Source of the DNA: a virus
Taxonomy: Duplodnaviria > Heunggongvirae > Uroviricota > Caudoviricetes
DNA length: 40,305 nucleotides
IMG/VR virus record: IMGVR_UViG_2721755720_000005
Direction: 5' to 3' (one strand)
Shown here: positions 1 to 40,305 of the stretch, piece by piece
How the letters are laid out: every line of letters begins with the position of its first letter
Numbering within the stretch: the stretch's first letter is position 1
The notes under the pieces: model-generated
Told to the model about the DNA's origin: nothing
The model's database searches: none
Seen by the model: the letters and a program-made list of their open reading frames with translations, nothing else
Position numbers and translations under genes: made by a program

Positions 1-123
1 GTTTTTTTCTTTTCTCCGTATTCTATTGAATTTAAATGAGTTATCTACATATAGATTGAAGTGACAATAAAATAGAAAAGAAAGCTTGAAATTTTCTTTT
101 TATAGGCCAATAATCTACTAAAC

Positions 124-147
124 TTGATAACAAAATTTAGTTATCAA
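124..147. promoter_or_regulatory. Operator-like perfect inverted repeat TTGATAAC-N8-GTTATCAA in the c/ner intergenic region
   Basis: 8-bp perfect arms with an AT-rich 8-bp spacer, about 30 bp upstream of the ner start; equivalent position to the Mu operator/enhancer region. Confidence 0.4.
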
Positions 148-176
148 ATTTCGTAACTTTTTAGGATAGATGAATC

Positions 177-407
177 ATGGCGAGAAATGAAGTTAAGCCT
201 GATTGGCATCCTCAAAGAATCTTGGGGGAAGTCAGAGCCAGAGAAGGAAGTATGAGGGCGCTGGCCCGTAAAGCTGGTGTAGGTCAGAACAACCTGTACA
301 ACGCGGTATACCGTCATGTTCCCAAGTATGAGGGGATTATTGCGGAATGCCTGGGTGTTCCACCCGAGGAGATTTGGCCCAGCCGCTACATTCGTAAGGT
401 CGCGTAA
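177..407 (+). CDS. ner: Ner-like DNA-binding early regulator
   Basis: 76 aa, first gene before the transposase; C-terminal EEIWPSRY matches remembered Mu Ner EVIWPSRY; HTH-like core. Confidence 0.85.
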   Translation: MARNEVKPDWHPQRILGEVRAREGSMRALARKAGVGQNNLYNAVYRHVPKYEGIIAECLGVPPEEIWPSRYIRKVA

Positions 408-409
408 TT

Positions 410-2497
410 ATGTTTGCTTCAGTAAAAGAGCTGGTTGGATTACCGGGAATGCCGGGAACGGAGCAAGGCGTCCGCTATTCAATCAGGAAGTATGCAACCA
501 GCGAAACCAGCAGACGCCGCCAGGAAGGCACTAAAGGTTTTGAATACAGCATCGACTGTTTACCTGAAGTAACGCAGCAGGCATTACGTGAACGCTACGC
601 CCTGCAACTGATGACGCAAAAAGCCGATGAATCACCGGCTCCGGTGGTGACAAAGGCCAGACGCTCACCTGTCGTGGTTGATGCGGTGGAGGCATATCGC
701 GGATCACCACAACTGATGGTCGAACGCCTGAATGCCCTGACTGAAAACCAACGTAAAGTGGCAGAGGCACGAATCGCGATCGTCAGCGAGGTGCTGAAAG
801 TCGCGCAACAACCCGGCTTTAGTTGCGCTAAGGCTATCCGGTTTATCGTTGACAACCTGGCACGTTCGCAGCTGGACGAACGCATTGTGGCAATGGTTGA
901 AACGGCGAACGCCAAAAAGGGAAACAGCCGCGCGTTGAGTGAAATCACGCTGAAACGCTGGATTGCGGCCTTTAACAAGGCGCAGAACGCCGCTGAACGC
1001 CTGCTTTTACTGGCACCGGGTAAACGTCAGGAAATAAAAGCCGAAGATATTAACTGGCTGCCCGAATTTCTGGCGCAGTATCGCCAGTCAAACGGCCGAC
1101 CAATGACCGAGGCTTACGAGGATTTTGTTGCTGAATGGCAGCACCGGCACGCTGATGAGCCTTATATACTCGATATCATGCCCTCTTATGACACCATTCG
1201 CCGCGCAATGAAGAAACTGCCGGAAGTGGTGAAACAAAAAGGCCGGGTGACCGGCAGTGAATACCGCCAGCTTGAGGGATTCACGCGCCGCGACTGGTCA
1301 AAAATGCCGGTGAATTATGTCTGGATTGGTGACGGTCACGGCATGAAGCTGAAATGTGCGCACCCGGTTCACGGGCGGCCATTTGCACCGGAAGTGACCT
1401 TTGTTATCGACGGTGGTACGCGCTTTGTGGTGGGCTGGAGCCTTGACCTGGCTGAAAATGTTTTCGCCGTAGCCGGTGCCATACAGCACGGTATTCGCCA
1501 TCACGGCAAACCGTTTCTGTATTACTCGGATAATGGCTCGGGGGAAACCGCCGACATCCTGGATAAGGAGATTGTGGGGATACTGCCACGACTGGGGATT
1601 AATCACCCGACCGGGATTGCCGGTAATCCGCAGGGACGGGGCATTATCGAACGGCTTAACCGCACATTACCGATGCGCATAGCCCGTAAATACCGCACCT
1701 ATTTCGGGAAAGGAGCAGATCGCGAGACGTTACGTAAAACCAACCGCGATTTACGCTCGGCATTCAGTGCCCTGCAACAGGGCAAACGGCTGAACGCCCG
1801 GCAGCAGTCAGCGATGCGTGATTTACCGTCCTGGTCTGAACTGATTGATGCCATTCGTGACGGTGTTGAGTGGTACAACAACCGGCCGCACGATGAATTA
1901 CCCATGAAGCCGAACGGCAAACATTACAGCCCGGCGGAGTTCAGAAAAAAACGCCTGGCGGAAGAGGACACGGAAATTGAATGGCTGTCCGATGTTGAAC
2001 TGCGGGACATGTTCCGGCCGATGGTGGAACGCCCTGTAAGACGCTGTGAAATACGCTGGCTGAATAATATTTACTACGCGCCCGAGCTGCGTGATGAACA
2101 TGGCCGCAAAGTGCTTATCAGCTATGACATTCATGATGCCGAACGAATTACCGTGCGTCGCCCGGATGGCAGCGTGATTTGCGAGGCGGTATGGGACGGC
2201 AATAAACGCGAAGCCTTCCCGGTCAGCGCGGAATACTACAAACAGCAGCAGCGCCTTAAAGGTATGCGTAAACGCGCGGAGGAAAAAATCCGTGATGCCG
2301 AGGATGAGGTTGTCAACGTGCTGGAGCACAAGCCACAGGAGCCATGGCTGGAAAATATATACCGCCCGGTAGGTAATACGGTGACCGTTCAGCGACCTGC
2401 CGTTGATGATGAACCTGACGAAGAATACGAGCGTAATTTCCAGCGGGGATTGCAGCTGCTTGAAGCGAAATTAAAAGAAAATGACCCTCTGGCCTGA
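410..2497 (+). CDS. A: Mu-type DDE transposase A
   Basis: 695 aa; DDE triad contexts WIGDGH, YSDNGS, IERLNRTL; position immediately after ner. Confidence 0.95.
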   Translation: MFASVKELVGLPGMPGTEQGVRYSIRKYATSETSRRRQEGTKGFEYSIDCLPEVTQQALRERYALQLMTQKADESPAPVVTKARRSPVVVDAVEAYRGSPQLMVERLNALTENQRKVAEARIAIVSEVLKVAQQPGFSCAKAIRFIVDNLARSQLDERIVAMVETANAKKGNSRALSEITLKRWIAAFNKAQNAAERLLLLAPGKRQEIKAEDINWLPEFLAQYRQSNGRPMTEAYEDFVAEWQHRHADEPYILDIMPSYDTIRRAMKKLPEVVKQKGRVTGSEYRQLEGFTRRDWSKMPVNYVWIGDGHGMKLKCAHPVHGRPFAPEVTFVIDGGTRFVVGWSLDLAENVFAVAGAIQHGIRHHGKPFLYYSDNGSGETADILDKEIVGILPRLGINHPTGIAGNPQGRGIIERLNRTLPMRIARKYRTYFGKGADRETLRKTNRDLRSAFSALQQGKRLNARQQSAMRDLPSWSELIDAIRDGVEWYNNRPHDELPMKPNGKHYSPAEFRKKRLAEEDTEIEWLSDVELRDMFRPMVERPVRRCEIRWLNNIYYAPELRDEHGRKVLISYDIHDAERITVRRPDGSVICEAVWDGNKREAFPVSAEYYKQQQRLKGMRKRAEEKIRDAEDEVVNVLEHKPQEPWLENIYRPVGNTVTVQRPAVDDEPDEEYERNFQRGLQLLEAKLKENDPLA

Positions 2498-2572
2498 AAT
2501 AAAAAAATAACCCGAGCGGCGACTCAGGTTATTTGATTAAACAAAGGAACTACACAAACGCGAGTTAATAAT

Positions 2573-3505
2573 ATGACCGATATAAACGATGTAATCAAGA
2601 CCATTGATGAACTTATTGATGGCGGCGTACTGACGCAGTATGCCATCGCCAGAGAGGCGGGAATTTCCGACGGCACATTATCGGCTTTCCGTAAGGGGAA
2701 ATATAAAGGCGATAACGCTGCTGTGGCTGCATCCCTGTGTTCCTGGTATGAGAACTGGAATAAACAAAGCGCACTGCCCGAGCCGCCGCAGTTTGTGGAA
2801 ACGCAGACAGTCCAGGAGCTGCGCGCACTGTTTCAGGCGGTTCGCCTGATGGGCTGTATTAACGTCATCGTGGGCGTACCGGGTGTGGGTAAAACGGCCA
2901 CGGCCCGTAATTACTGTCAGGAGCAACCGAACACCTGGATGATCACCCTGTCGCCTGCGCATTCCAGCGTCACGGAGTGTCTGCTGGAGCTGGCAGAGGA
3001 ACTGGGGATTGATTACACCCGCGCGAACAAAGGGGCATTATCCCGCGCAATCCGCCGTCGCCTGATGGGAACGCGTGGACTGGTGATTGTTGATGAGGCG
3101 GATCATCTTGGTATTGACGGTCTGGAGCAACTGCGGGCAATCCAGGACGCCACGGGGATCGGGATGGTGCTTATTGGTAACCCGCGCGGACTGTTTAAAG
3201 GTGGACGCCGCGCCGTTGATGATTTATCGCGCCTGTTCAGCCGTCTTGCCCGTACAAAACAACTTCGCAAGGCCAAAAAGGCGGATGTGCTGGCCATTGC
3301 CAGGGCATGGGGGATCAGTGGTGAGGCCGAGCTGGCCGTCATGCAGGCTATCGCTGAAAAACCGGGAGCATTACGTGTTCTGACGCATACGCTTAACCAG
3401 GCGTGGATCACCGCCAGTGGTGAAGGCGCTGTGCTGACAGAAAAACATATTAATGCGGCCTTTAAAGAGGTTTATACCAACCCTGAATTACTCTCACAGG
3501 TGTGA
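2573..3505 (+). CDS. B: Mu B-like AAA+ ATPase, transposition target DNA activator
   Basis: 310 aa; Walker A GVPGVGKT, Walker B-like VIVDEAD; N-terminal HTH; follows A. Confidence 0.9.
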   Translation: MTDINDVIKTIDELIDGGVLTQYAIAREAGISDGTLSAFRKGKYKGDNAAVAASLCSWYENWNKQSALPEPPQFVETQTVQELRALFQAVRLMGCINVIVGVPGVGKTATARNYCQEQPNTWMITLSPAHSSVTECLLELAEELGIDYTRANKGALSRAIRRRLMGTRGLVIVDEADHLGIDGLEQLRAIQDATGIGMVLIGNPRGLFKGGRRAVDDLSRLFSRLARTKQLRKAKKADVLAIARAWGISGEAELAVMQAIAEKPGALRVLTHTLNQAWITASGEGAVLTEKHINAAFKEVYTNPELLSQV

Positions 3506-3507
3506 TT

Positions 3508-3729
3508 ATGGCGATATTTAATATTCCTGATATTTACGGACGCTTTTACCTGATTAATTTCGATAACGTCAAAGCAGTCTCCACGTCTGACAGTAAAGAA
3601 TGTGGCGATTTACTCTTTGAATTTAATGATCGCACCCGAATGGCAATATCGGCAGGGCTTGATCGTGAAGGTGCGAAAGAAGCTTACAGCAATATTTGTC
3701 GCTTTATCGGTGCAAGACGGGTTAGTTAA
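3508..3729 (+). CDS. Hypothetical early protein
   Basis: ORF track 3502-3729 starts at GTG; ATG at 3508 with AGGTG upstream chosen as start; no recognisable domain. Confidence 0.45.
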   Translation: MAIFNIPDIYGRFYLINFDNVKAVSTSDSKECGDLLFEFNDRTRMAISAGLDREGAKEAYSNICRFIGARRVS

Positions 3730-3741
3730 ACGAGGTGTTAT

Positions 3742-4164
3742 ATGAATACGCAGATACAGCAGGAAATTAATGCTCTTCGTCACTTTCACAGGCAGAACGA
3801 CAATGCCGGAGTGGTTTGTGATTATATCTGGACGTCGATAAACAGAAGCACTGGCGTATGTTTCCTGTGTCTGGACGTATATCAGTTGTATGCCGACCTG
3901 CAACCTGAATCCATCCGGCGCCGTTTTAATGGTGAGTGCTTTAATGAGGATGTCTGGGAAGGCCTGCGCTTTGGTTTTCTGATACCGGGTGATTATCGCC
4001 GGGAGTGGCGACACGGTTACTCCATCCTTCGGGCAATAATGCGTGGCAAAACCCGAAAAATTCCGGGGATGGGTAAGGTTAATCGCGGCCTCCTGTTAGA
4101 GATGGCAGCAGCGCACATGAATCCATTACTGATACAACCGGAGTTCACTTATGAATTTGTTTGA
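3742..4164 (+). CDS. Hypothetical early protein
   Basis: 140-aa ORF in the co-directional early operon; no recognisable motif. Confidence 0.5.
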   Translation: MNTQIQQEINALRHFHRQNDNAGVVCDYIWTSINRSTGVCFLCLDVYQLYADLQPESIRRRFNGECFNEDVWEGLRFGFLIPGDYRREWRHGYSILRAIMRGKTRKIPGMGKVNRGLLLEMAAAHMNPLLIQPEFTYEFV

Positions 4165-4381
4165 TTCACTGAATAACGCCCGTCGACTGACCGAACTTGC
4201 CGGTGCGGTACTGGAGCGCAGCAAACGCTACCCGCAACGCTTTGCACTGAAAACCACGCCGCCGCTAAGCAAGGTTCAGGGGACTGGGGAGGAAATTGAA
4301 ATCACCGTTAAGACCAATGGCCTGCGCCGCCGTGTAAAAGCCACCCGCATCAGCGGCTGCACGGTTTACTGGGAAGTATGA
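4151..4381 (+). CDS. Hypothetical small early protein
   Basis: 76-aa ORF overlapping neighbours by a few codons, as in translationally coupled phage operons. Confidence 0.45.
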   Translation: MNLFDSLNNARRLTELAGAVLERSKRYPQRFALKTTPPLSKVQGTGEEIEITVKTNGLRRRVKATRISGCTVYWEV

Positions 4382-4455
4382 AGTTGCTTCATGGTTCGGC
4401 TCTGTCATCAGGTCAGACGCCGGGTCAGTTATCCGAACAAAACGAGAGCCAGAGG

Positions 4456-4728
4456 ATGAGTAAAGTCGTACGCATTATTTTCGAATACAAGGAAGATGTT
4501 ATCTGCAAAAACTCTGATGGCAGCACGCACAGAGGGGTAAGTCTGGATATACGTTCAACCGGAATAAAGAAGAAAGATAATGGACCCGCCATGATTTTTG
4601 GGGTGGTTATGCTGGCAGAAAGCAGAAACTTCGCAGAGTTTGTGGCAATGAAAGCCAGTGCATTCATGAAAGACAGAGGCATGGCTTCCGGGGTTATTAA
4701 CGGTAATGAATTTAATCAACAGGGGTAA
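4456..4728 (+). CDS. Hypothetical early protein, paralogue 1 of a tandem pair
   Basis: ATG at 4456 preceded by AGAGG; begins MSKVVRIIFEYKED, paralogous to the next gene. Confidence 0.55.
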   Translation: MSKVVRIIFEYKEDVICKNSDGSTHRGVSLDIRSTGIKKKDNGPAMIFGVVMLAESRNFAEFVAMKASAFMKDRGMASGVINGNEFNQQG

Positions 4729-4732
4729 TTCC

Positions 4733-5026
4733 ATGAGCAAAGTACGCGTTATTTTTGAATTTAATCATGTTTCGCATGACGAAAAGTTGGCAGGCAATGA
4801 CTGTGTTGAAGTGCATGAAAAGATTGGAGTGGATGTGAAAACAGAACGTGATACGGATAACAGCCCGACGTCACTCTGTGACGTTTATGCAAGTATTCTC
4901 CAGTATCACAGTCCTGCAATTATTCAGTTTCTCTCAGCGGAATTTCAGGCATCTGCACAGGCTTTTGGAGCGGATGCCATCATTAAACGCCACCGCGTGC
5001 ATAAAGCATCAGGCACACTGCAATAA
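4733..5026 (+). CDS. Hypothetical early protein, paralogue 2 of a tandem pair
   Basis: ATG at 4733 preceded by AGGGG; begins MSKVRVIFEFNHV, similar to the previous gene. Confidence 0.55.
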   Translation: MSKVRVIFEFNHVSHDEKLAGNDCVEVHEKIGVDVKTERDTDNSPTSLCDVYASILQYHSPAIIQFLSAEFQASAQAFGADAIIKRHRVHKASGTLQ

Positions 5027-5037
5027 GGAAAAACAAA

Positions 5038-5568
5038 ATGGCAAAACGCGTTACAAAATTAAAGGCCGCAGCCGAGGCGGCACCGCAGACCCGTGAAGAG
5101 GTCAGCCGCGATATCCGCACTCTGGGAGATATTCAGCGAGAGGCGCTGCGCCTGGAAACGGCGATGAATGATGAAGTGGCAGAAATCACAGCCCGTTATA
5201 CGCCGCAGATTGAAAATCTTAAAAAGCAAATCAAAGTGCTTTTTAAAGGGATTCAGGACTGGTGCAAAACCAACCGTGATGAGCTGACGAACGGCGGCAA
5301 AACCAAAACAGCCAATCTGACCACCGGAACGGTGTCATGGCGGCTGGGAACGCCATCATGCAGCGTCAGCCGTGATGTGGAAGGCGTGATTGAAATGCTG
5401 CGCCGTATGGGGCTTGAGCGTTTCATCCGCACGAAAGAGGAAGTGAACAAGGAAGCGGTCCTGGCGGAGCCGGATGCGGTGAAAGGGATTGCCGGTATTA
5501 AGGTGAATAAAGGCGCTGAAAGTTTTTATGTCGAGCCTTTTGAACAGGATGCCGGACTGAATAAATAA
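5038..5568 (+). CDS. gam: Gam-like host-nuclease inhibitor (Ku-like DNA end-binding protein)
   Basis: 176 aa; strong SD AAGGA; conserved block NRDELTNGGKTKTANLTTGTVSWR and C-terminal FIRTKEEVNKEA resemble remembered Mu Gam. Confidence 0.9.
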   Translation: MAKRVTKLKAAAEAAPQTREEVSRDIRTLGDIQREALRLETAMNDEVAEITARYTPQIENLKKQIKVLFKGIQDWCKTNRDELTNGGKTKTANLTTGTVSWRLGTPSCSVSRDVEGVIEMLRRMGLERFIRTKEEVNKEAVLAEPDAVKGIAGIKVNKGAESFYVEPFEQDAGLNK

Positions 5569-5665
5569 CACCGCATTAATTATTTAAATATCACTTCATT
5601 TTAATTATGGCGCTCGCGTCAGGGGACTGCTTGCGCCTGAAAGCTGAAAATAAGGAATCGTAAAC

Positions 5666-6208
5666 ATGACATACTTTTATTTCAAATTAGACAGAACTCA
5701 GACAAATAAATATTTCACCAAATATCAACAGACTGTTTTACCGCTACGCAACAGTATTCTTCGGGCGTTACTGAAAAATACAGGCGCTGCCGGATTGCGC
5801 TTAAAGCCGTTCGCCATGGACGTAATCAGTGAGTTTTATTTTTCTGGTGCTCTGCCTGCGGGCTGGCGTAAGCGCGATGATGTGGCTTTTATCGGTGGCG
5901 GACAGTGCTTTATAGCCAGACCTGATGAGTCATGCCCTGAAGGACCGGCGATTGCCGCAATGATTGAAGCCGCTGAACGCGAGTTAAGAAAGCGTCCTGA
6001 TTTCCTTGTCTGGCTCTGTGAAAAGCTGGGAGTAATGAGAATCCCCTCCATGTTTAACACAGACTCCTGGTGGACCCCGTCGCTCTCCCGTGATGCGATG
6101 TGTGTGGTGTTTAAAGTAGGCGCTTATGGCAGGGAAATAAACGGCTGTATTCCTGAAGAATGCCAGAAAATTAAACGTTCTGAATATGTGGCGCTGACGG
6201 AGGAATAA
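5666..6208 (+). CDS. Hypothetical early protein
   Basis: 180-aa ORF with SD AAGGA; no recognisable motif. Confidence 0.6.
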   Translation: MTYFYFKLDRTQTNKYFTKYQQTVLPLRNSILRALLKNTGAAGLRLKPFAMDVISEFYFSGALPAGWRKRDDVAFIGGGQCFIARPDESCPEGPAIAAMIEAAERELRKRPDFLVWLCEKLGVMRIPSMFNTDSWWTPSLSRDAMCVVFKVGAYGREINGCIPEECQKIKRSEYVALTEE

Positions 6209-6211
6209 TTC

Positions 6212-6745
6212 ATGATTGATGCAAAAGTGCTTGAAGGGGTTAAAAACTGGCTGCGTATTTATGGCCGCCTGACCTGCGGTGTACTGGCTGAAAAAATGAA
6301 TATGCCGCCATCCTCCATGGTTTATTTTCTGCGTGATGCGGTTGATGCAGGCGTGCTGACGGAATGTAACGGTTTTTATGATATTCCGCGTCCCCGCCCG
6401 GTGCAGCCGGTTCGTCGCAAATGCAGCCAGGAATGTGCGGCTGATGATGTTCAGTGGTGCAGCTTCAGAAAATCCCTGCCGTGGATTGAGGGGCATGATA
6501 TTCCGTCGATGGCGTGGGAATTTGCTCAGGGAGTTCTGACCTGCGAAACCGTTTATGTGGTGGCTGAAGTTGATGAGCAGGCCATGAAAGAAGGCGTGCC
6601 CCAGTTTGTGATGGCGTATATCGACATTCGCCTGGGTGTCATCATCTGCGGTTTAAGCGGCTGGAATATCACCGCGCGTGTTCTGCGCTACCTGATTGTT
6701 GACCGGACAGCAGCGCCTGCCGGGATATCTGCGGAGGTGGCGTAA
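6212..6745 (+). CDS. Hypothetical early protein with N-terminal winged-helix-like segment
   Basis: 177-aa ORF with SD GGAGG; Cys-rich middle region. Confidence 0.6.
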   Translation: MIDAKVLEGVKNWLRIYGRLTCGVLAEKMNMPPSSMVYFLRDAVDAGVLTECNGFYDIPRPRPVQPVRRKCSQECAADDVQWCSFRKSLPWIEGHDIPSMAWEFAQGVLTCETVYVVAEVDEQAMKEGVPQFVMAYIDIRLGVIICGLSGWNITARVLRYLIVDRTAAPAGISAEVA

Positions 6746-7260
6746 TGTTCTTTAAAACATCAAACCCTTCCGCGCTGGCTGCGTGGCAAAAATACCAGCA
6801 GGACTGCCAGACGGTAAAAGATGAAGCGAAACGCCTTGAGGCTGTGCTGAATGTTGCGTGCCGGTCGGTATTTGAATTCAGTATCAGTGGTTTTTGTTTT
6901 AAGGGACTGCGTTTTACGGAGGACAAATATCCTTTTCATCGCGACTTATGGCGAAAACCGACTGCGTCGAATGGCTGGAGCTGCACACCGCGCACATCAC
7001 GTATCCCTAAAGCCCTGCGTGTTGCCTCTGATGAACTGAACAGTCTGTGGCGTGAATATTCGCCCGTCACGTATGCCAGAACCGATGCCCTGTTGTTCTG
7101 GCTGGGCATTGACTTCTCAGCAATACTGTTTGGCCCTGTAAAGTGGTTCTGCGTTGACGATGTGATTTACCTTGAGTGTGGCGTAAAACCCGCAAAACAG
7201 AAAATGACCGAAATTCTGTCGGATGAGTTTTATGCTACTGAAAAGCGAGTCAGGGGGTGA
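6745..7260 (+). CDS. Hypothetical early protein
   Basis: 171-aa ORF with SD GGAGGTG; start overlaps the upstream stop. Confidence 0.6.
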   Translation: MFFKTSNPSALAAWQKYQQDCQTVKDEAKRLEAVLNVACRSVFEFSISGFCFKGLRFTEDKYPFHRDLWRKPTASNGWSCTPRTSRIPKALRVASDELNSLWREYSPVTYARTDALLFWLGIDFSAILFGPVKWFCVDDVIYLECGVKPAKQKMTEILSDEFYATEKRVRG

Positions 7261-7263
7261 TGC

Positions 7264-7815
7264 ATGATGATATTACAACCCATGGGACGAAAAGGTCGTG
7301 CACCCGCTCATGTCCGCGTATGGACACCTGAAGAAGATGCGCTGCTGATTGCGCTTTATTCATCCACCCCGGTTAAGGATATTGCTGCCAGAATAAAAAG
7401 AACTGTCTGGGCTGTATATAACCGGACTGGTGTATTGCGCAGTACATACCCGGAGTTGCTGAAATATAAACACCCCAGATTTACACCTGATGAAGATAAG
7501 TTTATTCGAAAAAATGCCAGAACAATGACCTGCCAGCAAATGGGAGAATATCTCGGACGTAATAAAGATTCTGTCAGATGTCGGGCAGGAATGATTGGTG
7601 CCGGATTAACAAAGTGCGGAGAGTTACGCCCCGGTACGCGCATATCTGATGATGATGTACGTCTTATACGTGCGCTGCGTGATTCCGATTACCCACGCCG
7701 TCTGTCATTCCGGGAAATTGGCGAAAAGTTTGGAATATCTGAACATTCTGCTCACGCAGTTTATTACCGTCGCCGGACCGCCGAGGACGCTGTATTACGG
7801 GAGTTAACGCCATGA
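7264..7815 (+). CDS. Putative DNA-binding protein with tandem HTH-like repeats
   Basis: 183 aa; two similar repeats (WTPEEDALLIALY... and FTPDEDKFIRKNA...) plus a C-terminal HTH-like segment. Confidence 0.6.
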   Translation: MMILQPMGRKGRAPAHVRVWTPEEDALLIALYSSTPVKDIAARIKRTVWAVYNRTGVLRSTYPELLKYKHPRFTPDEDKFIRKNARTMTCQQMGEYLGRNKDSVRCRAGMIGAGLTKCGELRPGTRISDDDVRLIRALRDSDYPRRLSFREIGEKFGISEHSAHAVYYRRRTAEDAVLRELTP

Positions 7816-8141
7816 TAACGACATTATTTGTTGAATCAGATGAACCTCTTGTGTGTGCCGCCGGAATGCCGATCTGTGGCGGAACGCTGACCGGTGTTTA
7901 TTTCGGGGATTTACGAGGTTATCCCTGGCATTCACTGAATGATGCTTTCCCGCCTGATATGGGGGCTGTCGTGCTGATTGTTCAGTATGGTCACCGTCAG
8001 GAGCTGCGCATCGGCCATATGGGGTATGAAGGCTTTTTTGTTGATGAAGAAACCGGAGCCTGCCTTGAAGATGAGGACGGACAGGTGACGCACTGGTGTC
8101 ATATTTCGGCTTTACCGGAATTACGGGAGGTGAATGCGTGA
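7812..8141 (+). CDS. Hypothetical early protein
   Basis: 109-aa ORF with SD GGGAG; overlaps neighbours. Confidence 0.55.
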   Translation: MITTLFVESDEPLVCAAGMPICGGTLTGVYFGDLRGYPWHSLNDAFPPDMGAVVLIVQYGHRQELRIGHMGYEGFFVDEETGACLEDEDGQVTHWCHISALPELREVNA

Positions 8142-8506
8142 GAAGTTATATTGATAATGAAAAGCTGGAGACAATAAGCGACTGTCTTAGCTTGCTGGCA
8201 AAAATAAAAGAAACTATTGAAGAGATTAAATTTCAGCTTGAATACGCACCATGTGGCGATGATGCATGGCGTAATGCTGCCAGAAAAGCACTGGCTGTCT
8301 TTCAGAAACAACGCCGGGCTGTTGAATACCGCCTTGCTGTATTGCGCCAGGAGGAAAAGGAAAGAAATATAAGACGTCATGAACGCGTTAATGATTTCCT
8401 TGTTCGTGAATTAAAAGAGCGTGTGCCGGAATCGGTATTTTTTGAATGTGAGGCTATTGCCCGTAGCAAAGCCCTGGTGACTGTGCCGAGTGCCGCAGAA
8501 GACTGA
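8138..8506 (+). CDS. Hypothetical coiled-coil early protein
   Basis: ORF track 8096-8506; GTG at 8138 overlapping the upstream stop and preceded by GGGAGG chosen as start; charged helical sequence. Confidence 0.5.
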   Translation: MRSYIDNEKLETISDCLSLLAKIKETIEEIKFQLEYAPCGDDAWRNAARKALAVFQKQRRAVEYRLAVLRQEEKERNIRRHERVNDFLVRELKERVPESVFFECEAIARSKALVTVPSAAED

Positions 8507-8521
8507 ATAAGGAGAAAGATA

Positions 8522-8818
8522 ATGGACAGTAGTTCGCAGTTGTTCTGGTGTTTATATATCACATCGTTTTTCGGTGCATTCGTCATTACACGATGGCTGT
8601 GCCGGAAAGTTATCAGTATTTTTCATAAAAAATACCTGATTGGGCTGGCGGCGACTTCTCTGATTAATGCACTGGCCAGATATCATAAGGGGGAATGCTA
8701 CTCAAGAATAAAAACTGATGATGGTTTTAATATTTTTGTGATTCCTCCGGAGTATCGGGTTCAGCTCGATCGGGAAAATAATATCTATCATATCAGCAGG
8801 AGTGTTGATACAGCATGA
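8522..8818 (+). CDS. Small membrane protein, function unknown
   Basis: 98 aa; strong SD AAGGAG; hydrophobic N-terminal helix; locally AT-rich. Confidence 0.55.
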   Translation: MDSSSQLFWCLYITSFFGAFVITRWLCRKVISIFHKKYLIGLAATSLINALARYHKGECYSRIKTDDGFNIFVIPPEYRVQLDRENNIYHISRSVDTA

Positions 8819-9324
8819 GAGGGAAACTGATATCCGCTATTCATGTGGCAAAACGCGAGCTTGCTCTGGATGATGAGACCTACACATCCGTACTACTGGC
8901 AGCCATCGGCAAACCCAGTTGCCGTGATATGTCACCGGATGAGTTATCCCGCGTGCTGGATGTTTTCAAAAAACGCGGTTTTAAAGTGCGTCAGAAACCG
9001 GTTAACCGGGCGTTAAAACCGGGGACGGTGACCGCCAAAATTCGCGCCATCTGGAAGGTGATGCACCAGCAGGGATTTATCTCTGATGGCGGGGAAACGG
9101 CCCTTAACCGCTGGGTGAAATCGCAGACGGCCGCGCAGAACGGCGGCGAAGGTGTGGCTAACTGGCAGTGGCTGGAGCAACACCCCGCGCTGGCCTCTGA
9201 TGTGCTGGAGCGTCTCAAACGCTGGCACCGTCGCAAGATGCTGGATGCGCTGGGGATGTCAGCGCGTACAGTGATGAGTTATGAGCGCGTTTGCAGGCTG
9301 TATGAAGAATCCTCCCCCTTTTAA
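8815..9324 (+). CDS. gemA: GemA-like early regulatory protein (DUF1018 family)
   Basis: 169 aa; N-terminal KLISAIHVAKRELALDDETY pattern typical of GemA family; last early gene before a terminator. Confidence 0.75.
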   Translation: MRGKLISAIHVAKRELALDDETYTSVLLAAIGKPSCRDMSPDELSRVLDVFKKRGFKVRQKPVNRALKPGTVTAKIRAIWKVMHQQGFISDGGETALNRWVKSQTAAQNGGEGVANWQWLEQHPALASDVLERLKRWHRRKMLDALGMSARTVMSYERVCRLYEESSPF

Positions 9325-9328
9325 CCCC

Positions 9329-9360
9329 AAATCCCGCCACAGCGCGGGATTTTTATTTTA
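9329..9360 (+). terminator. Rho-independent terminator at the end of the early operon
   Basis: 9-bp stem AAATCCCGC/GCGGGATTT with 6-nt loop followed by TTTTTATTTT. Confidence 0.6.
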
Positions 9361-9394
9361 AACTTGCCCTGTGTAATGATGACCGGAGGCGGGT

Positions 9395-9817
9395 ATGGCT
9401 GAAACACAGATGAGCATGTTTGGTGACAGCGAACAGCTGCACGCGCTGATTGACCGTCTGGATGACATTCCTGATGATGAGCTGAAAAAGAACTGGCCCG
9501 GCACGCTGCGGGACCTGGTTGATGTGATCAGTGCTGAACTGCACCGTCAGGGGATTGAACCTGCTCAGGCGGGAATGCTTGCCCGTAAGGTTGCGGCCGC
9601 ACAGGCCGGGTACATGGGCGGGCGTGGTTATTATCTCCCGGTCGGTGAATCCCTTTTCACCGAACTGCGCAATAATGAGATTTTTTCCCGCTGGAGCCAG
9701 GGCGAAAAAATTGAAACCCTGCGCCGCCACTACCAGATGTCAGAGACGCAGATTTACTCCGTTATCCGTAACCAGCGCCGCCTGCATCAGGAACGCACGC
9801 AGCCCCGGCTTTTCTGA
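9395..9817 (+). CDS. Mor/C-family transcriptional activator (middle/late gene activator)
   Basis: 140 aa; SD GGAGG; C-terminal HTH; sits between the early terminator and the lysis genes. Confidence 0.8.
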   Translation: MAETQMSMFGDSEQLHALIDRLDDIPDDELKKNWPGTLRDLVDVISAELHRQGIEPAQAGMLARKVAAAQAGYMGGRGYYLPVGESLFTELRNNEIFSRWSQGEKIETLRRHYQMSETQIYSVIRNQRRLHQERTQPRLF

Positions 9818-9888
9818 TATTCCGCAAATCCTGCCCACTTTTTCCCACGGTTACGCTGACTCAGAGAACACCATGAGACAGCGTAACA

Positions 9889-10389
9889 ATGCCAAAACTC
9901 CCCGCGCCACTGCGTAAAAAGCTGATTGCCCTTGTCCTGGCCGGAGCCGGGACGTTCACCATTGCCACGCACTACACCGGCTACTGGGAAGGGAAAGGAA
10001 ACACCACGTATATTGATCCCACCGGCACCCCCACCATCTGTTACGGCCATACCGGCCCGGATGTGAAACCGGGGATGACAAAAACTGATGAAGAGTGTCT
10101 GGAGCTGCTGGAAAAGGACATGAAATGGGCCTTTGCGGCCATTGATCGTTATGTTCAGGTGCCGCTTACCCGTGGTCAGACGGTGGCGCTGGCCTCCTGG
10201 ATTTTCTGGGCCGGTGAAACGAACTTTCGCAACTCCACGCTCCTGCGCCTTATCAATGCCGGGCAGATGCCTGCGTCCTGTAAGCAGTATATCCGCTGGA
10301 TTTATTCAAAGGGGGTAAAACTCCCCGGTCTTGAGGCCCGCCGTTCGGCGGATGAATGGTTATGTCGTTACGATTTGCCGAAAGTCTGA
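9889..10389 (+). CDS. lys: SAR endolysin, glycoside hydrolase family 24 lysozyme
   Basis: 166 aa; N-terminal signal-anchor-release-like helix LIALVLAGAGTFTIA followed by E-x8-D-x5-T catalytic spacing. Confidence 0.9.
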   Translation: MPKLPAPLRKKLIALVLAGAGTFTIATHYTGYWEGKGNTTYIDPTGTPTICYGHTGPDVKPGMTKTDEECLELLEKDMKWAFAAIDRYVQVPLTRGQTVALASWIFWAGETNFRNSTLLRLINAGQMPASCKQYIRWIYSKGVKLPGLEARRSADEWLCRYDLPKV

Positions 10390-10483
10390 ACCGCTTCTGG
10401 CGACCGCTCATGATTGCGCTGCTGTGTGCTGTTGTGGTGCTGCGGGGTGTGCTGTGGCTGCGGTGAATAATCCCTTGCCGGCC

Positions 10484-10852
10484 ATGATTGCCGGAGGCTG
10501 TATGGCGGCGCTGGGAGTGATGAGCGTGCTGGCTGCCGTGGTATGGGGAATGCACCAGAAGACGCAGCGCCTTGAGGACAATAATCATGTGCTTGTGCGT
10601 GAACGGGACGAAGCCCGTCTGGTGCTGGCAAACCAGCAACGCACCCTGCAACTCATTTCACAAATCAGCAAGGCGGCCACGAATGAAAAACAGCAGAACA
10701 TGCAGCACAGCGAGGAACAGCAGAGCATTGTCCGCCGGTCGCTGGCAACGGTGCCTGCGGCCTCTGTTCCTGTGCCTGATGATGTGGCTGACCGGGTGCG
10801 GCGGGCCGTCTGTGAAATACGTGCCGGTGAAGCCGGTGCCGATCCCCGCTGA
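10484..10852 (+). CDS. i-spanin (Rz-like)
   Basis: N-terminal TM helix then coiled-coil-rich periplasmic region; start within ORF 10331-10852 chosen at ATG 10484. Confidence 0.6.
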   Translation: MIAGGCMAALGVMSVLAAVVWGMHQKTQRLEDNNHVLVRERDEARLVLANQQRTLQLISQISKAATNEKQQNMQHSEEQQSIVRRSLATVPAASVPVPDDVADRVRRAVCEIRAGEAGADPR

Positions 10853-11054
10853 ATGGCTGGCTGACTGCCTGGTCCCTCCTGTGCCGCAGCCGTTCACGTT
10901 TGGCGCATCGGTCACTTACAACCTGCAACTGCTGGCGGTGATTAAGAACTGCAACGTGGACAAGGCCAGCATCCGCCGTCTGGAGGCACAGCGACAGCAT
11001 GAATTTACTGATATGGCCGGAACGACTGCTGTTCCGGCAGGAAAGACAAAGTAA
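10683..11054 (+). CDS. o-spanin (Rz1-like outer-membrane lipoprotein), overlapped with the i-spanin in another frame
   Basis: Lipobox L-T-G-C followed by proline-rich segment; start within ORF 10572-11054 uncertain. Confidence 0.6.
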   Translation: MKNSRTCSTARNSRALSAGRWQRCLRPLFLCLMMWLTGCGGPSVKYVPVKPVPIPAEWLADCLVPPVPQPFTFGASVTYNLQLLAVIKNCNVDKASIRRLEAQRQHEFTDMAGTTAVPAGKTK

Positions 11055-11064
11055 GGAAAAAGGT

Positions 11065-11292
11065 ATGGATGATTCAGATTGTGCTCAGGCAGTCATGGAG
11101 CGGGCAACAGAACGCGCCTTTTGTGACCGGCTGACACGTAAGCGCCGGGTGGTGGAAACACCGGGCAGGCGTGTATGCGCGGACTGCGGGGGTGACATTC
11201 CGGCCGCCCGTCTGGTTGCTGTGCCGGATGCCATCCGTTGTGTGAACTGCCAGAACATCATGGAGGCCGGTCATGTGGGTCAGCATCGTTAA
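11065..11292 (+). CDS. TraR/DksA-family C4 zinc-finger protein
   Basis: CADC-x17-CVNC zinc-finger spacing; ATG 11065 preceded by AAGGAAAAAGG. Confidence 0.7.
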   Translation: MDDSDCAQAVMERATERAFCDRLTRKRRVVETPGRRVCADCGGDIPAARLVAVPDAIRCVNCQNIMEAGHVGQHR

Positions 11293-11584
11293 AGATTATG
11301 TCGTGCCGATCCTGTCGGCAACGGCCACGGCCGGGGGGATCTTTATGGCGCTGATGCGCAAAACCTTTGTCCCCCGCGAGGCCTTTGAAAAACTCTCCGA
11401 CCGGGTTGAGCGGGTGGAGAGCAGGATTTCCGGCCTGCCCACGCAGCAGGAGGTGAACAGACTCAATATCGAAATCACCACCCTGCGCGGTGAGCTTAAG
11501 GCCACCAATGCCACCCTGAAATCCGTCTCCCACCAGAACGAACTGCTGCTGGAGCAGGCTGTAAGGAAAAAACACAATGAGTGA
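11273..11584 (+). CDS. Small membrane/coiled-coil protein, possible lysis accessory (releasin-like by position)
   Basis: 103 aa; N-terminal hydrophobic helix then coiled coil; SD GGAGG. Confidence 0.55.
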   Translation: MWVSIVKDYVVPILSATATAGGIFMALMRKTFVPREAFEKLSDRVERVESRISGLPTQQEVNRLNIEITTLRGELKATNATLKSVSHQNELLLEQAVRKKHNE

Positions 11585-11867
11585 TTTCATTACTGAAGAT
11601 CAGCGTCTTGTCATTCTGCGGTCGCTGGCGGATTACAACGGCGAACTGGGCGAATCCGTGCTTCAGGACTGCCTCGATGATTACGGCCACCGCGTGTCCC
11701 GCGACACCGTTCATACCCACATTGCCTGGCTTGCCGAGCAGGGGCTGGTGCGTAAGCGCACGCTTGTTAACGGTTATTTCATCGCTGAACTGACCGGCCG
11801 GGGTCAGGATGTGGCGGAAGGCCGCGCCACCGTTCCGGGTGTGAAGAAACCACGCGCAAGGGGGTAA
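11577..11867 (+). CDS. Hypothetical protein with HTH-like segment
   Basis: 96 aa; SD AAGGAAAAAA; central HTH-like segment. Confidence 0.6.
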   Translation: MSDFITEDQRLVILRSLADYNGELGESVLQDCLDDYGHRVSRDTVHTHIAWLAEQGLVRKRTLVNGYFIAELTGRGQDVAEGRATVPGVKKPRARG

Positions 11868-11869
11868 CG

Positions 11870-12451
11870 ATGGATAAGCCAACGCGTGGCCGTGTACGCA
11901 AGGTGGATTTGCTCCCCGACAGCATCCGTAAGCCGCTGCTGGAAATGCTGCGTGAAAAACGTCTGACGCAGGTCCAGATCCGCGAGGAAATCAACCGTCT
12001 GATCCGTGAGGCAGGACTGCCGGAAGAGCAGCAGCTTTCACCGGCGGCCATCAGCCGGGAAGCCTCCCGTAATGAGCTGATTGCCCGTAACCTGCGTGAT
12101 TTGCGCGAGCAGACAAAAGCCATGATGGCCGAACTGGGGGACAAGCCAACCGGTGAAACCACGGCACTGATTCTGGAAATGTCCCGCGCCCTGATGTACC
12201 GCCGCCTGCGTGCTGCCACCGAATCCCTGAACAGCGACAGCGACGTGGATATGCGCCTCATCAAGGACATACTCCTGTCGGCACAGCGTGCGGAAAGCGC
12301 CGCCGAGCGCAGCATTAAGCGTGAAAAAGAAATCCGGGCCGCATTTGCTGAAGAGATGGCGAACGCGGTCACCGACGAGTTGCGTGGCGTGGATGGCATG
12401 AGCGAGCAGATAGAATTCCGTATCAGGCAGATGCTGCTTGGTAAGGCGTAG
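11870..12451 (+). CDS. Mu gp27-like protein (putative terminase small subunit / DNA-binding packaging protein)
   Basis: 193 aa; SD AGGGGG; positioned before the large terminase; helical, charged. Confidence 0.7.
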   Translation: MDKPTRGRVRKVDLLPDSIRKPLLEMLREKRLTQVQIREEINRLIREAGLPEEQQLSPAAISREASRNELIARNLRDLREQTKAMMAELGDKPTGETTALILEMSRALMYRRLRAATESLNSDSDVDMRLIKDILLSAQRAESAAERSIKREKEIRAAFAEEMANAVTDELRGVDGMSEQIEFRIRQMLLGKA

Positions 12452-12461
12452 GAGGTGAATA

Positions 12462-12710
12462 ATGGAAAAGAATATCAGGGCGCTAATAATCAGCGCCCGG
12501 CATGAAGCATTCAATCTTGCAACACAGTTACCTCCTGAAACCATAAAAGCGTGTCGTGAGTTGACTGAACTCAGCATTGCCGGGGAAATATCCCTGGAAC
12601 AACTGCATTTGCTGCTGGCAGGGGCTGTCACTGATGAATTGAGCAGCGTGGACGTGATGACTGAAGAGCTTGAGTCCAGAATCAGGGGCATTCTGACAGG
12701 TAAAGCATGA
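12462..12710 (+). CDS. Small protein whose C-terminus duplicates the C-terminus of the preceding gp27-like protein
   Basis: 82 aa; strong SD GGAGGTG; C-terminal AVTDELSSVDVMTEELESRIRGILTGKA parallels AVTDELRGVDGMSEQIEFRIRQMLLGKA. Confidence 0.6.
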   Translation: MEKNIRALIISARHEAFNLATQLPPETIKACRELTELSIAGEISLEQLHLLLAGAVTDELSSVDVMTEELESRIRGILTGKA

Positions 12711-14374
12711 TGAACGAAGCCAAAGAAACGTCTCCTTCACTGATACAAATGACGCCTCCCCGCAAAATTGATCTGTCCGGTGAAAAAGCCCTGCTGGGCG
12801 TGGATGTGCCGGATAGCCTTGATTTGCCCGGTGATATGCCGGTGTTTCTGGATTATCAGGCCCGCTGGTTTGCGGATGAAAGTCAGGTCTGCATCGCGGA
12901 GAAATCACGACGCACCGGTCTTACCTGGGCGGAAGCCGGGCGTAACGTCATTACCGCCGCAAAACCGAAGCGGCGTGGTGGCCGTAATGTGTTTTATGTA
13001 GGATCAAAGCAGGAGATGGCGCTGGAATATATTTCTGCCTGCGCGCTGTTCTCCCGTGCCTTTAACCAGCTGGCAGATGCTGATGTGTATGAACAGACCT
13101 TCTGGGATCGGGATAAAAAAGAAGAAATTCTGACCTACATGATCCGCTTTCCGAACAGTGGATTCAAAATTCAGGCACTGTCTTCCCGTCCATCAAACCT
13201 GCGCGGCCTTCAGGGGGATGTGGTGATTGATGAAGCCGCGTTCCACGAGTCGCTGGATGAGCTTCTCAAGGCGGCAATGGCGCTCACCATGTGGGGCGCG
13301 CGCGTGCGTATTATCTCCACGCATAACGGCGTCGATAATCTGTTTAATCAGTACATTCAGGAAGCCCGCGAGGGGCGCAAGGATTACAGCGTCCACCGCA
13401 TAACCCTGGATGATGCCATTGCGGACGGATTATACCGTCGTATCTGTTACGTCACCGATCAGGAATGGTCACCGGAAAGCGAGCAGAAATGGCGTGATGA
13501 TCTCTACAAAAACGCCCCGACCCGTGAGGATGCCGACGAGGAATACGGCTGTATCCCGAAAAAATCCGGCGGTGCCTATATTCCTCACGCGCTTATTGAA
13601 ATGGCGATGATCCGCGACATCCCGATTCTGACGTTTGAAGCCCCGGACAACTTCATCAGCCGTGCCGCATGGCTGCGTGAATCGGAAGTTTTAACCTGGT
13701 GTGAAGAACATTTAAAACCGCTTTTAGAGAAATTAAATCCCCGTTCCCGCTTCAGCTTCGGGGAAGACTTTGCCCGCACCGGTGACCTGTCCTGCTTTGT
13801 GCTGCTGGAAATCACCGAATCCCTGGCAAAGCGCGAGGTGTTTCGCGTGGAGCTGCGCAACCTGCCGTATGCCCAGCAGGAACAGGTGATGATGTACATC
13901 CTGACCCGCGTTCCGGCGCTGGTCGGTGCGGCGTTCGACGCCACCGGTAACGGCGGCTATCTGGCAGAGGCCGCACTGCTGGCCTTTGGCCCGGACATCA
14001 TCGACTGCGTGATGTTGTCGCCGAAGTGGTACGGCGAGTGGATGCCAAAACTGAAAGCCGAGTTTGAAGATCAGAATATCCTCGTCGCCCGCCATCAGAC
14101 CACGCTTGATGATTTGCGCCATGTGAAGGTGGTGAATGGTATCCCGCAAATCGACAAGGGGCGCACGAAGGACCAGAACGCAACGGCTGCGAACGCCCGC
14201 CGCCATGGTGATTTTGCCGTGGCACTCTGTATGGCAAACCGGGCGTCATACATGGAGGGTTTCATCCTGGATGAATCAGCCTGTCAGGCGCTGCCGGAGC
14301 GGTCGCGGGCAATGGAGGGCGGTTATCGTGATGACGATGAGGCATATCATGAATTTGATCGGGGGTGCTGGTAG
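12707..14374 (+). CDS. Terminase large subunit
   Basis: 555 aa; ATPase plus nuclease-sized protein preceding the portal. Confidence 0.9.
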   Translation: MMNEAKETSPSLIQMTPPRKIDLSGEKALLGVDVPDSLDLPGDMPVFLDYQARWFADESQVCIAEKSRRTGLTWAEAGRNVITAAKPKRRGGRNVFYVGSKQEMALEYISACALFSRAFNQLADADVYEQTFWDRDKKEEILTYMIRFPNSGFKIQALSSRPSNLRGLQGDVVIDEAAFHESLDELLKAAMALTMWGARVRIISTHNGVDNLFNQYIQEAREGRKDYSVHRITLDDAIADGLYRRICYVTDQEWSPESEQKWRDDLYKNAPTREDADEEYGCIPKKSGGAYIPHALIEMAMIRDIPILTFEAPDNFISRAAWLRESEVLTWCEEHLKPLLEKLNPRSRFSFGEDFARTGDLSCFVLLEITESLAKREVFRVELRNLPYAQQEQVMMYILTRVPALVGAAFDATGNGGYLAEAALLAFGPDIIDCVMLSPKWYGEWMPKLKAEFEDQNILVARHQTTLDDLRHVKVVNGIPQIDKGRTKDQNATAANARRHGDFAVALCMANRASYMEGFILDESACQALPERSRAMEGGYRDDDEAYHEFDRGCW

Positions 14375-15963
14375 TGGGACGCATCATTGATACTAACGGA
14401 AAACCTTTCTCCTTTGACCCGGAGATGCAGAGTGCCGCGCTGGATATTCCGCAGATTGCCAGCCGTTATATTGAACATCCGGCTTCGGGTATCACCCCGA
14501 ACCGGGCGGCGCAGTGCCTTCGCGGGGCTGAACGTGGCGATCTGATTGCCCAGTCCGATCTGGCCGCTGATATTGAAGAAAAGGACACCCACCTTTTTGC
14601 GGAGCTGGGCAAGCGACGTCTTGCCATTCAGGGGGTGCCATGGAGCATTGAGCCGCCACCGAACGCCAGCGCGAATGAGAAAAAGGACGCGGAAATGCTC
14701 GACGAATATCTGCATTCCGCCGACTGGTTTGATGCCATGCTGTTTGACGCCACGGATGCCATCCTGAAGGGCTATTCCTGCATGGAAATCGAGCACGGGA
14801 TGCTCGGTAAAATGCACATCATCCGCGCCATCCGCTGGCGTGACAGCGGGCATTTCTGCCTTAACCCGGATGATTTGAGCGAGCTGCGACTGCGTGACGG
14901 CAGCCATGCCGGGGTGGCGTTTCAGCCCTTTGGCTGGATAGTGCATCAGTCGCGTTCACGCACCGGCTATGGTGGTGCAACCGGGCTTGTCCGGACGCTT
15001 ATCTGGCCGTTCATTTTCAAAAACTATTCCGTGCGCGATCTGGCGGAATTTCTGGAGGTGTACGGCCTGCCAATGAAGGTCGGGAAATACCCGTCCGGGG
15101 CAACGCCGGAGCAGAAAAGTGCCCTGATGCGGGCGGTGATGGATATCGGGCGACGTACAGGCGGGATCATCCCGGCCGGGATGTCGCTGGAGTTTCAGGC
15201 GGCAGCGAACGGTCAGGCCGATCCGTTTGAAACCATGATTTCGTGGGGGGAGCGTTCCATCTCCAAAGCAATACTCGGCGGTACGCTGACCACGGAAGCC
15301 GGAGACAAAGGCGCGCGCTCACTGGGTGAGGTGCATAACGAGGTGCGCCGGGAAATCAGGGATTCTGATTTGCGCCAGCTGGCTGCAACCCTGAACCGAG
15401 ATCTGGTGTATCCGCTGTATGCTCTGAACACCACGCATGTCATTGATATCCGCCGTCTGCCGCGTATCTGTTTCCAGACCAAAGAACCGGGGGATATCAC
15501 CAAAATAACCAGTGCGGTGATGCAACTCAGTGCGGGGATGGATATTCCTGATCCCTGGGTACGGGAGCAGACCGGTATTCCACAGCCCACGCCCGGTGAA
15601 GCCATATTCCGTGTCCGTCAGAACAGTAATGAACCGGCCATGCCTGACAGGGAAACGCTACCGGAAAAACAGGAAAAGACAGAACAGACGGCGCTTTCAG
15701 CCCGACTGCCGGAAGCGAAAAACACGCCGCGTGATGAACTGGACGACATGGGGGACGCGGTGCCTGCCCGCCGCTTACAGGAGGCCATCGATCCGGTGCT
15801 GGAGCCGGTCATTGATGCCATCAGAACGCGGGGGCTGGCGGATGCGCTGGCAGACCTGCCTGCCCTTTATCGTGAAATGGATGATTCCCGCCTGATGACG
15901 CTGCTCAGTGATGCCATGTTCGCTGCGGAAATGAAGGGGATGCTGGATGACACAGGGGATTGA
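14365..15963 (+). CDS. Portal protein (Mu gp29-like)
   Basis: 532 aa; GTG start overlapping the terminase stop; followed by F. Confidence 0.9.
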   Translation: MLVVGRIIDTNGKPFSFDPEMQSAALDIPQIASRYIEHPASGITPNRAAQCLRGAERGDLIAQSDLAADIEEKDTHLFAELGKRRLAIQGVPWSIEPPPNASANEKKDAEMLDEYLHSADWFDAMLFDATDAILKGYSCMEIEHGMLGKMHIIRAIRWRDSGHFCLNPDDLSELRLRDGSHAGVAFQPFGWIVHQSRSRTGYGGATGLVRTLIWPFIFKNYSVRDLAEFLEVYGLPMKVGKYPSGATPEQKSALMRAVMDIGRRTGGIIPAGMSLEFQAAANGQADPFETMISWGERSISKAILGGTLTTEAGDKGARSLGEVHNEVRREIRDSDLRQLAATLNRDLVYPLYALNTTHVIDIRRLPRICFQTKEPGDITKITSAVMQLSAGMDIPDPWVREQTGIPQPTPGEAIFRVRQNSNEPAMPDRETLPEKQEKTEQTALSARLPEAKNTPRDELDDMGDAVPARRLQEAIDPVLEPVIDAIRTRGLADALADLPALYREMDDSRLMTLLSDAMFAAEMKGMLDDTGD

Positions 15964-17278
15964 TTTAGGTTATGCCGCCACGCTTCCCTCAAAAGAAGCG
16001 GTGGCATACTTCCGTGCCAAAGGGGCGCATATCAGCTGGAACTGGTTCGAAACAGCCGCGGATGTTCATGCCCGCTCATTCACGGCAGCAAAAGCGGCAC
16101 GCCTGGATGTGGTGACCACGTTACAGGCCGAAGTGCAGCGGGCCATTGATGAGGGAATTTCACAGAAAGAATTTATCCGCACGCTGACGCCACGCCTGCA
16201 AAAGCTGGGATGGTGGGGAAAGCAGGTGGTGGTGGACAGCGACGGTAACGCGGAAGAAGTGCAACTGGGCAGTCCCCGTCGTCTGGCGCTGATTTACAAC
16301 GTGAACACCCGTGTGGCTTACAATGCCGGGCGTTACACGCAGATGATGAACAACACGGACACGCATCCGTTCTGGCAGTATGTGGCCGTCATAGACAGCA
16401 GAACGAGGCCAGAACACGCAAAACTGCATCTGCTGGTTTTTCGTTTCGATGATGTATTCTGGCAAACGCATTATCCCCCTAATGACTGGGAATGCCGGTG
16501 CCGTGTTCGGGCTTTATCTGCCGCCCGCATGAAAGCCATGGGGCTGACAGTCAGCTATGGCGCATCGTATATGCACACCCATGAAGTGGATGCCGGTACA
16601 GATAAGGCCTCAGGTGAATTGTTTCGCACCACTTCCACTACGTTTGATAATGGACGAGTGAAAATGACGCCGGGTGTGGGCTGGTCATATAACCCCGGCT
16701 CGGCGGCGTTCGGCACAGACCAGGCGCTTATCCGTAAACTGATCGAGGTGAAAAGCCCGGCGTTACGGGAAATGGTGGTTCAGGAGATGAACAACAGCCC
16801 GGAGCGGCAGCTGGCGTTCCGCATCTGGGCAAAAAACATCATGCAGACCCGGCGAGGTGGTAACGATATCCGCACGCTGGGCTTTATGACCGAAAGTATT
16901 GCTCAGGCAGTGGAAAGCCGGACGGGAACGCCACCGGCCCGCCTGCTGGCGATGAGCGGTAAAAATGTGCTCCATGCAGACAGTGTGAAACATCAGAATG
17001 ACGGCATCGCCCTGATGCCAGAGGACTTCGGGCGCTTACCGGCAATGCTGGCAAAGCCAAAAGCGGTGCTGTGGGACAAACGGCACAACAATCTGATGTA
17101 TATCGTGGAAAATAAGGATGGCAGTGTGCAGATTGCCGTTAATGCACCGTACAGTCTGAAACGTCAGCCCGACAAACTGGATGTGATTGTGAATGCTTAC
17201 CGGGTTATCAATATGGATAAGCTGAAATCGGATATCCGGGGCGGAATGCTTGAGGTGCTGGAAGGACAAATTGATTAA
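15947..17278 (+). CDS. Head morphogenesis protein (Mu F-like)
   Basis: 443 aa; position after portal. Confidence 0.85.
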   Translation: MTQGIDLGYAATLPSKEAVAYFRAKGAHISWNWFETAADVHARSFTAAKAARLDVVTTLQAEVQRAIDEGISQKEFIRTLTPRLQKLGWWGKQVVVDSDGNAEEVQLGSPRRLALIYNVNTRVAYNAGRYTQMMNNTDTHPFWQYVAVIDSRTRPEHAKLHLLVFRFDDVFWQTHYPPNDWECRCRVRALSAARMKAMGLTVSYGASYMHTHEVDAGTDKASGELFRTTSTTFDNGRVKMTPGVGWSYNPGSAAFGTDQALIRKLIEVKSPALREMVVQEMNNSPERQLAFRIWAKNIMQTRRGGNDIRTLGFMTESIAQAVESRTGTPPARLLAMSGKNVLHADSVKHQNDGIALMPEDFGRLPAMLAKPKAVLWDKRHNNLMYIVENKDGSVQIAVNAPYSLKRQPDKLDVIVNAYRVINMDKLKSDIRGGMLEVLEGQID

Positions 17279-17399
17279 CGGTCAGTGGCGGGGGTCGAAC
17301 CCGCATACATGATCCACCCGGAGGCAGGCACCAACTTTACCAGTTAAGCGTACACTGACCGCCTGTTTATTTTATATTCATCCTTTATGCGGAGGCAAT

Positions 17400-17873
17400 A
17401 TGTCATCCATTGATGCCGCTGTCGTTGTTGACGTTACGCGTCTCCAGCGGGTGTTTGCCCGGCTTCAGTTTGTGGGCGGCGGAAAAGACCTGGCCCGCAG
17501 TGTGGCGGAGAGTCTTCTGTCATCGTCAGAAATGGCGTTTGAACAGGAAAAAGAGCCGGACGGCGAACGCTGGCATGACTGGTCAGATCCTTACCGCAAG
17601 TGGCGTACCCGTAAGGGATACACGCCCGGTAAAATCCTGACGCTGAACGGGGATCTGGCCCGACGGCTGACCACGGATTATGGCGATACCTGGGCGCTGA
17701 TTGGATCAAATGAGCCTTATGCGGCCATTCATCAGTGGGGTGGCCTGCCCGGTATGCCACCGGGACCGGCGGCCATTGGTGCACGTCCGTATATGGGCTT
17801 TGATCAGGTGGCAGAACAGGAGATCATGGACGAAATCAGAAAACGCTTTAAAAAGGCCACAGAAACGCCGTAA
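17400..17873 (+). CDS. Virion morphogenesis protein (Mu G-like)
   Basis: 157 aa; SD GGAGG; position between F and the protease/scaffold gene. Confidence 0.8.
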   Translation: MSSIDAAVVVDVTRLQRVFARLQFVGGGKDLARSVAESLLSSSEMAFEQEKEPDGERWHDWSDPYRKWRTRKGYTPGKILTLNGDLARRLTTDYGDTWALIGSNEPYAAIHQWGGLPGMPPGPAAIGARPYMGFDQVAEQEIMDEIRKRFKKATETP

Positions 17874-18050
17874 TGGTTTAAGGTATACAAACGCATTACC
17901 TTACCCTCTTCAGGCGCGTGTCGTGATTTTCTAACCTGTATTTAACGGGCTTTAAAATCTGCGTGAAGCGCCTTTCTCATTTTTCCCCTGTCAGCACTTT
18001 CTGAAGTCCCGCAAAACCGGCCCTGAAAAACACCGGCTTATGCTGCCGGA

Positions 18051-19175
18051 ATGAAGACGAAAAACACGCCCAAACTTGCTTATGCCATTCTGAATGCCAT
18101 CAGCCTGTCCGCAGACGGGGACGGTGACTGGTGTCAGATCATGCCAGCCGGTCGGGTAAAGGCCCGTGACGGTCGCCCGGAAAAACCGGCGGAAGGCTGG
18201 CTGATTAACCATGCGGCCGTTGAGCGCATGGTATCTGGGGTCGTGGCACTCAATCAGCCGGTGAAGATTGACTATAACCACCAGTCACTGATTGAGGGGC
18301 ATGCGGCACCGGCTGCCGGTTTTGTCATGGCCTCGCCGGAGAACTTCCGTTTCAGTGAAGAGCGGGGTTTTGAAGTGCGTCCGAAGTGGAACCCTCCGGC
18401 CATTGAACACCTGCGCAATAACGAATTTCCCTGGTTTTCCCCGGTGATTGGTTATGACGAAATCACCGGTGAACCTGTTGAGCTCCGGATGCTGGCTATT
18501 ACCGGTGACCCCGGTCTGACTGGCATGAATCCTGTCGCCGCACTGTCGGCGGATGACCTTTATAACGCCTTAAACCCTCCTTTAAAGGACACCTCCATGA
18601 ATGAGCAATTACGCCAGTTGCTGACGGCGCTCGGTCTGACCGTGGCTGACGGTGACGAATTTACGCCGGAACTGGGCACGGCGGCGCTGTCTGCCCTTAC
18701 CGGGATCAAAACCCGTGCGGATGCGCACGACACCCTGAAAACGCAGGTTGCCAGCCTGTCGGCAGAGCTGGAAACCGCAAAAGGCACACCAACTGGCGGC
18801 ACTATTGATCTGACGAAATATGTGCCCGTTGAGACGTATAACGCCCTGCGTACCGAATATGTCGCGCTGTCGGCACAGCATGGCAGCACCACGCTGGAGC
18901 AGTTGCTGGATAAGGCCGAGTCCGAAGGACGCATTTTCAAAAGCGAACGCGGATACATGGAAGGACTCGGACAACAGATTGGTGTTGCGGCACTTTCTGC
19001 ACAGCTTGACGCCCGCCAGCCGGTTGCGGCTCTGACCACTCTTCAGACCGACACCGTGACCGTGCCGGATAAAAAGACCGCCACCGCTGTGCTGTCGGCT
19101 GAAGATATCGCCGCCGCCCATCTGCTGGGTAAAACCGAAGCCGAGTTCCTGAAAATGAAAGAGGAAATGCAATAA
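18051..19175 (+). CDS. Head maturation protease / scaffold (Mu I-like)
   Basis: 374 aa; immediately precedes the major head subunit gene. Confidence 0.8.
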   Translation: MKTKNTPKLAYAILNAISLSADGDGDWCQIMPAGRVKARDGRPEKPAEGWLINHAAVERMVSGVVALNQPVKIDYNHQSLIEGHAAPAAGFVMASPENFRFSEERGFEVRPKWNPPAIEHLRNNEFPWFSPVIGYDEITGEPVELRMLAITGDPGLTGMNPVAALSADDLYNALNPPLKDTSMNEQLRQLLTALGLTVADGDEFTPELGTAALSALTGIKTRADAHDTLKTQVASLSAELETAKGTPTGGTIDLTKYVPVETYNALRTEYVALSAQHGSTTLEQLLDKAESEGRIFKSERGYMEGLGQQIGVAALSAQLDARQPVAALTTLQTDTVTVPDKKTATAVLSAEDIAAAHLLGKTEAEFLKMKEEMQ

Positions 19176-20122
19176 TGCCTACCCCGATTACACCGGCGAT
19201 GATCACCGCCCTGATGACGGGCTACCGTTCTGATTTTCAGGCCGGGATGTCCATGGCTCCGTCTCAGTACCAGAAAATTGCGATGACCGTACCGTCCACG
19301 TCGAAATCCAACACCTACGGCTGGCTTGGGCAGTTCCCGCAGTTCCGTGAGTGGATCGGCTCCCGCGTCATCGAGAAGATGAAAGCCTATGGCTACGCCA
19401 TCGTGAACAAAACCTTCGAAGGCACCGTCGCCATTAGCCGCGATGACTTCGAAGACGACAATCTTGGCATCTACTCCCCGTTGTTCCAGGAGATGGGGCG
19501 CGCTGCGGCGGCACAACCGGATGAACTGGTCTTTGCTGCACTGCGTGACGGGATTAGTGCGGCCTGCTATGACGGCCAGAACTTCTTTGATACCGAACAC
19601 CCGGTTTACCCCAAAGTGGATGGCTCCGGGGATGCACAGATGGTCAGCAATATGTTTGTGGCAAAAACCGGCTCTGTCGGTGCACAGGCGGATTACAGTG
19701 GCCCGGCCTGGTATCTGCTCGACTGCTCCCGCGCGGTAAAACCGCTGATTTATCAGGATCGCCGTAAGGCCGAACTGGTTGCCCAGACAAAAGTCGATGA
19801 AGGCCGTGCGTTTACTGATAACGAGTTTGTGTTCGGTGCTTCCGCCCGTCGCAATGTGGGCTACGGCTTCTGGCAGATGGCCTACATGATGCAGTCACCG
19901 CTGACGCTGGATGCGCTGTGGCACGGCTGGTCAGCCATGCGTGACTTTAAGGCTGACGGTGGCCGCAAACTCGGCATCAAACCCACCCATATTGTTGTCC
20001 CCACCTCGCTGGAAAAACAGGCGGTGCAGCTGCTGGAGCGCGAGCTGTTCGCGGACGGTAACACCACCGTCTCTAACGAGATGAAGGGCAAGCTGGAGCT
20101 GGTTGTCGCGGATTATCTGTAA
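19175..20122 (+). CDS. Major head subunit (Mu T-like)
   Basis: 315 aa; SD GAGGA; follows protease/scaffold. Confidence 0.85.
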   Translation: MPTPITPAMITALMTGYRSDFQAGMSMAPSQYQKIAMTVPSTSKSNTYGWLGQFPQFREWIGSRVIEKMKAYGYAIVNKTFEGTVAISRDDFEDDNLGIYSPLFQEMGRAAAAQPDELVFAALRDGISAACYDGQNFFDTEHPVYPKVDGSGDAQMVSNMFVAKTGSVGAQADYSGPAWYLLDCSRAVKPLIYQDRRKAELVAQTKVDEGRAFTDNEFVFGASARRNVGYGFWQMAYMMQSPLTLDALWHGWSAMRDFKADGGRKLGIKPTHIVVPTSLEKQAVQLLERELFADGNTTVSNEMKGKLELVVADYL

Positions 20123-20165
20123 ACGGTGAGCCGGGCTTACGGCCCGGCCCCTGCGGAGGGCAAAT

Positions 20166-20519
20166 ATGAATGAACATCACACTGTGGCAGCAACAGATGA
20201 TTCAGGTCTTCGGGTCAGTGGTGACAATCCTGTCACGGTACTGGCAGAAGTGCGTTGCAGTCGTACGCAGTTTCGTCGTGCGGGGTTCCTGTTCATGCGG
20301 GGACGCCAGCAGGTTGACGTCACCCCGGAGCAGCTTGCCCGACTGGAAGCGGAGCCATGCCTCACTGTACGAATACTACAGACGCCTGGTGATGATGCGG
20401 GAGCCGTGGCGGGTGTGGTTCATGCAGAGACCGGTGCAGATTTAGCCGAAGCCGGACAGGATGCTCCCCGGAAAAAGACCGGCAATAAAGCCAGACAGGC
20501 GAAAAAGGCTCGCGCATGA
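20166..20519 (+). CDS. Hypothetical head-associated protein
   Basis: 117 aa; strong SD GGAGGG; lysine-rich C-terminus. Confidence 0.55.
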   Translation: MNEHHTVAATDDSGLRVSGDNPVTVLAEVRCSRTQFRRAGFLFMRGRQQVDVTPEQLARLEAEPCLTVRILQTPGDDAGAVAGVVHAETGADLAEAGQDAPRKKTGNKARQAKKARA

Positions 20520-20935
20520 ATTACGCCACCGAAACCGATATGCGGGCACGTTACCGCGAGGATTTGCTCAGGCCATTACTGGCCGTGCCCCGTTCGGATG
20601 AACCGGACACGCGCAAGCTGAACCGGGCACTGACGGACGCGTCTGCCCTTATCGACAGTTACCTGTCTGCCCGTTACACGCTGCCGCTGGCGGTGGTTCC
20701 GGCGGTCCTTGTTCAGCATTGCTGCACGATTGCCTTTTATTACCTGTGCGATCAGCGGGCATCCGATCAGGCGCGTGACCGTTACCGTGAGGCGCTGGCC
20801 TGGCTGAAAGACGTCATGAACGGCAACGTGCCGGTCGGCGTGGATACCGACGGCGAAGCACCTGAATCCGGGGATTTACCGCAGGTGCAGTCTGATGCGG
20901 CGGTGTTCGGGCGCAACCAGAAGGGCTTTATATGA
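20516..20935 (+). CDS. Mu gp36-like head-tail connector protein
   Basis: 139 aa; position and size. Confidence 0.65.
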   Translation: MNYATETDMRARYREDLLRPLLAVPRSDEPDTRKLNRALTDASALIDSYLSARYTLPLAVVPAVLVQHCCTIAFYYLCDQRASDQARDRYREALAWLKDVMNGNVPVGVDTDGEAPESGDLPQVQSDAAVFGRNQKGFI

Positions 20936-21495
20936 TTACGGAAACCGAACAGGCATACATCGCCCGCATCCGTAAGTATTTCGGGAATGAACTGGTGTCT
21001 GTTGACACTCATCCCGGCGACTGGAGCGACAGCGTGCTGCGCACCATGCTGATTAACGCCCCGGCGATCTATGTTGCCTGGCTGGGTGCCGGTGAAGGGC
21101 GTACCCGTGGGCGTCTGGTCAGTCACTGGGTGTTCTACGTCATCGGCGACATGCTCAATGGCCGTGAGGTCAGCCGTCCGGGACTTTATCAGATTGTGGC
21201 CCGCCTGATTGCCGTACTGAACGGCTTCAGAACCGAAAAAACCTCACCGCTTTACTTTGAAAAGGCGGTTAACGGTTACACCGAAACGCAGGCAGACAGC
21301 GGAGCCGTGATGTACGCCCTTTATTTCTCATGCGAGGAAATGATCGACCCGCTGACGGATATCAGCTCGCTGGATGATTTCCTGCGCCATTACGAAACCT
21401 TTACCGAACCGGAAGGCACGCCGGAATTTAAGGCACACATCCGTCTGCCTGGTGCAACTGCCGCCGGTGAAAACGCCGGACTGTCAGAGGAATAA
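20932..21495 (+). CDS. Mu gp37-like head-tail joining protein
   Basis: 187 aa; position and size. Confidence 0.65.
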   Translation: MITETEQAYIARIRKYFGNELVSVDTHPGDWSDSVLRTMLINAPAIYVAWLGAGEGRTRGRLVSHWVFYVIGDMLNGREVSRPGLYQIVARLIAVLNGFRTEKTSPLYFEKAVNGYTETQADSGAVMYALYFSCEEMIDPLTDISSLDDFLRHYETFTEPEGTPEFKAHIRLPGATAAGENAGLSEE

Positions 21496-21498
21496 CAG

Positions 21499-21777
21499 AT
21501 GACAACCATTTTTATTAAACCTGCGCCGGGATGCCTGATTCGCGATCCCGACACGATGACTCCGCTCTCTCAGGACGGGGAAGAGAAACCCTTCACCCCG
21601 TTCTGGTGCCGCCGTCTTAATGATGGTGACGTCATTGTGGTGGATAAAACGGCGGAGCCTGCCCCGGCTGCCACAACAGGTAATACCGGCGAGGCTGCAA
21701 AACCAGCGGGAGCGGCAGCAGAAAAACCTGCGGCGGCGGCTGAAAAACCCGCAGCATCAGATAAGGGGACGTCCTGA
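21499..21777 (+). CDS. Mu gp38-like small protein with Ala/Pro/Lys-rich tail
   Basis: 92 aa; immediately precedes the sheath gene. Confidence 0.6.
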   Translation: MTTIFIKPAPGCLIRDPDTMTPLSQDGEEKPFTPFWCRRLNDGDVIVVDKTAEPAPAATTGNTGEAAKPAGAAAEKPAAAAEKPAASDKGTS

Positions 21778-23258
21778 TGATTAACTTTGATTTTATCGGC
21801 GATAACAATCGCATCCCGCTGGTACAGATTGAAATCAATAACTCAATGGCCGTGACCGGCACGCCGCCACAGCGTCAGGCGGTGCTGTTATTTGGTCAGC
21901 GAAACCGTAATGCGTTTGGTGTTGTTGATTCTCCTGTCCGTATCACCCGCGCGTCTCAGGCAACAGAACTCTGGGGGCGTGGCTCCATGATTGCTCAGAT
22001 GGTGGCAGCGTTTATTGCCATTAACCCTGATACGGAGCTGTACGGCATTGCACAGGGGGAAGGCACCGGCACGGCCACACCCGGCACCATCACACTTTCC
22101 GGTACAGCAACGGAAGACAATGTGCTGAATCTCTATATCGCCGGACGTCCTTACCGTCTGGCCGTCAGCAAGGGCAAACCGGGTAATCTTCTGGCGGATG
22201 CGCTTGCCGCGATGATTAACGCAGACCAGGACTGTCCGGTCAGTGCCACGACCAGCGTCCCCCCGGATAATCAGGATCAAACAAAAAAAGTGATCACCCT
22301 GACGGCAAAATTTACCGGCGAATGCTCCGTGCATGATATCCGGCTGAATTATTATTCCGGTGAAGTGACACCCGCCGGGATTGTTGTTTCCACTGCCGGA
22401 GGCACCGCGCCGAAAAACCCGGATATTACCAACAGCATCGCTGCCATGGGGACGCGCCAGTATAACTATATTGTGATGCCCTATAAGGATGCGGCGAATC
22501 TCAAAATTCTGGCGGATGAACTGCTGAAACGCTGGGGACCGGTAAAAATGTCAGACGGTATGGTCTGGATGGCGCATACCGGCACCTTCGGCACGGCAAC
22601 CAGTTTTGGTGAGTCCCGTAATGATTTCCTGTTTACCTGTACCTCCATTCCGAAGGCACCGGAGCCGGATTATGTCTGGGCAGCTTCCATTTGTGCAGTC
22701 TGTGCGCCGTCACTGTCTGCCGATCCTGCCCGCCCACTTCAGACGCTGGCGTTGCCTGCACGACTGGCACCGGCAGAATCAGATCGCCTGACACGGGAAG
22801 AGCGAAACAGCCTGCTTTATACCGGCATGTCCACGGTGACCGTCGCGGCCGCTGATGTGGTGCAGATTGAACGTCAGGTGACGATGTACCGTCAGAATGC
22901 ATACGGCGAAAGCGATCCCAGCTATCTGGATGTGGAAACCATCTACACCCTGTCATATCTGCGTTATTCCCTGCGCACCTTTATCACGCAGCGTTTCCCG
23001 CGCCACAAACTGGCCGATAACGGTACTCCCGTCCGGCCCGGTCAGAATATCGTGACGCCGGAGATCATGACGCTCCAGTTGATTGCGCTGGGGGAAGAAT
23101 GGGTGGATCTGGGACTGGTCGAAAATCTGGACACCTTTAAAAAGAATCTGCTCGTGGAGCGCAACACAAAAGACCGTAACCGTCTGGATGTGATGTGTAC
23201 ACCGGATCTGGTTAACCAGTTCCGCTTCATGGCCGCGCAGATCCGTTTCATTTTGTGA
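21777..23258 (+). CDS. Contractile tail sheath protein (Mu L-like)
   Basis: 493 aa; followed by the tube gene. Confidence 0.9.
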   Translation: MINFDFIGDNNRIPLVQIEINNSMAVTGTPPQRQAVLLFGQRNRNAFGVVDSPVRITRASQATELWGRGSMIAQMVAAFIAINPDTELYGIAQGEGTGTATPGTITLSGTATEDNVLNLYIAGRPYRLAVSKGKPGNLLADALAAMINADQDCPVSATTSVPPDNQDQTKKVITLTAKFTGECSVHDIRLNYYSGEVTPAGIVVSTAGGTAPKNPDITNSIAAMGTRQYNYIVMPYKDAANLKILADELLKRWGPVKMSDGMVWMAHTGTFGTATSFGESRNDFLFTCTSIPKAPEPDYVWAASICAVCAPSLSADPARPLQTLALPARLAPAESDRLTREERNSLLYTGMSTVTVAAADVVQIERQVTMYRQNAYGESDPSYLDVETIYTLSYLRYSLRTFITQRFPRHKLADNGTPVRPGQNIVTPEIMTLQLIALGEEWVDLGLVENLDTFKKNLLVERNTKDRNRLDVMCTPDLVNQFRFMAAQIRFIL

Positions 23259-23266
23259 GGTAAGGC

Positions 23267-23632
23267 ATGAGCGGAAAACAGTATCAGGGCACGGCCACCA
23301 TCCGTGTGAACGGACAGGAGTACGCCACCCTTGAGGGAGCCACGTTCTCCCCGTCCGGCTTTGAGCGTGAAGTGGTGAAAGGCGCGAAAGTCTATGGCTA
23401 TCGTGAGAAACCCCGTGAGGCGACGCTGGACTGTAAATTTCCGGCTGGCGGAGAAGGTTCACCGGCTGCCGATGAAATCAACACCTGGACTGCGGTCACG
23501 ATTGAGTTCGTGGCCGATACCGGTGAAGTCCACATGATGACGAAGGCCTGGAGCAGTGAACCGGCCTCGCTTGACGGTGGCGGTGATATCTCCGCGAAGT
23601 TCGCCAGCGCCACCAGTACCCGTGTCCAGTAA
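23267..23632 (+). CDS. Tail tube protein (Mu M-like)
   Basis: 121 aa; position between sheath and chaperone/tape measure. Confidence 0.85.
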   Translation: MSGKQYQGTATIRVNGQEYATLEGATFSPSGFEREVVKGAKVYGYREKPREATLDCKFPAGGEGSPAADEINTWTAVTIEFVADTGEVHMMTKAWSSEPASLDGGGDISAKFASATSTRVQ

Positions 23633-23646
23633 TCAGGAAAAATGCA

Positions 23647-24123
23647 ATGACCACACGTAAGAAAAAAACGGCGGTTTCTGACGAGGCCGTGATGGAGGCT
23701 ATCCGGGATGCACTTGAGGACGGCGATCCCCGCACCGCCGGGCTGGCTGAACAGCTGGCGAACGGCTATGTGGATCTGCTCGACGGCCTGCCGTTCGGTG
23801 AATCCCGTGAATACCGCGTCACCTTCCGCGAACTGACGGCGAAAGACAGCATTGATGCGGAGAGCGAGGCCGAGCGTCTTATGGAAACCCGAAACGGTCC
23901 GGTTCTGGTGGCCTCACCGGCACTGCGCGGCATTGCGCTGCTGCGCCGTCAGATTTCCGCTGTCGGTCAGATTGAGGGGCCATTGTCTCCGCGTCAGATT
24001 GGACAACTCAGCGAGCGCGATCTCTCCCGTCTGATGGCGGCGGTAAGCCTGCTTGATTCCGCGATGGCAGGAAAGCTGGTCGCTGAACGGGGGCGACCAG
24101 ATGCAGTGCCGGGATCAGATTGA
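23647..24123 (+). CDS. Tail assembly chaperone
   Basis: 158 aa; conserved position between tube and tape measure; overlapped by a second ORF (24053-24247) in another frame. Confidence 0.7.
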   Translation: MTTRKKKTAVSDEAVMEAIRDALEDGDPRTAGLAEQLANGYVDLLDGLPFGESREYRVTFRELTAKDSIDAESEAERLMETRNGPVLVASPALRGIALLRRQISAVGQIEGPLSPRQIGQLSERDLSRLMAAVSLLDSAMAGKLVAERGRPDAVPGSD

Positions 24124-24250
24124 AGAAGCCGCAATTGTGCTGGGGATGGTGACAAAAAGCGGCCCGGAGTGGGCGCTTAACCTCCCCTTATCACAGCTTT
24201 ACCGGCACTGCCGACAGACCGAAAAAATTCTCAGAACGAAGCAGTAACCC

Positions 24251-26308
24251 ATGGCAAAAAACCTGAAAGCCTCTCTGATTGTCGATTTACTCGGCAATAT
24301 TTCCGCCAAATCCCGCCAGTGGTCACAGGAGCTGGGGGCGTTCTCCCGTTCCGGCAGGACAGGCCTGGGTGGTCTTGGAAATGCAGCCCGCCGGGCCGGT
24401 CAGGAAACAGAACTTGTCGGCTCCCGTATGCAGCGAACGCTTGCCGGTGTTCGTGGCAGCATCCGCACGGTAACGTCAGATTTTGACCGCCTGCAGGGCA
24501 GCATTACCGGCACCATCGGGCGGATAAGCAACCTTTACGGGATGCTGGCGGGAGGGGCTGCGGTCTACGGTTTTAATAAAGCCTTTATCCGCCCGGCCGC
24601 AGAGATGGAGAACTATATTCTGCGTCTCAACGCCATTAATCATGGCGATACGGCAAAAACGGAAGCAGTGAAAGCCTGGGCAGTACAGAACGCCAAAGAC
24701 ACCACCTGGGGGCTGGCGGGGGTTATGCAGGAATACGCCTCCAGTCGCGGGTTTGGCATGAGTGACAGGGAAGCCCGTCGCTTTATTACCATGCTTCAGG
24801 ATCAGGGCGGCTATCACGGTTGGTCACTGTCAGATGCACAGGGTGCGTCCCTGCAACTCAAACAGATGTTTGCCCGCCAGAGTATCCAGGCAGCGGACGC
24901 CAATATTCTGACCGGATACGGGATTAACGTTTACCAGTTACTGGCCGATAAGCTGGGCGTAAACCAGAAGATCATCCGTGAGAAAGGCGAAAAAGGAAAA
25001 CTGGGGCCGGACAGCATTCGCCTGTTATTTCAGGCGATGGCCGAACAGGCAAAAGGTGCCCAGAAAAACGCCATGAATTCCTGGACGGGAATGACGTCCA
25101 TGATGGGCGACGTCTGGGATCAGTTTGCCCGTGAAGTGATGGCAAAGGGACCGTTTGACAGCCTGAAAAAGAGCCTGAAAGGCTTTCTGGATTATGCTGA
25201 TGCAGCACAGAAAAGCGGCTTACAGGATAAGCTGGCCACACAGACGGCCTCAGCCCTGAATCAGGGATTCGAGTATGCCAGAGACGCTGCAACCGGCTTT
25301 TACCGGGCCATTCAGAAAGTCAGGGAAACGCTTCAGGCACTGCGCGACGCCGGTTATGGCGATGCTCTGGATCGCATTGGTCAGGGTGCGCAGACCGCCG
25401 CGAAGTACCTGATGTATATGTATCTCGCCTCCCGTGCGCTGAAGGTGCTCAGGTTTGCGGGGATGGGTGCATTACGTCTCGGTGCAACTCCCTTACGCTA
25501 TGGTATGGCGATGACCTCCGTGCTGACGTCGCCCTTCCGCAAACCGCAGACCACTGTGCCGGGAACGCAGCCCGGACGCGCTGGCCGCTTCCTGAATTTC
25601 CTTACCGGGGTGAATCCGGCAGCCGTTCAGCCCGTGCTGGTCACCAACTGGCCTGCTGGGGGGCTGGCATCAGCTGGCGGGGATGTGGTGGTCAGCGGTG
25701 ACGGCAAAACCGTACGCGGCCGTAAAAAACGCGGCCCCGGACGCGGGCGGGGTGTCACGACCGTCGTGACCGCCGGTGAGCAGCTGGCGGAGAGCGCCGG
25801 TAAACAGGGCTTCTTCGGTCGTATGATGAGCCGTGCCGGTGGTCTGCTAACGGCGGCCGGAAACCGCATGGGGCTGGGGCGTTTTGCCGGGCTGTTCCGT
25901 GGTGCCGGTCGGCTGGGTGGTGGTGCCCTGTGGGCCGGTGCCATGGCGGCTCCTGTACTGCTGGACAGCAGCGCCAGCGCAGCCGATAAAGCCGGTGCCG
26001 TGGGTTCCCTTGCCGGAAGTATCGCCGGTGGCGCGCTGGGGGCTGCTGCCGGTCCGGTCGGGGTTGCCATTGGTTCCACGGTGGGCAGCTATCTCGGTGA
26101 TTATCTGGGGGGCTGGCTGACGCAGGCCTGGCAGAAACTGCGTGGCAGCAGTGACGAAAACGGCGGACAGGCCACCGCGAAAACCGCCGCACGGGTGGAG
26201 CTTGTGGCCCCTGAAGGCTGGCGGGCACGCAGTATTGATGTGGATGATACCGCACAGCATGGTCTTGATGTGAACGTCTGGAACGGAGGGAACTATGGCC
26301 TCTACTGA
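24251..26308 (+). CDS. Tail tape measure protein
   Basis: 685 aa; Gly/Ala-rich C-terminal segment; position. Confidence 0.9.
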   Translation: MAKNLKASLIVDLLGNISAKSRQWSQELGAFSRSGRTGLGGLGNAARRAGQETELVGSRMQRTLAGVRGSIRTVTSDFDRLQGSITGTIGRISNLYGMLAGGAAVYGFNKAFIRPAAEMENYILRLNAINHGDTAKTEAVKAWAVQNAKDTTWGLAGVMQEYASSRGFGMSDREARRFITMLQDQGGYHGWSLSDAQGASLQLKQMFARQSIQAADANILTGYGINVYQLLADKLGVNQKIIREKGEKGKLGPDSIRLLFQAMAEQAKGAQKNAMNSWTGMTSMMGDVWDQFAREVMAKGPFDSLKKSLKGFLDYADAAQKSGLQDKLATQTASALNQGFEYARDAATGFYRAIQKVRETLQALRDAGYGDALDRIGQGAQTAAKYLMYMYLASRALKVLRFAGMGALRLGATPLRYGMAMTSVLTSPFRKPQTTVPGTQPGRAGRFLNFLTGVNPAAVQPVLVTNWPAGGLASAGGDVVVSGDGKTVRGRKKRGPGRGRGVTTVVTAGEQLAESAGKQGFFGRMMSRAGGLLTAAGNRMGLGRFAGLFRGAGRLGGGALWAGAMAAPVLLDSSASAADKAGAVGSLAGSIAGGALGAAAGPVGVAIGSTVGSYLGDYLGGWLTQAWQKLRGSSDENGGQATAKTAARVELVAPEGWRARSIDVDDTAQHGLDVNVWNGGNYGLY

Positions 26309-27653
26309 CACGCCGGGGCGTGGCTCCTTCCGTGGTGTGCCGTTCCTGGTTTATCAGGAGCAGCGGGAACGGGGCGGACGTAACATTGTGCGCCGTGAAT
26401 ACCCACTGCGTGAAAGCGGCGGTGCGGATGATCTGGGGCCAAAACTCCCGGAGTTCACATTCACGGTTCTGGTGACCGGAGACGATCTTCAGACACAGCG
26501 AAGCCGCCTGCGTGATGCGCTGCGTGCACCCGGTGCCGGTGAACTGATGCACCCGGATTACGGCACGTTAAACGTGCTGATAAACAGCTTTGAAAGCCGT
26601 TATAACGCCAGCGAGCAGGGAACGGTTGAGTTCACGATCAACGTGATCCCCGCCAGTGACGATACCGCCCCTTCGGTGGCAGAAGATACGGCAGCTGCGC
26701 TGGAGCAGAAAAGCGGCTCAGCAATGAATCAGCTGTTTAACACGCTTTCAGACGGCTGGACGGTGATTTCAGACGGTCTGCATGATGTACAGGCGATGAC
26801 CGACACCATCAGCGATAAGATTAATGCACTGGAGAATGCCGTTTCGGGGATGGGGATTGTGCAGGATATCAGTGCCTTTACGGCCAGTTTTACTGCCCTG
26901 AAAGGCAATGCCGCCGCCCTGATTAATGCGCCCCGTCGCATGGCTGAATCGCTGGCCGGAATGTTTGCCGTGCTGACCGGGCTGCCCGGCGATCCTTCCC
27001 TGTCTCTGACCGGAAAAGCCGGAACGCCGTCCGGCAGCCTGACCACAAACCGTGACAGCATGGCAGAGCAGGCCATGCCGCAGCTGTACCGTACACTTTC
27101 CTCCCTGCGTTACACCCTCAGCGAACAGGATGATCCACAGCGCCTGATTGGCCTGACGCCTGCGGCACAGAAAAATATCCGTCTGCTGCGGAGCGTGATG
27201 CAGAGTGCAGCCCTGGTGTCGCAGGCACAGACGGTCGGAAAACTGCTGGATCAGGTCATCCGGCAGAATACGACGCACGTTCAGGATACTGACCGTTCGG
27301 GCGGACTGGCATGGCTGGAAAGTTCTGCTGATGTGCAGCGTATCAACCGGGATTTGAGCGATGCCATGGAACAACAGGTGCTGGATCTGTCCGCACAGGG
27401 CTATACCGGGACTGCCCTTGCATTACGTGATGCAGGGCTTGCGCTGACAGAAGATTTAACCACACGGAGCGTGCATCTTCCCGGTGCTTTTCAGGTCATG
27501 GTTCGCACCACCGAACCGGCACTGGTCACGCTGTACCGTGCCACCGGCAACAGCAGTCGCTGGCAGTATTTTGTCCGCAGAAACAATATCTCCGATCCGG
27601 TTTTTGTTCCGGGAGGCCGCAGCGTGGAGGTGATCAGTGAGCAGCAGGATTGA
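26295..27653 (+). CDS. DNA circularisation protein (Mu N-like)
   Basis: 452 aa; SD GGAGGG; follows tape measure. Confidence 0.85.
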   Translation: MASTDTPGRGSFRGVPFLVYQEQRERGGRNIVRREYPLRESGGADDLGPKLPEFTFTVLVTGDDLQTQRSRLRDALRAPGAGELMHPDYGTLNVLINSFESRYNASEQGTVEFTINVIPASDDTAPSVAEDTAAALEQKSGSAMNQLFNTLSDGWTVISDGLHDVQAMTDTISDKINALENAVSGMGIVQDISAFTASFTALKGNAAALINAPRRMAESLAGMFAVLTGLPGDPSLSLTGKAGTPSGSLTTNRDSMAEQAMPQLYRTLSSLRYTLSEQDDPQRLIGLTPAAQKNIRLLRSVMQSAALVSQAQTVGKLLDQVIRQNTTHVQDTDRSGGLAWLESSADVQRINRDLSDAMEQQVLDLSAQGYTGTALALRDAGLALTEDLTTRSVHLPGAFQVMVRTTEPALVTLYRATGNSSRWQYFVRRNNISDPVFVPGGRSVEVISEQQD

Positions 27654-28764
27654 ACTGTATATCGGTGGCAGTATTTTTTCCGGCTGGCTGACGGTCAGCG
27701 TCCGTCGCTCGCTGGAGCATCTGGCCGGGTCGTTTGAACTGGGGCTGATGCTGCCCGGTGAGCGCATCCCCTCAGCCCTGCGGACCGGTCAGTCCCTGAC
27801 GCTCAGAATTAACGGGCAGACGGTCATCAGTGGCTGGCTGGATCAGGTCAGTCAGCGGATCAGTGCAACCCGTCATCAGATCAGCATCAGCGGTCGGGAT
27901 AAAACCGGCGACCTGGTGGACTGTGCCGCCATCCATCCCGGCAGCCAGTGGCGCAACCGGACGCTGGCACAGATTGCCGCAGATTTATGTACGCCCTTCG
28001 GGATAGCTGTGCGCTGGCAGGTTAACGACGACACGGCTGCACGCCCTTTCAGCTCTTTTACGCTGGAAAACTCAGAAACCGTGGCGGATGCACTGACCCG
28101 TGCGGCACGGCATCGCGGGGTGCTGGTGACCAGTAATGCTGACGGCGATCTGGTGTTCACCCAGGCAGGAAGCCAGCAGACGGACAGACTGGTGCTGGGA
28201 GATAACCTGCTTGATGCCGATTACAACACGGACTGGCGAGGACGATACAGCGAATACCGTGTCCGGGGACACGGGCGCGGTGGTGGCAAACGGGGAGACA
28301 GCGAATCCGCCGCCAGGCTGGCAGCACCTGTGGGCGTCATCAGTGATGAGCAGATCGGCCGCTACCGGCCGAAAATCATCCTCGCCGATCAACAGACAGA
28401 CACCACCGGTGCACGGCAGCGTGCCCTGCGTGAAATGCGCCGTGCGATTGCCCGTTCAGAACGGTTTTCTGCCACCGTGCGTGGCTGGTTCCGGGATGAT
28501 GGCCGGTTATGGGATGTCAATCTGCTGACCGGTGTTTCAGCCCTGCGTTTCGGTATCGAACAGACTGAACTGCTGGTCTGTCAGGTGGAGTTTTTACTGG
28601 ATGAACAGAACGGGGAAGTCACCCGGCTGGTTCTGGCACCGCGTGACGGCTTTATCGTTCCGGCAGAGCCGGACAGCAAAGGCCGTGGCGGTGGTTCCGG
28701 TGATGATGTTGATGCCTTTATTCGCCAGCAGATGAAAAAACAGGGGATCAGCTTTGATGAATGA
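27637..28764 (+). CDS. Tail/baseplate protein (Mu P-like)
   Basis: 375 aa; GTG start with GGAGGTGA upstream. Confidence 0.85.
   Translation: MSSRIELYIGGSIFSGWLTVSVRRSLEHLAGSFELGLMLPGERIPSALRTGQSLTLRINGQTVISGWLDQVSQRISATRHQISISGRDKTGDLVDCAAIHPGSQWRNRTLAQIAADLCTPFGIAVRWQVNDDTAARPFSSFTLENSETVADALTRAARHRGVLVTSNADGDLVFTQAGSQQTDRLVLGDNLLDADYNTDWRGRYSEYRVRGHGRGGGKRGDSESAARLAAPVGVISDEQIGRYRPKIILADQQTDTTGARQRALREMRRAIARSERFSATVRGWFRDDGRLWDVNLLTGVSALRFGIEQTELLVCQVEFLLDEQNGEVTRLVLAPRDGFIVPAEPDSKGRGGGSGDDVDAFIRQQMKKQGISFDE

Positions 28765-40305: not shown

What the first reader, a model, noticed from the sequence alone, without database searches (positions are those of the whole stretch)
5666..8818. 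Block of seven early genes of unknown function between gam and gemA
In Mu the semi-essential early region carries host-takeover and anti-defence functions (Gam, Kil and others). Here seven consecutive ORFs of 98-183 aa have good ribosome-binding sites and coupling overlaps but no recognisable family. They include a protein with tandem HTH-like repeats (7264-7815) and a small AT-rich membrane protein (8522-8818). These are candidates for anti-restriction or other counter-defence factors.
Basis: inference. Interest (0 to 1): 0.55.

Follow-up and report, generated by a model that had tools for sequence, protein, structure and literature searches.

The report
Mu-like prophage accessory early gene block
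The seven genes are real but ordinary: they are the uncharacterised accessory half of the early operon of a Mu-like E. coli prophage. Two are copies of Mu genes gp11 and gp12, and nothing found here shows that any of them blocks bacterial defences.

Summary
All seven + strand ORFs (5666-8818) are real genes. Each has a Shine-Dalgarno site, the junctions are tight or overlapping, dN/dS is 0.07-0.55, and each matches a PHROG family. The window is an Sp18-type Mu-like prophage of E. coli.

"No recognisable family" is only partly true:
- p2 is the orthologue of Mu gp11 (Pfam Gp11_C).
- p3 is the orthologue of Mu gp12 (Pfam Phage_Mu_Gp12).
- p4 is a basic protein with three Myb/homeodomain-like HTH repeats.
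- p1 has almost no sequence relatives, but its AlphaFold model has the gp12 fold. That fold has no solved relative.
- p5 (acidic), p6 (coiled coil) and p7 (membrane-anchored) are lineage-specific.

The block is a mosaic. The p1-gp11-gp12 module is conserved. The p4-p7 zone is shuffled, with relatives in P2-like and HK97-like phages.

No protein matches a defence family or a family annotated as anti-restriction or host takeover, and p3 has no solved structural relative. The counter-defence idea is plausible but unsupported.

A conserved RNA hairpin with compensatory base changes (5609-5637) sits just upstream, and a terminator follows gemA.

Function remains unknown. My best guess is dispensable early host- or DNA-modulating proteins.

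The parts
5599..5637 (+). Conserved non-coding element in the gam-p1 gap. It has an AU-rich box UUUUAAUUAU (5599-5608) and a two-tier hairpin (5609-5637): outer helix GGCGC/GCGCC, inner helix GUC/GAC, AGGG tetraloop. It marks the 5' boundary of the block.
   Evidence: It is nearly invariant between the window, Mu, L053 and L054, although the flanking proteins are only 33-68% identical. On 40 distinct sequences 93.5% of cells pair, against 33-59% for slid controls. Compensatory pairs are CG27/UA13 and GC14/AU8 with none broken. G-C to G-U changes work only on the + strand. The same fold is predicted in 4 variants. The 5' stem is kept in about 48 of 53 variants found with a 3'-anchored pattern. 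No Rfam family matches.
5666..6208 (+). p1, 180 aa, pI 8.7. A narrow family (phrog_2260) absent from Mu. The predicted fold is the same as gp12 (p3).
   Evidence: PHROG 1.1e-72. Only 13 clusters, all E. coli. Five hits among 1.84e9 representatives. AF2 pLDDT 89.1. Same order of secondary-structure elements as p3, and overlapping BFVD neighbours. Distant homologues sit at the same position after gam or DUF3164.
6212..6745 (+). p2, 177 aa, orthologue of Mu gp11. It has a conserved N-terminal winged-HTH-like domain (1-63), a variable linker and a Gp11_C domain (90-167).
   Evidence: Pfam PF25754 4.6e-40, weak HTH_20. 68% identical to Mu_11 over its full length. Alignment A5. The N-terminal domain stands alone in L053. 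No PDB sequence relative.
6745..7260 (+). p3, 171 aa, orthologue of Mu gp12 (Pfam Phage_Mu_Gp12). An alpha/beta fold with no solved relative.
7264..7815 (+). p4, 183 aa, pI 10.0, three tandem Myb/SANT- or homeodomain-like HTH repeats. Probably a DNA-binding protein.
   Evidence: Sub-threshold Pfam Myb, HTH_AsnC and HTH_10; phrog_323 8.8e-52. Profile against PDB: 2lvs 4.4e-4, Mos1 transposase HTH region 0.014, MYB21 and B-MYB about 1. A 36% homologue lies in the early region of the P2-like phage Shae_phiSM, and the repeats adjoin HNH or methylase genes in mycobacteriophages. A nonsense allele occurs in L049.
7812..8141 (+). p5, 109 aa, acidic (pI 4.3, net charge -13), lineage-specific (phrog_6925).
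   Evidence: It is 85% identical in L054, where neighbouring genes are only 37-63% identical, which indicates recent exchange.
8138..8506 (+). p6, 122 aa from GTG 8138 (136 aa if from GTG 8096). Helical, coiled-coil-like (phrog_6158).
   Evidence: SD and GTGA overlap. The 122-aa product is the deposited protein. About 40% homologues lie next to xis/int in HK97-like phages Fraca and SaltyDalty. Only weak coiled-coil matches in PDB.
8522..8818 (+). p7, 98 aa, 40% GC. A probable N-terminal membrane anchor (residues about 5-27) plus a variable C-terminal domain (phrog_17269).
   Evidence: Residues 1-29 are almost identical between two alleles, while the rest is far more diverged. No homologue outside this prophage group was found in the phage collection.
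8815..9352 (+). 3' boundary: gemA (8815-9324), translationally coupled to p7, followed by an intrinsic-terminator-like hairpin with a T-run (9329-9352).
   Evidence: Pfam GemA 2.7e-29. ATGA overlap. Terminator with 9 pairs, then TTATTTT.

Best explanation
The block is the distal, dispensable part of the early (Pe-driven, 'semi-essential') operon of an Sp18-type Mu-like prophage of E. coli. Seven translationally coupled genes would be expressed in the first minutes of lytic development.

It is a mosaic of two parts.
1. A conserved module sits directly after gam: p1, gp11 (p2) and gp12 (p3). p2 is a winged-HTH protein with a Gp11_C domain. p1 and p3 are two very divergent copies of one phage-specific alpha/beta fold.
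2. A cassette zone (p4-p7) exchanges members with other temperate phages. It holds a basic triple-HTH DNA-binding protein, a small acidic protein, a coiled-coil protein and a membrane-anchored protein.

Most likely mode of action (inferred, not shown): these are accessory host- or DNA-modulating proteins. p2 and p4 would bind DNA. p1, p3, p5 and p6 would bind host or phage proteins. p7 would act at the inner membrane. Together they would tune replication/transposition or host physiology, as the neighbours Kil, Gam and GemA do.

Shown: gene reality, orthology to Mu gp11 and gp12, domain content, the shared fold, the mosaicism, and the flanking RNA hairpin and terminator.

Inferred: early co-transcription (by analogy with Mu), dispensability, DNA binding, and every functional role.
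For: Gene reality:
- SD sites and coupling, dN/dS 0.07-0.55, PHROG hits for all seven, no PHROG hit for the antisense ORFs.

Mu context:
- ner, A, B, kil, gam, gemA, mor and lysozyme lie in Mu order.
- The Mu early transcript runs from ner to C, and the SE genes are 'largely unknown' (PMC3820752).
- p2 = Mu gp11 and p3 = Mu gp12.

p1 and p3 share a fold:
- The order of secondary-structure elements is identical.
- Seven of the top eight BFVD neighbours of p3 are among the top twelve of p1.

Conserved trio:
- It is kept in the diverged prophage L054 (p1 37%, p2 63%, p3 50%) while p4, p6 and p7 are absent.
- 22 of 91 hairpin-bearing loci (IMG/VR contigs plus loci fetched earlier) carry all three and 24 carry gp11+gp12.

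Cassette behaviour:
- A two-gene indel lies between p6 and p7.
- p4 is 71% and p7 52% identical in L002 amid flanks of 90-97%.
- p4 has a nonsense allele.
- p4 has a homologue in a P2-like phage and p6 has homologues in HK97-like phages.

Variable slot:
- The gam-gemA interval is 0.1-5.1 kb in 24 other Mu-like prophages, and its 87 ORFs fall into about 60 clusters.
- None of p1-p7 is detectable there.
- Where those slot genes are recognisable they are HU-like, RdgC, DUF2786/DUF7168, HNH, a reverse transcriptase and a SutA RNAP-binding domain.
Against: - No function was demonstrated for any of the seven.
- DNA binding by p2 and p4 rests on weak HTH matches: HTH_20 at E 0.093 and Myb below the gathering score.
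- The p1/p3 relationship is not significant by sequence (hhalign E 0.1-0.3, probability <1%). It rests on two AlphaFold models, one built from only 10 sequences.
- Co-transcription from Pe and dispensability are carried over from Mu, not measured here.
- The p7 transmembrane call is borderline by hydropathy in this allele.
Confidence: 0.6

Rival explanations
1. Counter-defence island. One or more of the seven proteins, most plausibly in the variable p4-p7 zone, inhibits a host restriction or abortive-infection system early in infection, alongside Gam.
For: - Position in the early operon directly after Gam. A preprint reports a Mu-type Gam with anti-SIR2+HerA and anti-DUF4297+HerA activity (10.1101/2024.04.14.589459).
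- Cassette shuffling and indels.
- p5 is small and strongly acidic (pI 4.3), as DNA-mimic inhibitors are (my own knowledge).
- The p7 alleles share the anchor but have diverged in the C-terminal domain.
- A p6 homologue lies three genes downstream of a Lar-like restriction-alleviation gene in phage SaltyDalty.
- p6 and p7 have lower GC, 44% and 40%.
Against: - No hit to any annotated anti-restriction or host-takeover family in Pfam, PHROGs or NCBIfam, and none to PADLOC.
- No PDB sequence hit. p3 has no solved structural neighbour, although many anti-defence structures are in PDB.
- dN/dS <= 0.55 for all seven.
- p1-p3 are conserved rather than variable.
- p5 and p6 were not found on genuine plasmids.
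- Recognisable genes at this position in other Mu-like prophages are not known anti-defence genes.
Confidence: 0.3
2. Replication/transposition or nucleoid-level helper module. The conserved trio p1-gp11-gp12, possibly with p4, binds DNA or host DNA-transaction proteins to boost Mu-type replicative transposition or to reprogram host transcription. This would be comparable to GemA, or to the classical unassigned 'arm' (amplified replication of Mu) function.
For: - p2 has a conserved wHTH-like N-terminal domain, and p4 is a basic triple-HTH protein.
- The trio is syntenic with gam, or with its positional substitute DUF3164, across diverged phages.
- In other Mu-like prophages the same slot holds HU-like proteins, RdgC and a SutA RNAP-binding domain.
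- The neighbours Gam and GemA act on DNA ends and on ligase/gyrase functions (PMC3820752).
Against: - No homology to any known replication, recombination or transcription factor.
- The link to 'arm' comes from memory of the older Mu literature and could not be checked in the library.
- The gp12 fold has no solved relative.
- p1-p3 are absent from Mu-like prophages of other genera that still transpose.
Confidence: 0.3
3. Lysogen-benefit morons. Some genes, especially the membrane protein p7, are expressed from the prophage and protect the lysogen, for example by superinfection exclusion.
For: - Low-level Pe transcription through the SE region is reported in Mu lysogens (PMC3820752).
- p7 is AT-rich, membrane-anchored and has divergent alleles.
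Against: - No own promoter was detected on the + strand within the block.
- p7 is translationally coupled to gemA inside the early operon.
- No similarity to known exclusion proteins.
Confidence: 0.12
4. Some of the ORFs are not genes but chance open frames.
For: Five of the seven have no Pfam family on record.
Against: SD sites, coupling, purifying selection, PHROG families, conservation in 231 E. coli genomes and two confident fold predictions.
Confidence: 0.02

Closest known systems
Semi-essential (SE) early region of phage Mu, genes Mu_11 (gp11) to Mu_54 between gam and gemA
   Same: Same position, strand and operon context: ner-A-B-kil...gam-[block]-gemA-mor. p2 and p3 are full-length orthologues of gp11 (68%) and gp12 (54%). 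The same conserved hairpin lies in the gap after gam. Functions are unknown in both (PMC3820752).
   Different: Mu has five genes here (gp11, gp12, and small gp13, gp14 and Mu_54) in 1.9 kb. The window has seven in 3.2 kb. p1 and p4-p7 have no Mu counterpart, and Mu gp13/gp14/Mu_54 have none here.
Sp18-type Mu-like prophages of E. coli O157 and other STEC (for example strain SJ7, or the Mu-like insert in phage Stx2c_JNE082796)
   Same: Same gene set at 90-97% protein identity. Found in 231 of 5426 complete E. coli genomes, all annotated as hypothetical, 'SANT/Myb-like', 'DNA-binding' or 'AsnC family' proteins.
   Different: Most relatives carry two extra genes (110 and 65 aa; phrog_1988 and phrog_2358) between p6 and p7. 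Some have divergent p4 (71%) and p7 (52%) alleles, or a p4 nonsense mutation.
Accessory early-left (ea/b-type) regions of lambdoid and P2-like temperate phages
   Same: Strings of small, coupled, dispensable early genes that are shuffled between phages. p6 homologues lie next to xis/int in HK97-like phages, and a p4 homologue lies between cox and the replication gene of a P2-like phage.
   Different: Different phage architecture, with transposition instead of integrase. No shared characterised gene, apart from the neighbourhood to a Lar-like gene in one phage.
Myb/SANT and homeodomain-like tandem HTH DNA-binding proteins (for example the Mos1 transposase N-terminal HTH pair, chain 2lvs, B-MYB)
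   Same: p4 has three ~45-residue repeats with the W/F-x-x-E-E/D...HTH pattern, a strongly basic charge, and weak profile matches to these chains.
   Different: All matches are below the Pfam gathering scores. There is no catalytic or partner domain, and DNA binding is untested.
5' stem-loop stabilisers and RNase E processing sites in polycistronic phage and bacterial mRNAs
   Same: A single-stranded AU-rich tract lies immediately 5' of a stable, covarying hairpin about 15 nt before the next SD, with no U-tract. The functional analogy is inference from general knowledge.
   Different: No cleavage or stability data. The loop sequence (CGUCAGGGGAYUG) is itself conserved, which fits a sequence-specific protein-binding site at least as well.

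Membership tests
Mu gp11 family (Pfam PF25754 Gp11_C) | Gp11_C domain scoring above the Pfam gathering threshold | tested here: met
   p2 residues 90-167 match the full 78-position model, 136.3 bits against a cut-off of 27, E 4.6e-40.
Mu gp11 family (Pfam PF25754 Gp11_C) | Full-length collinear similarity to Mu_11, in the same position between gam and gp12 | tested here: met
   68% identity over 177 aa to AF083977 6424-6951. The gene order matches Mu except for the inserted p1.
Mu gp12 family (Pfam PF26885 Phage_Mu_Gp12) | Full-length similarity to Mu_12 and membership of the Pfam family | tested here: met
   54% identity over 169 aa to Mu 6954-7460, E 2e-59. All 42 homologous clusters, including 96%-identical ones, carry precomputed PF26885. 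The model itself is absent from the local Pfam copy, so p3 was not scored directly.
Mu gp12 family, extended to p1 | Significant sequence or profile similarity to gp12 | tested here: not met
   BLASTP E 0.51. hhalign E 0.3, 0.18 and 0.1 with probability <1%, although the alignment is collinear over 126-132 columns. The hits that contain p1 in the records carry no PF26885.
Mu gp12 family, extended to p1 | Same three-dimensional fold | tested here: inconclusive
   The element order is identical (beta, long helix, beta hairpin, insert, 2-3 helices, three strands, C-terminal helix) in models with pLDDT 91.8 and 89.1. The BFVD neighbour lists overlap. No direct superposition tool was available.
Myb/SANT-like HTH DNA-binding domain | Domain match above the curated threshold | tested here: not met
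   Myb_DNA-binding 19.3 bits against 24.4. Myb_DNA-bind_6 17.2 against 22.9. HTH_AsnC 19.2 against 27. HTH_10 19.0 against 23.1. No NCBIfam hit.
Myb/SANT-like HTH DNA-binding domain | Tandem helix-turn-helix repeats with basic charge and similarity to solved HTH proteins | tested here: met
   Three repeats at about 17-60, 71-114 and 123-170. pI 10.0. Profile hits: 2lvs 4.4e-4, Mos1 HTH region 0.014, MYB21 and B-MYB 0.6-1.
Myb/SANT-like HTH DNA-binding domain | Sequence-specific DNA binding | not testable with these tools
   Needs EMSA, ChIP or SELEX.
Known anti-defence proteins (Ocr, ArdA, ArdB/KlcA, Lar/Ral, anti-CRISPRs, Gad/Tad/Had, Acb and others) | Sequence similarity to a described family | tested here: not met
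   No such family appears among the Pfam, PHROG or NCBIfam hits of any of the seven. No PDB chain at E <= 0.1 for the seven single sequences, none for the p2 profile, and only HTH/transposase chains for the p4 profile. No dedicated anti-defence HMM library was available.
Known anti-defence proteins (Ocr, ArdA, ArdB/KlcA, Lar/Ral, anti-CRISPRs, Gad/Tad/Had, Acb and others) | Structural similarity to a solved inhibitor | tested here: not met
Known anti-defence proteins (Ocr, ArdA, ArdB/KlcA, Lar/Ral, anti-CRISPRs, Gad/Tad/Had, Acb and others) | Relief of a defined defence system in vivo | not testable with these tools
   Needs phage deletion mutants or trans-expression on defence-carrying hosts.
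Anti-phage defence systems (PADLOC-DB) | Match to a defence-protein model | tested here: not met
   No hit at E <= 0.1 for any of the seven.
DUF551 (recalled resemblance of the p5 C-terminus, '...VTHWCHISALPE') | Pfam DUF551 match | tested here: not met
   No Pfam family at E <= 1 for p5. Only a weak phrog_7704 hit at 0.023.
Intrinsic (Rho-independent) terminator, for the hairpin at 5609-5637 | GC-rich stem followed by a U-tract | tested here: not met
   The stem is followed by UGAAAGCUGAAAA, and the terminator scan does not list it. By contrast, 9329-9352 after gemA meets the definition.
Rfam RNA families, for the hairpin at 5599-5637 | Covariance-model match | tested here: not met
   No match at gathering score in the whole window. 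Only chance-level hits (E 6-7) in 5540-5700.

The most novel reading that the evidence does not exclude
The conserved RNA hairpin and the p1-gp11-gp12 trio behind it form a previously unrecognised, separately controlled early module of enterobacterial Mu-like phages. It would contain two diverged copies of a new phage-specific fold flanking a winged-HTH protein, with expression set by processing or protein binding at the hairpin. The module would carry a defined activity, such as a new counter-defence mechanism or the never-assigned replication-stimulating function of Mu's semi-essential region.
Probability: 0.15. Interest if true: 0.6.

Novelty: new member of a known kind. Interest (0 to 1): 0.33.

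Why it matters
The semi-essential early region of Mu has been called 'largely uncharacterised' for decades. This window does not change that, but it sharpens the question in four ways.
- The post-gam block splits into a conserved three-gene module and a shuffled cassette zone.
- gp12 and the sequence-orphan p1 appear to share a fold with no solved relative.
- One triple-HTH protein and one winged-HTH protein are the obvious candidates for DNA-binding tests.
- A covarying RNA hairpin marks the start of the block in Mu itself and in its relatives.

All of this can be tested in Mu genetics. If any member proved to be a counter-defence or replication factor, it would apply to a prophage type present in about 4% of complete E. 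coli genomes, including many STEC strains.

Tried and rejected
- Concatenated p1+p3 as one query for the search for homologous proteins. It returned nothing and wasted one of three searches.
- p1 as a sequence-level paralogue of gp12. BLASTP and three hhalign runs with increasingly diverse alignments stayed non-significant. Only the fold-level relation is kept.
- p5 as a DUF551 protein (recalled motif). There is no Pfam hit.
- The AFDB50 fold library was not available, so bacterial prophage structure neighbours could not be listed.
- Plasmid association for p5 and p6. The only hits were a 1.4-Mb record filed as a plasmid and one 43-kb Enterobacter plasmid record.
- Internal sigma-70 promoter in the gam-p1 gap. 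The scan finds none on the + strand. By hand, the AAnTAT box has A2 and T6 but no usable -35, and a start 6-8 nt downstream would fall inside the stem.
- The hairpin as a terminator or a small ORF. It has no U-tract. The 15-18-codon frame starting in the stem differs between Mu and the window because of a 1-nt indel, so the conservation is at nucleotide level.
- Literature searches for functions of Mu gp11 or gp12, for the mapping of 'arm', and for a processing site after gam found nothing usable.
- The look-up of encoding contigs for the exact p4 sequence found no record.

Full report
**What the window is.** The window carries a Mu-type gene order on the + strand.
- Left arm: ner-like 177-407, transposase A 410-2497, MuB 2573-3505, then five small early ORFs that include a Kil homologue (4151-4381).
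- Centre: gam 5038-5568, the seven-ORF block, gemA 8815-9324.
- Right arm: a Mor/C-family activator 9395-9817 and a lysozyme from 9889.

The seven proteins occur with exactly these sequences in an E. coli genome (APL34370.1 to APL34365.1, locus tags RG62_...). Close relatives of the block are found in 231 of 5426 complete E. coli genomes, at up to 95.9% DNA identity. They also occur in the 'inserted Mu-like phage' inside two Stx-converting phages. This is therefore the Sp18-type Mu-like prophage known from O157 and other STEC strains.

**Checking the observation.**
- All have Shine-Dalgarno-like sequences.
- They are tightly packed, with TAATG, ATGA, GTGA and ATGA start/stop overlaps or spacers of 3-15 nt.
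- Against two relatives, and against Mu where a homologue exists, dN/dS is 0.07-0.55 for every gene.
- Each matches a PHROG family at E 1e-51 to 1e-105.
- The four long antisense ORFs match nothing.

Two corrections are needed.
- The sixth gene most likely begins at GTG 8138, giving 122 aa. This start has a strong SD and a GTGA overlap with the p5 stop, the PHROG match begins there, and the 122-aa product is the deposited protein.
- The statement 'no recognisable family' needs correcting; the next section shows where.

The HTH repeats of the fourth gene and the low GC (40.4% against 53.2%) and hydrophobic N-terminus of the seventh gene are confirmed.

**What each gene is.**
- **p2** is the orthologue of Mu gp11. 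It is 68% identical over its full length and matches Pfam Gp11_C at 4.6e-40. It has a highly conserved N-terminal domain of about 63 residues with a weak HTH_20 match, then a variable linker, then the Gp11_C domain. In one metagenomic relative the N-terminal domain is a separate 77-aa gene.
- **p3** is the orthologue of Mu gp12, at 54% identity. All 42 homologous clusters, from E. coli and Salmonella, carry the recent Pfam family PF26885 Phage_Mu_Gp12, which is not in the local Pfam copy.
- **p4** is basic (pI 10.0). Its three repeats score just below the Pfam thresholds for Myb and other HTH families. It matches phrog_323 ('transcriptional regulator'). As a profile it weakly matches solved tandem-HTH proteins (2lvs, the HTH region of Mos1 transposase, MYB21 and B-MYB).
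- **p5** is small and acidic (pI 4.3).
- **p6** is helical and coiled-coil-like.
- **p7** has an N-terminal hydrophobic anchor that is almost invariant between two alleles, while the C-terminal roughly 70 residues have diverged strongly.
- **No other family matches.** p1, p4, p5, p6 and p7 have no Pfam family on record, even in the newer precomputed set. None of the seven matches NCBIfam or PADLOC.

**p1 and the gp12 fold.** p1 is not in Mu and is nearly an orphan.
- The word-indexed search found 13 clusters, all from E. coli and all at least 64% identical.
- An exhaustive HMMER pass over 1.84 billion representatives found only two more distant relatives, at 34-38% identity.
- IMG/VR contigs add relatives down to about 28% identity.

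AlphaFold models are confident for both p3 (pLDDT 91.8, 37 sequences) and p1 (pLDDT 89.1, 10 sequences, with all five models at 84-89).

Three results bear on the fold.
- The two models have the same order of elements. Both run: N-terminal strand, long helix, beta hairpin, a variable insert (a second hairpin in p1, a loop in p3), two or three helices, three strands, C-terminal helix.
- Against predicted viral structures, seven of the top eight neighbours of p3 are among the top twelve of p1. All are uncharacterised phage proteins of about 170-215 aa.

Sequence-level homology could not be shown. hhalign returns a collinear alignment of 126-132 columns, but with E 0.1-0.3. I conclude that p1 and gp12 most likely share a phage-specific fold with no solved relative. 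Common ancestry is plausible but unproven.

**Architecture and evolution of the block.** I fetched 42 Gam-encoding loci from other genera, among them Gilliamella, Haemophilus, Pseudomonas and Rhodobacter.
- GemA is detectable in 27 of the 45 loci held at that point (24 of the 42 new loci plus Mu and two E. coli relatives), and MuB in 19 of those 45.
- None of p1-p7 is detectable in any of the 42 new loci.
- Where both anchors are found, the gam-gemA distance ranges from 0.1 to 5.1 kb. The 87 ORFs in between fall into about 60 sequence clusters.
- I scanned 66 of these ORFs (near-duplicates left out). Only 9 Pfam families appear: DUF2786/DUF7168, HU-like proteins, RdgC, HNH, a reverse transcriptase, a SutA RNAP-binding domain and Lcl_C.

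The position is therefore a variable accessory slot. Within the enterobacterial lineage the block has two parts.
- **The trio p1-gp11-gp12 is conserved.**
  - It is intact in a diverged prophage (L054: 37%, 63% and 50% identity), where Gam is replaced by a DUF3164 protein and p4, p6 and p7 are missing.
  - It recurs in many IMG/VR contigs.
- **The p4-p7 zone behaves like a set of cassettes.**
  - Most relatives carry two extra genes between p6 and p7.
  - In one relative p4 is 71% and p7 52% identical, amid flanks of 90-97%.
  - p4 carries a nonsense codon in one contig.
  - p5 is 85% identical in L054, where its neighbours are only 37-63% identical.
  - A p4 homologue sits in the early region of a P2-like Citrobacter phage.
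  - p6 homologues sit next to xis/int in HK97-like coliphages, in one case three genes downstream of a Lar-like gene.

**Boundaries.** Downstream, gemA is coupled to p7 and is followed at 9329-9352 by a strong intrinsic-terminator-like hairpin.

Upstream, the 97-nt gam-p1 gap holds an element that is far better conserved than the flanking genes. It consists of an AU-rich box (5599-5608) and a two-tier hairpin (5609-5637).
- **Distribution.**
  - It is nearly identical in Mu upstream of gp11, and in L053 and L054.
  - A pattern scan found it in 85 IMG/VR contigs.
  - In the 93 occurrences analysed (those contigs plus the window and earlier loci), the next gene is gp11-like in 40, p1-like in 35 and something else in 10.
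- **Pairing on 40 distinct sequences.**
  - 93.5% of cells pair, against 33-59% when the partners are slid.
  - Two pairs show compensatory changes with no broken case (CG 27/UA 13 and GC 14/AU 8).
  - The inner helix alternates G-C and G-U, which is valid only on the + strand. That points to an RNA structure in the early mRNA.
- **Bias check.** My first pattern fixed the 5' half, so I repeated the scan with a 3'-anchored pattern. About 48 of 53 distinct variants keep the complementary 5' arm and an A/U-rich box, and a third pair combination appears (GGCGUGA/UCACGCC).
- **Specificity.**
  - A covariance model finds the element once in the window and nowhere in the Gam loci of other genera.
  - It does occur in more distant DUF3164-type phages that lack p1, gp11 and gp12.
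  - So it is a landmark of the operon rather than part of one gene.
- **What it is not.** It is not a terminator, because it has no U-tract. It is not in Rfam, and I found no mention of it in the literature.
- **What it may be.** Its role is open. An RNase E site plus a stabilising 5' hairpin, or a protein-binding operator, are my inferences.

**Function.** Nothing here demonstrates a function. The Mu literature I could read calls these genes 'largely unknown' and places them on the Pe transcript that runs from ner to C (PMC3820752).

- **My best-supported reading (confidence 0.6).** This is a mosaic of dispensable early accessory genes that act on DNA (p2, p4), on host or phage proteins (p1, p3, p5, p6) or at the membrane (p7).
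The membership tests list the negative searches.
- **A replication or nucleoid helper role for the conserved trio (about 0.3).** This is about equally likely. It fits the HTH content and the HU, RdgC and SutA-type genes found at this position in other Mu-like phages.

**Verdict.** The block is an ordinary feature of a common prophage and has already been annotated many times as hypothetical proteins. The new points are modest: the split into module and cassettes, the fold shared by p1 and gp12 with no solved relative, and the covarying hairpin after gam that is also present in Mu.

Noticed in passing
window 5599-5637 (also AF083977 6358-6397): A conserved AU-rich box plus a covarying two-tier hairpin lies in the gam-p1 gap. 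It is more conserved than the flanking genes, is present in Mu and in more than 85 IMG/VR contigs, and is absent from Rfam. Its function is unknown; a processing or stability element, or a protein-binding RNA site, are possibilities.
   Followed up: partly
window 9329-9352 and 9395-9817: A strong terminator-like hairpin sits between gemA and the only Mor/C-family gene of the window. That gene is closer to Mu C (40% identity) than to Mu Mor (28%). The middle/late regulatory layout may therefore differ from Mu, which has both Mor and C.
   Followed up: partly
window 4151-4381: The 76-aa early ORF is a Kil homologue (phrog_2679 9.5e-39; PF26843 Kil_protein in precomputed hits). The four other small ORFs between B and gam (3502-5026) match only PHROGs of unknown function.
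   Followed up: partly
L003 9339-9861; L049 and L052 5489-6011 (between the p6 and p7 homologues): Most E. coli relatives carry two extra genes (110 aa phrog_1988, 65 aa phrog_2358) that the window lacks. The p6 C-terminus differs accordingly, 116 against 122 aa.
   Followed up: partly
L054 5274-5912; L063, L080, L088, L089 and L122: In some relatives a DUF3164 protein occupies the position of Gam, directly upstream of the same hairpin. This suggests the two are positional, and perhaps functional, substitutes.
   Followed up: no
loci L004-L041, the gam-gemA interval: Among Mu-like prophages of other genera this slot contains a reverse transcriptase (RVT_1), RdgC, HU-like proteins, an HNH endonuclease and a SutA RNAP-binding domain. 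Most of the ORFs scanned matched none of the nine Pfam families found.
   Followed up: partly
window 9545-9558 (+) and 30810-30823 (-): Two one-mismatch copies of the hairpin loop motif CGTCAGGRGAYTRC occur elsewhere in the window. That is 3 matches in all against 0.06 expected. The covariance model does not score them as hairpins. They remain unexplained and may be chance.
   Followed up: partly
window 31000-33000 and 35000-40305: GC drops to 0.40-0.51 from about 0.57-0.60 in the late region. This would fit acquired tail-fibre or accessory genes, or host flank, but I did not examine it.
   Followed up: no
L049 4249-4800: The p4 homologue carries an in-frame stop at codon 77 in one Logan assembly, so p4 can be lost without loss of the rest of the prophage sequence.
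   Followed up: yes

What the first reader, a model, noticed from the sequence alone, without database searches (positions are those of the whole stretch)
9889..11584. Lysis module: SAR endolysin, overlapped spanin pair, no obvious holin
The endolysin has a signal-anchor-release-type N-terminal helix and the GH24 catalytic spacing. The following i-spanin (TM plus coiled coil) and o-spanin (lipobox LTGC, Pro-rich) overlap in different frames. No canonical multi-TM holin is present; a small TM plus coiled-coil protein at 11273-11584 occupies the position of the Mu releasin gene. An 18-codon TM-like mini-ORF (10410-10466) sits between lysozyme and spanin.
Basis: partly seen in the sequence, partly recalled or inferred. 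Interest (0 to 1): 0.5.

Follow-up and report, generated by a model that had tools for sequence, protein, structure and literature searches.

The report
Mu-type holin-less phage lysis module
This is the cell-bursting gene set of a Mu-like prophage of E. coli, built like that of phage Mu (membrane-tethered lysozyme, two-part spanin, "releasin", no holin), so it is largely ordinary, except for a conserved and never-annotated 34-36-codon membrane-peptide gene wedged between the lysozyme and the spanin.

Summary
The window is a complete Mu-like prophage, running from MuA/MuB to Mom. Positions 9889-11584 carry homologues of Mu genes 22-25 in Mu order:
- a GH24 lysozyme collinear with the phage 21 and Mu SAR endolysins (E34-x8-D43-x5-T49, Gly/Ala/Thr-rich N-terminal helix, conserved R9-K10-K11);
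- an i-spanin (10454-10852) overlapped for 170 nt by an o-spanin (10683-11054, lipobox LTGC);
- a TraR/DksA zinc-finger gene;
- a full-length DUF2730 protein, 34% identical to the Mu releasin gp25.

No multi-TM holin candidate exists among the forward-strand phage genes. This is therefore a new member of the holin-less SAR-endolysin/releasin system described for Mu in 2022. About 4% of complete E. coli genomes carry it.

It overlaps the end of the lysozyme gene and the first 13 nt of the i-spanin gene. It is intact and of identical length in Escherichia, Salmonella/Citrobacter and Serratia relatives. Among closer relatives it shows purifying selection in its own frame. Mu lacks it, and it appears in no annotation or protein database. 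It may be a lysis factor or only a translational-coupling bridge; this is untested.

The parts
9395..9817 (+). Mor/C-family late transcription activator. It is the only family member in the prophage and sits directly upstream of the lysis cassette.
   Evidence: Pfam Mor 6.7e-31. 40% identical to Mu C and 28% to Mu Mor.
9818..9888 (+). Intergenic region, presumed C-dependent late (Plys-like) promoter and endolysin ribosome-binding region. This is inferred only.
   Evidence: Same position as Mu Plys. Patchy similarity in the alignment, TTACGCTGAC...TCAGAGAA. No sigma-70 consensus found, as expected for an activator-dependent promoter.
9889..10389 (+). SAR-type GH24 endolysin, 166 aa. Cytoplasmic tail M1-K11 carries K3, R9, K10 and K11. 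SAR helix is about L12-Y32. Catalytic residues are E34, D43 and T49.
10356..10466 (+). Conserved, unannotated mini-ORF of 36 codons from ATG 10356. The likely start is the conserved ATG 10362, giving 34 aa: MSLRFAESLNRFWRPLMIALLCAVVVLRGVLWLR. It has a basic N-terminus followed by one TM-like segment (W15-W34). It overlaps the 3' end of lys by 28-34 nt and the 5' end of the i-spanin gene by 13 nt.
   Evidence: No family or database match.
10454..10852 (+). i-spanin, 132 aa, GTG start. N-terminal TMD is about I12-M33, followed by long periplasmic helices.
   Evidence: PHROG 214 Rz-like spanin 4.5e-30. 25% identical to Mu gp23. Start fixed by homologues. AlphaFold helices 8-98 and 109-128.
10683..11054 (+). 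o-spanin, 123 aa precursor. Lipobox L36-T-G-C39, Gly at +2, Pro-rich mature N-terminal part. It lies in the +1 frame over the last 170 nt of the i-spanin gene.
   Evidence: Pfam LysC 7.9e-17 for the 123-aa protein (1.2e-16 for the longer ORF). 41% identical to Mu gp23.1. The ATG and the lipobox L[TI][GA]C are conserved in three clades.
11065..11292 (+). TraR/DksA-type C4 zinc-finger protein, 75 aa, at the position of Mu gene 24. No known role in lysis.
   Evidence: Pfam zf-dskA_traR 4e-12. TIGR02419 4.1e-19. Only weak CxxC...CxxC similarity to Mu gp24.
11273..11584 (+). Releasin homologue, a DUF2730 protein of 103 aa. N-terminal TMD is about Y9-M28, with R29-K30 at the membrane/cytoplasm junction, followed by a helical cytoplasmic domain.
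   Evidence: Pfam PF10805 1.2e-22, 80.4 bits against a cutoff of 24.9, covering residues 6-97. 34% identical to Mu gp25. AlphaFold helices 3-30, 35-53 and 58-102.

Best explanation
This is the late lysis cassette of a Mu-like transposable prophage. It most likely works as shown experimentally for phage Mu by Chamblee et al. 2022.

1. A C-like activator turns on a late promoter upstream of lys.
2. A chain of overlapping, translationally coupled genes is then expressed.
3. The lysozyme is exported by Sec but stays tethered and inactive in the inner membrane through its weakly hydrophobic N-terminal SAR helix. A cluster of cytoplasmic basic residues (K3, R9, K10, K11) locks it there.
4. The DUF2730 releasin, an N-out/C-in membrane protein, promotes exit of that helix from the bilayer. 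The enzyme refolds and degrades the cell wall.
5. The i-spanin/o-spanin complex, which spans the periplasm, then fuses the inner and outer membranes.

No holin takes part, so timing is set at the level of endolysin release.

What is shown here: the homology, anatomy, gene order and conservation of every part. What is inferred from Mu and phage 21: SAR behaviour, dependence on the releasin, spanin function and the absence of a holin.

The extra 34-36-codon ORF between lys and the i-spanin gene is probably translated. It probably yields a small single-pass membrane peptide and delivers ribosomes to the weak GTG start of the i-spanin gene. Whether the peptide itself acts in lysis is unknown.
For: Context:
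- The window is a whole Mu-like prophage: MuA, MuB, GemA, a Mor/C-family gene, gp27 TerS, baseplate J and Mom.
- The gene order lys, i-spanin, o-spanin, gene 24 position, DUF2730, gp26-like, TerS, TerL equals Mu genes 22-28.

Endolysin:
- Phage_lysozyme 3.3e-36, 39% identical to Mu gp22, triad aligned.
- Collinear with phage 21 R (3HDE), including the N-terminal PxLRK and Gly/Ala-rich helix.
- Helix composition is 52% G/A/S/T, against 55% in Mu.
- The basic cluster is conserved in three clades.

Spanins.

Releasin:
- DUF2730 over its full length, with TMD and RK junction motif, 34% identical to gp25.
- The Mu experiments and the features that define the system are in PMC9239132.

Holin: no multi-TM ORF among the phage genes.

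The cassette is intact and conserved. It is present in 230 of 5426 complete E. coli genomes and in Salmonella, Citrobacter and Serratia prophages.

Mini-ORF:
- Same length and intact in all relatives.
- pN/pS of 0.15-0.46 in its own frame for closer pairs (p = 0.004-0.05), against more than 1.6 in the i-spanin frame.
- The lysozyme Leu codon that creates its ATG is TTA or CTA in 27 of 28 distinct intact sequences, although NTA codons make up only 7% of Leu codons in neighbouring genes.
Against: - No experiment exists for this phage.
- SAR behaviour versus cleavage by signal peptidase cannot be decided from sequence. Small residues at -3/-1 positions exist (A18-G-A20, T24-I-A26).
- The basic residues sit at positions 9-11, not 6-7 as in Mu, where K9 was irrelevant to releasin dependence. 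Dependence on the releasin is therefore not guaranteed.
- The releasin cytoplasmic domain here has a net charge of +3, whereas Mu gp25 is slightly acidic. This weakens the charge-neutralisation model.
- DUF2730 proteins also occur with non-SAR endolysins, so family membership does not prove the function.
- For the mini-ORF: the codon-position test is not significant (p = 0.2). pN/pS approaches 0.8-0.9 between E. coli and Serratia. Its conserved C-terminus (RGVLWL) overlaps the i-spanin Shine-Dalgarno and start region, so nucleotide-level constraint could explain that part.
Confidence: 0.8

Rival explanations
1. The mini-ORF peptide, or another small membrane protein such as the 98-aa product of 8522-8818, acts as an unconventional single-TMD holin or pinholin. 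Under this reading the module is not holin-less.
For: The mini-ORF lies inside the late lysis cassette, directly after a SAR endolysin, where pinholin or antiholin genes are often found. It encodes a TM-like segment with a 19-residue Kyte-Doolittle score of 2.35. It is conserved in three clades. Small TM proteins outside the classical classes can be essential for lysis, as with Lcc6 of LambdaSo, 65 aa.
Against: To my knowledge, 34-36 aa with one TMD interrupted by an Arg is smaller than any characterised holin. There is no match to any holin family in Pfam or PHROGs. Mu lyses without a holin using the same endolysin/releasin pair. 8522-8818 lies in the early region upstream of gemA and is only weakly hydrophobic, 1.43.
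Confidence: 0.08
2. The mini-ORF is not a functional gene product. It is either a relic of the 5' end of a replaced i-spanin gene or merely a translated bridge. In the second case only its reading through to the i-spanin start matters, through termination-reinitiation coupling, and the peptide has no role of its own.
For: Its position and its overlap with the end of lys are exactly where Mu gene 23 starts. Residues 11-36 resemble the N-terminal TMD of the Rz-like i-spanins of phages Vi II-E1 and Bas77-79, YWRPLAIIIIVVASVLWVR (pairwise E 1e-6). The i-spanin has a GTG start in the E. coli clade. The mini-ORF stop overlaps that start by 13 nt in all clades. Amino-acid constraint is weak at greater divergence. 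The codon-position test is not significant.
Against: pN/pS is 0.15-0.46 in its frame among closer relatives. W-R-P-x-M is invariant despite synonymous changes (CGA/CGG, CCG/CCT), and hydrophobicity is retained in all clades. The resemblance to i-spanin N-termini is not significant at database scale: tblastn E 2-8, and phmmer found no true hit among 1.84 billion proteins.
Confidence: 0.4
3. The lysozyme carries an ordinary cleavable Sec signal peptide and is secreted in active form. The DUF2730 protein would then have a role unrelated to endolysin release.
For: The n-region, h-region and small-residue pattern of the N-terminus is compatible with signal peptidase I sites (read directly from the sequence). 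DUF2730 proteins also accompany endolysins that lack SAR domains.
Against: The protein is collinear with phage 21 R and Mu gp22, both experimentally SAR endolysins, including the N-terminal helix. The catalytic Glu lies only 2 residues after the helix, as in those enzymes. An unregulated secreted lysozyme would lyse the cell as soon as late genes are expressed.
Confidence: 0.06

Closest known systems
Phage Mu lysis cassette: gp22 SAR endolysin, gp23/gp23.1 spanins, gp24, gp25 releasin (Chamblee et al. 2022, mBio, PMC9239132)
   Same: Same gene order, in the same position between the C-type activator and the terminase genes. Endolysin 39%, i-spanin 25%, o-spanin 41% and releasin 34% identical. 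Overlapped spanin architecture with lipobox LTGC. [quoted passage not shown] No holin-like multi-TM protein in the late cassette.
   Different: An extra conserved 34-36-codon TM-peptide ORF lies between the endolysin and i-spanin genes, where Mu gene 23 overlaps gene 22 directly. The basic residues of the endolysin tail are at positions 3 and 9-11 rather than 6, 7 and 9. The SAR helix has 3 Gly (within L12-A26), where Mu gp22 has a run of six Gly in seven positions. The releasin cytoplasmic domain has a net positive charge. The gene 24 position holds a clear TraR/DksA zinc finger. The middle-operon TM proteins gp19 and gp20, and a separate Mor, are absent.
Phage 21 R (R21) SAR endolysin with the S21 pinholin; E. 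coli DLP12 RrrD
   Same: Closest solved structures (3HDE, 4ZPU). The alignment covers residues 5-161, including the PxLRK motif, the Gly/Ala-rich SAR helix and the E-D-T triad.
   Different: Phage 21 uses a two-TMD pinholin to trigger release. No pinholin gene is present here, and a releasin homologue is present instead.
Overlapped two-component spanins of the P2 LysB/LysC type (Pfam LysC PF23793; DUF2570 PF10828)
   Same: The o-spanin matches the LysC model at 7.9e-17. Database relatives of the i-spanin carry PF10828. The o-spanin gene starts inside the i-spanin gene and extends beyond it.
   Different: Sequence identity to characterised spanins is low (25-41% to Mu). The o-spanin signal peptide has an unusually long basic n-region, with Cys at position 39.
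Lcc6 of Shewanella phage LambdaSo, a 65-aa single-TMD accessory lysis factor (bioRxiv 10.1101/2024.01.23.576932)
   Same: It is a precedent for a small, family-less, single-TMD phage protein being required for lysis driven by a SAR endolysin. It is only a functional analogy for the mini-ORF.
   Different: No sequence similarity was tested or is expected. Lcc6 is twice as long, is encoded far from the lysis genes, and works with a pinholin.

Membership tests
SAR endolysin (GH24, phage 21 R / Mu gp22 type) | GH24/T4-type lysozyme domain with the E-x8-D-x5-T catalytic triad | tested here: met
   Pfam PF00959 at 3.3e-36. E34, D43 and T49 align with Mu E37, D46 and T52 and with phage 21 R.
SAR endolysin (GH24, phage 21 R / Mu gp22 type) | N-terminal weakly hydrophobic TMD rich in Gly/Ala/Ser/Thr, preceded by basic residues | tested here: met
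   Residues 12-32 are 52% G/A/S/T. The best 19-residue hydropathy score is 1.39, against 2.2-2.35 for the true TMDs nearby. K3, R9, K10 and K11 lie upstream. The feature is conserved in three clades.
SAR endolysin (GH24, phage 21 R / Mu gp22 type) | Not cleaved by signal peptidase; membrane-tethered and inactive, then released, for example by a pinholin or depolarisation | not testable with these tools
   No signal-peptide predictor or experiment was available. Small residues compatible with cleavage exist, so sequence alone is inconclusive.
Releasin (DUF2730, Mu gp25 type I) | Full-length match to Pfam PF10805 above the gathering score | tested here: met
   80.4 bits against a cutoff of 24.9, residues 6-97 of 103. 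Database relatives are all PF10805.
Releasin (DUF2730, Mu gp25 type I) | Significant sequence similarity to Mu gp25 itself (type I of the three DUF2730 groups) | tested here: met
   tblastn E 5e-10, 33% identity over 91% of the protein. 34% identity in the MAFFT alignment.
Releasin (DUF2730, Mu gp25 type I) | N-terminal TMD with N-out/C-in topology and an RR/RK motif at the cytoplasmic junction | tested here: met
   TMD at about residues 9-28 (hydropathy 1.8), followed by R29-K30. AlphaFold helix 3-30. The topology follows from the positive-inside rule and is an inference.
Releasin (DUF2730, Mu gp25 type I) | Encoded within five genes downstream of the endolysin in a transposable phage | tested here: met
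   It is the fifth ORF after lys, or the fourth without the mini-ORF, in a prophage carrying MuA, MuB, GemA and Mom.
Releasin (DUF2730, Mu gp25 type I) | Required for release and activation of the cognate SAR endolysin | not testable with these tools
   This needs a deletion or co-expression experiment.
Two-component spanin (overlapped architecture) | [quoted passage not shown] | tested here: met
   TMD hydropathy 2.22. AlphaFold helices 8-98 and 109-128, mean pLDDT 79.8. PHROG 214 at 4.5e-30.
Two-component spanin (overlapped architecture) | o-spanin: small outer-membrane lipoprotein with a lipobox Cys, no Asp at +2, and a Pro-rich sequence | tested here: met
   L-T-G-C39, Gly at +2, 10 Pro in 85 mature residues. 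The lipobox is conserved as L[TI][GA]C in three clades. Pfam LysC at 7.9e-17. Lipidation itself was not tested.
Two-component spanin (overlapped architecture) | The o-spanin gene starts within the i-spanin gene in another frame and ends beyond it | tested here: met
   10683-11054 against 10454-10852, a 170-nt overlap in the +1 frame.
Holin (classes I-III, pinholin) | A small protein with one to four TMDs in the late lysis cassette that forms lethal membrane lesions when the membrane is depolarised | tested here: not met
   No ORF with two or more TMDs exists among the forward-strand phage genes. The single-TMD proteins are the i-spanin, the releasin homologue and the 36-aa mini-ORF, and none matches a holin family. 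Functional triggering could not be tested.

The most novel reading that the evidence does not exclude
The conserved 34-36-aa peptide encoded at 10356/10362-10466 is a genuine fifth component of the holin-less lysis system. [quoted passage not shown] That would make it a new class of lysis regulator that gene callers systematically miss.
Probability: 0.25. Interest if true: 0.6.

Novelty: new member of a known kind. Interest (0 to 1): 0.33.

Why it matters
The module shows that the Mu-type holin-less strategy (SAR endolysin plus releasin) is common in enterobacterial genomes. It is present in 230 of 5426 complete E. coli genomes, including O157:H7 strains among the listed hits, and in Salmonella, Citrobacter and Serratia.

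It also supplies natural variants for probing how releasins work. The basic residues of the endolysin tail sit at different positions, the SAR helix is poor in Gly, and the releasin is positively charged.

The unannotated mini-ORF is a cheap, testable candidate for an extra lysis or coupling factor.

In practical terms, the analysis exposes systematic RefSeq mis-annotation of this cassette. The i-spanin starts are inconsistent, the o-spanin is truncated before its lipobox, and the mini-ORF is missing.

Tried and rejected
- Frameshifted i-spanin N-terminus. I asked whether the mini-ORF is the frameshifted N-terminus of the i-spanin, from an indel in this lineage. Rejected: alignments with relatives show no indels, and the i-spanin has its own TMD and a conserved start.
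- Programmed -1 frameshift fusing the mini-ORF to the i-spanin. Rejected: there is no slippery heptamer, and a two-TMD product would place the spanin domain in the cytoplasm.
- Tandem duplicate of the i-spanin TMD. Rejected: BLASTP E = 20 or no alignment, and only a 14-nt DNA repeat.
- Homologue of Mu gp20, a 39-aa TM protein. The sequences look unrelated by eye, and gp20 is a middle-operon gene. No formal comparison was run.
- Lambda-S-like dual start (M1-V2-M3). Rejected: there is no charged residue between the two Met codons, and codon 1 varies between ATG and GTG with the synonymous Glu codon of lys.
- Database searches for the peptide found nothing meaningful.
- Three collection scans were wasted on patterns with miscounted Ns. 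The corrected pattern recovered only the same three clades.
- A Foldseek search of the releasin model against the PDB gave no match.
- The genome-contig scan with the endolysin gave only one locus, from Citrobacter braakii.
Full report
**What the window is.** The 40.3-kb window is a complete Mu-like transposable prophage followed by a host type I restriction gene. Pfam identifies the following:
- MuA transposase, 410-2497
- MuB, 2573-3505
- GemA, 8815-9324
- a Mor/C-family activator, 9395-9817
- gp27-type small terminase, 11870-12451
- baseplate J, 29798-30880
- Mom, 36811-37794
- HsdR, 37888 onward

Close copies at 80-98% nucleotide identity occur in 230 of 5426 complete E. coli genomes. They also occur as the "inserted Mu-like phage" in two Stx-phage records.

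**Checking the observation.**
- The 166-aa product of 9889-10389 matches Pfam Phage_lysozyme at 3.3e-36 and PHROG endolysin at 4.4e-51.
- It is 39% identical to Mu gp22. E34, D43 and T49 align with the Mu catalytic E37, D46 and T52.
- Its closest solved relative is the phage 21 R SAR endolysin (3HDE, E 1.2e-25). That alignment starts at residue 5 and therefore includes the PxLRK motif and the Gly/Ala-rich helix.
- Residues 12-32 are 52% Gly/Ala/Ser/Thr. Their best 19-residue hydropathy is 1.39, against 2.2-2.35 for the true TMDs next door, which is similar to Mu gp22.
- The basic cluster R9-K10-K/R11 is conserved in Escherichia, Salmonella/Citrobacter and Serratia relatives.

**Spanins.** The mechanical ORFs are longer than the genes.
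- Comparison with relatives places the i-spanin start at GTG 10454. Salmonella, Citrobacter and Serratia have ATG at the homologous codon, and gene callers start there, 65 nt after the lys stop.
- The 132-aa protein has an N-terminal TMD (hydropathy 2.22) and matches PHROG 214 Rz-like spanin at 4.5e-30. It is 25% identical to Mu gp23.
- AlphaFold models it as one helix from 8-98 and a second from 109-128.
- The o-spanin starts at ATG 10683, which is conserved in all clades. It has lipobox L-T-G-C39, Gly at +2 and 9 Pro in the first 35 mature residues.
- It matches Pfam LysC at about 1e-16 and is 41% identical to Mu gp23.1.
- It overlaps the i-spanin gene by 170 nt in another frame, the "overlapped" architecture also seen in Mu.

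**Releasin homologue.**
- 11273-11584 encodes 103 aa that match Pfam DUF2730 over their whole length (1.2e-22, 80.4 bits against a cutoff of 24.9).
- The protein is 33-34% identical to Mu gp25, which GenBank AF083977 now annotates as "releasin".
- It has the N-terminal TMD, the R-K pair at the membrane/cytoplasm junction and a helical cytoplasmic domain.
- Chamblee et al. (PMC9239132) showed that Mu gp22 is a SAR endolysin locked in the membrane by basic residues of its cytoplasmic tail. They also showed that gp25 is required for its release, that gp23 and gp23.1 are the spanins, and that Mu has no holin.
- The gene order here equals Mu 22-23-23.1-24-25-26-27-28.

**Absence of a holin.**
- A Kyte-Doolittle scan of all ORFs of 30 aa or more on both strands found no protein with two or more TMDs among the forward-strand phage genes.
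- The only membrane proteins are the i-spanin, the releasin homologue, the mini-ORF peptide and the weak SAR helix.
- Mu's middle-operon TM proteins gp19 and gp20 have no counterpart. Only one Mor/C-family gene is present, and it is closer to C (40%) than to Mor (28%).
- A 98-aa early-region protein (8522-8818) is weakly hydrophobic. It lies upstream of gemA, not in the late cassette.

**The mini-ORF.**
- It overlaps the last 28-34 nt of lys and the first 13 nt of the i-spanin gene.
- It is not annotated in RefSeq relatives.
- Exact look-up finds none of seven variants among about 15 billion predicted proteins.
- Pfam and PHROGs give nothing.
- A full phmmer scan of 1.84 billion representatives found only a spurious repeat protein.

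Yet the ORF is intact, with identical length and overlap geometry, in every relative recovered. That is 29 distinct sequences from IMG/VR, metagenomes and genomes, falling into three clades:
- Escherichia: MVMSLRFAESLNRFWRPLMIALLCAVVVLRGVLWLR
- Salmonella/Citrobacter: MVMPLRLTAVLVRYWRPVMVSVLCAVLLLRGVLWLA
- Serratia: MVMSERFADAVNRLWRPAMLAALGGVIVLRGVLWLI

.

Evidence that the frame is under selection:
- In the part free of overlaps, Nei-Gojobori pN/pS in the mini-ORF frame is 0.15 (p = 0.007), 0.30 (p = 0.004) and 0.46 (p = 0.048) for closer pairs. It is always above 1.6 in the i-spanin frame, so the upstream extension of the i-spanin ORF is not coding.
- W-R-P-x-M is invariant despite synonymous changes.
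- The lysozyme Leu codon whose third base makes ATG 10362 is TTA or CTA in 27 of 28 distinct intact sequences, and TTG (giving GTG) in one. NTA codons are only 7% of Leu codons in seven neighbouring genes.

Caveats:
- The codon-position test is not significant (p = 0.2).
- pN/pS rises to 0.8-0.9 between E. coli and Serratia.
- The conserved C-terminus coincides with the i-spanin Shine-Dalgarno and start region.
- The sequences are phylogenetically related, so the counts are not independent.

Mu itself and four other Mu-type loci have no such ORF. Residues 11-36 loosely resemble the N-terminal TMD of the Rz-like i-spanins of phages Vi II-E1 and Bas77-79 (pairwise E 1e-6, but tblastn E 2-8). This suggests, without demonstrating, that the ORF is a relic of a displaced i-spanin 5' end. 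Hypotheses involving duplication or a frameshift fusion with the present i-spanin were rejected.

**Most likely mechanism.**
1. The C-like activator drives a Plys-like promoter in 9818-9888 (inferred from position).
2. The cassette is a chain of overlapping or abutting genes, consistent with translational coupling:
   - lys / mini-ORF: 28-34 nt overlap
   - mini-ORF / i-spanin: 13 nt overlap
   - i-spanin / o-spanin: 170 nt overlap
   - o-spanin / TraR-like gene: 10 nt gap
   - TraR-like gene / releasin: 20 nt overlap
   - releasin / gp26-like gene: 8 nt overlap
3. The lysozyme is exported and held inactive by its SAR helix and basic tail.
4. The releasin promotes its escape, and the wall is degraded.
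5. The spanin complex then fuses the membranes.

These functional steps are inferred from Mu and phage 21. The homology, anatomy and conservation are shown here. The mini-ORF probably at least delivers ribosomes to the weak GTG start of the i-spanin gene. A role for the peptide itself is possible, with Lcc6 of LambdaSo as a precedent for an accessory micro-protein.

**Differences from Mu that bear on mechanism.**
- The tail's basic residues lie at positions 3 and 9-11, whereas in Mu K6 and K7 mattered and K9 did not.
- The SAR helix has few Gly.
- The releasin cytoplasmic domain has a net charge of +3 rather than about -1.
- The gene 24 position holds a clear TraR/DksA zinc finger.

**Verdict.** The finding is correct and well interpreted. 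The system was described for Mu in 2022, so this is a new member of a known kind and of modest interest. The one new item is the conserved, unannotated micro-ORF, which deserves a simple genetic test.

Noticed in passing
window 10331-11054; L002 3703-4255; L003 2116-2746: RefSeq/PGAP annotation of this cassette in related E. coli genomes is inconsistent. The i-spanin is started at non-homologous codons (an ATG equivalent to 10502 in one genome, a GTG equivalent to 10424 in another). The o-spanin 'lysC' is started downstream of its lipobox, so the annotated protein lacks its lipoprotein signal.
   Followed up: partly
window 9395-9817: Only one Mor/C-family regulator is present. It is 40% identical to Mu C and 28% to Mor. 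It lies directly between gemA and lys. Mu's Mor plus genes 18-20 have no counterpart. Salmonella and Serratia relatives share this layout, which suggests a simpler transcription cascade than in Mu.
   Followed up: partly
window 12462-12710: An 82-aa ORF lies between the small and large terminase genes. Its last 31 residues are 61% identical to the C-terminus of the small terminase gp27 (E 4e-10). It is present in L002 but absent from L003.
   Followed up: partly
window 33170-35239: A cargo-like gene encodes a 689-aa protein with a SASA sialate-O-acetylesterase domain and DUF6645. It lies between the tail-fibre assembly gene (32344-32916, minus strand) and mom.
   Followed up: no
L028 / L052 (IMGVR_UViG_2526164665_000023), equivalent to window ~10378-10384: One extra A in the run CCGAAAG at the end of lys puts the lysozyme in frame with the mini-ORF. 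The predicted endolysin would then carry a C-terminal TM segment. This may be a homopolymer sequencing error or a natural variant.
   Followed up: no
window 8522-8818: A 98-aa early-region protein matches PHROG 17269 (unknown function, E 3e-67). It has a weakly hydrophobic N-terminal segment (hydropathy 1.43). Apart from the lysis cassette, it is the only membrane-protein-like forward-strand gene in the prophage.
   Followed up: no
window 9329-9352: A strong terminator-like hairpin (9-bp stem, T-rich tail) lies between gemA and the C-like activator gene. Its position is analogous to the terminators annotated around Mu's middle promoter.
   Followed up: no

What the first reader, a model, noticed from the sequence alone, without database searches (positions are those of the whole stretch)
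12462..12710. Small gene duplicating only the C-terminal tail of the gp27-like packaging protein
The 82-aa product ends with a 28-residue segment closely parallel to the C-terminus of the preceding 193-aa protein, while the DNA has diverged. It has its own strong SD and lies directly before the large terminase. If that tail is the large-terminase interaction motif, this could be an alternative or regulatory packaging partner.
Basis: seen in the sequence. Interest (0 to 1): 0.5.

Follow-up and report, generated by a model that had tools for sequence, protein, structure and literature searches.

The report
Chimeric small gene carrying terminase tail
In a Mu-like prophage, an 82-codon gene between the small and large terminase genes really does end in a copy of the small terminase's C-terminal tail, but it looks like a young, dispensable, weakly constrained recombination product, not an established packaging regulator.

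Summary
ORF82 (12462-12710) ends in a 28-31 residue copy of the C-terminus of the preceding gp27 small terminase (19/31 identical, E 4e-10). The rest of ORF82 is unrelated to gp27.

That tail is the best-conserved part of gp27-type small terminases, from E. coli to Pseudomonas phages.

ORF82 is a chimera. A ~50-residue orphan helical core, also found without the tail as a 67-aa ORF in a sister allele, is fused to gp27-derived DNA. That DNA is closer to another gp27 lineage than to its neighbour (79% vs 65% nt). It sits in a 350-bp mosaic block that includes the variable first ~17 codons of TerL.

The gene occurs in 24 of ~230 E. coli genomes carrying this prophage type. It is absent from Mu, Salmonella, Vibrio and Pseudomonas relatives.

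It evolves almost neutrally (non/syn ratio 0.65, against 0.04 for gp27 and TerL), and its tail has lost family-invariant residues. Yet its frame, Shine-Dalgarno site and stop/start overlap with TerL are intact in all 18 loci.

The likeliest reading is a recombination-born ORF kept open mainly because it delivers ribosomes to TerL. A terminase-tail mimic is not excluded.

The parts
11870..12451 (+). gp27-type small terminase (TerS), 193 aa, with the 'C1' tail variant
   Evidence: PF11985 3.1e-33 and phrog_426 'terminase small subunit' 8.6e-55. 62 synonymous and 7 nonsynonymous polymorphisms among 17 loci.
12365..12448 (+). Genuine TerS C-terminal tail, AVTDELRGVDGMSEQIEFRIRQMLLGKA (copy 1)
   Evidence: Most conserved segment of the family across Mu, Vibrio and Pseudomonas phages. 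17 synonymous and 2 nonsynonymous changes. 63.5 bits on the tail HMM. AF2, at low confidence, gives a loop at 172-178 and a terminal helix at 179-189.
12407..12759 (+). Mosaic block that differs from the common ORF-less allele. It holds the distal half of the gp27 tail, the Shine-Dalgarno site, ORF82 and the first ~17 TerL codons
   Evidence: Alignments with ORF-less relatives L001 and L003 are near-identical outside these limits (coordinates). GC drops from ~0.59 to 0.46-0.50.
12451..12457 (+). Shine-Dalgarno site GGAGGTG of ORF82, overlapping the gp27 TAG stop
   Evidence: Read from the sequence. Conserved in 16 of 18 ORF82 loci, with an ATG or GTG start.
12462..12710 (+). ORF82, the chimeric small gene (phrog_30922, unknown function)
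   Evidence: Reading frame intact in 18/18 loci and 11 haplotypes. Nonsynonymous/synonymous ratio 0.65.
12462..12604 (+). Orphan core of ORF82 (about aa 1-48), predicted as three helices. No homologue outside this locus; shared with the tail-less ORF67 allele
   Evidence: Profile search of 1.84 billion representative proteins found only this family and its variants. P0011/ORF67 aligns to positions 1-56. AF2 helices 3-22, 25-39 and 45-60, with pLDDT ~70-80 in the core. No similarity to gp27.
12478..12498 (.). Inverted repeat GGGCGCT-AATAATC-AGCGCCC inside the 5' part of ORF82
   Evidence: Partly kept in other alleles, with one compensatory pair. Significance unknown.
12605..12614 (+). gp27-derived DNA (GCATTTGCTG) read in a different frame from gp27, followed by a 5-nt gap that restores the gp27 frame. 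Probable recombination joint
   Evidence: 10/10 match to 12341-12350, local shuffle p = 0.004, anchored alignment.
12615..12707 (+). Tail copy 2, (L)AGAVTDELSSVDVMTEELESRIRGILTGKA: a degenerate TerS tail
   Evidence: BLASTP 19/31, E 4e-10. 79% nt identity to the tail of the ORF-less allele, but 65% to the neighbouring gp27 tail. 6 synonymous and 8 nonsynonymous changes. 33-46 bits on the tail HMM. AF2 gives a low-confidence loop and then helix 68-79.
12707..12712 (+). Stop/start overlap ATGATG: the ORF82 TGA (12708-12710) overlaps both candidate TerL ATGs (12707 and 12710). Only 12710 is conserved in relatives
12710..14374 (+). Large terminase (TerL). Codons 1-17 form a hypervariable leader; the conserved region starts at PRKIDL
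   Evidence: phrog_2 6.5e-43. Leader: 2 synonymous and 7 nonsynonymous changes; codons 23-250: 58 synonymous and 7 nonsynonymous. N-termini compared.

Best explanation
ORF82 is a young chimeric gene restricted to one lineage. It was created by mosaic recombination at the TerS-TerL junction of E. coli Mu-like prophages.

The ancestral arrangement is gp27 (TerS) directly stop/start-coupled to TerL. One sub-lineage acquired a small orphan ORF just after gp27, with the same Shine-Dalgarno site and start codon, seen as the tail-less ORF67.

In the window's allele, a second exchange brought in the 5' end of TerL from another gp27 lineage. The last ~30 codons of that lineage's gp27 came with it, because they are physically and translationally coupled to the TerL start. 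The joint, at a GCA microhomology with a 5-nt gap that restores the frame, fused the orphan core in frame to this foreign TerS tail.

Shown: the chimeric structure, its polymorphic and dispensable status, near-neutral protein evolution, and loss of family-invariant tail residues.

Inferred: what selection preserves is mainly an open frame translated from its strong Shine-Dalgarno site to the TGATG junction. Terminating ribosomes would then re-initiate on TerL, which has only a weak SD of its own. The tail peptide would be a drifting relic with at most residual affinity for TerL.
For: 1. Four alleles of the junction show the modular make-up.
- (i) gp27-TGATG-TerL.
- (ii) gp27-SD-ORF82(core+tail)-TGATG-TerL.
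- (iii) gp27-SD-ORF67 (core, no tail)-120 nt-TerL with a different leader.
- (iv) gp27-SD-9-codon stub overlapping the TerL start.

2. The direct junction is ancestral. Mu, two Vibrio phages, Pseudomonas JBD25, Salmonella prophages and 206 E. coli records have no intervening ORF. ORF82 DNA is present in only 24 of 5426 complete E. coli genomes. Across 5.8 billion and 1.84 billion protein sets it forms a single narrow family.

3. The tail was imported, not duplicated in place. It shares 65% nt identity with the neighbouring gp27 tail, with saturated dS, against 79% with the tail of the ORF-less allele. The block has lower GC.

4. A joint is visible: a 10-nt gp27 match read out of frame, then a 5-nt gap.

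5. Constraint differs sharply.
- ORF82: 16 synonymous and 33 nonsynonymous changes (ratio 0.65, p = 0.10); variable sites by codon position 14/17/21.
- gp27: 62 and 7; variable sites 5/3/57.
- ORF82 tail 6 and 8 against gp27 tail 17 and 2 (Fisher p = 0.007).

6. The tail is degenerate: 33-46 bits against 60-72 for genuine tails, with G176V, S178T and L190T fixed.

7. The frame is kept while the sequence drifts.
- 18/18 loci are intact, with SD and an ATG or GTG start.
- The chance of no stop codon under neutrality is roughly 0.04-0.14.
- Two of the three indel variants seen are in frame.
- The stop/start overlap with TerL is kept in alleles i, ii and iv and in distant phages.
Against: - Coupling is inferred from geometry only.
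- The TerL start region in the window is unusually unstructured (z +1.9), so nothing shows that TerL initiation needs upstream translation.
- Allele iii has a 120-nt gap before TerL, so coupling is not obligatory in this phage group.
- The ratio is below 1 (0.39 for the tail, 0.36-0.45 for the core against ORF67). This is typical of many real small accessory phage genes, so a protein-level function is not excluded.
- The evidence for frame maintenance is weak (p about 0.04-0.14).
- The donor lineage, a gp27 carrying exactly this tail and joined directly to this TerL leader, was not found.
- The order of events (ORF67 to ORF82 or the reverse) is not resolved.
Confidence: 0.55

Rival explanations
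1. ORF82 is a functional small protein that uses its TerS-like tail to dock on TerL. It could act as a competitor or decoy, a chaperone, or an adaptor that tunes terminase assembly. It might even interfere with packaging by co-resident Mu-like prophages whose TerS tail it resembles more closely than its own neighbour's.
For: - The TerS tail is the most conserved part of the family.
- By analogy with lambda and P22, it should bind the TerL N-terminus (PMC9611059).
- ORF82 keeps 9-10 of about 14 conserved tail positions and still scores 33-46 bits.
- It has a strong SD and an intact frame in 18/18 loci.
- The ratio for the tail is 0.39, below 1.
- AF2 suggests a small helical core with a flexible linker and terminal helix, the same tail geometry as gp27.
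- The tail is closer to the common ORF-less allele's tail than to its own gp27's.
- E. coli genomes carry up to 4 such prophages.
Against: - Evolution is near neutral overall, and the tail ratio is not significantly below 1 (p = 0.08).
- Every DNA haplotype encodes a different protein.
- Tail changes include L70P and changes of the terminal residue.
- Family-invariant G176 is replaced in all alleles.
- The gene is absent from about 90% of closest relatives and deleted in allele iv.
- A sister allele has the core without any tail.
- No structural or sequence relative is known.
Confidence: 0.25
2. ORF82 has no function at all, neither as a protein nor in cis. It is a neutral scar of recombination that has simply not yet been broken.
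For: - The nonsynonymous/synonymous ratio is not significantly different from 1, and variation by codon position is flat.
- It is dispensable in relatives.
- A frameshifted variant (P0010) and truncated calls (P0008, P0009) exist.
- The chance of staying open by luck is not negligible, at 0.04-0.14.
Against: - SD, start codon, frame and exact stop/start overlap are kept in 18/18 loci across synonymous divergence of ~0.2-0.3.
- The observed indels are mostly in frame.
- The apparent frame-restoring 5-nt gap at the joint suggests that reading through to the TerL start mattered.
- gp27 and TerL in the same loci are under strong purifying selection, so these are or recently were working phages.
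Confidence: 0.15
3. ORF82 arose by a local tandem duplication of the 3' end of the resident gp27 gene, followed by divergence.
For: The two copies lie 259 bp apart in the same orientation, and protein similarity is significant.
Against: - The two tails share 65% nt identity with saturated synonymous sites, while the flanking genes differ by only ~4-8% between alleles.
- Copy 2 is closer to the tail of another gp27 lineage (79%).
- Copy 2 is linked to a different TerL leader.
- The core has no similarity to gp27 and exists independently in ORF67.
Confidence: 0.03

Closest known systems
Phage Mu gp27 / DUF3486 (Pfam PF11985, phrog_426) small terminase subunit
   Same: The last ~28 residues of ORF82 are homologous to the family's C-terminal motif RGxDGMSExLExRIxGxLLGKA. 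The predicted geometry is also the same: loop plus short terminal helix.
   Different: ORF82 lacks the HTH-like N-terminus and the long helical body. It does not match PF11985 even at E 10. It has replaced family-invariant tail residues and evolves about 15 times less constrained. It shares a motif but is not a member.
phrog_30922 (PHROGs v4, unknown function); RefSeq 'hypothetical protein' such as WP_101973587.1 and WP_000255659.1
   Same: ORF82 is a member: 2e-42 over residues 5-82 of an 82-position profile. It has the same position between gp27 and TerL in E. coli prophages.
   Different: Nothing is recorded about the family's chimeric origin or its TerS-tail homology.
TerS C-terminus to TerL N-terminus interface of lambda (gpNu1-gpA) and P22 (gp3 residues 140-162 with gp2 residues 1-58)
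   Same: There is a flexible C-terminal TerS segment next to the TerL N-terminus. Here the tail copy and the TerL leader travel together as one mosaic block, as expected if the two ends form a unit (PMC9611059).
   Different: There is no sequence relationship to lambda or P22 proteins. Binding was not tested here. The TerL leader (codons 1-17) itself evolves neutrally, so simple physical linkage explains the co-inheritance equally well.
Mosaic-joint chimeric ORFs and small inserted genes ('morons') in temperate phage genomes (general knowledge, Hendrix-type mosaicism)
   Same: Sharp homology boundaries, a GC shift, presence/absence polymorphism among close relatives, an own Shine-Dalgarno site, orphan sequence, and weak constraint.
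   Different: It has no promoter or terminator of its own. It sits inside an essential, translationally coupled gene pair. It incorporates a piece of the neighbouring essential gene's homologue.
Satellite-encoded packaging-interference or redirection proteins (SaPI Ppi, PICI Rpp; from my own knowledge)
   Same: The analogy is conceptual only: a small protein that could target a terminase subunit interface.
   Different: Those proteins are encoded by satellites, bind TerS, and have experimental support. ORF82 is phage-encoded, no homology to any such family was detected, and there is no evidence of interference.

Membership tests
Phage_Mu_Gp27 / DUF3486 small terminase (PF11985) | Whole-protein match to the PF11985 profile above the gathering score (28 bits) | tested here: not met
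   ORF82 has no PF11985 hit at E<=0.01 or at E<=10. The neighbouring gp27 scores 116 bits.
Phage_Mu_Gp27 / DUF3486 small terminase (PF11985) | N-terminal HTH-like DNA-binding region and long helical oligomerisation body | tested here: not met
   ORF82 residues 1-51 show no similarity to the gp27 body. The AF2 model is a short three-helix core, against HTH-like helices plus helices of 26-44 residues in gp27 (low confidence).
Phage_Mu_Gp27 / DUF3486 small terminase (PF11985) | Conserved C-terminal motif RGxDGMSExLExRIxGxLLGKA-COOH | tested here: inconclusive
   The motif is present but degenerate: 33-46 bits against 60-72 for genuine tails. G176V, S178T and L190T are fixed, and R172/G173 are changed.
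phrog_30922 (unknown function) | Full-length profile match | tested here: met
   E 2e-42, 144 bits, residues 5-82 on profile positions 5-82 of 82.
Translationally coupled TerS-TerL junction of Mu-like phages | Stop codon of the upstream ORF overlaps or abuts the TerL start codon | tested here: met
   The ORF82 TGA (12708-12710) overlaps ATG 12707 and ATG 12710. TGATG is also seen in the ORF-less allele, and 1-nt overlaps or gaps of up to 7 nt in Salmonella, Vibrio, JBD25 and Mu.
Translationally coupled TerS-TerL junction of Mu-like phages | TerL synthesis depends on translation of the upstream ORF | not testable with these tools
   The only indirect data are a weak TerL SD (AGG) and an unstructured start region. 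Reporter fusions are needed.
TerL-binding TerS tail (lambda/P22-type interface) | Physical binding of the tail to TerL | not testable with these tools
   Single-chain structure prediction only.
Terminase-interference proteins of satellites (Ppi, Rpp) | Sequence or structural homology and satellite context | tested here: not met
   No Pfam family at E<=0.01, and only two chance-level matches at E<=10. No BFVD fold match with E<=0.001. The context is a complete Mu-like late operon, not a satellite.

The most novel reading that the evidence does not exclude
ORF82 is a newly born terminase-tail mimic. By displaying a TerS C-terminal tail on an unrelated three-helix core, it would occupy the TerS-docking site of TerL and modulate packaging. 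It could buffer its own terminase. Alternatively, because its tail resembles the common ORF-less lineage's TerS more than its own, it could sabotage packaging by rival Mu-like prophages in polylysogens. That would be a phage-encoded analogue of satellite packaging-interference proteins, caught at an early stage of gene birth.
Probability: 0.12. Interest if true: 0.7.

Novelty: new member of a known kind. Interest (0 to 1): 0.3.

Why it matters
Taken as the ordinary case, it is a clean, datable example of how mosaic recombination at an essential, translationally coupled gene pair creates a new chimeric ORF. It also shows how such an ORF can be kept open by its position and not by its product.

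As a by-product, the analysis singles out the C-terminal ~22 residues of gp27-type small terminases (RGxDGMSExLExRIxGxLLGKA) as the invariant element of an otherwise fast-diverging family. It also shows that TerL conservation starts at PRKIDL after a free-running leader. Both are concrete targets for mapping the still uncharacterised Mu TerS-TerL interface.

If the tail copy does bind TerL, the gene would be a natural dominant-interfering peptide for Mu-type terminases.

Tried and rejected
- Similarity of the ORF82 core to the gp27 body, or to anything else in the window, as protein or DNA: none above shuffles.
- Another genomic source for the core. Sensitive blastn against 5426 E. coli genomes and 50,697 phage records found it only at this locus. 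A word-indexed search of 5.8 billion proteins and an HMM search of 1.84 billion representatives found only this family, the tail-less ORF67, one rearranged contig (P0012) and a spurious LRR protein.
- Pfam at E<=10 for ORF82 gave only chance-level MukF_M and NTase hits.
- Foldseek of the ORF82 model against BFVD gave nothing at E<=0.001.
- A PDB sequence search with a gp27 profile found no solved relative.
- Search for the donor, a gp27 carrying the ORF82-type tail directly joined to TerL. Identities in E. coli are bimodal (>=90% always with ORF82, or 75-77%), with no intermediate. Salmonella and E. coli gp27 cluster representatives show none either.
- Tandem in-situ duplication: rejected on 65% nt identity.
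- RNA structure sequestering the TerL start: not found; the region is less structured than 199 of 200 shuffles.
- Conserved hairpin in the 5' part of ORF82: only 5 consensus pairs and one compensatory pair; not pursued.
- Look-ups of the 49-aa truncated variants P0008 and P0009 returned nothing on record, so it is unknown whether they reflect disrupted alleles.
- Antisense ORFs over the region (12038-12691 and 12528-12908, minus strand) have no family hits.
- Literature search for Mu gp27 terminase found nothing on this ORF.
- Co-folding tails with TerL was not possible with the single-chain predictor.

Full report
CONTEXT. The window is the late region of a Mu-like prophage of the E. coli type. 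The gene order is Mor, lysozyme, spanins, TraR/DksA zinc finger (10999-11292), DUF2730 (11273-11584) and a winged-helix gp26-like protein (11577-11867). These are followed by gp27 (11870-12451), the 82-codon ORF (12462-12710), the large terminase (12707 or 12710 to 14374) and the Mu-type portal (14365-15963). gp27 matches PF11985 at 3e-33 and phrog_426 'terminase small subunit' at 9e-55. In phage Mu the homologue is annotated as the small terminase, gene D.

- BLASTP aligns ORF82 52-82 with gp27 163-193: 19/31 identical, no gaps, E 4e-10.
- A PHROG built for the small ORF (phrog_30922, unknown function) is hit by ORF82 at 2e-42, and by gp27 only through its last 32 residues at 6e-8.
- The first 51 residues of ORF82 have no similarity to the rest of gp27 or to anything else in the window.
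- The ORF has GGAGGTG six bases upstream of its ATG, overlapping the gp27 TAG stop. Its TGA overlaps the TerL start.
- The two tail-coding stretches share only 65% nt identity, with synonymous sites saturated.

2. WHAT THE TAIL IS IN GENUINE gp27.
- I aligned gp27 from the window, the ORF-less E. coli allele, Salmonella, Mu, two Vibrio phages and Pseudomonas phage JBD25. Overall identity falls to 32%.
- The last ~22 residues are the best-conserved part of the family: RGxDGMSExLExRIxGxLLGKA-COOH. The JBD25 tail is nearly identical to the E. coli one.
- A low-confidence AF2 model (pLDDT 58) gives HTH-like N-terminal helices, three long helices, a loop at 172-178 and a terminal helix at 179-189. 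This is the generic TerS layout of DNA-binding head, helical oligomerisation body and flexible C-terminal moiety described in the review PMC9611059.
- The same review states that the C-terminal region of lambda and P22 TerS binds TerL. It also says the P22 site maps to the TerL N-terminus (residues 1-23 and 1-58). A TerL-docking role for the gp27 tail is therefore a reasonable inference. It is not shown here, and no solved structure exists for this family.

3. DISTRIBUTION.
- Of 5426 complete E. coli genomes, about 230 carry this prophage type.
- Only 24 genomes carry DNA of the ORF82 core, always between gp27 and TerL.
- In 206 records gp27 is joined directly to TerL by a TGATG overlap.
- There is no ORF at this position in Mu, Vibrio phages 1.028.O and ZX4290, Pseudomonas JBD25 or Salmonella prophages. 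No isolated phage in the 50,697-record collection has it.
- The word-indexed search of 5.8 billion proteins returned 10 clusters, all named ones from E. coli.
- An exhaustive profile search of 1.84 billion representatives returned one family cluster plus variants.
- The direct junction is therefore ancestral, and ORF82 is a recent acquisition restricted to one lineage.

4. ANATOMY: A CHIMERA IN A MOSAIC BLOCK.
Against ORF-less relatives the window is near-identical up to 12406 and again from 12759. The 353 bp between are replaced or inserted, and GC falls from ~0.59 to 0.46-0.50. Four alleles of the junction were recovered.
- (i) gp27 with tail ...SEQLESRIKGILLGKA, then TGATG, then TerL starting MNNAEELSPLL.
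- (ii) The window type: gp27 with tail ...SEQIEFRIRQMLLGKA, then SD and ORF82, then TGATG, then TerL starting MNEAKETSPSL.
- (iii) The same gp27 tail, SD and start, then a 67-aa ORF (P0011), then 120 nt, then TerL with a third leader. HMMER aligns the first ~56 residues of P0011 to the ORF82 core, but it ends QSSRRGKT with no gp27-like tail.
- (iv) The second prophage of strain CI5: the small ORF is deleted after codon 4, leaving a 9-codon stub (MATDWFSYE) whose stop lies just inside the TerL start.

All four converge at the TerL motif PRKIDL, which is also where conservation begins in Mu, Vibrio and Pseudomonas TerL.

So the orphan core and the tail are separable modules. The tail in ORF82 is closer to the allele-(i) tail (79% nt) than to its own neighbour's (65%). 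It therefore came from a different gp27 lineage, together with the TerL leader next to it, and not from a local duplication.

DNA homology to gp27 continues 10 nt upstream of the protein homology. GCATTTGCTG at 12605-12614 equals 12341-12350 (shuffle p 0.004) and is followed by a 5-nt gap. ORF82 residues ~49-52 are therefore gp27-derived DNA read in another frame, and the frame returns to that of gp27 just before A-x-A-VTDEL. This looks like an illegitimate joint plus a frame-restoring indel.

5. SELECTION.
I compared 17-18 loci of allele (ii), which hold 11 distinct ORF82 haplotypes, each encoding a different protein.

| Region | Synonymous | Nonsynonymous | Per-site ratio |
|---|---|---|---|
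| gp27, whole | 62 | 7 | 0.04 |
| gp27 own tail | 17 | 2 | 0.03 |
| TerL codons 23-250 | 58 | 7 | 0.04 |
| ORF82, whole | 16 | 33 | 0.65 (p = 0.10 against neutrality) |
| ORF82 tail | 6 | 8 | 0.39 (p = 0.08) |
| TerL codons 1-22 | 2 | 7 | ~1 |

- The ORF82 tail differs from the gp27 tail (Fisher p = 0.007).
- Variable sites by codon position are 14/17/21 in ORF82, against 5/3/57 in gp27.
- Against ORF67, core codons 2-34 give omega 0.36-0.45.
- On an HMM of genuine TerS tails, real tails score 60-72 bits. This includes the window's own gp27 tail, which was not in the training set, at 63.5 bits. ORF82 tails score 33-46 bits.
- Residues that are invariant or nearly invariant in the family are replaced in every ORF82 allele: G176V, S178T and L190T.
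- One allele has L70P, and the terminal Ala varies.
- Even so, all 18 loci keep the SD, an ATG or GTG start, the frame and the exact overlap with TerL.
- The chance of no stop codon arising under neutrality is roughly 0.04-0.14.
- Two of the three indel variants in the protein database are in frame.

6. MECHANISM.
The pattern of an open frame that is kept while the sequence drifts, ending exactly at the TerL start, is best explained by position. The ORF occupies the slot through which ribosomes reach TerL.

TerL has only a weak AGG upstream. In the ancestral and most derived alleles it is stop/start-coupled to whatever ORF precedes it, including the 9-codon stub of allele (iv). Fusing the orphan ORF in frame to the imported gp27 relic recreated that coupling. 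Out of frame, the ORF would have stopped about 50 nt short.

This step is inferred. The RNA around the TerL start is unstructured, and allele (iii) manages with a 120-nt gap, so coupling may be helpful without being required.

The tail peptide, a flexible linker plus a short helix in the AF2 model (pLDDT 69.5), may retain some affinity for TerL.

7. COMPARISON AND VERDICT.
- ORF82 is a member of phrog_30922, a catalogued family of unknown function.
- It is not a member of the gp27/DUF3486 family. It fails the Pfam profile and lacks the DNA-binding and oligomerisation parts. It only carries a degenerate copy of the family's C-terminal motif.
- It belongs to the known phenomenon of chimeric ORFs formed at mosaic joints in temperate phages. 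The unusual detail is that the joint lies inside an essential coupled gene pair and captured the partner gene's interaction tail.
- Interest is moderate to low. It is a tidy case of gene birth by recombination and a useful pointer to the Mu TerS tail motif, but not a new system.

Noticed in passing
window 12707-12712: The window has two in-frame ATGs for TerL (12707 and 12710). Relatives have GCC in place of GCA and therefore only the second, so TerL most likely starts at 12710 (554 aa, MNEAKE...).
   Followed up: partly
window 12710-12760; L003, L013, L027-L030: The first ~17-25 residues of TerL form a leader of variable length that evolves neutrally (2 synonymous and 7 nonsynonymous changes). 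Conservation starts abruptly at PRKIDLxxExxLLGVD in E. coli, Mu, Vibrio and Pseudomonas phages. That motif is a candidate docking site for the TerS tail.
   Followed up: partly
window 12365-12448 and gp27 homologues (alignment A7): The C-terminal ~22 residues of gp27-type small terminases are nearly identical between E. coli prophages and Pseudomonas phage JBD25, although the proteins are only 32% identical overall.
   Followed up: yes
window 12478-12498: Inverted repeat GGGCGCT(AATAATC)AGCGCCC within codons 6-12 of ORF82. It is a perfect 9-bp stem in the ORF67 allele (L013) and is partly kept, with one compensatory pair, in other alleles. On the minus strand it is scored as terminator-like.
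   Followed up: partly
L018 3488-3517 (E. coli CI5, second Mu-like prophage): The small ORF is deleted after codon 4, leaving a 9-codon ORF (MATDWFSYE) with the same SD. Its stop overlaps the TerL start region. The same strain also carries an ORF-less prophage of the common type (L003).
   Followed up: yes
L013 4205-4323: In the ORF67 allele a 120-nt stretch of unknown origin lies between the small ORF and TerL. An in-frame upstream ATG at 4249 could extend TerL by 25 residues.
   Followed up: no
P0015 (291 aa, Logan contig): The gp26-like winged-helix protein and gp27 are fused into one reading frame in one assembly. This is either a real fusion or a sequencing frameshift.
   Followed up: no
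window 12707-14374: The large terminase has no Pfam-A match at all, even at E 10. It is recognised only by PHROG profiles (phrog_2, 6.5e-43).
   Followed up: no
window 11779-12399 and 12038-12691, minus strand: Long antisense ORFs (206 and 217 aa) lie opposite gp27 and ORF82. The 217-aa ORF and a third antisense ORF (12528-12908, 126 aa) have no Pfam hit; the 206-aa ORF was not searched. I take all three to be by-products of GC-rich coding sequence on the other strand.
   Followed up: partly
L017 371-613 (P0012): A short contig joins the first 24 codons of the small ORF to a baseplate-gene region (GpP-like). This is either an assembly chimera or a large deletion within a prophage.
   Followed up: no

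What the first reader, a model, noticed from the sequence alone, without database searches (positions are those of the whole stretch)
17874..18050. Central G-I intergenic region: candidate strong gyrase site
In Mu a strong gyrase-binding site needed for efficient replicative transposition lies at the genome centre in the G-I intergenic region. This prophage has a 177-bp non-coding gap at the same place, about 18 kb from the ner end. The gap also contains a C-box-like TTTTCCCC motif that could belong to the late promoter of gene I.
Basis: partly seen in the sequence, partly recalled or inferred. Interest (0 to 1): 0.45.

Follow-up and report, generated by a model that had tools for sequence, protein, structure and literature searches.

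The report
Mu-type strong gyrase site, central gap

Summary
A 177-bp non-coding gap (17874-18050) lies between a G homologue and an I homologue in a Mu-like prophage inserted in hsdR.

The gyrase reading is supported by homology:
- Mu's strong gyrase site (SGS) finds its best match in the whole window inside the gap (17915-17948, 27/34, E=5e-4; 46/70, E=8e-5).
- The match falls on the Mu right arm, which is the essential part.
- The gap differs at 15 positions from the Sakai Sp18 gap, with none in the 68-nt right arm. A review reports the Sakai site as the only foreign site that replaced the Mu SGS.
- In 72 distinct G-I gaps from four gammaproteobacterial orders, 55 carry two or more TT(A/G)AA elements spaced only 10, 11 or 20-22 bp apart.

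By alignment with Mu, I predict the 4-bp cleavage stagger at 17889-17892.

The C-box reading of TTTTCCCC is not supported. The motif is not enriched in the window and mutates freely among close relatives.

A better late promoter lies downstream: a dyad at 17999-18016, shared with the lys promoter, and a -10 TATGCT at 18039-18044. This geometry puts the transcript start on the ATG of gene I, so the mRNA may be leaderless.

Verdict: a real feature of an already known kind, and of low interest as a discovery.

The parts
17400..17873 (+). Gene G homologue (virion morphogenesis / neck protein). By analogy with Mu, its last ~60 bases would form the left arm of the gyrase site.
   Evidence: PF05069, E=2.9e-34. 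54% amino-acid identity to Mu G. In Mu the 133-bp SGS fragment spans 17812-17944, so its left arm lies in the 3' end of G.
17880..17902 (.). Predicted gyrase cleavage core: the dyad AAGGTA-N11-TACCTT, centred on 17891.
   Evidence: It aligns with the Mu core GGCATAAAATCAGCCG and with the cores of other enterobacterial loci, following the pattern GGYRYRMAAW. The crude W/S mask derived from the Topo-Seq consensus peaks locally at centre 17891 (z about 2.7, rank 157 of 40,000). This is the most polymorphic part of the site among Sp18-like alleles.
17889..17892 (.). Predicted 4-bp cleavage stagger AAAC, with the top-strand cut at 17888/17889 and the bottom-strand cut at 17892/17893, give or take 1 bp. 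This is an inference from alignment and has not been measured.
   Evidence: The Mu stagger AATC is at record 17876-17879, fixed by centring the 133-bp Topo-Seq fragment and by the GenBank 'gyrase cut site' 17879-17880. It was transferred to the window through the core alignment.
17893..17975 (.). SGS right arm. It carries phased A/T elements: a degenerate R1 (CTCTTCAGGCGCG, 17906-17918), R2 (GATTTTCTAACC, 17925-17936), R3 (GTATTTAACGG, 17938-17948) and R4 (CTTTAAAATC, 17950-17959). TpA steps fall at 17932/3, 17943/4 and 17953/4, a spacing of 11 and 10 bp.
   Evidence: Best match of the Mu SGS anywhere in the window: 17915-17948, 27/34, E=5e-4, extended to 46/70, E=8e-5. Best hit of a family profile: 17938-17970, E=0.044. 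Positions 17908-17975 are identical to Sakai Sp18. The arm is 98.6% identical to two diverged relatives, against 81-91% for the rest of the gap.
17912..17988 (+). Long imperfect inverted repeat (AGGCGC 17912-17917 pairing with GCGCCT 17968-17973) followed by the pyrimidine tract TTTCTCATTTTTCCCC. It may act as a terminator for the lys-G late transcript.
   Evidence: The RNA fold gives one long hairpin over 17912-17973. Hairpin plus T-rich tail recurs in Mu and in Citrobacter and Erwinia loci, and Pasteurellaceae loci have canonical terminators at this place. Against: the pattern scan calls no + strand terminator in the gap, and the T-run is replaced by C-runs in close relatives.
17997..18023 (+). 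Candidate binding site for the late activator (the C homologue encoded at 9395-9817): CTTTCTGAAGTCCCGCAAAACCGGCCC, with the dyad TTCTG-N8-CAAAA at 17999-18016.
   Evidence: The best non-self match of the I-proximal 61 nt in the whole window is the lys upstream region (9811-9836, 21/26, E=0.013). Within the prophage, exact TTCTG-N8-CAAA occurs only at 9812 and 17999. The dyad spans -52 to -35 from the predicted start, so it is centred at -43.5, the position reported for Mu C sites. The same dyad sits at -52 in Pasteurellaceae loci.
18039..18044 (+). Predicted -10 hexamer TATGCT of the gene I late promoter. It lies in the loop of the inverted repeat CCGGC/GCCGG (18033-18049).
   Evidence: The spacing from dyad to hexamer is the same 40 nt as at lys, where the hexamer is TACGCT at 9852-9857. 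In 34 of 72 distinct gaps the hexamer at -12 to -7 from the ATG has A2 and T6, and 24 of those also have C[AG]CAAA at about -41. The hexamer is retained in Sakai.
18051..19175 (+). Gene I homologue (head protease/scaffold). Its ATG is the predicted transcription start, which would make the mRNA leaderless.
   Evidence: PF10123, E=1.8e-73. Family residues are conserved from about position 12, so the start codon is not further downstream. There are 6 nt between the -10 hexamer and the ATG.

Best explanation
The 5' two thirds of the gap, together with the last bases of gene G, is a Mu-type strong gyrase site (SGS).

Proposed mechanism:
- DNA gyrase binds with its cleavage centre at about 17889-17892.
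- It wraps the right arm (about 17893-17975) around a GyrA C-terminal domain. Helically phased A/T elements in that arm favour bending.
- That arm is used as the T segment, so supercoiling is unusually processive.
- Because the site sits at the middle of the roughly 38.7-kb prophage, the supercoiled loop that grows from it brings the two prophage ends together. This allows transpososome assembly and fast replicative transposition after induction.

The 3' third of the gap is a separate module. It holds a C-type activator site and a -10 hexamer for the I (head) operon. A possible terminator for the preceding lys-G transcript overlaps the right arm.

What is shown here: position, homology, conservation and phasing. 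What is inferred from work on Mu and on the Sakai allele: gyrase binding, the exact cut, and the effect on replication.
For: 1. The flanking genes are G and I homologues in Mu order. GenBank marks the Mu gyrase cut site 20 bp after the G stop, in a 196-bp G-I gap.
2. Searching the Mu SGS against the whole window gives its best hit in the gap: 17915-17948, 27/34, E=5e-4. The full Mu gap gives 46/70, E=8e-5. The matched part is the Mu right arm, +24 to +57 from the cut.
3. A profile built from 16 other loci also finds its best window hit in the gap (E=0.044).
4. Of 72 distinct G-I gaps from Enterobacterales, Pasteurellales, Vibrionales and Aeromonadales, 55 have two or more TT(A/G)AA elements, spaced only 10, 11, 20, 21 or 22 bp apart.
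5. Within the Sp18-like clade the right arm is the most conserved segment: 69/70 identical, against 81-91% for the rest of the gap and 67-93% for the start of I.
6. The Sakai Sp18 gap differs at 15 positions, none of them in 17908-17975. The review PMC10052514 says the Sakai site was the one foreign site that promoted Mu replication, and that the right arm is essential while the left arm is dispensable.
7. The predicted cut lies at fraction about 0.48 of the prophage, against 0.487 in Mu.
8. A crude mask from the Topo-Seq consensus ranks the Mu SGS 6th of 36,600 positions in Mu. In the window it peaks locally in the homologous register.
Against: - Intrinsic sequence statistics are weak. The window site ranks only 157th of 40,000 with the crude gyrase mask.
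- The 10-11 bp A/T periodicity of the arm is unremarkable (rank 772-4515).
- The window's clade has the most degenerate phased elements of the family, with one strict TT(A/G)AA against three or four elsewhere.
- The real Topo-Seq position matrix was not available, because the supplement was truncated.
- The primary papers on the Sakai site (PMC438558, PMC1347280) could not be read. That evidence rests on a review and on my recollection of the abstracts.
- The window differs from Sakai at three core positions (17875, 17887, 17892), whose effect is unknown.
- The left prophage end is not in the window, so centrality is inferred from a relative.
- The conserved block also folds as an RNA hairpin with a pyrimidine tail, which could explain part of its conservation.
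Confidence: 0.8

Rival explanations
1. The gap is only an operon junction. The conserved inverted repeat with its pyrimidine tail terminates the lys-G late transcript, the downstream part is the promoter of the I operon, and gyrase has no special role here.
For: The RNA fold shows one long hairpin over 17912-17973, followed by UUUCUCAUUUUU. Comparable hairpin plus T-rich tails occur in Mu, Citrobacter, Erwinia and Apirhabdus loci, and Pasteurellaceae loci have canonical terminators just before the promoter box. A promoter module is well supported in the 3' third of the gap.
Against: - The terminator scan finds no + strand terminator in the gap.
- The fold z-score of the gap is only -1.7.
- The T-run becomes TC7, C9 or T2C7 in close relatives, which would weaken a U-tract.
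- A terminator does not need elements spaced only at multiples of the helical repeat across 55 diverse gaps.
- The Mu site is a mapped gyrase cleavage site, and the Sakai allele substitutes for it.
- Termination may coexist with the gyrase site, but it cannot replace it as the explanation.
Confidence: 0.1
2. The phased TTTAAACG-like direct repeats are an array of binding sites for a sequence-specific or architectural DNA-binding protein. This could be phage-encoded, or a host protein such as IHF, Fis or HU. On this reading the protein organises the prophage centre, rather than the repeats being bending signals read by gyrase.
For: Three or four direct repeats of one 8-mer at about one helical turn look like an iteron-type protein array. 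PMC3820752 reports that the Mu prophage domain depends on IHF, Fis and HU as well as on the SGS.
Against: The window's own repeats are degenerate (TTCTAAC, TTTAAC, TTTAAAA), yet the near-identical Sakai allele works. That fits a physical bending signal better than a sequence-specific site. Literature quoted attributes the role of the right arm to wrapping on the GyrA C-terminal domain and to T-segment choice, including a cryo-EM structure of gyrase on the Mu SGS. No candidate protein was identified here.
Confidence: 0.05
3. The gap is a relic. It descends from an SGS, but in this prophage it no longer acts as a strong site, because of its degenerate repeats and changed core bases.
For: Of the Mu-like sites tested, those from Haemophilus and Salmonella were cleaved but did not support Mu replication (my recollection of the Oram and Pato 2004 abstract; the review says only the Sakai site worked). 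The window has three core differences from Sakai and weak intrinsic scores.
Against: The 68-nt right arm is identical to the functional Sakai allele, and the review says the right arm is the essential part. The core varies among many Sp18-like alleles that are otherwise intact. The window's prophage has full-length transposase, B, C, head and tail genes.
Confidence: 0.05

Closest known systems
Strong gyrase site of the Mu-like prophage Sp18 of E. coli O157:H7 Sakai (Oram and Pato 2004, J Bacteriol 186:4575)
   Same: Same gene context (G-I gap of 176 against 177 bp) and the same prophage family and host species. The gaps are 91.5% identical, with the 68-nt right arm (17908-17975) identical. Both are near the prophage centre, at 0.47 in Sp18 and about 0.48 here.
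   Different: There are 15 differences. Three lie near the predicted cleavage core (17875, 17887, 17892), one is at 17907, and the rest are in the promoter part. The insertion site differs (hsdR here, sorM in Sakai), and so does the immunity region. This allele has not itself been tested.
Bacteriophage Mu SGS (Pato, Howe and Higgins 1990; GenBank NC_000929 'gyrase cut site' 17879-17880)
   Same: Central G-I intergenic position. The cleavage core starts about 16-20 bp after the G stop, the left arm lies in the end of G, and the right arm carries phased T-run/A-run elements. The right arms align at 27/34, with the exact block GTATTTAACGG shared.
   Different: Overall gap identity is low outside the right arm. 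The first phased element is degenerate in the window. Downstream, Mu has an ATAACCCC C box and a 26-nt leader with a Shine-Dalgarno sequence, both of which the window lacks.
Generic E. coli gyrase cleavage motif from Topo-Seq (Sutormin et al. 2019, PMC6379681)
   Same: A 130-bp organisation with a central cleavage region and about 47-bp periodic G/C-A/T flanks that wrap the GyrA C-terminal domains. The window site shows a local score peak in the expected register.
   Different: Only a crude strong/weak mask of the published consensus could be applied. With it the window site is not among the top sites of the window (rank 157).
[quoted passage not shown]
   Same: A -10 hexamer without a -35, and an imperfect dyad centred at -43.5 for a dimeric Mor/C-family activator. 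The window encodes a 140-aa protein 40% identical to Mu C, directly before lys. Its lys and I upstream regions share a dyad with this geometry.
   Different: The dyad sequence is TTCTG-N8-CAAAA, not the TTAT...ATAA / ccATAAnCnC of Mu. For gene I the predicted start is the ATG itself, whereas Mu PI gives a leader of about 26 nt.

Membership tests
Mu-type strong gyrase site (SGS) | Lies in the G-I intergenic region of a transposable Mu-like prophage | tested here: met
   G (PF05069) and I (PF10123) flank the gap. The window also encodes transposase, B, a C homologue, portal, F, T and Mom.
Mu-type strong gyrase site (SGS) | Central position in the prophage; the literature cited describes a central location as obligatory for optimal replication | tested here: inconclusive
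   The right end is at 37922. The left end is outside the window. By analogy with strain M3 it lies 827 bp upstream, which gives fraction about 0.48, against 0.487 in Mu and 0.47 in Sakai Sp18.
Mu-type strong gyrase site (SGS) | Sequence homology to the Mu SGS, especially the right arm | tested here: met
   The top hit of the Mu SGS in the window is 17915-17948, 27/34, E=5e-4, or 46/70, E=8e-5 with the full Mu gap. The family profile's top hit is in the gap, E=0.044.
Mu-type strong gyrase site (SGS) | Extended set of helically phased anisotropic bending signals in the right arm | tested here: inconclusive
   Three elements have TpA steps 11 and 10 bp apart (17932/3, 17943/4, 17953/4), plus a degenerate first element. 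Only one strict TT(A/G)AA is present, and the Fourier power at 10-11 bp is unremarkable. In the wider family the phasing is clear.
Mu-type strong gyrase site (SGS) | High score with the gyrase cleavage motif | tested here: inconclusive
   The published matrix was not available. A crude consensus mask gives a local peak at 17891 with z about 2.7, rank 157 of 40,000. The Mu positive control ranks 6th.
Mu-type strong gyrase site (SGS) | Strong, specific quinolone-induced gyrase cleavage and enhanced processive supercoiling | not testable with these tools
   Reported for Mu and, from my recollection of the Oram and Pato 2004 abstract, for the Sakai allele. Not measured for this allele.
Mu-type strong gyrase site (SGS) | Needed for rapid replicative transposition after induction | not testable with these tools
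   The review states that the Sakai site was the only substitute that promoted Mu replication. The window's right arm is identical to Sakai's.
   All four Mu late promoters fit this rule. In the window ATAAnCnC occurs before mom (36768) but not in the gap. TTTTCCCC starts 31 nt before the weak candidate -10 CAAAAC (18012) and 58 nt before TATGCT, not 28 nt.
   There are 3 copies in the window against 2.07 expected; the other two lie inside coding genes. A looser form, TTTTTCCCACGG, is present before lys at 9839, but in the opposite order relative to the shared box. The motif reads TC7, C9, T2C7 or T4C3 in close relatives.
Mor/C-family activator-dependent promoter (my alternative, 17997-18044) | A -10 hexamer, no -35, and an imperfect dyad centred at -43.5 shared by late promoters of the same phage | tested here: met
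   The dyad at 17999-18016 and TATGCT at 18039-18044 have the same 40-nt geometry as the dyad at 9812-9829 and TACGCT at 9852-9857 before lys. A third site at 33090 is one base off. The -43.5 rule comes from PMC2582627. The transcript start itself is predicted, not mapped.
Intrinsic (Rho-independent) terminator | G+C-rich stem-loop directly followed by a U-tract | tested here: inconclusive
   A long imperfect hairpin at 17912-17973 is followed by an interrupted T/C tract. It is not called by the pattern scan, and the T-run is not conserved.

The most novel reading that the evidence does not exclude
The gap is a compact three-part control module that has not been described for the Sp18-like and Pasteurellaceae Mu-like phages:
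- a gyrase site whose right arm also forms the terminator hairpin of the lys-G transcript;
- directly after it, a C-type promoter whose -10 hexamer sits 6 nt before the start codon, so the head-operon mRNA begins at its AUG and is leaderless;
- an inverted repeat bracketing the -10.

In the Mu clade the same place holds a different C box, a leader of about 26 nt and a Shine-Dalgarno sequence.

Separately, the T3-A3-CG array with 20/21+11 spacing would serve as a sequence signature for predicting strong gyrase sites in Mu-like prophages across four gammaproteobacterial orders.
Probability: 0.35. Interest if true: 0.4.

Novelty: already known. Interest (0 to 1): 0.2.

Why it matters
The Mu SGS is the textbook case of a DNA sequence that makes gyrase act processively and organises a 37-kb element into its own supercoiled domain. 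This window adds another natural allele of the one non-Mu site known to substitute for it. That is useful as a data point but not as a discovery.

Two results may be of practical use:

- **Comparative picture of the site.** Among Sp18-like alleles the right arm is invariant while the cleavage core is polymorphic. Across 72 distinct gaps the phased elements keep strict helical spacing. This agrees with the published view that the right arm is the functional determinant, and it gives a simple signature for finding such sites.
- **Promoter geometry.** The lys and I upstream regions share one dyad-to-hexamer spacing, which points to the recognition site of the Sp18-type C activator. It also points to a possibly leaderless head-operon mRNA, which simple 5' end mapping could test.

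Tried and rejected
- **Primary papers.** I could not read the papers on the Sakai site and on the right arm (PMC438558, PMC1347280). I relied on a review and on my recollection of the abstracts.
- **Topo-Seq matrix.** The published matrix (Table DS10) was truncated in the stored supplement. I replaced it with a crude strong/weak mask of the consensus. This ranks the Mu SGS 6th in Mu but the window site only 157th, so it is suggestive and not decisive.
- **Repeat PWM.** A position weight matrix (PWM) of the TTTAAACG repeat built from other loci does not single out the gap in the window. The window's elements score 2.6-5.2 bits, and the densest cluster is a chance one in hsdR.
- **A/T periodicity.** Fourier power at 10-11 bp is unremarkable.
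- **TTTTCCCC as a shared late-promoter box.** Rejected.
- **CCGCAAAAC (18009) as the -10.** I considered it by analogy with Mu CAAACT. It is less likely, because it lacks the T at position 6 and because the same sequence forms part of the box shared with lys.
- **Other late promoters.** The 15-mer CCGCAAAWCCKGCCC and the dyad pattern have no good match before the P-equivalent gene or before mom. The other late promoters of this phage therefore remain unassigned. The mom region instead carries a Mu-like ATAATCCCC.
- **5' UTR hairpin for I.** Hairpins abut the ATG in 16 of 20 loci. In the window's clade the hairpin encloses the -10 and would lie upstream of the predicted start, so I do not claim an mRNA structure.
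- **Rfam.** It finds no known RNA family in the gap.

Full report
**1. The observation**

- The window carries a Mu-like prophage read from the c-ner intergenic region rightwards. The ner ATG is at 177, the transposase gene at 410-2497 and the B gene at 2573-3505.
- The ORF 17400-17873 is a Mu G homologue (PF05069, E=2.9e-34). The ORF 18051-19175 is a Mu I homologue (PF10123, E=1.8e-73). Portal, F and T homologues lie around them in Mu order.
- In Mu (NC_000929) G ends at 17859 and I starts at 18056. GenBank marks a 'gyrase cut site' at 17879-17880.

**2. Where the prophage ends, and whether the gap is central**

- Mom ends at 37794. From 37923 onwards the sequence is 100% identical to intact hsdR genes of other E. 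coli strains. The right end is therefore 37922, and the prophage sits in the type I restriction R subunit gene.
- The left end is not in the window. Strain M3 has the same immunity region (97.7% identity). Its repressor gene ends exactly at window base 0, and its left end (TATAACCAGGTGAATC...) lies 827 bp further left.
- That gives about 38.75 kb, close to the 38,759 bp annotated for Sp18 in Sakai.
- The predicted gyrase cut is at fraction about 0.48. The figure is 0.487 in Mu and 0.47 in Sp18.

**3. Homology to the Mu SGS**

- The 133-bp Mu SGS fragment used for Topo-Seq (supplement of PMC6379681) maps to Mu 17812-17944. Its central 4-bp stagger is AATC at 17876-17879.
- The left arm is therefore the end of gene G, and the right arm is intergenic.
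- Searching Mu 17812-17960 against the whole window on both strands gives its best hit in the gap: 17915-17948, 27/34, E=5e-4. The full Mu gap extends this to 46/70, E=8e-5.
- The matched segment is Mu +24 to +57, which is the right arm.
- The core also aligns. Mu reads GGCATAAAATCAGCCG and the window reads GGTATACAAACGCATT. Other enterobacterial loci fall between them (GGTATACAATGAGGCG, GGCGCGCAATCACGCG).
- Transferring the Mu stagger gives AAAC at 17889-17892. This is the centre of a local dyad, AAGGTA-N11-TACCTT, at 17880-17902.

**4. The experimentally tested relative**

- The G-I region occurs in 228 complete E. coli records. Most are O157:H7, and 192 carry the O157-type allele at 99% identity or more.
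- I retrieved Sp18 from Sakai itself.
- Its 176-bp gap differs from the window at 15 positions: three near the core (17875, 17887, 17892), one at 17907, none in 17908-17975, and eleven in the promoter part.
- The review PMC10052514 states three things. None of the alternative gyrase sites promoted Mu replication except the one from the Sakai Mu-like prophage. The right arm is essential. The left arm is dispensable.
- I could not read the primary papers.

**5. Family-wide conservation**

- With an alignment of I proteins I collected 18 loci from species genomes and 80 from viral contigs.
- They give 72 distinct G-I gaps, of which 68 are 160-250 bp long.
- Nearly all carry a short array of T3-4 A3 C G elements (consensus CATTTAAACGCGT) shortly after the G stop. 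The median distance is 36 bp among the 41 gaps with three or more elements.
- 41 gaps have three or more strictly phased TT(A/G)AA, and 14 have two.
- The spacings in these arrays are only 10, 11, 20, 21 or 22 bp.
- The usual layout is 20/21 + 11 in Enterobacterales and Vibrio, and 10 + 11 + 10 in Pasteurellaceae.
- This fits the 'phased anisotropic bending signals' that the literature assigns to the Mu right arm.
- The window's clade is the most degenerate version. Its elements are CTCTTCAGGCGCG, GATTTTCTAACC, GTATTTAACGG and CTTTAAAATC, and its last three TpA steps are 11 and 10 bp apart.
- Accordingly, a repeat PWM and Fourier analysis do not single out the gap. A profile of the other loci still puts its best window hit there (E=0.044).
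- Within the clade the right arm is the best conserved segment. It is 69/70 identical in two relatives whose I genes are only 67-93% identical.
- The core is the most polymorphic part.

**6. Gyrase motif**

- The published matrix was not available.
- A strong/weak mask of the published 133-bp consensus ranks the Mu SGS 6th of 36,600 positions in Mu.
- In the window it gives a local maximum at centre 17891, which is the homologous register. The z-score is only about 2.7 and the rank is 157.
- I treat this as consistent with the gyrase reading, not as proof.

**7. The rest of the gap**

- TTTTCCCC (17981-17988) is not enriched: 3 copies against 2.07 expected.
- It is not the Mu C box. All four Mu late promoters show ATAAnCnC exactly 28 nt before a -10: TAGACT, CAAACT, TATCCT and TAAGAT. 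That agrees with the -35 and spacer quoted for Pmom.
- In close relatives the motif reads TC7, C9, T2C7 or T4C3.
- It forms the pyrimidine tail after a long imperfect hairpin at 17912-17973. This may be a terminator for the lys-G transcript, but the evidence is mixed.

**8. A better late promoter**

- The window encodes one C homologue, 40% identical to Mu C, directly before lys.
- The lys and I upstream regions share TTTCTGAnnTnCCGCAAAnCCnGCCC. It is at 9810-9836 before lys and at 17997-18023 before I.
- Each copy contains the dyad TTCTG-N8-CAAA(T/A). Each lies exactly 40 nt before a -10 hexamer of the form TAYGCT: TACGCT at 9852 and TATGCT at 18039.
- This lys region is the best non-self match of the I-proximal 61 nt in the whole window (E=0.013).
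- Exact copies of the dyad within the prophage are only these two. A one-mismatch copy at 33090 precedes TATTCT and the gene at 33170.
- Counting +1 as the seventh base after the hexamer, the dyad spans -52 to -35 and is centred at -43.5. That is where Mu C binds.
- For gene I, +1 is then base 18051, the A of the ATG. The mRNA would be leaderless.
- The same rigid geometry recurs in Citrobacter and in eight Pasteurellaceae loci: C(A/G)CAAA at -41, the dyad at -52, and CATTAT, CATGCT or TAAGCT at or within a base of -12 to -7.
- In 34 of 72 distinct gaps the hexamer at -12 to -7 has A2 and T6.
- The Mu clade instead has the ATAA(A)CCC box, an xAAAAT -10 about 40 nt before the ATG, and a leader with a hairpin and a Shine-Dalgarno sequence.
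- This promoter model is a prediction. No transcript ends were available.

**9. Verdict**

- The gyrase-site reading is well supported. It corresponds to a feature already described for Mu and already tested for the almost identical Sakai allele.
- The C-box reading of TTTTCCCC is not supported, although a late promoter very probably lies a little further downstream.
- The finding is real but already known, so its interest is low.
- The promoter geometry and the family-wide repeat signature are the only parts that may be new.

Noticed in passing
window 17280-17359, minus strand (F-G intergenic gap 17279-17399): A tRNA-like element matches Rfam tRNA (RF00005) at 31.5 bits, above the gathering score of 29, with E=1.9e-4. 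It has an over-long anticodon region, and ARAGORN does not call it. RefSeq annotates 'tRNA-OTHER' at the same place in strain AST198. Mu has no F-G gap, because its two genes overlap.
   Followed up: partly
window 17997-18051; 9810-9864; 33090-33141: There is a shared late-promoter architecture: the dyad TTCTG-N8-CAAA(A/T), then 40 nt to a TAYGCT or TATTCT hexamer. For gene I the predicted transcript start is the A of the ATG, which would give a leaderless head-operon mRNA. The same geometry occurs in Citrobacter and Pasteurellaceae Mu-like prophages, but not in the Mu clade.
   Followed up: partly
window 18033-18049: The inverted repeat CCGGC-N7-GCCGG encloses the predicted -10 hexamer. Equivalent inverted repeats with different sequences abut the I start codon in 16 of 20 loci, for example Mu CTGCTCA...TGAGCAG, and Apirhabdus and Erwinia versions. 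Their role is unexplained.
   Followed up: partly
window 37922/37923 and ORF 37888-40305: The prophage right end lies inside the host hsdR gene (type I restriction enzyme R subunit). An ORF that starts in the last 35 bases of the prophage runs on into hsdR. The insertion presumably inactivates the restriction subunit.
   Followed up: partly
window 17979-17988 and relatives L031, L039, L044, L045: The pyrimidine run ATTTTTCCCC varies among close relatives. It reads TC7, C9, T2C7 or T4C3 while its length stays about the same. This looks like a hypervariable homopolymer tract.
   Followed up: no
window 36766-36780: The region before com/mom carries AAATAATCCCCACCC, which resembles the Mu C-box consensus. 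The lys and I promoters of the same prophage use a different dyad. No promoter could be assigned for the P-equivalent operon.
   Followed up: no
L003 (E. coli AST198) 20352-21569: The closest complete-genome relative over the G-I region (99.6% identical) has a deletion that fuses a truncated I gene to a downstream gene fragment. That copy of the prophage is defective.
   Followed up: no
L007 / L061 (Edwardsiella) and L021 (Pasteurella) G-I gaps: A few relatives have enlarged gaps of 676 and 493 bp. AT-rich DNA is inserted between the phased repeats and the I promoter. It may be a small moron gene, some of it possibly on the opposite strand.
   Followed up: no
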